Below, piece after piece: positions 1 through 64,000 of a stretch of 64,000 nucleotides of DNA (its first letter is position 1; each line of letters opens with the position of its first letter). Origin of the DNA: Stegostoma tigrinum (Eukaryota). Both the position numbers and the translations under genes were made by a program. The stretch is taken from the NCBI RefSeq assembly GCF_030684315.1, contig NC_081381.1:27965811-28029810 (forward strand). The letters are read 5' to 3'. Below the pieces are notes generated by a model, which saw only the letters and a program-made list of their open reading frames with translations, was not told the DNA's origin and made no database searches.

Positions 1-240
1 GGACCACCCTACTTTGGCTCTGTCACTGTTCTTGTACCTGGACTAACTTACTCTGGGTATGTCATTGTTCCTGTACCTGGGCCATCGCATGCTGGCTCTG
101 TTACTGTTCCTGCACTTGTTCCTGGATCAGTTCACTTTGTCTCTCTCCCCTGCACCCTATCATTCTGGCTGTCACTTTTCCTGGACCCTGCCATTCTGGC
201 TCTGTCAATGTGCCTGCACCCTGTCACTTTGGCCAGCAGT
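1..240. repeat. Degenerate ~39-bp tandem repeat (minisatellite-like) in a MIIP intron
   Basis: Recurring unit resembling GG.CCA.CCT..T.TGGCTCTGTCACTGTTCCTG.ACCT, about 5-6 diverged copies. Confidence 0.5.
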
Positions 241-380
241 GCAGTTGGTTACCAAAAACCCAGTATAACTCCAATTATACACAAAGAAACTAACTCAACA
301 GATGCTCTTGGTTTTAAAATGCGTAACATGGAAAACCTCAAGCAACAGAATATCAGTTGTAAATCAGGGAGGTCTCCTAC

Positions 381-1115
381 CTTTGCCACCTCATCACAAG
401 ATTCTAAGAGAATTGGTTTTGGCTTCTGAATGTCTCTGATAAACCGATCTCTGCATCGATCATTACCCTCATCCAACAGTTGTTCTACATAAAGTGGTGG
501 CTCCAGCTTGGACCTTCGCTTTGGGTCTTCACAGAAGTTCTGTAGGAAGTGAGAATGATGCCTGGGGCTGTTTTCCTTAAAGCTGGTTACATCCCTACAA
601 AGCTGGGTAACCGAAGCAGGGTATTCAGGCTCCTTCATTAACCCTGGTGCAGAAGGAGGCTTGGTAAAAGGAGTTGAGCATTTAAAATTTTTTGACACAT
701 AGCTGTCAGTCAGCAATTTGCAAGGGGTGCTTCTGGGTCTGGCCTCCGGCTTCAGTTTGTTCAATTTACAGTCTAGTGTCTCCATTGCATTCAGGCGACC
801 TTTAGGTGACATACCAACTGACAACGAACAATTCTGTTCTATGTTGGGAATCACCTTAACTCCACTCCCAAGTAGCCAACCTGACTGCTTCACGCCCGCT
901 CCATCTCCAGCAACAAGGGTCCAGCCATGCTTTCTGCTTCTGTGTGCCAATGGAATGAACAGTGCAGCACGAGACGCTTCCTTTCTATTTCGGGACTCAG
1001 TCACAACCACCTCATCGAACTGCTGCAAACCATCTTCATACATCTCTGGACCTGGCAGTTCTGAATGAGTCTGGTCCTTCATATTGGGATTCTTCAGTGA
1101 ATTTCTACCTTTCTG
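381..1115 (-). CDS. MIIP: MIIP (migration and invasion inhibitory protein) internal coding exon, 735 nt; gene continues beyond the window start
   Basis: TTTTTCAG acceptor and AAG|GTAGGA donor; open frame QKGRNSL...KPKPILLESCDEVAK in phase with the previous exon; position next to MFN2 matches vertebrate synteny. Confidence 0.75.
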
Positions 1116-1399
1116 CTGAAAAAGATCACAGTATTGATACTGATCAGAATGTGGGCCTTTGAGAATAAAGGGCTAGAACTAGCCTTGAACATTGAACTCA
1201 TAGCTTGCATACAAATCCAGCTGTCAGATAGAGTGGCACAATCGGAAATACAAACTGAGAAATACTATTCAATTTAAGCAGCTCTACATTCAGATTATTT
1301 GAGAGTTTGGTAATGAACCTGATAGCTAGTTAACAGGATATCAATGAACATCATAACAATAGCCTTTTAAAGTATGTTATCGGGCTAATTTATTTAACA

Positions 1400-1575
1400 C
1401 TTGCAGAGAGCCGAATATGTGGAATTCTTTACTACAGAGGGCTGTAGAAGTTGAATCGTTAAGTATATTCAATACTGAGAATTTTTTTTCAGTAAGGGAA
1501 TAAGTGTATTGTGGAAAAGGCAGGAAAGTGCAGTTGAGTATTTTCAGATCAGCCATGATCTCACTACAGACTCAA
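1400..1575 (+). mobile_element. CR1-type LINE 3' fragment
   Basis: TGTGGAATTCTTTACTACAGAGGGCTGTAGAAG...GATCAGCCATGATCT, similar to other CR1 3' ends in the window. Confidence 0.6.
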
Positions 1576-1736
1576 TAGGCAAAATGACGACTTAATTTGC
1601 ATTTATAAAGTGCCTTTACCATAGCAAAACATAGGTACAGAAACATTATAACATACATGACATTGAGCCACTTAAGGACAAATTACAAAATCCCATCTGC
1701 ACCAAATACTGCATTCAATGTGGAGATGATATCTAC

Positions 1737-1940
1737 CTCAGCACGCTTGTCATTGCAGTTCTCTTGGTATTCTGTAGAAGATCTGCTCTGCACTGACTTG
1801 ATGGCACCTCGACAGGATCCATCACCACTATCAAGGGGCACAGGCACATTCCATGGAATCTTGAGCTGCTTTAGCCTCAGCTTCTGCAGCAGATGTTTGT
1901 TCTGATCTCGAAGGGACTGCAGATAGTCAGAGTGGGACAT
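1737..1940 (-). CDS. MIIP: MIIP first coding exon (68 codons; exon starts at 1965)
   Basis: MSHSDYLQSLRDQNKHLLQKL resembles the MIIP N-terminal LxxLRxxNxxLLxxL motif; acceptor TTTGCAG at 1966; donor GAG|GTAGAT. Confidence 0.8.
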
Positions 1941-2461
1941 CTTTCAATAGGTAACTCAGCAGTTGCTGCAAATAAGGGCAGAAAGAAAGCTTCAAATTAT
2001 ATAGCAGTCTTCGCGACTTCAAGATGTTCAACAGTGCTTTACAGCCAGTAAAACTTTTGAAGTTGTCATTGTAATGTTGAAAACTTGGAAGTCAATTTGT
2101 GCACAACAATGTGAAAATATCCATGTAATTTGTTTCTAGAATGCTGGCTGAATATTAAATATTATTTGGGACGCCAGAATATAACACCCTCACTTTTGAG
2201 GGAGAAGGTGCGAGAGACAAGGGTCACTGGATGCAAAACGTTAACTCTGATTTCTCTCCACAAATGCCGCCAGACCGGCGAGTTTTTCGAGCAATTCCTA
2301 TTTTCGTTTGTGATTGAAAAGAGGGGTTCAGGTTTAAAAGTCTCCATACCTCTAAGCATAGAGGTATGGGAGGAGTTTCAGCCTGAACTTTAATTCTTGA
2401 GGCTTTTTTTTGGGGAAAAAAAGATATTGTCTTACCAACGCGTTCAGATATATTATCACAC

Positions 2462-2535
2462 ACCCCTGGAGGCAACTGGGACTTGAACCTCCCGGCTCAG
2501 AGCTGGGGACACTACCATAGCGCCACAAGACACCA
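2462..2535 (-). mobile_element. tRNA-derived SINE head
   Basis: A box TGGCGCTATGG and B box GGTTCAAGTCC on the - strand, without a full cloverleaf. Confidence 0.5.
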
Positions 2536-2759
2536 CTATACTGGGATTTCAACCGACAACTTTCTGACTCAGAAACTAGAATGTTCTTGACTGTCCGTTA
2601 GAGATAGAATATCAAACAACAAGTCCCAGTGTTTGGGAGAGTAAAGTACCGAAACAGGAAATCTGAAATTGCCCCAGCAACAGTAGTGAAAAGGACAGCA
2701 AGAAAGAGAAATGTCCCAGGGATAAGGCACAGCCAATGCTGAACCCTCAATGCCAAACG

Positions 2760-2960
2760 TTCTTCGTGATCACTCTATGGCCGCACTCAGCTCCAAACGT
2801 CCCTCCGGCCCTGAGGGCGCCGCCATTCCATCAACTGGATTTTCTTCCCGCTGTTGGCCCCTCGTCGAGAGCGGCCGATGATTGGTCGGGTGCCGTAATG
2901 GGTGGGACCTGACGCTCCTCTGATAGGCTAGCCCATCTGTCTGTCACTAACCTTAACCTT
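2760..2960 (-). promoter_or_regulatory. CpG-rich MIIP promoter and non-coding first exon region
   Basis: Local CpG enrichment, CCAAT box (ATTGG at 2881), YY1-like ATGGCGGC near 2820; exact TSS and donor not resolved. Confidence 0.55.
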
Positions 2961-3272
2961 TTTCTTGGCTTGTTCGCAAAGTAACGCATGTCTATTCATG
3001 AGTGACAGATAGATAGCAACAGGTTATGCCCAAACTGGACAGATACGGTTAACCTGTTAATAACATCGGGAACGTGCAATCTGAATGCATATCCACGCCG
3101 GCTTATTCTAACAAAGCTCATTTCACCGTAGGGGTTTACTTTTAAAGACACGGAAGTTGTGTTTTCTATCATTATCCCAAGCACTTCTTTTAATCCTCCT
3201 CCACTTAAAAGATAAAAGAACACTTTTAGTTCATCAAGGGACAAATGACACATAGGAACTTTTTCAAATGAA

Positions 3273-3278
3273 TTTATT
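3273..3278 (-). terminator. Candidate MFN2 polyadenylation signal (AATAAA); a second one lies near 3479
   Basis: TTTATT on the + strand about 2 kb downstream of the MFN2 stop codon. Confidence 0.5.
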
Positions 3279-5298
3279 TTGCCCACTACTTTAAACAAGT
3301 TCAGTCCCAGTCAGAACAATACAGTGGAAGCTTTGCATTCATGAGCAGCAGAAACATAAAGTGCATTTAAATTTTTTTCAAAAACTAAAACCAACTGCAC
3401 AAGTATGACCAAAAGTACTGAGATTTAAACCAATTCTGTTGCCTTGTTATGTAGAGCTCTAATCACCTGCCTCACATTTTTATTCAGTGCAACTACTCAA
3501 ACTTCACACAGCTGGAACAAACCTCAACCTGGATTCCTCACTTCATTCTTTAGTGAAGTGGGCTGTGACGTGACTTGCATCTGAAAGATAAGTAGCTTAA
3601 TATTTTAATAATTAACCCATCTTTTCTCTGAGATGCTAACAAAGTGTATTTCCAGAATTTTCAGTTCTTACATTTTATGATTCAAATTCTTCAGACTTTG
3701 AATACAAGCGTCAAAGTAATGGCTGAACTCAAAACAGCTACTTTAAAATATTAAATACTCATTCTCTGCCCATGTAAACAGAAGGAAGATTCAGCGAAAG
3801 TCTGGGTACATGGTCAAAATTCAAATCTGTCGTCCATGATGCATTTATAAAGTATGTGTCATCAGCGAAAATTGACAGGTTCAGAATAAACACAGCTCTT
3901 AATGCTCCCATATATTACAAAATTTAAAGCGCAGAATTTGCCAGTATTAGAGTAAAGAGTTTCCTCCATCAATAAAACTGGGTACATCAAGATCACCATG
4001 AAAACAACACAGTAGATCTAGGGTTTTGAATGCTCATCGTTTGGGACAGTGTTTGCAATCAGTCAATGAAAAAGATGTAGCTATCACACCAATAAAAAAA
4101 CTTCACACTGCATTAACAAACAACCTACACACACAGGATCTGCAGTGTTCCACATTCTTGGCTTTTACATCTACATGCAAATATCCCACTTTTCATAAAT
4201 GTGACTCATGAAATGCCAATGTATTCTGTATTTCAATACTAACTTACACGATTCCAATTAAATACTCCTCCAAGTTAGACTGAAGGTCTCAAATGAGAAT
4301 GAGGAAAAGCTATTCTTTTTATCCACTGAAACCCCATTATCAGCACTAAATCAGAATTAATTATACTCTCTTTACTAATAACCAGACAGGCACAATGGAA
4401 TTCTTCTTTACCACCTGCCGACAGAGTTAATTAAATTACAGGCAATTTGTTTCCCCATTCAGCAAAAATCTTTTCCACATTTACACGTAAGCTCAGTACC
4501 CAAGTCCATTCAGATTTGAATTTCAGTTCTCCTTTTCTTATTGGCTTGTTTCTCTGCAAGGCTGATTGGCAGACTGAGAACATTACATACTAGGACAATA
4601 TTCAGCTCAGGCTTGCTGCCCAGTTTTTATCCAAACAAAACCCACTAAAGATTCAATTCAGGACACAAATAATTTAAATAATCTAGAATAAGACGTTCTC
4701 AGAATGTGTCACAGGCTGGAATCTGACCAAAGGGACTCAAATTTACAGGCCAGAATCTTAAGAAGTTTGTGACAACACAGATTGTGAATTTAGGGAAAGG
4801 TTTGAGAACGGGATCAGGATTTTTTCATTCCTAAGGAACTTATTTTTTGCTCCAGTCAAAATAAAAATGTTTCACCATCTCTCAGCTGTACAAAGGTCCA
4901 ATATTTAGCTGTAGTTAAAAAGTGGTCTGTGGATCACAAGTGGAGTATCCCACAGGTCACTTGGGATCATGGACCTCATGACTACAAAAGATCAAGGAGA
5001 CAAGTTCCGTGTGCCAAGAGCAAATCAATAAGCCTGAGCTGATTCATGACAAGGAAGGTGGTCTCCTTCTGACTGTTGTGATGCATCATGTGTAAAAAGT
5101 CAAGCACTGATCACTGAATCAATATCATTAGTTCAGTCCCAGTTTTAAATCAATTCTCAAAATGTTTATAAATTATTCTGAGAGGAAAAAAATAATATTC
5201 CAACAATGACCCCACCCTCCCCCAGCACAGTAGTTAGTGTTGGATCTGTGTTTCAGATACAGGAAACATCTTTCAATCTTGTACAAAATTAGTTGCTT

Positions 5299-5368
5299 TC
5301 ATCTGCTCTGCTCCAGGTACTGGTGAGTGAACATGTTCAGCTCACTGTCCAGCCAGCCAGCCTTATTC
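5299..5368 (-). CDS. MFN2: MFN2 exon 19 (last coding exon)
   Basis: NKAGWLDSELNMFTHQYLEQSR*; TTTGCAG acceptor; TGA at 5301-5299. Confidence 0.95.
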
Positions 5369-5709
5369 CTGCAAAGAACAACAGTCAGTTACTACAAGGA
5401 ACACAACGACTATGAGACTTCATTCCTTAAACAAAGTTGAACGCCTGGCAATTCCCATGTACTCTGCGATACCACCTTCATCCAGTCATAGCATGCAGAA
5501 CATTTGGGTCCCAGAGCTCTTTCCTTTTTCAATTAGGGAGTCAGATGTACCACATAGTGTATAGCACTTGATCACTTGATTCTAAACTCCAACAGACTAG
5601 ACCTTATGGAACAGCTCTACATATAGCAAAATGCTCCTGGTATTCATATTTTGTGCCCAAAGTTACCAAGGCTTGCCACTGATTTTTTCCAATACTAGTG
5701 GATATTCAC

Positions 5710-5844
5710 CTGAGCAGCTTGGCTTTGCTCTGCAATGAATCCAGCAGTTCAATTTTCTTATTTAGGTCTTTAATTTCCTCATCCAGGTTCTGCCGTGTTA
5801 CATCCACCTGCTGACACAACTGTGCGAATGTTCCTGTCAGTTCC
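5710..5844 (-). CDS. MFN2: MFN2 exon 18 (HR2)
   Basis: [20 protein letters not shown]...QSKAKLL; 135 nt; AG/GT boundaries. Confidence 0.95.
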
Positions 5845-6369
5845 CTGCAGAGGAAGGCAGAGAAACAGAAGCACTTTGGAAAGAAGGTAAAGACACAAAA
5901 AACTACGCATTTACTGTAACATCAGAACATTCGATGAGAATGGGGAAACTGCATTAATCAGACAGGGTTTTGCTGCTGATTAGCACCCATTGGTCCCTGG
6001 TAGGAGCTGCAGGTGGGGATGACAAGTGAAATCAGTCTGACTTTACGGTAATGTCACTGTATTTGAATTCCTACTAGAATTCATTTGTTAATGTCAGATG
6101 TGAAGAACAGCTGTCAGTGTGGGGAACTGATGGGTGTTGGCACTGGGTTAATGGGACAAGAGGTAGATGGCATTAGACAACTGTACTTGAGCAAGAGTTG
6201 GCACCTTCAGAGCTAGTGGGGAAGGCAATTAGAAGATCAGAGAGGGATAACTTTTGAAATTTGAATGGGGCAGCCCAGATCTTGAAGTAGAAGAATGTGT
6301 GGAGGATGCAGTGGAAGGTGGGATCTGTCTCCATATTGACTCCAACACTCATCCTATTCTTTCACTTAC

Positions 6370-6566
6370 TGTTGGACCTGATGGCTGCAGTTGGATCCAG
6401 TGTAGCCAACAATGAGCTGTAGTTTCTCAGCAGCATAATCTACAAGTTGACGTTTGAAAGCTCTTTCTTTGGCCCTGGTTGTCCATGTCAGACGCTCATA
6501 CACATACAGGAGGCCATACATTCCCACAGTCAATGCAATCAGCCGCCAGCCCACTGCTTTCCATAC
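6370..6566 (-). CDS. MFN2: MFN2 exon 17 (TM2)
   Basis: [12 protein letters not shown]...YVYERLTWT...[10 protein letters not shown]; 197 nt. Confidence 0.95.
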
Positions 6567-6619
6567 CTGAAAAACAATCAGACAATGAGCTCGCATTTCT
6601 CCAAATCCCTCCCATAATG

Positions 6620-7676
6620 TGGAGCAGGAAAGCTGACATTTCAGGTTGGGATCCGTCTTCAGAAATGGGGGAGGGGAAAGGGACTCAAATAAATAGAGGG
6701 TCAGAGGCGGGTGATAGCAGGTAGATAGTGTTGCGGATGGGTGGGAGAGAAGACGGACAGGTGAAGGAGGCAGGGATGAAGCTAGAAAGGGTCAGTTTGG
6801 CTAGGTGATGGTGAGGATTGGTCAGTGAAGTGGGAGAGAAGATGCACAAATCAATGAGGCAGGGATTAAAGGGGGCTGCTGGTCTTGGGATGAGGTCGGA
6901 GGGGGGAGATTTTGAAACTGGTAAAGTCCACATTGAGTTGTAGACTTCCAAGGTGGAATATGAGGTGCTGTTACTCCAGTTTTTGGCTGGCATTGTTATG
7001 ATACTGGAAGAGGCCCAGGATGGACATGTTGTCCAGGGACTGGGACAGGGAGTTGAAGTGGTTCGTGACAGGAAGGGTTGTTGTTTGTTGAGAACTGAGC
7101 GCAGGTGTTCTACAAAGCAGTCTCCGAGTGTCCGCTTGGTCTCCCCGATGTACAGGAGGCCACATCAGGAACAGCGGATACAATAGACCACATTAGCAGA
7201 TGTGCAGATGTACATCTGTTTGATGTGGAAGGTTTTTTTGGGGCCTGGGATGGAGGTGAGAGGGGAGATGGAGGGGCAGGTGTAGCACCTCCTGTGGCTG
7301 CAGGGAAAAGTGTTGGGTGTGGTGGGGCTAGTAGGGAGTGTGGAGCGGACGAGGGAGTTGCGGACAGTGTGGTCCCTCTGGAAGGGAAACTGCTCCTCCC
7401 ACCTCAGTGACCAATCAACACAATTGGCTAACTATAGTAACCTTTACTAGCTTCATCCCTGCCTCCTTGACCTGTCCATCTTCTCTCCCAACTATCCGGT
7501 CCACCATCTACCTGCTATCACCGCTCCCCCCACCGCATTTATTTCAGAGCCCCCATTTCTGAAGAAGGGTCCCAACCCGAAACGTCAGTTTTCCTACTTC
7601 TCTGATGTTGCCTGGCCTGCTGTGTTCCTCCAGCTCCACACTGTTATCTCTGACTCCAGCATCGGCAGTTCTTACT
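6620..7676 (-). mobile_element. Penelope-like element fragment (GIY-YIG 3' part on -, inverted terminal repeat copy on +) with 15-bp TSD
   Basis: Degenerate GETxRxLGDxFxEHL motif; TSD ATCCCT(C/T)CCATAATG at 6605-6619 and 7677-7691. Confidence 0.8.
7557..7590 (+). ncRNA. Minimal hammerhead ribozyme core (Penelope-associated)
   Basis: CTGAAGA-AGGGTCCCAACCC-GAAAC-GTC-AG. Confidence 0.6.
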
Positions 7677-8828
7677 ATCCCTTCCATAATGCATCATTTT
7701 ATAAAACACTGGTTCATTTGATTTGCTGCAACATTCCAATCCCAGTTTCTCAAGGACATCTGCAGATTTTCTGTTCATTTATATTTTATAAAGGCAATCT
7801 GAACAGGCAGCTAAGCAAGGAATGAATGGATGGTAATACTAGAGGCAAGGATGAGAAATCAGACAGCCCTTAGGTGTATGCATACTGCCCACTGTTTCAT
7901 CAATAGGAGCCAACGGACAGACACCAGCCAGATGCCAATCTATGTCTTAATCCTGCTCTCAACTCCTAGCTATATCAACATTTCTCAATTTCAAGCAATT
8001 GTCTCACTCCCTTCGAAATGGGTCAACTCACCATCACTTTCCACTTTGAGAGATAAGTTTAAGTTTGGATCCTTATTATCCTCATGAGTGGAAACAAATA
8101 TTGTTGTTTATATTTACATTAAAACTGCTCATATTAAAGGCCTCTATCAGGTCATTGCATTACCTCAGCTCTAACCAACCAGCGCAGAACTGGTCAGTGA
8201 GGAGAATCTTGCTGGTGACCTTTAAGCCATGAAATACATCTACCTGAATGGCAATCCACTTGGGTGAATTCGAGGTGTAGACACGGCCTCACGGTAGATG
8301 TCTCCACTCCAGTCAGAAAGTGACGGATCCAAGCCTTTTGACAAGTACATGTTCCCAGCCAACAATCAATGAAGAACAACAGCCCTGCTTACTTGGGTAG
8401 GAGAATTCCATGGTACAATTCTCCTTTAATCTATTATGACCAAAACATATTAAATGGTTTCACTTCAGCTGCTGCTTTTGGGATCCTGCTGGACTATATG
8501 CATTTAGGCCCTGGTGTTTGCACAGAAGTGACTACACTTCAAAAGTATTTCATTGACCCTGATGAGACATGACATGTCCTGAAACTGTGATTAGCTTCCA
8601 CATTAATTGTTTGTCTTTAGGTCCCAAAATCTGTTCCTCTTCCTCCCTCTCACAGTGTCAGCAATGCCACACTGTCCTGTCTAATAAATCAATCTTGGTT
8701 GTCATAGGGTTAGAGTTAGTCTAACGATATCACAGTTATAAGAGGAACTGCTGCTGTCCAACTCAATGTCATTGCTCCTCGATCAGCTACTGACTTTGCA
8801 ATTTGGCAGGAATCACCCCATTACTTAC

Positions 8829-8984
8829 CACACCCCCAACCACGATAATTCCCATAGATGTCCGCGAAGTTAATGAAGCCAATCCTGTTATCATGGAAAC
8901 CATGAGTTCTTCCTGAGTCATGGAACCCTGGGGTAACGGTGGTAAACTGGTGCTGACTGGTGTAATGGGTAGTTGCCGTGGCAC
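8829..8984 (-). CDS. MFN2: MFN2 exon 16
   Basis: VPRQLPITP...[16 protein letters not shown]; 156 nt. Confidence 0.95.
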
Positions 8985-9109
8985 CTGGAGACACAAAAAT
9001 GAAAGAAAGTCAGGCAGCCTAAAATACAAATCTCTCAAATCACCTCATGCATCAGCTAGATGACGGGAAAGCAGCAGAAGAACCAATCTCGCTACTAGCA
9101 ATCAACAAT

Positions 9110-9330
9110 GGTTCAGTGATAGTATTTTGCCTCTGGCCAGAGATTCGAGGGTTGAGGTCTCACTCTGGAGGCTTGAGCACATAATCAAGGCAATACTGAG
9201 GGAATGCTGCACTGTTTGAATTGCCATCATTTAGATGAGATTTGAAACTGAGACCCCTGTCCCAAAGAATCATTTAAAAGAAAAACAGGGAGTTCACCCC
9301 TTTACCTTGACCAACATTAAATCCTGCAAC
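9110..9330 (+). mobile_element. Deu-domain-type SINE (SacSINE1/AmnSINE-like); further degenerate copies on - near 36610-36760, 46420-46630 and 49880-50060
   Basis: CTTGAGCACATAATC...ACTGAGGGAATGCTGCACTG...GATGAGA matches my recollection of the Deu domain. Confidence 0.55.
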
Positions 9331-9396
9331 CTTGCTTAAAAGCCAAAAAACAGAATTTCATTAATAACTAGATAAAGGTTTTTTCCTTTGCTTTAC

Positions 9397-9617
9397 CTGG
9401 TCATTGTATCCTGTTAGTGCTCTGCGACTGCTCTTTGGGCCAAGGAAGCGATTGATGAGCATTGTCCACCCAAGTGAGAAGTGGAAATCTATGTCCTCTT
9501 GGAAGTCAGCAAAGAGTCGATCGCAATTTAGGTCATAACTGAGACTAAAACGCTGACGAGGCACCAATGCATCTACCTGACCCCTCTCTGTAGGTGGTAG
9601 GAGGGGCCGCAGGCTGT
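9397..9617 (-). CDS. MFN2: MFN2 exon 15
   Basis: ...[29 protein letters not shown]...; 221 nt. Confidence 0.95.
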
Positions 9618-9992
9618 CTGGGGTAAGGAAAAGAGAGAATGTTTTTCAAAATCATCTATTGGAAAGGGGCTTCAAAAGGTTTCCATCACTAACTAACACA
9701 AAGCTTCACAGAACTCTCCACATAATCCCAACTCTGGTACCCCATCCTTGCCCTCATAGCCTGCACCCCACAGCCCATTCCCACAGCCACCAAATTCTCA
9801 CTTCTTTGTCCTTTGAAAACCAGTTTGGTCTGCTCCATGTTCCCTGCTGTCTCTAATGTATCAGCAACCTTGAGACAATAGTTAAATGAGTACAAGCTGC
9901 AACTAAAGGACAAAACGTATGGTTAGTATCAAGTACTCTGGGAGGAAATTAAATTATAAACAAGCCCAGTGCTGCAGACAACAGCAAAGCAA

Positions 9993-10315
9993 GGAGGCTC
10001 AGTGGTTAGCACAGCTGCCTCACAGCACCAGATACCTGGGTTCAATTCCACCCTTGGGTATATATCTGTGTTGAGTGTGCACATTCTCCCCACGTCTGCG
10101 TGGGTTTCTTCCGGGTGCTCCGGTTTCCTCACACAGTCCAAAGAGGAATACACTACGGACAATTTAGCACGGCCAACCCACTAATGTCCAGGGATGTTTG
10201 GGTTAGACATGGGGAAATACAGGGGAAAGGGAATGAGTCAGGGTGGGATGCTCTTTGAAGCGGCAGTGTGGATTTGTTGGGCCAAATGGCCTGTTTCCAC
10301 ACTGTAGGGATTCTA
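9993..10315 (+). mobile_element. HE1-like (V-SINE) tRNA-derived SINE
   Basis: GGCTCAGTGGTTAGCAC head, B box, V-domain TTCTCCCCACGTCTGCGTGGGTTTC, CR1-like tail. Confidence 0.8.
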
Positions 10316-10416
10316 TAAAAAAGAAGTTCAATGCTACTCATTCAGGTGACACTGCGCTGAAACTCTTATTTCTCATAAATGTTACACTGTGAAAAGACCA
10401 AATGTCCAACACTGAC

Positions 10417-10519
10417 CGATCATTTCCTGTTGTGTTTTTTGCAGGCTGGCTGTAATGGTGACACAGCAACGATCAGACATGTTGCGCCCAAGTCCTTCCT
10501 CAATGTGTTTGTGAAGCTC
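10417..10519 (-). CDS. MFN2: MFN2 exon 14
   Basis: [18 protein letters not shown]...QQEMI; 103 nt. Confidence 0.95.
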
Positions 10520-10649
10520 CTATAAGAAGGGAGGAACAAAGAAAATGATGCTTAGAATACAGTGGAACAAACTGAGAGAAAGAACAGCATTGACCCCAGG
10601 ACCATAACACTCAAATCTGTCAAGTTTTTTTTAAAATTCTTTCATACAA

Positions 10650-11020
10650 AGTGAGTGACATTTGCACAGTCAGCATTTATTTCTCTTCACCAACAGCAAC
10701 TTAACTGAATCAGAGGGCAACTGAGTCAACCACACTGCTGTTGAACTGGTGTCACATGCAGGCCAAATCAGGTGAGAATGGCAGATTTCCTTTCCCTCAA
10801 GGACATTAGTGAACCAGAAGGGTTTTTATTTTAAAATAGCAATTGACAAATGGTTTCATGGTTACCATTAGGCTAGCTTTAAATTTCAGATTTGTGAGCT
10901 GAATTAAAATATCCATGCCATGATGGGACTCAAAGTCATGTCCTCAGAGCATTAGCCAGGATTATCCAGGAACTCTAGATTGCTAGTCCAGTAATAATAC
11001 CAATACACCATTAGCGCTCC
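10650..11020 (-). mobile_element. Second tRNA-headed SINE family; copies also at about 38930-39030, 40750-41130, 53100-53240 and 58710-59050
   Basis: Shared GCATTTATTGCCC...GGACATTAGTGAAC...CCAGT...ACCA blocks across copies; family name not assigned. Confidence 0.65.
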
Positions 11021-11848
11021 TCAAAGTCATCTTATTTCCTCTGCACAGGGGCTGAATAAAGTTTCTTTTCCCCCCTCCCTCCAGTTCTTGGCTGTCAAGT
11101 TTGATTCACTTCCCCCAGAAGGCTTGGCACCCACAGTGGCTTCTGACTTGATCCGATGAAGATTAGTAATTCCCTGAAAGTTCCTTTCCTTCATTCCAAA
11201 TTTCAGGTTGCATATCCTATACACAGACTTCTCCTTCTTGCACCCTCATTATGTTGGATCCAAGATTCATTCACTTCCAGCTCAAACTAATTCTCTCTCT
11301 GGATCTTGGTGCTCCTACCTACAAACTTTTATAGTTCGACCTTGGCACCAACCAACACTGCCTCCCCAATTTGCCTGTCCTATTTCCTCATTCTTTACCC
11401 TCAGTCTTTTAGTAAGTTTCGAATAAAGAAATTGTAACAACTGATTTATTACATGACCATTAAATGAATTGTAACTGGAGACAAATGAAGCAGACTGAGG
11501 GGCTGGTCTAACAAGCAGGCTTAGACACCTACAATGCTTTAGAACACCTGCCACAAGTACTGTTCTTCTCGCAACCATGAGCCTCATAATCACATCTCCC
11601 ACCAACTTCTCAAGTTCGAACATGTGTGAGAGGGAGCTGAGCATTAACAGGGGTGTTCACGAGGGAACTGGTGCTCAGACATCTTTCAATGAGTTCCATC
11701 CTCCTGAGGTACAAATCTTTCACATTGGCCAACTGCATGCAGACTAATCAAAACTCCTGGAGAAGATTTACCCAGGAGACAGGGTGATTCTAATGCAAGA
11801 AGATTGAGCCCAGGGATCAATCCACTCATTCTGACACCAAACACTCAC

Positions 11849-11953
11849 ACTCTTGTAGACTCTAAGCACCACCAGAGAGGGGTGAAAATCCATCTGAAAA
11901 TCATCCACCAATGTGGCAAGATGGCGGATTTCTTCTGCCATTGCATTTGAGAC
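11849..11953 (-). CDS. MFN2: MFN2 exon 13
   Basis: [12 protein letters not shown]...[13 protein letters not shown]; 105 nt. Confidence 0.95.
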
Positions 11954-12119
11954 CTGAAACAAAGGAAATGGCATCAAACTGTGGCCAGGTCAGACTTAGC
12001 AGTAGGTACAAAATCTTGGAGCAGAGGAAATACCACGGAGAATTTTACATCACACTTCCCTGCTCCCCAAAAACCCTCCGAAAAAAATGCAAAGCTGGCC
12101 CTTCAATACTCAATCTCAC

Positions 12120-12246
12120 CTGCCGCTCCACCTCCTCAGTGATCTGTTTGATTTTAGCTTTACAGTCCTGGGTTAATAAATCCAGTTGATTGTCTATAAA
12201 CTCCAATCGATCCATTCGTTCTTCTCTCTGTTTCAGGCAATGTACC
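12120..12246 (-). CDS. MFN2: MFN2 exon 12 (HR1)
   Basis: [21 protein letters not shown]...ITEEVERQ; 127 nt. Confidence 0.95.
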
Positions 12247-12512
12247 CTGAAATGAGATTAAAGATCAATCCCAACTTCATCTAAACCAAAATCCTCAGTG
12301 TGATGGTCTCAAGAACAGTGGTATTATTTCATTGTACAATGTCCTTAACATTTTATTTTTTGATTTCTTATATTCTTAATGTCCCCCTATCCTCCCTAGT
12401 TAATTAAACATCCCGATCAGAAATTGGGGCAGGGGTGTTGTTTTACATCATGGACAACCCATTGATGCATCAAAAAACTTTAAGTAACATTGGCCCCACT
12501 TTCTGTACACAC

Positions 12513-12634
12513 CTCTGCTCTGTGGCAGCAACATGCACAGAATCCATGATTCGCCGAAGGGCCTCAGAGATTTGCTTGGCACGGACTGTGTGTTGTTCAA
12601 ACTTAGTCTTCACTGCTGACTGCGAGATACATTC
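12513..12634 (-). CDS. MFN2: MFN2 exon 11
   Basis: [22 protein letters not shown]...; 122 nt. Confidence 0.95.
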
Positions 12635-12858
12635 CTGCAGAAAATATTCAGAAAACAGGAGGACAGATTACACAGGAATCAACTTAAACTCGTAAAGCAA
12701 GAACAACTCAGAGGAAATGAACTTAGAGCAGAAGGATTCTTACAGAGTAAAAGACCACATTTATTTAACCAAATGAAATAAGGACCTGATGTATTTATGG
12801 AACACAAGGGCCTTCAGTGAAAACTATGAATAAGTCCTATCATTCAGCACAGACTCAC

Positions 12859-12926
12859 CTCAAACCGTCGCTCAAAGTTCTGAAATTCGAACATTCTTGC
12901 CTGGAAGCCCTCAGCCAGTGCTCCAC
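12859..12926 (-). CDS. MFN2: MFN2 exon 10
   Basis: GALAEGFQARMFEFQNFERRFE; 68 nt. Confidence 0.95.
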
Positions 12927-13752
12927 CTGTTCACAACACACAAGCAGCATGAACCACATCAATTCTCAGAGACATGCAGAAACTCGGGCATCCTAAACTA
13001 AACCAGTAGATGAATGCCGTGAAATAATCCACAACATAAGAGATGCAGCGTCAAAGTCAGACAACCACACTGAAACAGAATTATTTCAGTCTAACAAATG
13101 ACATTTTTAAATTTTAAAACTCTGCCCAGATCGCACTGCAGTCTGGGTCAAGTTAGCAATTGGTCACGGTGTCTCTGAGTTAGGGAAAGAGTGTCCAAGT
13201 CTTGATTTTTACTTGGTGATTTCTGCTAAAGTTTGTGCATGTTGGGAAAGGAATGAACAGGCTTAATTATGTTACCCTCTTCAGTGCAATAGCCAGCCTG
13301 CATTTCATTGCTCAGTAGTCCATGAGGCTTTTCTCACAAGACAGCATTCAGATCTCAAAATAATACACAAGATATGGTGACCCCTGTTCAGTTTCACTCC
13401 ATTCTGCAATCTAGGGGAATTGACCTTGAGATTATGTCAAAGAATTCATTAATGACTGTATTCTAAGTAAATAAAGTAAAGCAAAATACTGTAGATAATG
13501 GAGACCTGAAATAAAACAATTAAGTACAAGAGAAACTCAGCTGATCTTGCAACATCTGTGGAAAGAGACAAACAATTAAGTCCGATATGACTCGTCTTCA
13601 GAGGGATAAAAATGTAGGGTAAAACTCAGCCAGGGAATGGGGAAAATAAAGAATAGAATAACTGTGTGACTCTTTCTAACAGACAGACATTATTGGCTAA
13701 ATGGCCTCCTTTCAGCGGTGGGATTTTACAGGTCAGGAATTTTGCTTATTTA

Positions 13753-13953
<201 letters not shown>

Positions 13954-14763
13954 TCATCATGGAAAGAGGTGCTGCATGATTAACATTCTACTCAAACAAT
14001 GCTCAGTCACAGAGTGAGGAAAATAAAAAGCATATTCATGAGCCAGTGTTGATAAATACCCTAGTTATCACTATAATGATTGAAGTTGCACTGCAGAGTG
14101 TGCATACTGTCCAGTGTTAGTCACACACAGTGACAATAAGCACAGCATTGCTTGAAACATGAGTCTCCTCCGTCATTCCCTTGGCAGATTGTCAGTCATG
14201 CCTGCCGATTGCTCTGGAAAGGAGCTAACAGCACAACATTTTTATGCCAGGGCAAGCACTTCAGCAAAGATAGGATTATTCGCCTTGGAATAGAAAAGTT
14301 TAAGAGAAACTAAAGTTGAGAATCGAGGGTTTTGGAGAAGCTGCCTTCAGTGGCAGAAAGTCTGATAATTTAGATTTATGAAATTGGTGAAAGAACCAGA
14401 TGCAAAAGGATTTTTTTTTAAAACCCATTGAATTCTTGTGATCTTAAATGCACTACTCTAATGGGTGGTGTAAGAAAATTAAATAATAACTTACAAAAGG
14501 TAATTCGATAAATATTTATAAAGGACAAACTTGAAAGGGCGTGGGCACAGAGCAGCAGGAAAATGGGACTAACCGCATAGCTTTCAAACAGGGGCTCCAG
14601 ATACAATGGGCTGAATGGAAGATTCTATGATTCAGTGGCTCCAACAGGAGCCAGTTTCACAATGCAGCAGATGAAGCTAAGTCTCCAACCTTTCTTCCCT
14701 ACACCCACCAGGACTATGACCTCATGGTGTGCTCAGAGCCTCAGACAGCAAATCAAAGAGCTG

Positions 14764-15519
14764 TACCCGGTGCGGCTTTCTCTACATTGGGGAAACCAAG
14801 CGGAGGCTTGGGGACCGCTTTGCAGAACACCTCCGCTCAGTTCGCAACAAACAACTGCACCTCCCAGTCGCAAACCATTTCCACTCCCCCCCCCATTCTC
14901 TTGATGACATGTCCATCATGGGCCTCCTGCACTGCCACAATGATGCCACCCGAAGGTTGCAGGAACAGCAACTCATATTCCGCCTGGGAACCCTGCAGCC
15001 ATATGGTATCAATGTGGACTTCACCAGTTTCAAAATCTCCCCTTCCCCCACTGCATCCCTAAACCAGCCCAGTTCATCCCCTCCCCCCACTGCACCACAC
15101 AACCAGCCCAGCTCTTCCCCCCCACCCACTGCATCCCAAAACCAGTCCAACCTGTCTCTGCCTCCCTAACCGGTTCTTCCTCTCACCCATCCCTTCCTCC
15201 CACCCCAAGCCGCACCCCCAGCTACCTACTAACCTCATCCCACCTGCTTGACCTGTCCGTCTTCCCTGGACTGACCTATCCCCTCCCTACCTCCCCACCC
15301 ACACCTTCTCCACCTATCTTCTTTACTCTCCATCTTCGGTCCGCCTCCCCCTCTCTCCCTATTTATTCCAGTTCCCTCCCCCCATCCCCCTCTCTGATGA
15401 AAGGTCTAGGCCCGAAACGTCAGCTTTTGTGCTCCTGAGATGCTGCTTGGCCTGCTGTGTTCATCCAGCCTCACATTTTATTATCTTGGAATCTCCAGCA
15501 TCTGCAGTTCCCATTATCT
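14764..15519 (+). mobile_element. 5'-truncated Penelope-like retroelement (GIY-YIG endonuclease C-terminus plus terminal repeat) with perfect 15-bp TSD
   Basis: CTRCGFLYIGETKRRLGDRFAEHL...EQQLIFRLGTLQPYGINVDF; TSD CAAATCAAAGAGCTG at 14749-14763 and 15520-15534. Confidence 0.9.
15392..15424 (+). ncRNA. Minimal hammerhead ribozyme core (Penelope-associated)
   Basis: ct-CTGATGA-AAGGTCTAGGCCC-GAAAC-GTC-ag. Confidence 0.65.
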
Positions 15520-15556
15520 CAAATCAAAGAGCTGATTGTTTTGGAGTATAGCTCAC

Positions 15557-15664
15557 CTCCTCCATGTACTCAGGTTCTGATGCAGATGCATCCCAGCGGT
15601 TATTGAGGATAAAAATGTTGGGTTGTGACAATCGTTCGTTGACTTTGTGAAAGAACTGCTTCTC
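15557..15664 (-). CDS. MFN2: MFN2 exon 8 (G4 motif NRWD)
   Basis: [36 protein letters not shown]; 108 nt. Confidence 0.96.
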
Positions 15665-15812
15665 CTGAAAAAGAAGTCAAGGAGATAAATTTTACTTCTG
15701 AACTCAACCAGTTATTGATGTCTGCCCACACGTCAGTGCCTTGATAACTCAGCGCCTGCAGTACACAACTGAGTCTCGCACATTTTTAATAAGTGACAAA
15801 ATGTCTTCCTTA

Positions 15813-15986
<174 letters not shown>

Positions 15987-16173
15987 TTAAAATATTGAGG
16001 GACAAAACAGGGTGCAGGCATTCACAAGATATGGGGCAGGGAGCTGGTAAATACCCAGCACGGGACTAGGAATTCCAGTGACTACAGAGCACAGGAGAGA
16101 TGTCTCAGTGACTACAGGGATATTGAATTGAGGGATTTCCACCCCCCGCCCCTCCAAGTACATCCTTTCATAC

Positions 16174-16298
16174 CTGTCCATTAACACCAGATCATCTCGC
16201 AACAAAGCACATTTCATCTTTGGCCACATGACAGACACGAGACTACCTGCAGTGAGTTGTTGATCCTGGTGAAGCGCATGAGCCAAATGATTCACAGT
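16174..16298 (-). CDS. MFN2: MFN2 exon 6
   Basis: [10 protein letters not shown]...[13 protein letters not shown]; 125 nt. Confidence 0.96.
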
Positions 16299-16481
16299 CT
16301 ATAAAAGACACAAGAAACAACTGAACAAGTACTTTTTAAAATAACATAATTAATTCCACAGATCTACTGTTCTTTCTATCTCCACAGTACCTTGCAATGC
16401 AAGCTTCAACAGGGACTGCTGATAATTCACCCATTTCCCCACTCCATATGATCATACCATGAGTGTCAACTAATGTCTAAC

Positions 16482-16644
16482 CTTGATGTTTCGTTTCTCC
16501 TCAGATCCATCTGTGAGCAGATAAGCCTCATTCCCATCTGAGCCTTCCACACGTAGGAAACAGTTGGTGGTGTGACCAATTCCAGAAGGCAAAACTTTGT
16601 CCCACAGCATAGCATTTATCACACTACTTTTCCCATTGCTAGTC
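16482..16644 (-). CDS. MFN2: MFN2 exon 5 (P-loop)
   Basis: [30 protein letters not shown]; 163 nt. Confidence 0.96.
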
Positions 16645-16843
16645 CTGTAAACAAAATGCAATTAGTCCAGAACAAACTAGCAGTGTAGAATGGCCAGGAG
16701 CTTGGAATTTCCACAACAAATCATTCTTGACTTTATCAAACAGTAGAGTAGGGTTGATAGGCCAAATAGCTTGCTCCTGCTTCTATTTCTCACAATCATA
16801 GAGTCATACAGCCCAGAAACAGACTCTTATGATTTTAAGATCA

Positions 16844-16967
16844 GAGATAATGAGAACTGCAGATGCTGGAGAATACGAGATAACAAAGGATGGAGCTACT
16901 TGAACACAGCAGCCAAGCAGCATCTCAGGAGCACAAAAGCTCATTTCAGGCCCAGACCCTTCATCAG
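16844..16967 (-). mobile_element. Solo Penelope terminal-repeat fragment with a degenerate hammerhead; similar copy at about 19840-19965
   Basis: Reverse complement of 15392-15519. Confidence 0.75.
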
Positions 16968-17046
16968 AAAGTCTGGGATAGCATAAACACTGATAAACCT
17001 GCAATGCAATTAGCACCATCTTTTGCTGGCAGTGTATATGACCTAC

Positions 17047-17182
17047 CTGCCAAAAAATGCTACTTTCATGTGACGCCGTGCCAGTACTTCACTGATCCCT
17101 CCAACCTTTGAGAGATAACCTGTCACCTCCAGCACCTGCTCCTCTGTGGTGACGGGATCCAGCTCTCCATTCTGATGTGTCT
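17047..17182 (-). CDS. MFN2: MFN2 exon 4
   Basis: [16 protein letters not shown]...[13 protein letters not shown]; 136 nt. Confidence 0.96.
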
Positions 17183-17679
17183 CTATGCAATCGCAAACAA
17201 GAACAGAGATTAAGCTATGGCATCTCAGTTTCTGGAATTCTGGAAAGCAGTCAGGTCCCATGCTGCGCTCATGTTTAGAAACGAAGGCAGTTGCTGTGAC
17301 AATTGGAGGAATAATTGCATGTGCTTGAATGGACACACTGGATGGGCACAGAGAGCCGCACAATCCCTAGTCACTGATACACTGAAGTGTGATACAGGCT
17401 ATTCCATGTGACTGCACTGCTATCCACCACCATGTAATCCAGATAATCTGGGGCATGAGATTTAGCTAGAGTGATAACTTTTGAACTAGCTGAAGTGGAG
17501 GTCATAATCAGTACAGGTCTTCGGGAGGGAGGTTCTTACTGTGCTGTTTCCCTAAGGTAACAGATAAAATCCTGAGTGTAACTGCCACATTCCCATGTGA
17601 AGAGACTACATTGCACTTGTGTCCACAACATATATTTATGAGCTCACTGCCTCCCCATTCAGCAAAAATCACTACCTAC

Positions 17680-17854
17680 CTTTGAGAAATGCAGCACTCT
17701 CCTTGATGTAGGCTGTTAGCTGTTCAAAGATTCCATTGATTTTCTTTTTAGCCGTAACAAAGTGTTTGAGTGGGGAAGCATTAACTTCTGCCATCAGACG
17801 TTTATCTTTCTTACCAACTGCAACTGGGTGTGAGCGGGAGAACATCAGGGACAT
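17680..17854 (-). CDS. MFN2: MFN2 first coding exon (exon starts at 17858)
   Basis: MSLMFSRS...[19 protein letters not shown]; acceptor CTTCAG|TGCCATG; donor G|GTAGGT. Confidence 0.96.
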
Positions 17855-18383
17855 GGCACTGAAGTAATGAGAGAGAGAGAGAAAACATCAAACTCACTCA
17901 GAACCCAGAAATGGATTGGCTGTACATGGGGCTTGGGGGTGGTGAAGGGGTAAGAAAGCAGGGATCAGAGTCCAAGGGAGGCAGAGGCAGAGAGGATGTC
18001 AGTGCCCTACTGTAGAGGGCTGGGTGGGGGTTAACAAACTCTAGAATGAGACTGGATGGGACGGGGCTATTACCTTAAGGACAAGACGAGGAGGGGACGG
18101 TGGCGTGCGCCGTGACACAGACAGGGCGGGCAGAGTGAAGTGTTTGATACGCGATGAGTCGCAGGGAAAGGTGTCCTGCGTCCAGCGTTGGACTTCGGAA
18201 GCCTCTCAGCTGAGGCCGGGGCCTCTGGTCCAAGCCTTACGCGGGGCTCAGTTACTGCTCCGGGCGGCGGAGGACAGTGACCTTGCGACACTGCTTGGTC
18301 CTCCGACTCGGTCACGCACTCCCCCTCCGCCCCACCCCGATGTCGGCCTCTGCCTGAATCGTTCCATCGAGGATCACACTTAC

Positions 18384-18600
18384 ATTTGAATCGCTGTCGC
18401 CGGGACCTTGCCTACTCCACGGCCGCTGCAATGGGTCTGCAGCCGCCACCGCCGCCGCTCCTGCTCCCGGGAATCCCGACAGCCTGCGTCATTAACCCGC
18501 GACTGCCGCTCGTCATTAACCTGCGACAATCTGCTTCCGTTACCAGGGAAACAGGTATCGGACGGAATGGAACTTCACTGTGGAAAGTTGTGTCCCGCAA
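18384..18600 (-). promoter_or_regulatory. MFN2 CpG island, non-coding exon 1 (donor GTAAGT at 18383) and core promoter
   Basis: CpG-rich 18080-18600; AAT|GTAAGT donor; RFX X-box-like GTTACCAGGGAAAC at 18539-18552; ETS-like CTTCCG; two TGACG half-sites. Confidence 0.65.
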
Positions 18601-20489
18601 TGGCATAAAGACAAAATACTGAGGGAGCTGAAAATCTAAAATAACAGAAACGTTTAGCCTATCTATGAAGAGAACCTTAAAGAATTGGTGGGTTTTTTGT
18701 AGTAAAAAAATCAGTTTTGTGGAATGATCACCAACCTGAAACTTCATCTGTTTCTGTCTAAAGATGCAGACAGACATGCTGAATATTTCCAAAATTTTAT
18801 TTGCAAACCGCTTTTCATTGCCACTAGACGTGTTAAAGCATTTTATAGTCAGTGACGTTGCTGGAATGTAGGAAAAGCTGCAATAGAGTCAAATCAAAGG
18901 CATCCCATTTGCATGTGTTTGGCCCAGTATCCCTCTAAACCTTTTCTATTCATGTATCTGTGGAAATGACTTTAAATGTTGTAACTGTATCTGCATCTCC
19001 CACTTCCTTTGGCAGTTCTTTCCATGTACAACGCACACTCTGTGTGAAAAAAATGCCTCAGGTGATAGGCAGTAGAGAGCCTTAATGCTTTATACAGTCT
19101 CAAGACATAGCAAGTTATGTTTGATTTGGCCTCGACTGCAGTCTTGTGTCCAATTTAATGGATGCAACAGTTCTCCCATCTGCCAGGTGGAAAATCCAGT
19201 GAGACCCTTTTTTTTGGGTAGGTGTGCCAGCACATAGGTGGGCAACAGCAGGCCTACCCCAGCATCATAGACCCTTACAGCTGCTGGCCACTGATTGGTC
19301 AATAAGTTTCATTGACTGGTTGTGCTACCAGTACTACACCCACTGGTGAAGCAGAATTGTCAATGAACACAGATGGTGGGAAGGGGGAAAATACCATGGG
19401 ATGGGGGTTTAACCACAAGGGCATGGGATTGGCTGTTAGCTATTTGGCCCCTTAATCAGGCACTCATGCCTCGCGCAAATTCCGTATGGGTTCCTGATAC
19501 AGTTTGCTTTTCAGGCCTCCTGCATTTTGACTCTTGGTCTGTCGTTGAGTGGGCTGTTTAAAAATCTCACTTGGCAGCAGGGCATGAATACCATCTACAT
19601 ATGCCTTCCCACCTTGGATTAATTGGGCAGAGACGGAAAGGCAGCCAGGTCCCCACCCATCACTTGATTAAGTGTTTCCCCCGTCCCTGTTCTCAAACAC
19701 ATCACAGAAGAGGGTTTAAATTTCACACAAAGTCTTGAGCCAACTATACTGGCATCTGTGAAGCTGAGAAACTCGGGAAGAGGGCAAGGTGATTCATCAA
19801 CTTGGCACATTTAGCTAAACCTGGTTGTAGATGCTTCAGAGATTGTAGGAACTGCAGCTGCTGGAGAACCTGAGATAACAAGGTGCAGAACTGGCTGAAC
19901 GCAACAGGCCAAGCAGCATCAGAGGAGCAGGAAAGCTGATGTTTCGGGTCTAGACCCTTCTTAGGAATTGTAGATGCTTCAGTCCGTCTTTCATTTTCTA
20001 TGCCAGGCTCTGTCATCAATACGGATGGGAATGCTTATGGAGCCACACAGTTCTATTGGCTAATTGTTCACCACCAATCATGACTGAATGGCTGGACAGC
20101 AGAACATTGATCTGATCCGTTAGTTGTGAATTAAAACGTTAGAAGCCAGAAGTCGGTCACTCAATCTCTTGAAGCTTAGATCCTAGCTGATCCACAACCT
20201 CAACTCACTTTCCTGCTAATCTCGATCTAATTTCCTTCACAATCTTCTGAGTAAAGAAATTTCTATTGTGCTCAATTCTGAATGTCCATCCCTTTATCTG
20301 TTTTTGTTTCTGATTTCCAGCACCCACAGTTCTTTTTTTTTAAGACTCTTTAACTATCTAGGTTCTCCACTCAGGTAAAACAGTCAATATTTACGCTATC
20401 AACCCCACTTATATTCTACTCAACCTTCCCTCATAAACTAACATTTGCACTGTAGTTGAGTTACTCCAGTAACTAATTGAGCAGAGACA

Positions 20490-20815
20490 GGCAGCACGGT
20501 GACTCAGTGGTTGGCACTGCTGGCTTACAATGCCAGACACCCAGGTTTCATTTCAGCTTTGGGTAAATGACTATGGAATTTGCACATTCTCCCTGTTTGT
20601 GTGTGGGGTTTCCTCCCACAGTCCAAAGATGTGCAAGTTAGGTGGATTGGCAGTGCTAAATTGTCCACAGTGTCCAGAGATGTGTAGGTTAGGTGGGTTA
20701 GCCATAGTAAATGCAAGGATATGGGAATATGGCTGGGCTTCGGTGTGATCCTGTTTGGCAGATTGATGCAGACTTGATGGGCGAGCAGCCCAACTTCGCA
20801 CTTTACAGATTCTGA
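20490..20815 (+). mobile_element. HE1-like (V-SINE) SINE
   Basis: GGCAGCACGGTGACTCAGTGG head and V-domain; internal duplicated GTTAGGTGGATTGGC block. Confidence 0.8.
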
Positions 20816-21459
20816 GATCCTCACCGTTTCCACAAATTGCAATTGAAATTGGCCAGTACCCTCCTACAACTTACATGAAATATTGTATCAGCAAAGAAAA
20901 CAGAAAATGTTTGATCATAATTTATGTTTTTTACTTTGACAGTTCAAAAATCAAAGGGCTACAGATTCTGTATGCTCTCAAATCTTACTTTCTATGTTTT
21001 CCCTCTGTATATCTTCCTATTGAGAGCTTAATAGTTCTGATCAACCTTTATGGAACTCTATGAACTGTTAAATGTTCAATGTGCAAATTTCAGAATATAG
21101 ACAGTTTCTGATACTTGTGGATACACAGCCCCACCCTCCATCAGAACAAGTTACGAGACGCAAAGTTTATCAAAAAATACTGCCTATGTTTTTCAGCCCA
21201 TCTCCAGATCTGGAATGAGAAGGCTATGCTCTGTGAAAGCCAAATACATCAGAGTAGAAAGTTAATAATAACCTGAAAAAGACAAAAAAAAACTTCTGAA
21301 AATTAGCCGCAGGAGTTGGGAAGAAGAGAGAAGTGCCTTAAACATTAATGATCCTTAAATATTTGACAGTGTTCATATGAATCCCAAGATTGAGCCCTGG
21401 TCTGTCACCATTCCTCCATTAATCTAATTTTATATCTCTGAACATGTTAGGATATTATT

Positions 21460-21935
21460 AAATTGGAAAGGGTTCAGAAAGGTTTTACCACGGTGTTGTC
21501 AGGACTGGAGGGTTTGAGTTATTAGGTCAAGCTGGCAGTTTTTTCACCAGAATGTAGGAGGTTGAAAGGTGACCATATTGAGTTTTATAAAATCATGAGG
21601 CGAATAGATAAGGTGAATAGCAAAGGTCTTTTCCCTAGGGTGGAATAGTTCAAAACTAGAGAGCATTTTCTAACGTTAGAAGAGAAAGATTGAAAAAGCA
21701 ACTTTTTCCACACAGAAGGTGGTTTGTGTGTGGAATGTGTGTGAACTGCCAGAGGAAATGGTAAGTGCAGGTACAGTTACAATATTTAAAAGACATTTGG
21801 ATTGGTACATGAATAGGAAAGGTTTAGATGAATATGGGTCAAATGCAAGCAAGTGGGACTAGTTTAATTTAGGAAACTGGTCGGCATGGATAAGTTGGAA
21901 TGAAGGGTCTGGTTCTGTGCTTTATGACTCTATAA
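21460..21935 (+). mobile_element. CR1 LINE 3' fragment
   Basis: Degenerate LERVQxRFT...LRGDLIEVYKIM...FFTQ coding relic and TATGACTCTA tail. Confidence 0.8.
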
Positions 21936-22244
21936 TGGTAGTCTGAAGGGCATTTGCAGTATTGCCAATACTATTCAGTCACACTGTGGGTTCAATGCAT
22001 GCAGTCAGAGTTGGAAGCACAGCAGGGAGATGTTTGTATTTCTTGGGACATGATGGTTCAACTCTCTTCTTGACACATTCTGAGACAAAAAAATTTGGTC
22101 TTTATAATGAGAAATGTTGGGGACAAAATCCCAAAAAGGGCAGTGACAGTTTGTGTGTTTCCAATTACCATAAATGCCACCTAGGTTGGAGATCTACTAA
22201 TAAAAATAAAGTGAAATCTGTAGCAGCATATATGAAATGCTCAA

Positions 22245-22250
22245 TTTATT
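22245..22250 (-). terminator. Candidate PLOD1 polyadenylation signal (AATAAA)
   Basis: TTTATT about 1.06 kb downstream of the stop codon. Confidence 0.5.
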
Positions 22251-23306
22251 CTCAATCTGTGTTAATACTGAGACACGCTCCTCAGCTTTGTTCTCCAAGG
22301 CGTGAATACTGAAAGCTTCCAGTGAGCATCCAACTAGCAGGAGTCAGGACTCTCTTAAAGGCAGGAGTAGCCCTCAGCCAACTCCTTATCCTTTCTCCTA
22401 GCCCTTCTAAACTTCATTGCTCAAGTAAATTCCTTCCCTTTAAGCTCTTTCAGTGGTACTGTATTTTCAGACCTTTGAAGAAATTTCTCCTCAATTCTGT
22501 CATTACCACTTAGTTCCAATTTTGAAATTCCTACAACCAGTCAGGACAACCAGACCGTGATTCACAACTCAATCTCCTCTCCCTCCCTTCTTACAAAGCT
22601 TATTGATTGAACTTTCTGAGTTTTTCCATTTTTAACTTGCTTCTTTTGCAAAGGGAACTGGCATTTCTGTTCCACATGAGAGAGTATTGGCAGATAATTA
22701 AACCAATACTGACAAATCAATCCTGCCCCAAACCACAAAACATGCATGTACATACCCAGTGGGTTTAGCCTGACACAGGGCAGAGATTCGGTCACAGTAA
22801 CCTCTCTGTTACCCTGGCTGTGAAGGGATGGGAGTACTTTGAACTCCAGGATTCAAAAAGAGCCAGAGCCCGATTTACACAGGAAGTTACTGTATCCAAC
22901 CATTTCAAGCTAAAATGGAATTGAATAGCCAGATGCCTTCAGCATTTAGCTTTCATGGGGTCTGCATAATATGCAATGGGGTAGCACCGTAACTTTAAAA
23001 GCTGTGGATTACTTATTGTTCCATTATTAAAGAGAGGGGGCTGTGCTTTATCTTTAGAACCTACAAGTTAGATACATGTTGTTTTGGACTTGACTAAAAC
23101 TCAACCTAACTTCACAACTGACACAGTTGCACCTGGTGTAACTATCTCTTTATACTAAGCACTTGGGGAATTCTATAAACCATTATATACAAAGTAGGAA
23201 TATGGGCCATCCTTGCTGCAATATTCTGAGAAAGGTCAAACTGCGGTATGTCACAAACAGTCTGTAACAGTTTCTGCTGCATGCATTCAAATTGTAAGCA
23301 CTTTAA

Positions 23307-23483
<177 letters not shown>

Positions 23484-25560
23484 TCAGTATAACAGCAATG
23501 GTTTGCTGTGTCAGAGTAAAGGCTAAACACATAATGATCCAATCATAATTAAATTCAGAGCTCTTTTGTTTTTCAGAGCACTGCTTATAAACAGGATACT
23601 GAAACATCATAAGAAATCTACTGGTTATATATAGTCTGTGCAGGGGCATACACAGTCTGACCTGTTATACCTATTGTTAGTGCTGGGCCACTCAGTCCTG
23701 TTATACTCAAAGACCTGTGTCAGCGCGCTTCACAAACCCCAAAGTAAAACTGAGTCTTGTCTTTGTCTGTAGCCTACTGAACAGATAAAGTCTCAGTTAT
23801 CTTAGGAGGCTGGGGAAAGGTGTATTTGGGAACCACAAACCATTCAATCACAAAACAAAAAAGGTAGGAAAATAAATATTTAACATTTAACATGAACGAA
23901 GACCAGGCTACAAAGATGGGTTTGATATATACCGTCCTCTCCACAACACACAGAAAAAAAGCTGGATATTGATAACAGTTGGGAATTAACATTGGTTGGA
24001 AGGAGTGGGGAGCTGGGACTCATGAGCTGGGTGCTGAAGCCTGGCTACAGGACTGAGGTGTTTCCAATAATACTGCTTTAAACTAGACACACTGATTCAA
24101 TCTGGTGGAGAATTGCTGTTCCCCCTAAAGGTGTCAGAGCAGGACCAGGAGTATTTGACAGTGATCTCTAACTCCGTTTCCCACCTCACCTGTGACAAAG
24201 ACAAATGTTGGAGGAGTTTAAAACAGACTCAAAGTGTGGAACTACTGTATATCTACCCCAAATGCAAGCCTAACATCATAAACTCAAAATTATTTCGTCC
24301 TGTTCAGCGCGAAATCAGCAAATATCGGAAGTTATAATTGGTTCCCCCTGTGAGGCCACTTTGATTGAGAAAAATCCCATGGAATGAATGTGAGAAATGA
24401 TAAAACAGGCCAGGTACTGGTATTGCTTTCCTTCAAAAATTCCTTGTATTTATGGTTCACAAATTGCACCCTATTGTAAAGTGTAACTCAGGGCTTTTGA
24501 TCTTATAGCTTTTTCAGTCCTTAATATTAATCGTCAGTTCCTGAATAAGGGTTGATCGAGTAAACAGCGAGAGCAGAGAAAGACACAGACTGGCAGATAG
24601 AGAAATATTGTGACATAGAAACTGACTCTGACAGAGAATACAGACAGACAGAGGTGGGCGGAGGTGTTTTCTGATCTTATCAGGAAAGCATAAATTGGGT
24701 TCTTAGCAATCCAGAGTTTAACAGCATAGTTACTATTGTAATGAAATAAATATTTCATTTTTTTGCATTCCTTAGAATCCAACTTGTCTTGTCAACAACC
24801 CTGCTGTCTTAGCAGACTAACTGACTTACATCCATCTGGACTCTTAGTGTGAATGGCAAATGAGGCAACCACATGAATGAGTGATAAGTGCAGAGTGGGC
24901 GGATAAAGAGTCTTGTTTTTAGAATTTACGGGAAAATTTGCAACTAAATCAAACACTTAAGGTAAACAAGCTGCATACATTGGGATCGGTAACATTGTCC
25001 ATGGTTGAGATAGTTGGAGGACATTCTGAGATCATATTAGGTTGACACTAAAAATCAAAACTGGTTTCAAGAATTCTGGTTCAAACTGTCCTGGCAGTGA
25101 GAATCTCACAAGTCTTATTGTAAGTAAATACATAAACATTCAGCAATACCCTATTGTCAACAACACATTATAACTGGCAAATTATTAGAAAAAATCTCAT
25201 GGATGTTTCTAGACACATCCTTACCTTCCCCCTCAGTTTAAAGACCACCATTAGTTGAACTATCTGACCTCAGTCTACATTGGCTGTTAATAGTTAGAAT
25301 GATCATGCATCCACTGAGTTGGAACATTCCACAGCGCAAACATAACTTTAGAAACATGCAAGATCAGAATAAAGAGGAAGAATAAATTTACCAAATTCTG
25401 AGAGCTTTGGGGTCTCCACTCAGCAAACTGCAGTATTCATATCACAGCCATGTGTCGATTCAGTACAAGTTCCAGTAGGATAGGTCATGAAACCCACTCT
25501 GCTTTGGAGTACTGAGTAAACCAGATAGGCTCAATCCCAAACATCAGTCATACAACTTAC

Positions 25561-25686
25561 CTGATAGTCAACTCCAACTTTGTTCAGTGCAATGTTTACA
25601 GTAAAAGTAGAAGCATCATGATGTGGCATTAAAGATGGCTGTTCATCAGGTTTATATCTAACTACAAAGGCCAGGTCAAAGAGAGC
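25561..25686 (-). CDS. PLOD1: PLOD1 exon 18 (HxD motif)
   Basis: [35 protein letters not shown]; 126 nt. Confidence 0.96.
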
Positions 25687-27544
25687 CTGTAAGAAAGAAA
25701 AGGGGTGTGAAGCAGTACCATGCAGCATCCATTACAGAGCAGACACTGAGGAGAGAGCACCAAACCCCATCTTACAAAGTCCTGTCGTCCCCAGGCATTG
25801 ACTTCATCTAGGCCTTGAGCTACCTCCATTGTCATGACAACCTAGGCCTGGTACTTTTCCTGCATACAGCAGCAGCAAGGCCTCAGATTTCTCCTTCATT
25901 GCAGGCAAATCCTCCTGCTGCATTCCAGCGAGACTGAATCAGTTTTACCTCATAATCAACTCCTGCCCTGTTTAGAGCTACGTTAATAGTGAAGGTTGAG
26001 GCATCATGGTGGGGTTCAAGCGAGGGCTGCTCCTCGGGTTTGTATCTCACTACAAAGTTCAGAAACGAGAACGCCTGGGAGGCAGAAATTTAACATGGAA
26101 GAAATAAAACCAGCATTAGTAACCATGGCGATAAAAGTCAAAGTTGTTACAGTTTATAATCATTTTAGATGCTCATTTTAGTCCCTGCTCCTATTGGATT
26201 TTATCCCTAATTTATTAAAGTAAAAGTTTATTACTAAGTAGAATAACTTGACAATTAGTTTCTTTTCCTGTGTTACTTTTACAGTTTCTTTCTAGACATC
26301 ACTGCCTCTTGTGCGGAGTTGCACAGATACTGCTGCTTCTGCGATGACACCAAAGGGGTCATGCTTCAGACAAAGAAGATATTATGAAGTTATTCAACAG
26401 TGGTAACATGAGAGCAAAGTTCAGTCTGATCTCAGACTTTTCCACACACAAACACTTTCTATCGATAGTAACAGGGCAGGGATCAGGAACAGGAGCTCCA
26501 ATCTCTCATGGGCATACAGCGTGTTGTGATCAGTGAATTCCCGGTTACTATCTAAGCTACAGGGTATCCCAAGAAAATTCCCTGATCTGCTGTGAGAAAA
26601 ATCAAAGGCAAATTTTTTAAAAATGTGTTAAAAGCTATTGGAAACAGCAAAGAGCTTTTTAATTGGTTGGAACAGTTGGCCTGATGGCCATTATGATAAA
26701 ACTTCCAGGAATATGCCCAAGCAGTTTTGTCAACATTGACTGTGGAAAGGTTTGCTGCAAAGTGTTTCATTTCATGCTTGAACCTTAGGTTTCAAACACC
26801 AAGCCTTGATCAGATCTTAACATTTGCACTGCTGATGAGGAAACTGTTAAGCTGAAGTATTTCCATATCTGCTGCTATATTGTCCTAATTTTAAGCAATT
26901 ATAGAGAGGGTGAGAAATTACTCTAAATGTATTCAACAGTTTTAGTGTCTTTGTTTCCAAATCATTTTCTCAAGTACCAAACATCTAGGTAGAATCAACA
27001 GGAACTTAAATTCTGGTCCCTGCATGAATAAACTCAACATATTATTCATTCAAAAGTTACATTTACCGTGCTGTAGCAGAGGCAGCAGCCTCTTCAGTGA
27101 ATCAATGAAGCCATATCGCCGCTCTGTCCGCATCACCTGGAAACTTGGTTTGTGAAATGTAATTTATCTAGACTTGGTCTGCTCTTAGTTCTCAACAACA
27201 TGCTGCTTCTTGACAAAACATATCAATTCTCACATGTATGTTGATCACATGCATCTTTTACCATTGTCTCTTGAAATTCCCCCAATGCCTCCAATTGTAC
27301 AGATCCTTTGTCAACGTACTGTATGGGATGAGTAGAAAGTCTCTGCAACTAAATATTAGACAGACCAAAGACATTTTCCGTTCCTGCCACAAACACAGTT
27401 CCCTAGGCACCGAATCCACTTTTCCCGGCTACTCTGCAGGGAGGTACAGTCTTTTTGCAACTTTAGCTTTCTGATTCTGAGCAGAGCTTCTGATCCCATA
27501 TTTATTTTGTGACCAAGATTGTCTGCTTATGTTTGTGACATCAG

Positions 27545-27880
27545 CCATCCCTGCTTCAGCTCATCAGCCACTGAAAACCTCACCCCTGCTTTTATTCCCT
27601 CCCAACTTGACTGTTCCAACATTCTTCTGACAAGCCTCCCCTCTTTCCTTTTCCATAACCTTAAGTACCTCTAAAACTCTGCTACCCTCATCAAGACTGG
27701 GACAAGGTTTAACCGTCACCTCTATTCTCACTAATCTTGAATGACTCAGGTTTAAGATAAATATGTTACAATTTTAATCTTTATTTTAAGATCCCTCCAG
27801 TTCCTCATCCCTCCTTATCTCTGTAAACCTCTCTGAGGTCTCTGCGCTTGCAACTCTGGTCTGTTAGGCATTCCCTATTA
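27545..27880 (+). mobile_element. L2-type LINE 3' relic
   Basis: Degenerate ExLxxAFIxSxLDxSNxLLxxLP...NSA reverse-transcriptase C-terminal motif. Confidence 0.55.
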
Positions 27881-28094
27881 TAAAGGCTTAGCTAACACAG
27901 ACTATCTCAATCTTTTGACTGCTATTGCCTGCAGAATTGTCAGTCTCAGGGTGTGATTAAAATTGACCCATTTTCCTGGTAATACTGGGTTTTAATTGGA
28001 TATTAATGCATTATGTACTCTAGTAGAGTGAAAGGAAACAACTAACCAATCACAGAATGGACTGGAGAATGCAGCACTGGACAGCTGGACTGAC

Positions 28095-28241
28095 CTTGGT
28101 GTAATAGCCTGGGTAGATCTTTTCTGTTAAAGGTGCAATATATTCTCTTAAAAACTTCTGCCATTCTTTCTCATATCCAATCTGATTCATGTGAATATCA
28201 ATTGTTGGCACATTTTCATATCCACCCTGAATACGTGTGTC
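28095..28241 (-). CDS. PLOD1: PLOD1 exon 17
   Basis: [22 protein letters not shown]...YPGYYTK; 147 nt. Confidence 0.96.
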
Positions 28242-28326
28242 CTGAGATAGAAATGGAAAAATCATTTAGAAAATGTGTTCAGATACACAGAAGTAATACT
28301 TGATCTTTGATCTTTAGCATTCTCAC

Positions 28327-28431
28327 CTTATTGTCTCCAGTTGACCACTGTCCATAATGCTCCATCTCCTCAACAATGTCATCACAGGCTCGTTCAGTGA
28401 AAATAGGGAACCAGTATACATCTGGACAAGG
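28327..28431 (-). CDS. PLOD1: PLOD1 exon 16
   Basis: [35 protein letters not shown]; 105 nt. Confidence 0.96.
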
Positions 28432-29360
28432 CTGTAAAACAACACCAACATGTATCAAATACATGGTTTAGAATCTACCACATGGCCCAATTGCCTGTAC
28501 AGCAGGCAATTATTGTGTGTTGGACTATGTCAATCAATGTTCATGAAACTGGATTATCTCAAAATCTGTCACATGATCATACCTAACACATATACCAACA
28601 TGGAAGTTTATCGCTCTGCAGCACTTATAGATGTCATGTGCTTATATGCACATCTCACAGTGACCCCTACCAGATTTCACACTGGAATGCAAGCACTACT
28701 TTTATCGTTATATACAACGACTACACATTACCCTGTTGACACTATTGTCACATGTGACCATTGCACATGACAATTACACTCAATTTTAAAAACAAGACCT
28801 TCTAGAAACATCAAAAATAGAACCATTTGATCACTTATTATGATTCAATATGATCAAGCCTGATCTTCCAACTCAGTACCCTGTTCCTGCTTTGTCCCCA
28901 TAACCTTTGATCCCTTTAGCCCTAATAATTTTATTTATCTGAATGTTGAAAACATTTCAATTTTTGGCCTCAACTGCATTGTGTGCAGAGCAAACAGCAG
29001 GCTCACCAGGCCCTAGGTGGAGAAATTTCTCATCTCAGTCCTAAATAGCCTACCCATATCCTTAAACCATGACCCCCAATTTTGGGGTCTGCAGTAATCG
29101 AGAACATCCTAACTGTGTTTGTTCTGTTCCCTGAACCACCAAGAGTTGATCTATTCCAGCTTCACTTGCTGATCTCAATACACGGTCAGAAGATAGCTGG
29201 GGGTGAAAATGGATTTCATTGCACACACTTCTCCCAAAGACACAATGCATTGTGGCAACATCAGTTGCCAGATTCTAACGCAGACTGGATCAGGATGACT
29301 ATGTAAGTACTCAGATGTTGGTCAGTAGCCCACGCATTCATTCATATAGCAGATCTTTAC

Positions 29361-29426
29361 CTGTAGAAGGATCTTGTTTTCCATTATTGAGCTGTAGTTC
29401 TCATGAATGTACTTATCTTCCCAATC
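29361..29426 (-). CDS. PLOD1: PLOD1 exon 15
   Basis: DWEDKYIHENYSSIMENKILLQ; 66 nt. Confidence 0.94.
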
Positions 29427-29946
29427 CTGTAACACAAACAAAGGAAAATGGATGGAATGCCATTCATACCTGTTGTGCTGTGTTGTGTCTTTGCAGGCCT
29501 TTCACTCTCTTTAGTCAATATGTCAGAGCAAATAACTTGGACTCTTAACACAGCTATTCTGAATTATTAGTCAGAGATCAATTAAATAAACAGAGAAAAG
29601 GAGATAGTCCTTATTTTGATTCAACTTCATTTGGTATTTTAAAAGGAAAGTGCACAAATATTTCAGTAATTACAGCACAAATATTTGAGTAATGAACTGG
29701 AATATATTGCTTCTTTCTTTCGACCCTGCTGTTCCAGGGGCCTTGAGTGACACCAGGAACTCTTCCACAATTCGATGCTTTGCTCAACATTGAAGCAGAC
29801 AGGAACTCTGGGATCACAAGATTTTGGGTTCAGTCTCATGCTATACGGTGAATCACACAAAACATAAATGAGTTCAGTCCCATTACTGTATCTCAGGTTT
29901 AGAGGTCTAACTCCCACCTCCCCCACTCTCTGCATTTTAGGTGTAC

Positions 29947-30060
29947 CTGTGGGTTTTCAGAGATCTGCCACAGGTCATTGTGCAGGTGATCAGTATGATA
30001 ATTTGCCAGGGAGAGAATGCGTCCAAATTCATGCCTGTTGGTGATGTACATGAAGATTCC
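29947..30060 (-). CDS. PLOD1: PLOD1 exon 14
   Basis: [16 protein letters not shown]...[14 protein letters not shown]; 114 nt. Confidence 0.95.
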
Positions 30061-30244
30061 CTACAGCAAAAAAAAACCGCACAGATTAATCCTGATACTC
30101 AGGTGTATGTGCGCGCGTTTGTGTGCGTGTGTGCGCGCATGATCACAACTTCTAATTCCTGCCAAGAGGCTCCATTTCCTATGCATAATCTCTGAGGAAG
30201 ATGCTCTGGTGAGCTACTCACTTGTTGGGGAGCAGCACACTCAC

Positions 30245-30386
30245 CTGTTCCCTAATATTGTGACAGAAAGCCATGTCTGTGTCCAAGCTGCCAGCATGGT
30301 AGAGATCTTTCTCAGTCAGGACTAACTGAAGCAAAGTGCCTTGGATTAGGTATACACTGGAGATGTATGGAACATTCCAGAGGCCA
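30245..30386 (-). CDS. PLOD1: PLOD1 exon 13
   Basis: GLWNVPYISSVYLI...DTDMAFCHNIREQ; 142 nt. Confidence 0.95.
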
Positions 30387-31097
30387 CTGCACAGAAACAG
30401 AGCACATTAGTACCTGAAAGTAATTTAAATCTTTGGCAAATTATGCAGATCACTGTCTTTCCTGGGAACTATGAATGTCAATTCCCAATGACAACTCCTA
30501 TTTGCTGCCCTTCAGCCTAACTGGTGCCTCTTTAACAGATTGCTGCAAATTGTATCCACATTGTTCCACTGGGAAACCATTCTATTTCCCCACTGCCAAG
30601 TATCAGGAAAACTATCATCTGCAGGTCAATCCATTTTTTAAATTCATGACCTGTGGCTGTCACTGATAAGACTAATATTTAATCAAGAAAAAACAGTGGT
30701 GAGTCACCTTCTCAAACTGCTGCACTCATGTACTGTATGTACACCCACTATATTGTTAGGGAAGGATTCTCGAGGTTTTATCCCAATGATGAAGAAACAG
30801 CCATGTCAAATGATTCTCTGAAATGTTGATTTAAGTCCAGTCATGAAAGAGAATCTTTCACCCCCAGCCTAATGGTTCAATAAGAAGCAAATTTAAAGTG
30901 AATCTGAACCCAGCTGTGAATGAGCCAAAGTGGATCCAATCCTGCTATGAAGATCAAAATTGGAAGGAAACTGGATTTCATCCAAATTCAACTAAAATAG
31001 TCCACTGTGGAGTGAATCCAGAGTAGAACCAACCTATCTATAATTGTCCAAAGGGAAGGGAGTTTGCAATGGATCCACAACACATATTGCCCACTGA

Positions 31098-31418
31098 TCA
31101 TAGAATCCCTACAGTGTGGAAACATGCCCTTCAGCCCAACAAGTCCACACCAAACCTCACAGCATTCCATCCAGACCCATCCCCCCTATAACCCACCTAA
31201 TCTACACCTCCCTGAACACTTTGAGCAATTTAGCATGGCCAATCCACCTAGCCTGCACATCTTTGGACTGTGGGAGGAAACCAGAGCACCCAGAGGAAAC
31301 CCACACAGACACAGGGAGAATGTGCAAACTCCTCACAGACAGTCGCCCGAGGGTGGAATCAAACCCGGGTCCCTGGTGCTGTGAGGCTGCGCTGCTAACC
31401 ACTGAGCCACCGTGCCGC
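31098..31418 (-). mobile_element. HE1-like (V-SINE) SINE, near full length
   Basis: GGCGGCACGGTGGCTCAGTGGTTAGC head, GGTTTGATTCC B box, V-domain, GATTCTATGA tail. Confidence 0.85.
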
Positions 31419-31780
31419 CTTATAGCTAGAAGTGATCAGCAACACACCAACAATTTTGTTCTCAGTAAGCTCCAAAGAAAACTGATGCTGGAATTCTACT
31501 TTTGAAGTGAGTTTGCGAAAAGCGTTTGTTCAGATTGGGGTGTCAGAGTCTGTGTGGCAACATGTGCAATAGATTGTTGCCCTTTGCATTTTTCAACTCG
31601 ATGAGAGTGAAATGCTCCCCAAAAATATAATTACACCTATCTAATAGCACTACTGCAACGATTCATGTGGAGATCAGATACAGGGCTTCTCGGTATATTA
31701 AGGTACTTCTGCCTATTCGGGAGGTGATTGACAATATCATAATGTTTGAGAATGAAAGTGTTTTTAAGGTTGATACTTAC

Positions 31781-31906
31781 ATTCTGTGTTGCTGAACAAT
31801 ATCTACATAATCCTCTGATCGGGCATAATATCCATCAACATCAAGTGCCCCCCAGAAGTTAGACCACAGCTTCCTGTGGCGACTGATTAGAGGTGCCAGT
31901 ATCGGT
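31781..31906 (-). CDS. PLOD1: PLOD1 exon 12
   Basis: [37 protein letters not shown]; 126 nt. Confidence 0.96.
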
Positions 31907-32756
31907 CTGCAAGGATCAAGATATTTGATGACATTTATTATAAAGGTTAGAGCCATTCTAAACTCAAAAAAAGCATTACAATTCTTCAGTGCTTACTATA
32001 AGTAAGCTTCCATATCTGAAGGAATGTGGCTCTGAATTCCATTTCTACACTTAAACCAAATTCTTATTCTTTTTGCCTGGTTTACCAGCAGCTCAGGTTA
32101 TCATAATTAACATCAACCCCCAAAGTACTGTGGCATAATATCATACTTCTCATCCACTGAGTATTTTGTAAGCCTCTGAAAGGTTACTTTCCATTAATAT
32201 TTTCCTTAAGGGCTTCTCATCAATGACCTTCCACTTGGATCAAAGAAATAATTAAAATTAATCAACAAGGTTGTTCACAAGAGTTTGAGATGCGATAATG
32301 CACAAATGCAAATCATTGTGAAATAATACTGTTCTGTATTAAATAATCCAATTGACACAGAGAGTGCCCATCACATTTTGTCGTTTACAGTAGCTAACTC
32401 CTGAATGTCTGCAATCTTAAGTGACTTCACATTCCTTTCCAAGGACTTAATTACTTCATGTTTTCCTGGCTCTCAGTTCATGGAGTATTACTTGGCTGAA
32501 AGATTTAAAACAGCTCTCTCTCCATTGTAGCTCCTTTCCACTTTTCTAGTCCTTTGCTTCCCTTTGTAGCTCCCGTCCTCACGTTGCAGCTTCACTCACC
32601 TACAGCCCTAAGGCCCTCACCCTCACCAACTCCCTCATCCCCTGCACAACAGCTGAGTTTCCCAGGCTGCAGCCTCATTAGCCTTGCTTTCTTGCCCTCC
32701 AATAGTTTCTGGCCTCACCAGCCTCTCTTTTCTGACTCTCTCCACCCCCCCATTTA

Positions 32757-33778
32757 CTGGATGTAAGTTTGCTCACTGAGCTGGAAGGTTCATTTTCAGA
32801 CCTTTCGTCACCATTCTAGGTAACATCATCAGTGAGCCTCCGGTGAAGCGCTGGTGTTATGTCCCGCTTTCTATTTATGAGTTTAGGTTTCCTTGGGTTG
32901 GTGATGTCACTTCCTGTGTTGATGTCATTTCCTGTTCTTTTTCTCAGAGGGTGGCAGATGGGCTCCAAATCAATGTGTTTGTTGATGGAGTTCCGGTTGG
33001 AATGCCATGCTTCTAGGAATTCTCGTGCGTGTCTCTGTTTGGCTTGTCCTAGGATGGATGTGTTGTCCCAATCAAAGTGGTGTCCTTCCTCATCTGTATG
33101 TAAGGATACTAGTGATAGTGGGTCATGTTGTTTTGTGGCTAGTTGATGTTCATGTATCCTGGTGGCTAGCTTTCTGCCCGTTTGTCCAATGTAGTGTTTG
33201 TCACAGTTCTTGCAAGGTATTTTGTAAATTACGTTCGTAAATGATGTACAAAATACCTTGCAAGAACTGTGACAAACACTACATTGGACAAACGGGCAGA
33301 AAGCTAGCCACCAGGATACATGAACATCAACTAGCCACAAAAAGACATGACCCACTATCACTAGTATCCTTACATACAGATGCGGAAGGACACCACTTTG
33401 ATTGGGACAACACATCCATCCTAGGACAAGCCAAACAGAGACACGCACGAGAATTCCTAGAAGCATGGCATTCCAACCGGAACTCCATCAACAAACACAC
33501 TAATTTGGAGACCATCTACCACCCTCTGAGAAAAAGAATAGGAAATGACATCACCAACACAGAAAATGACATCAACACAGGAACTGACATCACCAACCCA
33601 AGGAAACCTAAACACATAAATAGAAAGCGGGACATAACACTAGTGCTTCACTGGAGGCTCACTGATGATGTTATCTAGAATGGTGACGAAACATCTGAAA
33701 ATGAACCTTCCAGCTCAGCGAGCAAACTTACATCCAGAACCTCAACCTGAGCTACAAATCTTCTCAAAACTCGCTACA
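32757..33778. mobile_element. Penelope-like element (second family) as a ~1-kb head-to-head inverted duplication of GIY-YIG plus terminal repeat; 10-bp TSD
   Basis: YKIPCKNCDKHYIGQTGRKLATRIHEH on both strands; arms 32757-33226 and 33247-33737; CCCCATTTAC at 32748-32757 and 33779-33788. Confidence 0.9.
33659..33698 (+). ncRNA. Minimal hammerhead ribozyme core; mirror copy on - at about 32797-32835
   Basis: tca-CTGATGA-TGTTATCTAGAATGGTGAC-GAAAC-ATC-tga; the mirror copy reads GAAAG-GTC. Confidence 0.55.
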
Positions 33779-35165
33779 CCCCATTTACCCCATCTGCAAT
33801 GGCCAGCTTCATTTCATCCAGCCTCTGAAGCCTTGCCCACTGCTGCCTTTCACTTTCCCTGTGCTGTTCCTGTTACAGGCTGCCTCTCTCCTGCTTATCA
33901 GTAGCAACCAGGCATCATCAGTGAAAAAGCTCCTCAGGATTTTTAACAGTTTCATGCATGGAAGTGACTTCTCTGCTGTTGGTGGTCCCCATTATGATAC
34001 TTTAAAGGGATTGTGGGTGCTTGTGCTGATTTTGCCTGCTGCCTTTGAGTATTTTGAGTCCAGCTATAATGAACTGAGTTGTTCGATATCTTTCTGCTCA
34101 ATAGTCACATTGGGCAGATTTGGGCAAGTCTTGATGCATTGCAGATCTCTTAGATGTAGGAGATTATAGGTCTGGCAACCCAGAAGGAACATTACCCTCA
34201 AATAAATAGGGAAGAACACTTAAGTATTGCAATAAGGGAAACTCTCCTTCATTCAATTATGGCTGGTCTGGTTGATACATCTGGTATTGTTGATATGATC
34301 ATGTACAAGGAACCAAAGATATCATTAGCTGGTCATTTGTTTTGATTTATATTTCCTGTTGAGAGTGTGACAAACTGGATTTTTGGTGAATGCCCCAGGT
34401 CATTTTTAGTACCATCAATGGGAGGAGGTTGAACCAGGCTGTTTGATCTGTCCACCCAATGTTCTTGTTTGATGTAGCTTAACACATTGAGTTTGTGCTG
34501 CTAAGCACCGAGACAGGTGGCAAAGATGGACACCACAGCCTGTTCTGAGGATGTCATACTGCTACGACAACGCTTGCTCTGCCAGGATGCATTTGCACAT
34601 AATGATGTCATCGTGCAAGTGCTGATAAATAAAACACCTTTGCCCATTTGTGAATGCGTCATGAAACATGTGGGTGAACAACAGCCTCAAGTTCACTCAG
34701 TCTATGGTTCTGCACACATTTTTCCAAGAATTATAAACAGTCTTTTCTCCCATTTCTGGTGGATTGCTTACCTCCTTCTGTTTTGCATGGTTTCATTTGA
34801 TTGCATTTCTTCCTACTATAATCCTCTACTCACAGTGGAACACTGGGGACTTTCTGTCCTGCCATGTTGAAATGATATTCCATATAGTTAACGTCAGTGA
34901 GCTGATGCTGAGGAGTTTAATGCAATTCAGCAGTGTGTTTAAACGACCAGAATCACCTTTGTTCCTGGTGCCTACTGTTCCATTACTTTGCAGTGACATA
35001 GCACCACAAAGAAGTGTTTCTGTAAATGAACCATCTCTGCTTCACCTTGTGGGGTGTTGACAGAAAATGTAGCCTTAACTCTTATCTCTCGCCCATCCTT
35101 CCCAACCAAATTTCAACTGGAAAGTAACAGATAAAGAGGTGGGTCTGTCAGGTGCTTTTTCTGAC

Positions 35166-35270
35166 CTGTTCTGTTCAATGAGGAGTTTCAGGATGTCAGG
35201 ATTCAGCAGTACAACTTCAACGTCAACACTGAAGTAATAATCACATGTCACATCTTGCCGGCACAGGTCA
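35166..35270 (-). CDS. PLOD1: PLOD1 exon 11
   Basis: [34 protein letters not shown]; 105 nt. Confidence 0.95.
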
Positions 35271-36826
35271 CTGTGGTCAGAAGAATTAAACTGTAGATTT
35301 TGCAAACAGCAATTCTAATGCAAACAGTCAGAATTTTCATACAGAGGCACCAGAACATACTCCTATGTATTGTATTCTTATCAGTGAAAACAATTTATAT
35401 TTGTACACGTTAATGTAGTAGAATATTCCACGGTACCTCACAGGTGCATAATCCGATTAAATCTGACAGTGCACCAGAGGATAGGTGATGAAAGCCTTAT
35501 AAAATTAATAGTTTTAATGAGCATCTTAAATAAAAAGTAGAGGTGGAAAGATTTAGGGATGCAATTCTAGAGTTTAGACCTTAAACGCCTGAAAGGATGG
35601 TCACAAATAGTGGAGAAAAGGGTGTGAAGAATGCATGAGATTCATGGTTGAACACAAGTATATAAATGTGTATAGATACATTAATGTGCATCTGCAAGGG
35701 TACACACATATATTGTGAAAGAGTAATGCATTTACTTCATGTACACAATCCATTAACATATCAATGCAAGGAAATAGCTAATAGAAATAATTAAAAACCT
35801 TGATTAAAGAACCACATTCTCATTTTTCTATGCAGAGTTGAGAGAAAGATTTTTCATAAAGATTTGCACTTCTAAGCATATTTCATGATTTCAAGATGTT
35901 ACAAAAAGTAATCATTTTTCTAATGGTGGAAACAGCAGTCAATGGCATGGTCTCAGAAGCAGCCATGTAATAATGGCTAGCTTATGTGTTTTACTGATAT
36001 TGAGCATAATTTTTCTAGCAGTGGAGGTGGTAAAAGATATGACGTGAAAGGGAAATAGTGGGGCAACTTTACATAGAGCCAAACTCAATGTCTTTTGCGC
36101 CCTCAGCAACGAAGTGCTGGGTAAGATGGTCAAATGAGGACAGCAATTAAAGTCCTTAAGTGGTCAATTAATGGCCTCAACCAATCACCTCCCTGATTGC
36201 CTGCCTTCCCTGCCAGACCAGAAAAGTGTCTTAATTTCCTGACGGGACACCATCTTGACCCACCTATTAGATTGGGGTGGGAGCTTCTAATTGCTTCAGT
36301 CTGAAGGTAATCAGAGGCATGAATGGTGAGTATGAGAGGTAGCCTTTGAAAGTCACACCCATGCCCCTCCGTCTAACCCCTCTGAACCCACCTGAACCTG
36401 TGAACCGCACGTCACGACGAGGAATTATAATGTGACCACCCTTCTCACCTCTAGATCCCCCAAGGTCTCGGCTAGCAATCTTTGAGATCCAGAAGCTACA
36501 CACCCAATATGGGAAAATTTGACCTACTGGTTAAGGGGCAAATATTGGTACAGTCTACTAAGAAATTCTTTGATCTTAAAAAGATCCTACAAAGCTGCTT
36601 TGATGTTTCCTTGAGAAGGTAGACAGGACCTCATTATATCTCATCTGAGAACAGATATCCTCAAACCAGAGTGCACTTGAGTGGGTCAATATGGATTATG
36701 TGGTCAAGTCCCAGAGACGTAGTTCGAATCCCCAGTTAAACGAAAAGGGCTATCAACAGCAGACATGATGCAATATCAGTGGACAACATGAGACTCCATT
36801 TCTAATTAATGCTCTTTGTTACTCAC

Positions 36827-36948
36827 ATGCCCATGTTGCGAGCATCTGCATTGGCAATCTCCTCATCTGGTCCAACTACTTTCACATTCTGGTACTTGTC
36901 TCCATGTTCCTCCACAAACTGCCACGCATGCTGCTCATGGTGGTTTTG
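36827..36948 (-). CDS. PLOD1: PLOD1 exon 10
   Basis: QNHHEQH...VKVVGPDEEIANADARNMG; 122 nt. Confidence 0.94.
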
Positions 36949-37194
36949 CTGTTAATATAGAGAAAGAGGGAGTCTCTAAGTATAACATTGCCAAATCAGA
37001 CAGTCGCACTTCATCCTCTGTACTCAACTTCCTTTAGCACTGGCACTATCTGATAACATATCAATCAATATATCACTAGTCCTTTTTAGGAAGCATTGAA
37101 TAAACAAAGGAGTGATTTAGAATTTTCCCAACTGATCAGCAAGGCAAGGATTCCAACAGCAAAATAAATTATAGATAGCAGGATGGACACTCAC

Positions 37195-37326
37195 TGTATT
37201 GTGAATGAAGATTTGGAGTTGTTTCTTTGGATAATTCAAATTCACTAAACGCTCAAAGAAATCCTCTACAAAGGGTGTCGGCTGCTCAATGAAGATTCCA
37301 ATGAACACAGTAGGGAATTCACTGTC
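37195..37326 (-). CDS. PLOD1: PLOD1 exon 9
   Basis: DSEFPTVFIGIFIEQPTPF...YPKKQLQIFIHNT; 132 nt. Confidence 0.95.
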
Positions 37327-37585
37327 CTAAACATGAGAAAAACAAGCTCACTCACCAGTTTGCAAAATGATCAATGAATCAGGATTGCAGATTTGAGAAC
37401 GCTATTCATTCTCAGGTATATCTCATGACTGGGGGTACACGGAGAGATCTCAAATTTATTAGCTCAAGCCACTGGGCCGAGGAGATTTAATACTGCAAGT
37501 CACACTGCACCTGTAAACATCAATACTGCCTGTCCCAGCTTACACAGCTGGTATCAAATGAAGAATTTGGACCAGAGTCACTCAC

Positions 37586-37687
37586 CTTCTTTTCTGCTAA
37601 ACTTATTGTGTTTTTATCACATTCTGTGCAGCCAGTTTCAAAGGTCCAGACCTTTGGAATGTAGTTCCCCATATAGTTCAGCTGCAT
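37586..37687 (-). CDS. PLOD1: PLOD1 exon 8
   Basis: [24 protein letters not shown]; 102 nt; acceptor is AAG. Confidence 0.93.
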
Positions 37688-37734
37688 CTTAAAAGTGAAG
37701 AATTCAAACAGTTAGAATAATTTGGTAGAAACAA

Positions 37735-38040
37735 GAAATGTTTCCTCTAGTTGATAGACTTGAACTAGGTGGCACAATTTAAAAATAAGGGGCATAACAC
37801 CTAGGTGCAAGGTGAAGTTTTTTTACTCAGGTGGTTGTGAGCCTTTGGAATTCTCTAACCTAGAGGTCTGTGGAGGCTTAGTCTGAGTATGTTAAAAGAG
37901 AAACTTTAAGATTTGTGATTACGTGTGTCATGCAGGGTTTTGGAAATAGGATAAGGAAACAGCATTGAAGTGTTCAGCTGTGATTGTTTTGAATGGTGGG
38001 GCAGGCTTGATGGGCTGAATGGCCTATTTCTTTTCCTATG
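37735..38040 (+). mobile_element. CR1 LINE 3' fragment
   Basis: TTTTTTACTCAGGTGGTTGTGAGCCTTTGGAATTCTCTA...GGGCTGAATGGCCTA. Confidence 0.7.
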
Positions 38041-39825
38041 TGTGCTAGTGAGTGGGTGAAAGAGGTAGAAGAAGCAAGTTTAAGAGACAGGGGCTAGAAA
38101 CAGAATCAATGAAAGTGAGACAGGTAGAGACGGGTTTGTGAACAGCATCAGAGAATGTGACATAGTCAGAGCAAATGAGCAAGAAAATTAGTTCAGGGAA
38201 TACATAATTATATTTAAGGACAATGTGGAACTGGAATACAAAATTGTTTGGACTCTGGTTTGAAAAGGTTTTGAAGGAACATGTAACTTCTGAGTGTCAT
38301 GTTCAGCAGTAATTACTGAGTCAAATTTTAATGTGCACTGTTAGCCACCTACAGTTTTGTTGGAAATCAAGTGATTTTGGAAAGAAGACGAGCAAAGCTT
38401 TAAAGACAGTTAAGAGATCAGCTGAATTTCTAGACAAACTTGGTTTGGAAGAGATAGAACCAAAGTGCTAGAGGCTGACTAGTTCATCGTTTGAACTAAA
38501 GTTGCTGTTTCAGTGCACAGGTTGGAGTGTCAGTTGAAATAACAAACCTCCAAAAAGCTGGCAGCAAAAAAAAAATTCTCTCCCTCACCTGAAAAAGAAG
38601 AAACTTTACAGCAGGATAACTGCACAAAAGTCTCTCAGTGAAATACCTTCCCTGGGGGCCCCGAGAAATTTCCAGAAACAAATATGCTGAACCTCGTCTT
38701 AAACTCTGAAAGCTGACTTATTTCTATTCAAAGTCCTAACTCTAAGGCTATTCTCATCAAAGTGAAATTGAAGTTTATTTCAAATAAACAAGTTATTTTT
38801 TAACTTTATTGAAGAAACTGGTTGATAGTCTCTTTTGTGCTTGATAATAGAAAGGAGAAAAACATTCATCATTTTGGTAAGTGAGATGTACGCTTCTACT
38901 ATATTTTGTGGAGCAGATTCTTTTCATTCATGGGATGTGGGTGTAGCTGCCTGGGCCAGCATTTATTGCCCATCTCTAATTTCAAGAGGGCAGTCAACCA
39001 TACTTCTGTGGCTCTGGAGTCACCTGGCAGCTGGGACTAGTTTAGCTTTGGACTATAGTTGGTATCGACTGGTTGGACCAAAGGGTCTTTTTCTCTGCTG
39101 TATGACTCTATGTATGCAAGACCAAGGAAAGATGGCAATTTGCTCTTCTCAAAGACGTCACCTGGGTCTCTGGATTATTACCGCTTGGCTTGATGACCAA
39201 TGCACTGGAGAAAAATTGAGACAGTGACTACGAAAGAAAGTGTGGGGAACTGGCATAAAGATAGAAAGTGAATGAATGAAAGAGTGAATGACTGGCAGAG
39301 AAAGTGACAGAACGAAATGGTAGAGTAACGGATGAGTAACTAAGCGTTAAGAGAGCAATTGTCTCAGTAGGAAAGGAACATTGTGAATGAATATGACAGC
39401 AATGATACCCAGGCAAATTAATGGTAAAGTCATGTACAGAATTACATATATGTGCATGCAGGAGGCCATTCAGCCAATCATGCAGCTGACGGCTTTTTGA
39501 AAAATCAAACAATTTATTGCCACATCCCTGCTCTTTTCCCAAGTTCCTAGTTAACATCGTTATAAGATGTCTAACTGAAACAGAAAATGCTGAAAATACT
39601 CAGGTCTGTAACATCTGTGAAAAGAGAAACAAAGTTAACATTTCACATCAAAGACCTTCCATCAAGCCAAAATATTAATTCTATCCCCATCTTAAATGGT
39701 GTGAGACATGAGATCTAAGAAACAACTGCACACTACAATGTAGATGTTAGAATCTCACTAGATGATCTGAATAACATTCTTGTTCTGTAATAAACTTGGG
39801 ATTGTGACAGCAGGGCCACACCTAC

Positions 39826-39923
39826 CTTTGTGGGACCATTTCCATGGATGATGACTGGCAATGAATTATACTCTATGTTTCGTGCTCTTACTCGCTTATC
39901 TTCAAACTTCAGAACCACTTCAT
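39826..39923 (-). CDS. PLOD1: PLOD1 exon 7
   Basis: [15 protein letters not shown]...[11 protein letters not shown]; 98 nt. Confidence 0.96.
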
Positions 39924-40262
39924 CTGGCAATCAGAGAGAAACCAGCAAAAGATAGACTGTGTTAGCACAGTTAAATCTGTTGACTTTTGCTCTTAATTCT
40001 ATTTACTTCCCCTGAAGTTAGTTTGTCAAACCTCCTCTAAGAATGAGACCATAAATACCAGATTGTATGTGCAACATATCTAATATAAAGTTCTGGAAAC
40101 ATTCAGAAATTACTGTCTGAGGAGAGATTTCCCACTATGCGTTCCTGCTTGTAGCTCTCTGTACACTGTAGGGAAAGAAGATGGGATGTTCATTGTCCAG
40201 TGATGGTTGCAATCACAGCCTTCACTGGCAGCCAGCATAAAGGAAGTTCCCAATTTCCATTG

Positions 40263-40489
40263 TATCAGTGATAATGGGAACTGCAGATGCTGGAGAATCC
40301 AAGATAACAAAGTGTGAAGCTAGATGAACACAGCAGGCCAAGCAGCATCTCAGGAGCACAAAAGCTGACGTTTCGGGCCTAGACCCTTCATCAGAGGCTC
40401 TGATGAAGGGTCTAGGCCCGAAACGTCAGCTTTTGTGCTCCTGAGATGCTGCTGGGCCTGCTGTGTTCATCCAGCCCCACACTTTGTTA
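40263..40489. mobile_element. Non-autonomous palindromic Penelope-derived element: two head-to-head terminal repeats, each with a hammerhead core; 15-bp TSD
   Basis: Arms 40303-40396 and 40398-40491 (1-nt spacer, 4 mismatches); TSD TCCCAATTTCCATTG at 40248-40262 and 40490-40504. Confidence 0.85.
40397..40430 (+). ncRNA. Minimal hammerhead ribozyme core; mirror copy on - at 40364-40396
   Basis: gct-CTGATGA-AGGGTCTAGGCCC-GAAAC-GTC-agc; stem I gct/agc, stem II GGGTC/GGCCC. Confidence 0.7.
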
Positions 40490-41254
40490 TCCCAATTTCC
40501 ATTGACTGCTTTAGCCAGAATTCAGTTGGTAATCAGTAACCAGCATGAGGACAGCTCTGCCTAGATTGATAACTTCACTGACCAGGTTAACCTTTATTCT
40601 AGCATCTTAAACAACCACAACTGATAGGAGGTCATGCCCCAAGCACACACACCTGATGATCTTTATGAACAAGAGGTCACATTTCTATGGAACTGGCCTT
40701 GAATATTAGGTGAGTTGATGATTGTACACATATTCTTTTCTTCTTTATTCTTTCATTGGATATGGACATCGCTGGCAAGACAGCATTTGCTGCCCCCTGT
40801 CCTTAAATGGGCTCTTTAACTTGAATCAAGGGGCTTGCTAGGTGCTTTCAAGCACATAGCTCTGGAGTCATATTGGCCAGACTAGGTAAGGATGGCACAT
40901 TTCCTTTTCTAAAGACATTAGTGAACTTGGTGGGCTTTTATAACAATCAATGTTGACAGTCATCATCAACATCTCTAAGACTAGATTTAACTTCCAGTTT
41001 TCAGTGTAATTGAATAAATTGAATTTGAATTCCACAAGCTGACATTGGGGAATTTTAAATCATGTTCCCAAGCATTCGCCTGGACTTCTGGATTATTCAT
41101 CCACTGACATTACCACTACTCCATTGTTTGCCTAAGTTTTCATAGCTGCTTTATGCTTGGATTCTTGATTGGATGCTTTGTTGTGTGACTCCTGACTATG
41201 ATTCAGAAGAGCAGAAAACACAGAGGCCTGTGCAGGATCCAAACCCGAACATAC

Positions 41255-41318
41255 CAAGTGCTCCATTTAAATTCTGGAATATCCGACATTTGTGGTCCAA
41301 GGTAATATTCAAACTTGC
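41255..41318 (-). CDS. PLOD1: PLOD1 exon 6
   Basis: ASLNITLDHKCRIFQNLNGAL; 64 nt. Confidence 0.95.
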
Positions 41319-42287
41319 CTGGAAAAAGAAGTGGAAACAAGGCAAATGTGAACAGGACAATCTCACTGCATGAATAATTAGAGCATTGTTGGTTACAATG
41401 GGCAGAATGTTGTGCTGCTTCTAGGAGTGGGAAGTGAGGTCCATGGGGGAAACTTAATTTTGCAGGAGGCTAAAATTCAGAATTCTAATGGAGGGGTAAA
41501 CTTTTGCAATTAAGTACACAGAATTTTAAGGTGTGTTGAGCTTCCCAACAATAAAGGTCTGGAAGCCCTTTTGCATGCTTTTGCATCTCACACATGCCTA
41601 TTAAAGGCTAACTCACCAGAGGCTTCCTCTGCCAGTTAATTTCTCCACAAGCAAGCAATATTTGATTTACAAATTCCTACTACATGACAGAGGTGTGCTC
41701 TAGATAATCTCATCATCTTCAAGAGTATTAGAGTAACCAGCCATTATTTTGTCCTTTTTGCGGAGTGTTTGTCTATTCCATGTCTTGATTGAGATTGGGT
41801 GATGGTTATCTAGGTTGCACAGTGCATAGAAGATGATAAAGGAAAGCAGAATGGAGTGTAACAAACAAGGGGCAAGGAGGCTGGCCAAACTGGGCAAGTA
41901 TATCTGTCAGAGTGTGGGAGGTTCACCATTACCTGGGAAGGGTCATAGGCAAACATGAATGGTGCAACTACAGGTGGGAGTGGTTTCACAGACAGGGCTG
42001 GTGGTTGACGAAGGGTACTGGGCCTAAAGGTACTATCAGTTGTGTCAATGCTGGGGTCCTGGAGATTAATTTATAGATACAGGGGAGTGACTGGGAAAGT
42101 GACGGAGATAGGGGGAATTGGGACTTGTGAGGGTGAGAATTCCCAGCTCATGGAAAAGAGGCAGATGGTCACGTGAGGAGGGTCTCTAAAGGTAAAGCAG
42201 TAGGTGGTTTCAATCCTGCAAAGGTTTAGGATGGGCATGGGGAAGATGATAGCTATTGTCTCAGGAAGTGGTTGGGGAGCGAGATAG

Positions 42288-42318
<31 letters not shown>

Positions 42319-43346
42319 CAAAGAAAGAGCAGGTATGTGGATGGCTATTGTAATGGGTCCAGTGTAACAGGAGGAACATGAAGTGTGAGAGAGGGGAGGT
42401 CTACCCTAACATGGGGTACAATAAGTTCAAGAATAATAGGTGGAACAGGAGGAGAGTAATACGCAGTGAAACTTCTGAAGTGAAAATGACGCAGACCATT
42501 TCACCCTTCTCTAGCTCAGAGCAGAGTTCCTCATCAATAATGCATAGTTGAATTGAACGCAGGGATTTGCAGATTGGAGGAGTTACTGTAGAGTTCTGGG
42601 TGGTAACTGAAAGGAAATCCTTGTTATAATAGGTCAACTGCATGAGAACCAGGCTCAGATGTATTCACCTCTCTACGGTGAAGGCCTCATATACGGCAAC
42701 TCTATCACTCCATGATTCAGGACCCTCATGACATTGAAATCTCAGCAAGGTCAGGAACTACAATGAAATTTGAAATGAGGGGCATTCTCTATAGTCGAAG
42801 GCAGGCAAGAAGTGAGAACAGCAAAGGAATTAGTCAATAGATTGAATCCTGCCATTTGTTTACATCTATCCTTCTATGCTTAACTGAGGATGGGTCATGT
42901 GAATCCTGCACTACTATTTGCTCTGGTAAAGTGAGGCATCCCTGAACATGGGATCATTTTCTGCTGTGTCTATGACATCTCTGGGTAATAGTTTTGGAGG
43001 ATGGGGTGCAACAAAGGCAGGATTAGTGCTTCTGGTCAATAGCTGTCCAGGTACCCTTTAAGTCAGGCAACGGATCCTTCAACTCAGTGGTAACTCAGGG
43101 TCAAGGATTCATCTCTGCTCTACTGTAAGATTCACCAAGCTATTTATACACTCATCTGTAATAAATTGAGATTTGCATAATCACTTAAGAAATGTCAACG
43201 TGCTAAGTGGAAATGACGGTCACTTCTCACCTGACACTGAACTTAGACAACATAATGGAAGATTCCGCCCTATGTTACTAAATAATACATTACCACAGTG
43301 TTCCACTATTGCCCACTGATGGCTATACTCTTTTAATGTTCCTTAC

Positions 43347-43459
43347 CCTCTTCTTCGGATCCAGATATATTTTTGTGTAAAAGAGTTGATCATCATGCTT
43401 GTCCTCTAGATCCCAGGGTTCCACAAGTTCATAAATATTCGGAGCAAAGCCAATAAATC
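43347..43459 (-). CDS. PLOD1: PLOD1 exon 5 (acidic loop of the GT domain)
   Basis: [37 protein letters not shown]; 113 nt. Confidence 0.95.
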
Positions 43460-43589
43460 CTGAAATTCCCCAAAAGGATAATGAAGTTACCGCAATGTAA
43501 TCCTGATCCTATTTCTACAGGGCATTGGAATATAGGTAGTACAGAACTGAATTAAAGGTGTACACTGTGACCAATTTCTTCTTCTCTTG

Positions 43590-44100
43590 AGGAAATACAT
43601 GCTGTCATTGGAGGTGATTCCAAGAAGGTTCAGTTGGGTGACCATGGGTATAGGGGGACAGTCTTATGATGACAGATTAATCGCTTGGGCCTGCACCCAA
43701 TGGTGTTTAGAAGAACAAGAAGTGACTTTATTGAAATGCGTAAGATTCTTAGGAGGGTTGACAGGATAGATGTGGGAAGGTTGTTTTCACTTGTGAGGAG
43801 ATCTGGAAACGGAGGGCACCATCTCCAATTATGTTGCTGACTTAGGACAGAAGTGAAGAGAGATTTCTTCTTTGAGGCTATCTAAATCAATCTGTGGATT
43901 GTTTCACCACAGAGGGTATGGATTATTGAGTATATTCAAGGTGAAGATAGGCAGATTTCTAATCAGTAAGGAAATTGAGGATTGTATGGATATGGCAGGC
44001 AAGGGAAGTTGATGTTTCCCAGATCTGCTATGATTACGCTGAATGATGGAGCAGGCTTGATGGGCTGAGTGGCGCACTTCTATTCTTATGGTCTTATGGC
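43590..44100 (+). mobile_element. CR1 LINE 3' fragment (old)
   Basis: Degenerate LExxxRRF...GLTG relic and CTTATGGTCTTATG tail. Confidence 0.7.
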
Positions 44101-44579
44101 ACATGATGAAAGTTCAATACTCCACTGAACTTTGTACATGAACATAGTTGGCAAATGAAGACAAGCTATTTGTATTGATCTCAATTCTACTTTATTCAGT
44201 GTGCACTTAGTACAGATTATTGGACAATTCTCATTGGGTAGAATGTGGGAACGGTAGGAGTAGCAATTTTGATGTTTCATTTTAACCTGCACAACATTGC
44301 CTGTTTCCAGTCATCTTAGACCTTCTGATTAAACGGTTAGTTAAGCTTTTCTCACTTTTAGATTCTGTTTACTCCAATGCCATCCTTTATGGATACCCAT
44401 GTTCTGCTTCTCTTTGAGTTGTAACCACCTATCCCATTGCACCCTTTAACTTGCTAACTGAATTTTGTGCTCCTTTAGAAGATCAGGTTGGTGACTCCGG
44501 GTACAGAGCGATTATCTCATGAAGAGAGGTTAATAGCTTGGGCCTGCACTTAATGGTGTTTACTCATTTCTCATTCTTC

Positions 44580-44830
44580 TAGAACAAAAAATTACAGCAC
44601 AGGACAGGTCCTTTAGCCTTCCAAGCCTGCACCAACATACTGTCAGCCACAACTCAAACCCCCTACTCTTCCAGGGACTGTATCCCTCTATTTCCATTCT
44701 ATTCATGTATTTGTCAAGACACCCTTTAAAAGTCACTATTGTATCTGCTTCCACTACCTCCACCAGCAGTGAATTCCAGGCATCCACCTTCCTCTGTGTA
44801 AATAAAAAACACTTGGCTCGTACATCACCT
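44580..44830 (-). mobile_element. CR1 LINE 3' fragment
   Basis: FTQRKVDAWNSLLVEVVEADTIVTFKGCLDKYM. Confidence 0.8.
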
Positions 44831-44922
44831 TTTCTAGTGAGACTAGTGGGAGGATTTTGCACAGAGATTATTGTTCCAATTTCTCAAAGTCTTTTTGCAA
44901 AACCTATTGTCTTTCCTGCCTT

Positions 44923-45660
44923 GGAGGAATAATAGGAGGGCAGAATACCGGGTCAATGGAAAGATTCTTGGTAGTGTAGATGTGCAGAGGGATCTTGGTG
45001 TCCTTGTACATAGATCCCTGAAAGTTGCCACCCAGGTTGATAGTGCTGTTAAGAAGGCTTTACGGTGTTTTAGGTTTTATTGGTAGAGGAACTGAGTTCC
45101 GGAGCCGTGATGTCATGCTGCAACTGTACAAAACGCTAGTGCAGCCTCATTTGGAATATTGCGTGCAGTTCTGGTCACCCCATTACAGGAAGGATGTGGA
45201 AGCATTGGAAAAGGTGCAGAGGAGATTTACCAGGATGTTGCCTGGTCTGGAGTGCAGGCCGTATGAAGAAAGGCTGAGGGACTTTGGTCTGTTCTCATTG
45301 GAGAGAAGGTGGCTAAGAGGGGATTTAATAGAGACATGCAAGATGATCAGAGGATTAGATAGGGTGGACAGTGAGAGTCTTTTTCTGAGGATGATGACTT
45401 CAGCTTGTACAAGGGGGCATAGATACAAATTGAGGGGTGATAGATTTAAGGCAGATGCCAGAGGCAGATTCTTTACTCAGAGCGGTAAGGGCGTGGAACA
45501 CCCTGCCTGCCAATGTAGTTAACTCAGCCGCATTAGGGGCATTTAAACAGTCCTTGGATAAGCATATGGATAATGATGGGATGATGTAGGGATGATGTCG
45601 GCGCAACATCGAGGGCTGAAGGGCCTGTTCTGCACTGTATTGTTCTATGTTCTATGTTCT
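44923..45660 (+). mobile_element. CR1 (HER1-like) LINE 3' fragment, relatively young
   Basis: LYKTLVQPHLEYCVQFWSPHYRKDVEALEKVQRRFTRMLPG...LRGDLIE; (TTCTATG)n tail. Confidence 0.9.
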
Positions 45661-46149
45661 ATATAAACAACCACATGAACACCTATTTGAAGATAGATAC
45701 AAATGAATGGAGGCACCAGTATAAATATAAACACATAAATGCTTTCACACATATACATCTTCATGTACACACTTTCATACAACTGCAAGTTATTATATGG
45801 AAACATAGCATTATACACAAGCTGCTTTACATGCAAATAAAAGTAAAACACTGTGAAAGTTGCAGATCTGAAATAAAAACAGAACGTAATGGAGAAACTC
45901 GGCAGGTCTGATAGCATCTGTGGAGAGAAAAAGTGGGTTAATGTTTTGAGTCCAATATGACTTCTTTCTGTAAGAACTGGATCGAAAGAATAGTCATGTG
46001 TGACTCAATGTTAACTCTATTTCTGCGTCCTCAGATGCTATTGAGCTATCCAACACTCTCTGCTTTACACACAGACATAAATCCAAGCATTCACTGTGCC
46101 CGTTACGCTCAGAGGATGAACTTTGTGCAATGCAAACAAGGAAACTCAC

Positions 46150-46313
46150 CTCCGGAATTGAGGAATCGTTTGCCCTCCCTTACATGAGGGTACTGGGCTT
46201 CAAGATTGTGATTGGGCCAAATAAAAGCCTCAGCAGCAAAGACCACATTGTGCTTAGCCTGATGAAACTTCTTTAGTAATTCTTCAGGCCCTGAAGCAAA
46301 TATCACATCATAG
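46150..46313 (-). CDS. PLOD1: PLOD1 exon 4
   Basis: [16 protein letters not shown]...[10 protein letters not shown]...GKRFLNSG; 164 nt. Confidence 0.96.
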
Positions 46314-46686
46314 CTGAAAAACATTACAAGATTAGGTAGTGGAAGGAAGGAGTGCTTGAATTTAAACAGCACCACTGTTGGAACTCAGGATGTTTCTCAT
46401 GGGTTTTGAAGCACAGGCTCTATTGTAATTTAAGAATGCTGGCAGCCAATTTGCATGCATCAAGCTCCCACCAACAGCAAAGTGATATAGAACTGTTAAT
46501 TTGTTCTAATGGTGTTGTTGACGGATAAATATTGTCTAGGACATGGTGAGAAACTCTCCCACTCTTCTTCAGAATAGGACTCTGTGATCTCTTACACTCA
46601 GTTGAGAGATCAGATTGTCAAATCTTATGTTGTCAGAACCTCATGACCTATCCCATGCAGGGAGATCTTATACAACTGGAGTGTAC

Positions 46687-46823
46687 CTGTCCACAAACAG
46701 AATAACCAGTTCCTTCTCTGTGGCATATGATTTCAAGGCTTGCTTCAGAATCCGTACTTTCTGCCCACCTCCTGAGGATTTTGTCACATCTCCACCTGTC
46801 CACTCCTCACCGAAACCCAACAC
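46687..46823 (-). CDS. PLOD1: PLOD1 exon 3 (glycoloop)
   Basis: VLGFGEEWTGGDVTKSSGGGQKVRILK...VILFVD; 137 nt. Confidence 0.95.
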
Positions 46824-47608
46824 CTACAAAATACAAACAGGGACAATTTTAAATATTAAACACCCATGGGATCTAGCAATGCCAAATTGCCTTTGAACGC
46901 CCAGTCAGGAATGATCTATGTTACTTATTAGAAGCAGGAACTTGATACTGGGCCAACATCAGCTAAAAAGTGTTCTGACACTGTTGTTTTGGATCTGTTA
47001 CAAATCATTAGCCAAGGAAGTGGGGTGCCTGAGATTTTTTTAAATTCATAACCTCAGTTTTGGAATATCATTCATTGACATCACCCACATCCAACAAATG
47101 AGATGACAAATCAACCAACTGTACCTCTTACGGCGCTTGTGGATTTTCAGCCGCCTGGCTGATTTACTTATTGGTAACACACATTTGACTAGTGTCCTGA
47201 TAATTAAACCCTGCACCCAGCAGTTTGCACTCCCCTCAAATTTGCTGAACCTAGTATAACCTGGTGTTTAGGGGTTAGGATTTATCCAACAATGATGTCA
47301 ACAGTCCCAAATACATCCTTTTCCCAAACTTAAATCTCAGAATAATCTAACAGAGTGAACTAACTAATCAGAACCTTAAAAGCTGAGTAAGCAGCTGGGT
47401 TGCCAGCAGCATCAGGTTCTAAGAACATTAACTGTCATTAGAAACTTTATAAAAACTTTATCACTGTTTCAGTCCAATCAATCAGGATTTAACTTGCCAG
47501 AAGCATTTTGCATTAGAGAGCAACCTTATTGGTCTCTGACACCAGTTGCTTATCGGTTCCCATTGCTATTGTGTTAGTTGATAAATAATTTGTTCCAAAT
47601 TATATCAC

Positions 47609-47700
47609 CTTCACCGTGTAATTGAAGAAGTTTGCAGATCTCATGAATCGCATAAAGCCATCTGTTTCTTTTGTGGCGACAGTGAAAACCAAGAGATTTT
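47609..47700 (-). CDS. PLOD1: PLOD1 exon 2
   Basis: [30 protein letters not shown]; 92 nt. Confidence 0.95.
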
Positions 47701-48427
47701 CTGCAGGGAACAACAAAAAGGAGAGTTTGTGGCAGGAGCACAGCAATTCCCAACCTACACCCTCCTCACTGTAATCCACAGTCATGGACTCACAATATAT
47801 ACAGGCCCCACCGCAAACCATGTACACCAACTCAAACCCTACATTCTCCCCACTGTGCAGACCATGATTTTTGTATTTTTGGTTGTTTAAAGAAGAATTG
47901 CTGCATTTAAAAAAAAGTAATCTGCCATTTATTGTAAGTCCTGTTTACACAGTTGCTTGTTTAGGCGGTAGTGGAAGATGAGTTTGTAGATGAACTAGAG
48001 CCAAGTTTGCATATGAATGTAGCTTTGCCTGGCAACAAGTAGCTGCATGGTCTGTGGGTTAGTGATCAGTTATCAATGACAAAGGTCTTCAGCTTGCCAA
48101 CAACTATGTGATTGACTCTCAGTTGGCTGAACATTCTTGCTATAAGCTATGACTTAACTGATAAATCAAAGACCTCTGTAAGTGGGAGCCAGTCATTTTG
48201 TGCCCCCTGAAAACAGGTGGAAGTATCTGGATAAGGAAGATAAAGAAGCAGTGTGCTGGTCAGGCCAAGAATCATCTCAGCAAATCTTATCGACAGGGGC
48301 CATTGAACTGCTACTCCACCATATTTTCTTTACCACTTATATATTCCAGTGTGTGTTGAGAAAAAGGGCAATAATAAGTGAGATGGAGTTTTAACTCAAC
48401 TGGCATTATAAATAAATGGTTCATAAT

Positions 48428-49578
48428 TTCACTGAATTCCCACATGGAAACAGGCTATTCAGTCCAACAAGTCCACACCGACTCTCTGAAGAGATCCCAA
48501 CTGGACTCATCCCTGCGACCTGCATTTCCCATGCTAATCCACCTAGCCTGCACATCTTGGTAGGTGGAGTTAAATTTAGATAAATGGGAGGTGCTGCATT
48601 TTGGAAAGGCAAATCAGGGCAGGATGTATGTACTTAATGGTAAATCCTGGGAAGTTTTGCTAAATAAAGAGATCTTGGAGTGCAGGTTCATAGTTCCTTG
48701 AAAGTGGAGCCGCAGGTAGATTGGAAAATGGAGAAGACATTTGGTTTGGTTGCCTTTATTGGTCAGTGCATTGAGTATAAGAGTTGGGAGGTCATGCTGC
48801 GTCTGTACAGGACATTGCTTAGGCTGCTTTTGGAATACTGTGTGAAGTTCTGGTGTCCCTGCAATATGAAGGATGTTGTGAAGCTTGAAAAGGTTGAGAA
48901 AATATTTACAAGGAAGTTGCCAGGACTGGAGGGTTTAAACTACAGGTAGAGGCTGAATAGACTGGGACTGTTTTCCCTGGAGTGTCGGAGGCTGAGGGAT
49001 AACCTTATAGAGGTTTATAAAATCATGAGGGGCATGGATAGGGTAAATAGGCAAGGTTTTTTTTTCCCTGGGATGAGTGAGTCCAAAACTAGAGGGCATA
49101 GTTCTAAGGTGACAGGGCAAAGATTTAAAAGGGACCTGAGGGCCAACTTTTTCCACAAGAAGGTGATGCGTTTATAGAATGAGCTGCCAGAGGAGATGGT
49201 GGAGGCTGGTACAATTATAACATTTAAAGGGCATCTGGATGGCTGTATGAATGGGAAGGCAAATGGGCCAAATGGGACTAAATTAAATTAGGATATCTGG
49301 TCGGCACAGATGAGTTGGACCGAAGGGTCTGTTTCTGCGCTGTATATCTTATTGACCTTAATGACCTAATCCCTTGACAGAATGGGCAAGTTGGCCCTCA
49401 GGTCCCTTTTAAATCTAACCTGTACATTTTAGGACTGTGGGAGGAAACTGAAGTATCAGGAAGAAACACACGCAGACATGGGGATAATGTGCAAACTCCA
49501 CACAGTTGCCGAGGTGGAACTGAACTCTGGTCCCTGCTGCTGACAGGCAGCAGTGCTAACCATTGAGCCACCATGCGG
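48428..49578. mobile_element. HE1-like SINE (-) split by a CR1 fragment (+, about 48560-49350)
   Basis: SINE tail half at 48428-48560 and head half at about 49415-49578; CR1 LYRTLLRLLLEYCVKFW between them. Confidence 0.75.
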
Positions 49579-50229
49579 CTGTAATGTTTACTTGTAGTTA
49601 CAACCAATTTATCTGAAATAGTCATTCTTGTTAAGTACAGAAACCTAGTCTATGCTTTTTGTCAATCTGGGCCTAAAAGAAGATAAATTAAGGAATTCTG
49701 CACACTTTCAAGAATCTTTCACTTTGGGCACACTTCTGAGAATGACAGGGCTTGATTTCTAGCATGCTACTCTAGTGAGGCATATCACCACACCACAGGC
49801 TCACAACACACACTCCTTCCCAATGGAACCTATAAGCATACACACCCCAGCAAAATCCCGAGAAATTAATTCACGACTTAGGACAATAGAAGTCTCAGTT
49901 TAGCATTTATCTGAAAGATGGCACCCCTAACACTGCAGCAAGTGCTCGTTCAGTTCTACACCAGCAGTATCAGCCTGGATTACACACATTTACTGGAAAG
50001 AAATTTGAACGTATAATCTTCCACCTCACAGGTAGATATCACACCCTCTGAGCTATTATGAGGCTTAGAAATTTGTAGAGGGACAGACTGATTTGGGATT
50101 GATTACAATGATGGACTTGGTGACTGGGGGCCAAACTTGTCGAAAGAGGAGATTGTATTTGTTCATAACAAGTCTAACAAACAGGCATCTCTTGTAATTA
50201 CATTTTCAATGTATCTTAGACTTAATATT

Positions 50230-51300
50230 TATACTTCAGGTGGCTGCGAGGCCATCTGAAAATGGCTCAGGGAGTTTAGTCCAGTCAAGATGACTGCCTG
50301 TCAACAAAAAGGTACTAATGATGTTAGAATATGATGAGCGGTTTAAGACAGTCAAGTTGGAACATTCAGGATTGACTGACAGGGGCCATGAAGATGTAGG
50401 CTAGAGCTATTTAGACCCACTGTAGTCCACTTTTGTGGCAGGACTAAAGCCTGAACTAGCCAAAATGTTGGTCGTAATAAAACCAGACTGGGACAGATGG
50501 GAACCATTTACGAGAACTGGTGGAACAGTGTGATCTTATGGACAGACATGCAAGCGAAGGTGAGGACGATACATGTCACTGGAGGGTGACATGCGGCAAA
50601 AGCAGAAAAATGACCCACCAAATGTTACTGTTGTGGGAAAGAGGAGCACTGGACTGAGACATGCTGAACTAAACAACGGGAAAAGCGAACTCGGGCAGTG
50701 AAAGGCAACTGCCGACTCAGGGTCAACGCCTCCCCTATTAATAGACGGTATCAAGAACATGACAGTCGAGCAGCAGAATGAGATGTTGAATATTATAAAA
50801 GACCAGACAGCACCCCTCTCCCTCGCCATACTCCTGAAGGCTCTAATACAATGAGGAGATGGAGTTTGCATCCCTACAAGGACGGACAACCGAGAAATAC
50901 CAAGAAATCTTTTGGATATCGGAGCAGAATTAACTGTTTACTTCTCTATGGAAAATTACTACCCCTGGATGGGAAAACACAAACAGCACAAGGAGTGGGA
51001 GGCGAAAGTCTCACTCTTAACAGAACACATCCAGTGCTCATTGAATTGGGTCTGCGTGAATTAATGACCTCGGTGTGGGTAGGACCGATGGAACAAGCTC
51101 TCCTGGGAATGGACATTCTGATCTAGGTAAACTCTTCCTTGCACTTTGACGATGGTAAAGTGACCTGGTTGACAAGATGCATGAAAAAAGGGTTAAGAGA
51201 CCATCCAATCTGTGCAAAGGATAAGGACTATTGTGGCTTGCTCCAGATGGAACCAGCATCATTCAGTGGAGTTGCCCCTTCATATACCAAACAATACCCC
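50230..51300 (+). mobile_element. Degenerate LTR-retroelement/endogenous retrovirus gag-protease-(RT start) relic
   Basis: FVAGLKPEL (50432-50458), LDIGAELTV (about 50912-50938), LLGMDIL (about 51100-51120), KQYP (about 51289-51300); stops and frameshifts. Confidence 0.65.
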
Positions 51301-52262
51301 TAGAAGATTTGAAGCTCGGGTTGTGGGTGAAGTTGCAGACTTGCTCGCCGAGCCGGTGGGTTTGGTTGCAAACATTTCGTCACCCTGCCAGGTAACACCG
51401 TCAGTGCACCTCCAGTGAAGCATCTGTGTTCTGTCCCGTTATTTATATGCCTCAGTTTGCTGGGGTGGTTGGAATTACTTCTGATTCTGTTTCTCAGTGG
51501 TTTGTACACAGGGTCTAATTCAATGTGTTTGTTGATGGATATTCCGGTTGGAATACCAGGCCTCCAGGAATTCCCTAGCACATCTCTGGTTGGCTTGTGT
51601 GATTACGGATCTCTTGTCCCAGTCAAATTTGTGTCCCTCATTGTCCGTGTGTATTAAGACAAATAAGACTTGGTTGTGTTTTTTGGTGGCAAGTTGGTTC
51701 TCATGTATCCATATCGTCAGTTTTCTTCCAGTCTGGCCTATGTAGTGTTTCCTCATTGTCCTGGCATGGTATTTTGTATATTACACTGGTTTTACTGGTT
51801 TTGGGTATGGGATCCTTTATGTTCGTCAGTAGCTGTCGTTGGGTGGTTGTTGGTTTGTGGTTACACTGATACCTAGCGGTCTAAATAGACTTGTGGTCAT
51901 CTCTTAAACATCCTTGATGTATGGTAGGATGATTAGAGAGCCCGGTTGTATTGTGTCATCCTGTTGTGGTCTGTCACAGAGGTAACAATGAAATGTGCTT
52001 TTTGGGTATCCATTCCTTTTGAAGACTCCATAAAGGTGTTCCTGTTTTGCTTTGCATCGTTCCGGGTTGCTGCAATACGTTGTGGCTCATTTAAATAGTG
52101 TCCTGATGCAGCTCTGTTTGTGGGCGTTGGGGTGGTTGCTAGTGTAATTGAGTATCTTGTCCATATGTGTCATCTTCCTATATACGCTAGCTGTTCCCTG
52201 TTGTTTTTGTATTCTGCCATTACGTCCAGGAAGAGTAGTCAGCTGTTGTTACCTTCTTCTTC
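51301..52262 (-). mobile_element. Penelope-like element 3' fragment (RT C-terminus, GIY-YIG, terminal repeat)
   Basis: KHYIGQTGRKLTIWIHENQL...AREFLEAWYS; terminal sequence homologous to 33700-33770. Confidence 0.8.
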
Positions 52263-52489
52263 AACATGACCAGACTTACTAATCACCCTACTGTACATCA
52301 AGCTGTACCAAAATAAAGTTATATCTAAATCTACCACTGGACTCTCATTGGAAAAATATAAGACCTAACATTCTGTCAGAATTAACAGCCACTTAATAAT
52401 AAGAAGCCATCCCACCCCCACCCTCAACAGCTATTAAAATACTGACACCATCTGTCAATTTTTGTCCTCAAGGCACAGAAATACAAGAG

Positions 52490-52900
52490 CATGGAGTTAC
52501 ACTAGAATGTATAAAATGATGGTTAGCCAACAATTACTGCACGGAATATTCCAGGTCAACATATTATAGGATAGATGTGATTGCATTAAAGAGAGTGCAT
52601 AGGAGATTCACCAGGATCGAGGAAAATTGAATCATCTGGAGTGGATTTCCAAAGTGAGCAGCAAAGGTTGGGAGGGGACCTGATAGAGGTATGTAAGACT
52701 GTGAGGGGCAGAAATAGGGTAGATAGGAAGGCACATTTTCCACTAAGCAATCAATAACTCAAAGGCATAACTAAAAGACCAAAGGGAGATTTGAGGTGGT
52801 TTTTATTCACTGGGAGGGTAGCATGAGTGTGAAATTCAACACTCAGAAGAGTGTTTGAGTTAGAAATTCTGACATTGAGGCAGCACTTAGATATTCAGTA
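52490..52900 (+). mobile_element. CR1 LINE fragment (old)
   Basis: GAGAGTGCATAGGAGATTCACCAGGAT...GGGGACCTGATAGAGGTATGTAAG. Confidence 0.65.
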
Positions 52901-52914
52901 AATTAAGGCAAAGA

Positions 52915-53280
52915 ACTGAGGATGTTGGGAATCTGAAGGAAAGACATCAATTGTTGGAGAAGCTGAACAGTTCTGGCAGCATCTGTGGAGAGAAAGCAGT
53001 GTTAACTCTGAGTCCATTGACCCTTCTGCAGAATTGAGTAATGTACTAAAGAAGAGTCACCGGACTGGTTAACTTTGCTTTCCCTCTACAGGTTTTTTTT
53101 TATTCATTCACAGGATGAGGGTGACACTGGCTAGGCAGCATTTATTGCCCATCCCTAATTGCCCAGAGAGCAGTTAAGAGTCAACCACATTGCTGTGGGT
53201 CTGGTGTCACGTGTAGGCCAGACCAGGGAAGGATGGCAGACCTGCAGAGTTTGTCCAGCAATTTCTATTTTGCTTTTAAC
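52915..53280. mobile_element. Degenerate hairpin-type Penelope-derived element with a nested SINE fragment; related copies at about 13485-13605, 18610-18800, 39575-39680, 45845-46050 and 55915-56050
   Basis: GCAGCATCTGTGGAGAGA...GTTAAC followed by an inverted GTTAAC...CTCTACAG, sharing the layout of the hammerhead-bearing termini. Confidence 0.5.
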
Positions 53281-54169
53281 ATTCACTTGCGTTGCAATAG
53301 CCTCCAAGGCTATGAGCCGTAAGCTGGAAAATAGGATTCTAATAGGTTTTTTTCCTGCAGTCAGATTTTTCTCAACTGGTGCAGGCGCAGTGGGCCGAAT
53401 GGCCTTCTGTGCTGTAAACGTCCATGCGTTTCTCTCTATTACAAATAATTATTCAAAAGATTTAGTATAAATCATGTGTATGTGTAGGGTAGGGCTAGGA
53501 GGATGTATGGGGTAGGGCTGGGAGGGTGTGTGGGGTAGGGCTAGGAGTGGTAAGGGACCTTCAAATCTCCGGTTAATCAACTGGTGGAGAAAACATGTTC
53601 ATGATTTTACTCAGCGCAGAAGTAGAGCTTAAATGAATGAAGCCTTCCACTCCCACCACGTACAATTACCAAATCGCAATACTACCTGAGAGTCTGGAAT
53701 GAAAACTGAACTAGGGACAAGGGATATATCCAGTGGCTGCAGGAATATAGGGAGTTAAATCTTGGCGATAGAGTTGGAAATGGGCGGAAATCAAATGGGC
53801 TCAGAACCAAAACAGAGATTGAGCCACTGACTCCATTACAACTCGGGCCCTCCCATTCCACTCTCCCAGCCTTTTGGGAAACTGCTCACCCCTCCCCCAT
53901 CTATTTCCACGTCAGCACCTTCACCCACCCCCGAAAAAAACATGACCCCAAACAGTAATTGAACAAAGATTCAGGAGAAAGTAGCCACAGATTCCAGCCC
54001 TGATCACTGCACAGTCGCCCCCGATGTTACAGACCCCATTCTCCATATTATTTACTAAACAACTAGGTCACTTTTGTTTGAACGCCCTGGGTCTTTATGC
54101 ATCCCCTCCTCCGGCATTTAATCCAGCTGGGGCCCCAAGACGCTCCTCTTCAATCACTCATTTACTTAG

Positions 54170-54915
54170 CCCTTACAACCGCGCTCCCCTTCTCTAAACT
54201 CCTCTTACAACCCCCCCCCCATCACCTCCGCCCCACTCTCAATCGACCCCGTTCCTACTCATCCCCACACAGTTGCATCGTGGTTTCCCTGCATCCCAAA
54301 AAGCGACGCTTCTCCCGTCTTTACAATGTTTCTCGACAGCACCCCTCCCTCCTTATCTCCCCCATTCCATCCCCCCTCGTCCACTTTCCCATCCCTCTCT
54401 CATTTCCCCAACCTTTCATTAACCCTCTTCTACATTTCCCACCATCTTTGCCCCCTCTTCATCTGCTCTATGCCCATTCCACTCTCAACTTACCCTTCCA
54501 TAACCCCTCAGTCCTATTTTCCCCATATCTTCCTTTTCTCCCCATCCTTTTTCCTATTTACTCCCCTATTCCACTCGTCCCCTCTTCACATCCCCTACAC
54601 CACTCCCCATCCTATTCCTTTTCCCCTACACCAATCCCCCTCCCACACCCCCCTCACCTCATTTAAATCCCCTCATCCCGCCGTTCCTCTCCCCTCGTCC
54701 TCCTCATTCATTTCCCCCATCTGCCCTTTCCACTCTCCCTCAATTCCCCATTCCACTCGCCCTTCTCAACTCCGCTGCCTCTCTCATGTGCCTTTTCCCT
54801 CATCCTGTCCTTCTCCGTTTCTCTCTCCATTCTACTCTGCCCCCTGTACCTGAACCTCCGCGCTACTCTTATTTCTCCCCAAAGGATTCCGCCTCCCTCT
54901 CTTCCCGCAGTCTTG
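54170..54915. repeat. Long low-complexity polypyrimidine (+) / polypurine (-) tract in PLOD1 intron 1
   Basis: Almost G-free C/T-rich sequence for about 700 bp. Confidence 0.8.
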
Positions 54916-54922
54916 AAGATAC

Positions 54923-55034
54923 CTTTCGGAACCGGATTTTCCCGAGTTTCACTTTTACAAACGCGAAATTGGGAGGTTAAAATCAGGGCCGGTAGGATCA
55001 GAAACAATGAGCAAACTCTTCGAACGCAATCCAT
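54923..55034 (-). CDS. PLOD1: PLOD1 exon 1 (signal peptide)
   Basis: MDCVRRVCSLFLILPALILTSQFRVCKSE...; hydrophobic core; donor AAG|GTATCT; phase 1 joins exon 2 in frame. Confidence 0.8.
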
Positions 55035-56084
55035 TGCTTAATTCTGTATTCTCTCTCTCAATCCTTTCTTCTCGACTTTCCTTTTCAGAGCTTAAACTGG
55101 GCCCAGGGCTACAGCATCGCCTTCCATAGGGCAGCGCGTCACTTTAAACAGGCCAGCCCCTCTTCCCAGGCTCTCCCTACTGCCCCTGACTCACGTACAC
55201 ACAGACGGTGCACATACTCAACATAAAGACACACACACACATAGATGGAGCTACTTAATTGGTTCGAATCTTCTGCTGTGTTGCTTTTCCCCATCACTAT
55301 TCAAAAACCTTTGGATCAGAGCTTGGGAAAATCAATCAGCTTTATTTCTCCCGATCAGTGTCCAGTGATCCCTGGTTTAGAGAGAGAGGACATCAGATAG
55401 CTCTTCTGCTCCTCATTGCTGTCTAGTAATCCATAGGTTAGCGAGGAGAAATCATTCCTGCTCCTAACCTCCGTTCAACGATGCCTGGACAAACGGCTCC
55501 CTGACCCTGAACACACTTGCCACATTTGGCTTAGGGAAATGGTATGTAACCTGGGGGGTGGGTTAGAGAATGAGGGGAAATCAACCGAGATGCCTGCTGT
55601 AGATCACTATCTAGTAAATTTTGATCAAAGGGAGGGGATAGTATCAAACGAGGCTCCTTCCCCTTATCACTGCCAGTGGACTCTCGCTGAAAGTTAGTAA
55701 CGAATTCTGCCCCAGATCATTAACACTTTCTGCCCCAGATTTCCTTGTGGGAAATCAGCCTAGGTTCGTGTTCCTGATCATCACCAGTGAGTAGGTGGAA
55801 GAAGTGTATAGAACTGTTTACAGCAAGAATCATTAAACTTCAGGGGGGATACTAGCAAAAAATACCAGTGTCAATGTGGCTCTTGTCCAGCATTAGCAAA
55901 TTCCTTCACACCTGACAAAAACCGAAAGGACTGCGGACGTTGTTAGTCAGGAACTAAACAGAAGTTGCTGGAAGAGCTCAGCAGGTGTGGCAGCATCTGT
56001 GGAGAGAAGTCAGAAGTTAACGTTTCGGGTCCGGTGACCCTTGCTCAATATTGTTTTTGACTCCTCAGGCCTGGACCTTGTTCA

Positions 56085-56600
56085 TTCGTGAGCGCTAGGG
56101 GGCGTGGGCAAGTCTGCGCGGGCCAAAGAAGTGGAATCCCTGGGACGATGTCCTAAGGGGGCGGGACCACGGCGGGGGCGGGCGTTGTCTGAAATGTGGG
56201 CGGGATCATAGCGGGGATTCGTGAGGGACGTGAACCGTATTAAGGGCGGAGCCCTGAAGGGCGCGCGGTCATCATTGGAGGGCAGTGTCACTCAGAGGAG
56301 CGGTCGGCACTGGAAGGCGGGGTTCTGAAGGAGGGTTAACTGTATTGGGCAGGGTAGTCATGGGGCGGGGCCCGGGTGGGGCATCGTAAGGATGGGGCGG
56401 GGCCCAGTGTTCGACTGTGTTCGTATGAGGGCGGTGTCACGAGGTGGCGAGTCAGGATGGGCGTGGCCTTTGCGCTCGGAAGGCTCCCGTTTTCTTTTAT
56501 GCGGAGGCCGATCCCAAGCTGTCGCAAAGTAAGCTGGAAATATAATGACAGTTCCGGGTAAATCTCACCGATGGCAGAAAATCCGACAGACGGCACTGTC
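56085..56600 (+). promoter_or_regulatory. CpG island with multiple GC boxes; KIAA2013 promoter and probable non-coding exon 1 (donor GTAAGC at 56529)
   Basis: Several GGGCGG/GGGCGTG boxes at 56098-56405; ATTGG elements; AAA|GTAAGC donor. Confidence 0.65.
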
Positions 56601-57304
56601 CTGTGAGGGTGACAGGAGCGAGTAGAATCAGAGTAGGAGTAGATATTGGCTGAAAGAGGAATGGATTTTTAACTGACGTGCAAGCAATTAGAGCTGAGAA
56701 AGGAAATTCCGACTTTAGAATAGTGAGATGAGAAAGATTGAGAACAGAGCAAGAGAGAAATGCTGGAGGAACAGCTAGAGTGAAATACTGATGCTGACAG
56801 AGATAGAAGTGAATTGAGTGGGAGACTCAGGAGGGAGGGAAGGAAAGACAGAGAGAAAAGGAGCAAGGGGATGAGTGAAAGGGGGACAGATGGTGGAACA
56901 AAAACAGAGACTGCAATGTACTGGAAGAACGAAAAATTAGGACTCAAAATTACTTGGTGTGGCTGTCAGAGGGCGTGTTTTCTTGTACCAGTTCCAGAGA
57001 AGGAATTAAATTGATGTAACTGGATGGGAAGTGGATAATAATGGGAAGATAATACAGAAGGTAAAATGGCAGGATTGACTTCCTAAGTAGTATAATTGGC
57101 ATATTGTGGAGAAGTTGTGCAATTGAAATTTAAAATAGGAAGACAACAAGTTTTGTGATGTGTTTTTCTCCTGCACTGTTGCCCTCTTCTGAGACCCATT
57201 AGAAAAAGAAGTTTTTGGAAGCAGAGAGACTCTGCAGGACGAGTCAGCACTTCAATAAGAAGCTGGAAGACAAAGGACGAAGGGAAGTTTTTAGTGGCCA
57301 AAGA

Positions 57305-58274
57305 ATGTGGTTGCAGCAGCGTTTGAAGGGATTACCAATGCTCCTTTCAAGTAGCTGGGCCAGAAGAATGCTGGTGGGCCTAGGTATCCTGTTGATCTTT
57401 TACTGGTACCTGGTGTCAGAAAGTGGGTTCAGGTTGTTTCCTGGCTCTGAGGATGCCAAGACAGTGACAGACAGTTGTCTTCAGGTAGAGACCCAACAAT
57501 GGAAGGCAGCTGTAGAGAACAGCAATGGCCTGATGAGTGTTATTGGTGGAGACAACACAGGACAGTTATCTGGCCCAGCTGTGGTTGGCAATGGTCATTT
57601 AGTTGTGGATGCTCTCTCCAATCAGCTTTGGGTAGCATCAGCTCCTGCCTCAGGCCTTGCTGCCATCCACCTGACAGATTATGTGCCGTTGGTGGTTTTG
57701 AAATCACTCGGTGTTCGTTCAGTATCTAGAGCTGCACTCATCCACTTTCAGGAGGGACTGGTTCGGTTGTTCCAGTGTGTACAGGTCGGACTATCCCACA
57801 AATATCGGGAGTGTATCACTGTTCGTGAGGATGTGATTGTGCATCGGAGCAGGCCCCACCTTATACTGCAGAAGATTCACATTTCCAACCCCAGTGACAG
57901 GGCTACAGTCTTTGAAGTCAACAGCAAACCGTCCATTGTTGGAAACAAGTTTTCCTCGAGCCTAGAGAAGCACAATGACCAGGAGTTTCTACTGTTATCG
58001 GGGAGAGTTCTGACAGAGGAAAGGGAGACTATTCTAGTGGTGGTGGCCACAGAGAAAATGGCCAACAGGCTGCAGTTAGCAGCAAAGTCTGAATTCACTG
58101 AACATGTGGTATCAGTAGTTTACACGCTTCAGTTAGTTGACTTAACAAAGTTGGAAGAATCATTTAGTAAACTGAGAGATGCAGCAAAATCAGAAATGTC
58201 TGAGCTGCTGAGAATGGGAGCAGAAGAACTGTATCATGAACATCAGAAAATGTGGGGTGATTTAATAATCTCAG
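57305..58274 (+). CDS. KIAA2013: KIAA2013 first coding exon (970 nt)
   Basis: MWLQQRLKGLP...SSSWARR matches the KIAA2013 N-terminus; TM segment; donor CAG|GTAAGC. Confidence 0.93.
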
Positions 58275-59099
58275 GTAAGCTACTGTGTGCAGTTAAGATT
58301 GATCTTCTTTGTGACCCCTCTAATATTTCAATAATGCATTGATGTGTAGGGTCTAGACTCTCTCAGAACAGATGTTGTGTTCCTGGAAATGAGGGACGAT
58401 ATTTATGAGAAAAAAGCCAAGAACCCTTGACCTGACCTGTATTGAGATATCAGTGTATCACACCAGATTCCTCCTCCTGGAATCTTAGTTATATTTATTT
58501 TCTGCAGAATTTCACTTCAGTATCCTTAAAGCAGCTTGATGATCTGAAACATTAACACTTTTCAGTTTCTACAGATGCTGACTTGCTAGGTGCTTTCAGC
58601 ATTCAGTTTTTAAAAAAAATTGTGTCTCCAATCTCTGCAATATTTTGTTTTTGTTTCATCTGGCAATTAATCAGTCTTTCTAGTGTTTTTTTTTTCACTC
58701 TTAATCTTGTATGGGATGTGGGTACTGCTGGCAAGGCTGGTGATTGTGGCCGATGCCTAATTCACCTGAACTAATTAGTTCTGTAGAGCATTTCAGAGGG
58801 CTTGTTAAAGTCAGCCATATTATTGTGGGTCTGGACCCTTGTGTAGGCCAAACTGGATAAGGACAGCACACTTCCTTCCTTAAGGGACTTTAGTGAATCA
58901 GGTGGGTTTTTACAACAATCAACAATGGTCACCATTATACTAACTTTTAAAGTCTGACTGTATTGAATTCCAATATTAAATTCATCATTAGTGAAAATTT
59001 AACCCATCTTCCTAGAACATTAGCTTGAGTCTTTGGATTAGTGGTCCAGTGATCATGTGTTTCTGATAAAGACGTTGGAGTTGGGTTTTACCCCCTTTT

Positions 59100-59270
59100 A
59101 GGTCTGTTTAAGGCTGAGATGTATAAACTTGTGATAGACAAGGAAATCAAGGCTTATGAGGTTCAGATGCAGATGTGGAGCTGAGACCGCTATCAGATTA
59201 GCTATCATTGTATTGAATGGTGAAGCTGGTTGAAATAGCCTGTTCCTGTCCACAAGTCCTCTATTCCTGT
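59100..59270 (+). mobile_element. CR1 LINE 3' fragment
   Basis: TTTAAGGCTGAGAT...AAGGAAATCAAGG...ATCAGATTAGCTAT...GAATGGTGAAGC. Confidence 0.6.
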
Positions 59271-60174
59271 ATTCTGCTCTGAGCTGAATCCATCCTTCAA
59301 GTTGGATTGAACTATTGACACTGATCCAAACAGCCAAGCCATTGTTGGCATGATCAGCTTTTTACCAAAGCAGGGAGAAACAATGATGTTTTGCAGTGAG
59401 TCAACACATGGATCTTGGGCAGGAAGCTATTAAATCAGCCTTTGGTGCAGAGCCTTGGTGCTGGTCAATGAGTTTGCTTCTGAGACTCTGGAAATAGGAG
59501 TTACTCTCTTTCCCCTTGGACCACTAAGACCAACTCTGCATCACCTGCAGCCTGCTCCATCCCTGAGGTGCTTTTGTTGAGTTATAATTATTTGACCTCT
59601 TCGACCCATTGCCATTTGTTGTGCGGATTAGTCTTTCCAAAGTGAGTAAATGCCACTTTAGTGTATTCATATTCTAAGAGATCTTCAAGATTCACTTCCT
59701 AGTCTGTGCTGACGCAAACTCTCAGTTACTGTATAGAGTGTTATTGATAATCCCACTCTGTGTGCATTTCAGTATCATTGTGACATCTTTGTACAAAAAT
59801 AACACCTTGTGGGTGGCAGGGAGGGGTGAGGTGGGTAGGACAGGGTCAGACATAAAAGTTGCCTGATGGTTGTAATCATGATCATGGCTATACCTGCACT
59901 ATCACATTGCCATCAGCATGCCTCCCTCTCATCCTGCTCACCTCTCACTCTTAATTCCCTCATCAATCCACCCACTCCTATTGCTTTTGCTGCAATCACC
60001 TTAGTCATACTTTGCTCGATCTCTTGCCTCACTATGCTCCCTTACACCTTGATCTGGACCATGCTGACCCAAGGTACTAGATTCACCTGTGGATATCAGT
60101 TTCCCCTGGGGCTGAGGGGATGAGAGTGAACCTTGCCCAAGGTGTCCACAATGAGTTGCCTTTTTTTGTTCCAG

Positions 60175-61034
60175 GTGTGGAGATGAAGAAGATCACCGAC
60201 TCGCACACCCCTTCCAGCGTGACTGTGAATAGAACACTCTTCTATGTTCTTTCCATGTCAGTGGCTCCTCTGCTGGATTTGCAGAGTAGAGCTGAAGAAC
60301 GAGAGAAGCTGGAGGCCAACTTGAATTATGCAGATCATTGTTTCAGTGGTCATGCTACAATGCATGCAGAGAACCTGTGGCCTGAGCAGATTTCTGATGT
60401 AGTTCGCTTGCTGCAGCTCACCAATCTGTGGAGACTCACACTGCAGAAACGAGGCTGTAGGAGCCTGTTGGCAGCTGGCTCCCATGGAATGCTTCAAGGG
60501 ATGGTCATGAGTTTTGGGGGCCTACAGTTTACAGAAAACCACCTGCAGTTCCAGGCTGATCCCTCTGTCCTGCACAACAGCTACCTGCTGCGAGGAATTC
60601 ATTACAACAAGGACCTTATCAACCTGGCAGTGTTACTGGATGGAGATAACAAGCCTTTTCTTCATGTCTCTGTCAAACCTCAGGACAAACCAGTCAAACT
60701 GTACGGCTGTGAGGCAGGCTGCATGAACGATCCAGTGGAACTGACCTCTGAGCTTAAAGGTCACACATTTCCTGTCATGGTAACACGCCCCATCACTCCC
60801 TTACTGTACATCTCGACTGACCTGACTCATCTGCAGGCACTGAGGCACACACTCCACCTGAAGGCAATCCTTGCTCACGAGGATCACATGGCTGAACAGT
60901 ACCCAGGCCTCCCCTTCCTCTTCTGGTTCAGTGTGGCATCACTCATCACCTTGTTCCACCTCTTCCTCTTCAAGCTCATCTACAATGAATACTGTGGCCC
61001 AGGCGCCAAGCCCATATTCAGGAGTAAGGTATAG
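60175..61034 (+). CDS. KIAA2013: KIAA2013 second coding exon (ends RSKV* if unspliced, 609 aa total; donor AAG|GTATAG after 61028)
   Basis: VEMKKITDSHTPS...HCFSGHATMHAENLWP...LPFLFWFSV...EYCGPGAKPIFRSK; acceptor TTTTTTTGTTCCAG. Confidence 0.93.
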
Positions 61035-61667
61035 ATCTTCCGTGGACTCCCCATCTCTCCTTGCTCACTGGGAGCCATGCTACGTTGTGACTCTTGCACC
61101 TTTCTCTGAGATGGGAGCGCTGTGGGTCTGTGGTGATAAGAGGTTTATTTTGCTTTCTGGTGAGACCTTTTAACTTTTATCCCCAGCACAAGGACCCTAG
61201 TTCAAACTTGGAACAGTATGCTTCCTGACAGAAATCAATTTTTTTTTTCGTTTGCACTACAAATTTTAGATTGAGCAAAATCAAAGCTTATGTTTGTGTG
61301 TGTGTGTGCCCGCGCGCCTGGCTCAGTTATACCCACTGAGAAATTATCAACACAATACATGATAAAGTAGCTTTATCGGAGCTCATTGTTTTAAGTGTGG
61401 TATCTGCACAGAGTGCAGGTGAAGGGGGTCCTCCCTGCTTTCTCAGCATTACGTTTTGGGGGATTTGATGTAAGGGGAGATCAAATGAGGTGTATAATTT
61501 CCAAGTGATTTGAAGCAGTATCCAAAGTGAGGAATTACTTTGTATCACCAGTCACTCTTAGTGGCTCTGAAGGTGAACGGTGGGAGCTTGAGTGGGTCTA
61601 GGGATGACAGCGCAGAATGGGATCTGACCATATGTAGCAGTTAATTAACTGTTGTCTTTTCCTTCAG

Positions 61668-61703
61668 TCTGATCTGAAAGGGCGCTGCTTTCAGCTTAGT
61701 TGA
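61668..61703 (+). CDS. KIAA2013: Candidate alternative terminal coding exon of KIAA2013 (SDLKGRCFQLS*)
   Basis: Branch-point-like TTAAC, pyrimidine tract TGTTGTCTTTTCCTTCAG, phase-0 compatible with the donor after 61028. Confidence 0.35.
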   Translation, partial: SDLKGRCFQLS

Positions 61704-64000
61704 GATTCAGTCAAATTTTACCAAGCCTGCTCTAAATTTGGAACAATTCCAGTCTCTCAAGTCATTTGAAAATGCAACATTTTAGTGTGAAATCTATACA
61801 GAATGCAGAGCTGACAAGTTTAAGTTTTAATATAAAATGGACAGTCAAACTCATGGTTAAGCAGTGTCAGCAAAATCCTGAGACATGTTCATTCTTTCTA
61901 ATGTGAACAAGCAGAATTTTGGAGTGGGTGTGGAGCTTGTTGGACCCTGCCACGATCGCATTGTTCAAACAGAGCAGTTTGGGTCCACAGATTTTGTTTG
62001 TGACTGTTACTGGGAGAATGGACCTTAATGAGTTGTCCTTAGTACATCAGGAAACCCAAAACATTTCACTTTGATTTTTACTGAAAAAGAAACTGTACTG
62101 TGAAATGGGAGAGTGATTGGACTGAGTAGAAAGGAATGATTGTCAGTAAGTCAAGTGGGCTGTCAAGGTATCCAGCCTAGTACTTTCAGTTTCCAACCTC
62201 TGGGATTCCTCTGCATGATTGCCAGTGCTTGTACACAACAGGAAGGAACAGACTCTGTACTTAATGAGGTGTCTCCACAGTCGGGTGGCCAGCCAGTGCC
62301 TCTTGATTCATGAGCCCAATGTTTAATCAGCAAAAAAATTCAACGGGCACTTATTTGACACAGCAGATGTACATGACATGGTACAAAACCACACTCCTCT
62401 ACCAGCACCAAACCCTCCCCTCAACTGCAGCTTCACTCATATTCTCAGAGTCACTGTTCCTTAGTACTCCCTTTCGTCAGAGTTTGTTGGGAACTCTTGG
62501 ATAGAGGTGAATGACTTTACCTCCTGTAAACAGCTGTGAGCGTTTATTGATTTATTTATAAACTGTGCTTGTGTGTGAATGCTCTGAGTATTGTATTCAC
62601 CATTTCAGAGTTTCTAAGAGACCTCACTTGGGGCATGAAGTTTGTAAATAATCAGGCTGGTGAGTATAATATCCTAAGCAGTCCGTCAGTGCACAAATAA
62701 ACCATGCTCTGAAGTTGCTGTGTTCTCGGATGTTGATGGAGCCATACTTTGCCTGTGAGGCTTTCTCACCTGCCTCTTCTTTCACCTCTCAGTAAAGCAT
62801 GGAACAAAAAGCAATGTCTTGGCCCGACAGCAAACAAATGGTTTCTGCCCCAGCAGGTACAAAGAAGATACCATTGTGCTACTGGCTCTATTCCAATGGC
62901 ATCTTGAGTTTTGTGGAAGACACATACTTACTCACACTTCACACCAGTTTAAACAAACCTTTTCATGTTGCTGATCCTGTTTATTTAGTAGTAACTGGAG
63001 AATCGATAGAAACAAATAAACCATTAAACAGCCCTGGGATTCATTCACAGGAGTGATGCTATTTTTCACTTAGGCACTCCAGTGGAAGAGAATCAAAGGG
63101 TTTTTTTTAAACTATCTAGGGTGGTGCAAGATCTTCATTCTGCCCATTGTATGTGCTTCTTGGTTTGAAATTTTCCAATCCCAGAGGGTGCAGTCTCAGG
63201 TCCCCAGTCTGCTGTTTAGGTAATAGTCAAAAGCAAATGAAGCGTGTACCCATCTTGAGGAAGGATTAGATTAATAGCTTCTCATTCATTTTGCCTGTTG
63301 TGCTTTCTTGGGCTTGTTTTCAAAGCAGCATGAATGCGATCTGAGATCAGTGTGGCTAAATAAATCCAGGTTGTGGAAAGATCCATGCCAGAAACAATCT
63401 TCGTATATGGACACCAAGCTAAATTGGGAATTGTTACTACCATTAATTTTCATACCTATTTATTAATATCCAGTGTTACACTCCTAATTATTACCACCTA
63501 ATGTTTAGCCCACAGGTTATTAAAATTGCCTTGAATATTCCTGCCATACTTTGCAACTGTCTTTCGTTCCGTTCATCATTATTACCCAATTGTTAGTGCT
63601 CTCTATTGTCACTGTCCTATAGTTCGTAGCATTGAATGTTACTGCTCTGAGTGTTAGTACTGTCCATTATTGCTGCTGTTAATAATGCCATTCTTTGTTA
63701 CTGTCCTGCTTTGTTGCTACCTTGATTATGATTACTGAGGGCTACAGTCAGTATTTTTGTATTCACTTGGCTGGTTTGGTCTGTTTTCCTGTTAGATTCA
63801 GCCTTGGTTGAATTGTTTTTAGCAGTCTGATAGTTTGACAAGTTTCCATGTCTACTGGTTACAGTCTTTTCTTTGTCAATTAAACAGGACATCGAAATCA
63901 TGCCGTGAAATGGTTCTTATCCCGTTTCATCATGATCTTGTGTGGCTGTTGACTTCTGTAGGCTTAAGGATTAGAAGGTGATGTGGCCATCAGCATTGGG

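Follow-up and report, generated by a model that had tools for sequence, protein, structure and literature searches.

Between two exons of a PLOD-family gene, the shark Stegostoma tigrinum carries a short insertion built of two inverted arms, each with a putative hammerhead ribozyme core. How does such a unit arise: is it a mobile element that is copied as a whole, a single extreme truncation of a larger element, or the product of a recurrent event? We addressed this question in a stretch of 64,000 nucleotides (NC_081381.1, positions 27,965,811 to 28,029,810 of the forward strand), called the window throughout, and in the genome around it.

Anatomy of the insertion and its host locus

The host gene lies on the minus strand, and the insertion falls between two GT_PLOD exon matches, near 41255-41317 and 39805-39927, as the original prediction of an intronic position had it. 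That prediction had named PLOD1; our identification is at the level of the family (PLOD1, 2 or 3), and the nearest solved relative in a PDB sequence search is PLOD3, a match that does not fix the paralogue. Positions within the element are counted from h+1, the first C of the hammerhead core, which places the predicted cut between h+28 and h+29. The insertion and a longer reference copy of the same Penelope-like element (PLE) family comprise the following features:

40248..40262, no strand: target-site duplication, left copy, 15 bp; its 4 inner bases also match the continuation of the element past the tail (priming microhomology)
40263..40302, minus strand: 40-nt PLE tail, on the long arm only; lies between the two putative reverse-transcription starts and matches the 3' end of 14764-15519
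40263..40396, minus strand: long (tailed) arm, 134 nt, h-1 to h+132
40367..40394, minus strand: minimal type I hammerhead core of the long arm; predicted cut after 40367
40397..40397, plus strand: spacer, a single G, not templated by the common upstream sequence of either arm
40398..40491, plus strand: short (tail-less) arm, h-1 to about h+92; its last 2 bases are common with the right duplication
40400..40427, plus strand: minimal type I hammerhead core of the short arm; predicted cut after 40427
40490..40504, no strand: target-site duplication, right copy, 15 bp
14764..15519, plus strand: longer single-arm, 5'-truncated copy of the same PLE family, with GIY-YIG end, C/T-rich tract, hammerhead and tail; used as reference

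The 94-nt inverted arms (40303-40396 and 40398-40491; 96% complementary, with 4 mismatches and a 1-nt gap) and the exact 15-bp direct repeat that bounds the insertion were recovered where the original prediction had placed them, as were both hammerhead cores, which start at 40400 on the plus and at 40394 on the minus strand, and the predicted cut after 40427. Its description of the unit as a palindrome holds for the inverted arms but not for their symmetry: the left arm is 134 nt long and includes the 40-nt tail, which the right arm lacks. Read on the minus strand, the 227-nt unit consists of an inverted arm of 92-94 nt, one spacer base and a sense arm of 134 nt, whose tail is made of the same 40 nt that terminate the GIY-YIG-coding copy at 14764-15519. 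Near-identity of the arm to the end of that copy was confirmed (95% over 127 nt for the left arm), and the reference copy has its own 15-bp duplication (14749-14763 and 15520-15534). The short and long arms of the window insertion differ from each other at h55, 73, 77 and 78. Inverted pseudo-LTRs (pLTRs), one-sided tails and duplications are already in print (PMC3846280 and PMC8557442, accessible parts), and the window unit is the smallest form of this known PLE insertion, reading duplication, inverted tail-less arm, tailed arm, duplication. The locus itself is probably an ordinary, harmless intronic insertion.

The possibility that the inverted arrangement is an assembly artefact can be regarded as negligible. 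In its favour, none of the contigs listed spans the whole unit. Against it stand the differences between the arms at 4 sites and in length, the exact duplication on both sides, the presence of own duplications in 94 of 104 similar copies, and contigs from the reads of runs X9 and X12, which cross both outer flank-element junctions without mismatch and at flank depth; these runs may be the source of the assembly. The empty-site joint was absent among the 15 joints listed, beyond which there were 757 further ones.

Minimal hammerhead cores and their predicted masking

The core of the short arm has a bulged A, a 4-bp helix II, a palindromic remnant of helix III and a 2-bp helix I. It thus contains the components of the minimal type I pattern in the accessible text of PMC4209133, i.e., the conserved core, a bulged base, helix II, the palindromic 15.2-16.2 and helix I. 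With the metazoan PLE hammerheads described there it has in common the bulged base before helix II, the G-C closing pair, the palindromic helix III remnant and the short helix I. The pairs of helices I and II are kept, with differing sequences, in three families of this genome. Since the Rfam gathering score was not reached (0 matches in the window at gathering thresholds), the motif and the published criteria for minimal hammerheads are the basis of the hammerhead call. A lone minimal hammerhead was reported inactive in vitro (PMC4209133), and the available sections of that source describe opposite-strand motif pairs 100-700 bp apart and give no evidence of cleavage in vivo; the two cores of the window unit, in contrast, begin about 5 bp apart. 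Elsewhere in the window, at 56068 on the minus strand, lies a hammerhead-like motif of a third family, whose other loci have a 4-bp helix I.

The transcript of the window unit has a predicted fold of -179.6 kcal/mol (z = -23.5), and 0 of 200 shuffled sequences were equally stable. One arm by itself folds no better than its shuffles (z = 0.65). In the nascent minus-strand transcript, the predicted probability of helix II is about 1e-21, so that the hairpin is predicted to mask the ribozyme in the transcript of the unit, as had been proposed at the outset. It had also been proposed that this masking would make the insertion tolerable within the intron, although a lone minimal hammerhead is reported to lack activity in vitro in any case (PMC4209133).

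The parent family

A 26-nt motif from the tail has 110,317 exact matches in the genome. In 3 of 30 loci (L164, L165 and L179), the pLTR and tail continue into an ORF. The translated reverse transcriptase of locus L092 contains a DKG motif, and its RVT_1 match (E=2.5e-5) is below the Pfam cut-off. The Pfam GIY-YIG profile gave no match on the family of the window element; the translations of 14765-15100, L072 and L092 show the nuclease features listed in the accessible text of PMC8557442, and L072 and L092 also contain C-X4-C-X2-C, in keeping with a CX2-5CxxC linker upstream of the nuclease. Judged by this linker and by the features given in PMC8557442, the parent is an endonuclease-bearing PLE of the Neptune/Nematis type. 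The original assignment to PLEs with minimal hammerheads thus stands, with the family features present in related copies and the core fitting the minimal type I pattern.

Further PLE copies were seen in the window. Positions 32757-33737 hold a member of a second PLE family, with two long inverted GIY-YIG arms and a different minimal hammerhead at each end; other loci of this family have two 3' ends about 35 nt apart and a head-to-head plan. An inverted PLE insertion at 6623-7598 is older, diverged and related to the main family. Two single short arms of the main family lie on the minus strand, one at 16840-16970, which begins at the 5' boundary described below and has a damaged core, and one at 19836-19960, which begins inside the core.

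Each short copy looks independently made

The original prediction left the choice between a retrozyme-like unit mobilised in trans and a one-off extreme truncation, to be decided by whether other copies have the same centre (a family) or random centres (a one-off). This test turned out not to discriminate: the centre is fixed within a few bases, yet the copies look independently made. Genome-wide, a window-like centre with spacers of 0-3 nt occurs at 1,492 places, and the copies have their own duplications. Both observations speak for transcription and copying in trans of the entire palindrome as a retrozyme-like unit of its own, as does the occurrence of genuine direct-tandem, retrozyme-like derivatives of the same family. 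However, the copies do not share a junction set. The 104 short two-arm copies compared vary in spacer, trimming and both outer ends; they fall into 83 centre types, and no two of the 104 combine the same centre with the same outer ends. When the pairing of arm haplotypes found in the window was searched as a pattern (centre length 95 to 125), the window itself was its sole match in the genome. With all 104 junction sets distinct and the arm pairing unique, each of these short copies, or stubs, therefore looks independently made. Moreover, any transcript of the unit would have one sense hammerhead only, predicted to be fully masked, and either arm may reach further upstream than the other, which is impossible from one self-copying hairpin. 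We thus consider whole-unit copying in trans highly improbable.

Animal (non-LTR) retrozymes, as described in the accessible part of a preprint (bioRxiv 10.64898/2026.07.22.740005), resemble the stubs in being non-coding, derived from PLE pLTRs and hammerhead-bearing. They are, however, direct tandems with at least two hammerheads on the same strand, whereas the window unit has inverted arms with one core per strand and gives no sign of having been copied whole from a source, given its unique arm pairing and the 104 differing junction sets. Direct tandems of the main family were seen in 23 or so of the 30 loci L151-L180 (e.g., L161, L167, L175-L178 and L180). Their units are about 230-450 nt long, have copy-specific junctions and contain the C/T-rich tract, the hammerhead, the tail and the ORF start, i.e., they are retrozyme-like.

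The one-off extreme truncation was also rejected. The window unit belongs to a recurrent class with a fixed 5' boundary, which accounts for 39 of 97 sampled tail-bearing copies (about 40%).

A fixed 5' boundary and coupled arm lengths

Head-to-head pairs were counted genome-wide by the distance between two exact 16-nt anchors, in 30-nt bins over a range of 45 to 165. This yielded 6,065 pairs at 45-74, 13,594 at 75-104, 22,398 at 105-135 and 1,192 at 136-165, counts that include older subfamilies with the same anchor and from which mutated copies escape. About 42,000 pairs are thus centred at or inside the hammerhead, and few just upstream of it. The anchor distance of the window copy is 119.

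Arm ends were determined by local alignment to one natural copy, with a possible error of a few bases, in a sample from the start of contig C1 (99 of 100 listed tail copies, of which 2 were dropped at locus edges to leave 97). The 159 arm 5' ends of this sample cluster at h-5 to h+5 (45 ends), with 2 at h-42 to h-6, 56 further upstream and 11 at h+28 to h+31. A small pile of 7 ends at h+34 is unexplained by the best reading given below. An inverted arm is present in 62 of the 97 copies, and the lengths of the two arms are coupled: 39 pairs are short/short, 16 long/long, 6 long/short and 1 short/long (Fisher p=4e-9). We found the same in a replication sample, 600 kb of DNA taken without selection from five further contigs (31 tails, 5 of them excluded for lying at edges), with 9 short/short, 10 long/long and 1 mixed pair (p=1.2e-4) and 12 of 46 ends at the boundary. 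Because arm lengths are coupled, independent stalls of the two copies are disfavoured.

The base that precedes the boundary was G in 26 of 39 listed junction-type matches starting at h-3 (p=5e-7). On inspection of nine of these cases, the G was clearly untemplated in 4, derived from the target in 2 and from other sequence of the element in 3. Of 30 loci, 5 were long copies in which h-4 is a G variant, and a control at the uncapped cut site had G in 42 of 100, a figure confounded by microhomology with the partner arm. A G excess is what a cap would give, and it hints, weakly and with these confounders, at run-off at a true RNA end. A subfamily with T-rich sequence before the core (L112, L115 and C1:57248597) has the same boundary; here both arms start from h-4, with an identical blunt join.

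Fixed 3' ends and target duplications

The 3' ends of the arms are fixed as well. In 53 of the 62 listed pairs the inverted arm is tail-less and ends near h+93; both arms are tailed in 2 pairs, and 7 have another end. Target duplications were found in 94 of 104 two-arm copies, and 80 of them are 13-17 bp long. At both ends of the insertion, target and element typically have 1-3 nt in common. Seven bases outside each end, A is enriched in mirror image, at 69% and 65% of the 80 copies. Overall, the flanks of these copies are A-rich 7-9 bases outside the duplication ends, as a symmetric dimeric nuclease would give.

Joins at the predicted ribozyme cut site

The 4-nt palindrome starting at h+29, immediately behind the predicted cut, is the centre of about 730 symmetric joins (773 and 760 matches on the two strands; 48 of 53 listed places exact). 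An equally long palindrome at h+24, 5 nt upstream, served as control and gave 34; the control pattern was longer, which explains at most about a quarter of a loss and not the 20-fold gap. Inspection by eye of 50 places listed in the 45-74 bin identified 12 joins of the h+29 type and about 1 on the palindrome at h+24; for each of the palindromes at h+13 and h+16, the places listed in the 75-104 bin gave about 1 of 50. The excess at h+29 suggests, as far as sequence can tell, that cut RNA served as template in the germline and hence that the ribozyme cuts in living cells.

A model for the formation of the stubs

The reading that we favour, and consider reasonably probable, is that the window unit is a minimal insertion of an endonuclease-bearing PLE in which two reverse-transcription runs were joined head to head on landing. 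The endonuclease of the element would nick both strands about 15 bp apart and so provide two 3' ends, a step that rests on the 13-17 bp duplications in 80 of 104 two-arm copies and on the mirror-image A-rich flanks. Each 3' end would then prime on element RNA, one at the end of the tail (about h+126 to +132) and the other some 35-40 nt upstream (about h+93). Such two-site priming would yield one tailed and one tail-less arm, as in 53 of 62 pairs. If the RNA is linear and starts at about h-4 to h-1, probably the site of transcription initiation in the pLTR, both copies would run off after 95-135 nt. Ribozyme-cut RNA would give run-off at h+29, and on circular or tandem RNA both runs would continue and produce long copies. 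This dependence on the form of the RNA is based on the 5' boundary, the h+29 peak and the length coupling. Finally, the two copies would be linked by end joining, in the course of which a few bases may be trimmed or added or microhomology used. The resulting stub is likely to be a dead end that neither cleaves nor spreads: the ORF start found beyond the tail of source copies is missing from it, and it is predicted to be locked in its hairpin.

A different cause of the boundary has to be weighed. Two cDNAs would be made as above, but a protein on the C/U-rich tract would block both runs, or a 5'-to-3' exonuclease would trim a longer RNA back to a protein-covered pLTR. The boundary indeed falls where a long C/T-rich tract upstream of the hammerhead has its 3' edge, and the second PLE family, which has no such tract, shows no boundary near its hammerhead in 18 loci. 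In addition, a block on a shared RNA would couple the arm lengths too, and three near-full-length copies start at h-374, +48 and +22, none of them at the boundary, where a transcription start would lead one to expect some. Read-through copies, whose synthesis came from further downstream and through the tail, argue against it: 15 of 16 pass this position, so that 1 of 16 ends there, compared to 45 of 103 otherwise (p=0.005). The G excess before h-3, though confounded, also suggests run-off at a true end. On balance, a roadblock or exonuclease appears unlikely, albeit the most credible of the alternatives.

The inverted arm could also stem from self-priming (fold-back) of one molecule, as in the antisense-template proposal in the accessible part of PMC3846280. 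In its favour, symmetric centres on short palindromes are common, and the arms are identical at all subfamily sites in 77 of 106 pairs, which would fit one shared template as well as self-copying or later conversion. Some junctions (L054, L114 and L129) contain short snap-back inserts copied from the arm end itself. These inserts resemble polymerase-theta end joining. Self-priming is nevertheless hard to reconcile with the upstream reach of the arms, which is greater for the tailed arm in 17 and for the tail-less arm in 18 of 62 pairs, often by hundreds of bases. Furthermore, 14 of 106 pairs carry different haplotypes on the two arms (differences at at least 2 of five subfamily sites; 1-3% expected by mutation, 57% in shuffled pairs), as does the window copy, whose arms differ at 3 subfamily sites, and at many centres the spacer of 0-1 nt leaves no room for a priming loop. 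Fold-back as the main route thus seems improbable, and two primed copies remain our preferred explanation.

Relation to known systems

The closest published arrangement is that of Pen2a_Av and the general PLE scheme, which, in the accessible parts of PMC3846280 and PMC8557442, have the same head-to-head inverted pLTR, a tail of 30-40 bp on one arm, a duplication and a hammerhead in the pLTR. In contrast to Pen2a_Av (PMC3846280), the stubs lack any ORF, their 5' ends are fixed within a few bases where random truncations were described, they form about 40% of tail-bearing copies, and the evidence favours two primed copies over self-priming. Penelope has its transcription start in its pLTR (PMC8557442; PMC2377424, accessible parts).

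For PAc (Poseidon, green anole), the available text of PMC11167929 reports that in vitro both strands are nicked and extended and that two internal starts bound the tail, just downstream of a hammerhead, which matches the plan of the window family. Because PAc also requires ORF sequence downstream of these starts, priming on a linear transcript would be restricted to the upstream pLTR and would yield a short copy. The two systems differ in that the window family has a CX2-5CxxC linker and that nearly always one arm is tailed and the other is not, whereas the PAc start site was the same for both strands. Ribozyme cleavage was dispensable for PAc in vitro and no reads ended at the cut site; in the window family, by contrast, ends pile up there.

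In LINE-1 twin priming, element RNA is the template for priming from both ends of a staggered cut, which results in a 5' inversion and a target duplication. The second site is variable there, and the parts of the RNA covered by the two copies lie next to each other. In the stubs, on the other hand, the second site is fixed and both copies cover the same stretch of RNA.

In the literature on PLE insertions that we searched, nothing was found on fixed 5' ends, length coupling or joins and peaks at the cut site, most subscription journals lying outside the search; figures S1-S2 of PMC11167929 and the preprint supplements may bear on these points. The supplement text of PMC11167929 (3 files) gave 0 matches.

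Implications

The accessible texts of PMC8557442, PMC4209133 and PMC11167929 treat as open how inverted ends and tails form and whether minimal hammerheads cut in vivo, and the stub class bears on both questions. It also leads to predictions at the level of single bases: one RNA 5' end should lie at h-4 to h-1 and another at h+29, each nicked strand should use a single start, the nicks should be staggered by about 15 bp, and the form of the RNA should set whether products are short or long. In annotation, it would be wrong to classify stubs as families of MITE-like elements or of retrozymes.

Taken together, these observations allow a broader reading, which we put forward tentatively, as possible rather than probable. 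The genome would record about 100,000 PLE integrations. With competent starts only near the 5' end of the transcript, linear RNA would give nothing but strong-stop stubs. The hammerhead would cut in vivo, as the h+29 peak indicates, and only the ligated circle or tandem would give rise to long copies, so that whether a copy lives or ends as a dead stub would depend on the ribozyme. Intronic hairpins left behind in this way, tens of thousands in number, could supply double-stranded RNA against their own family.
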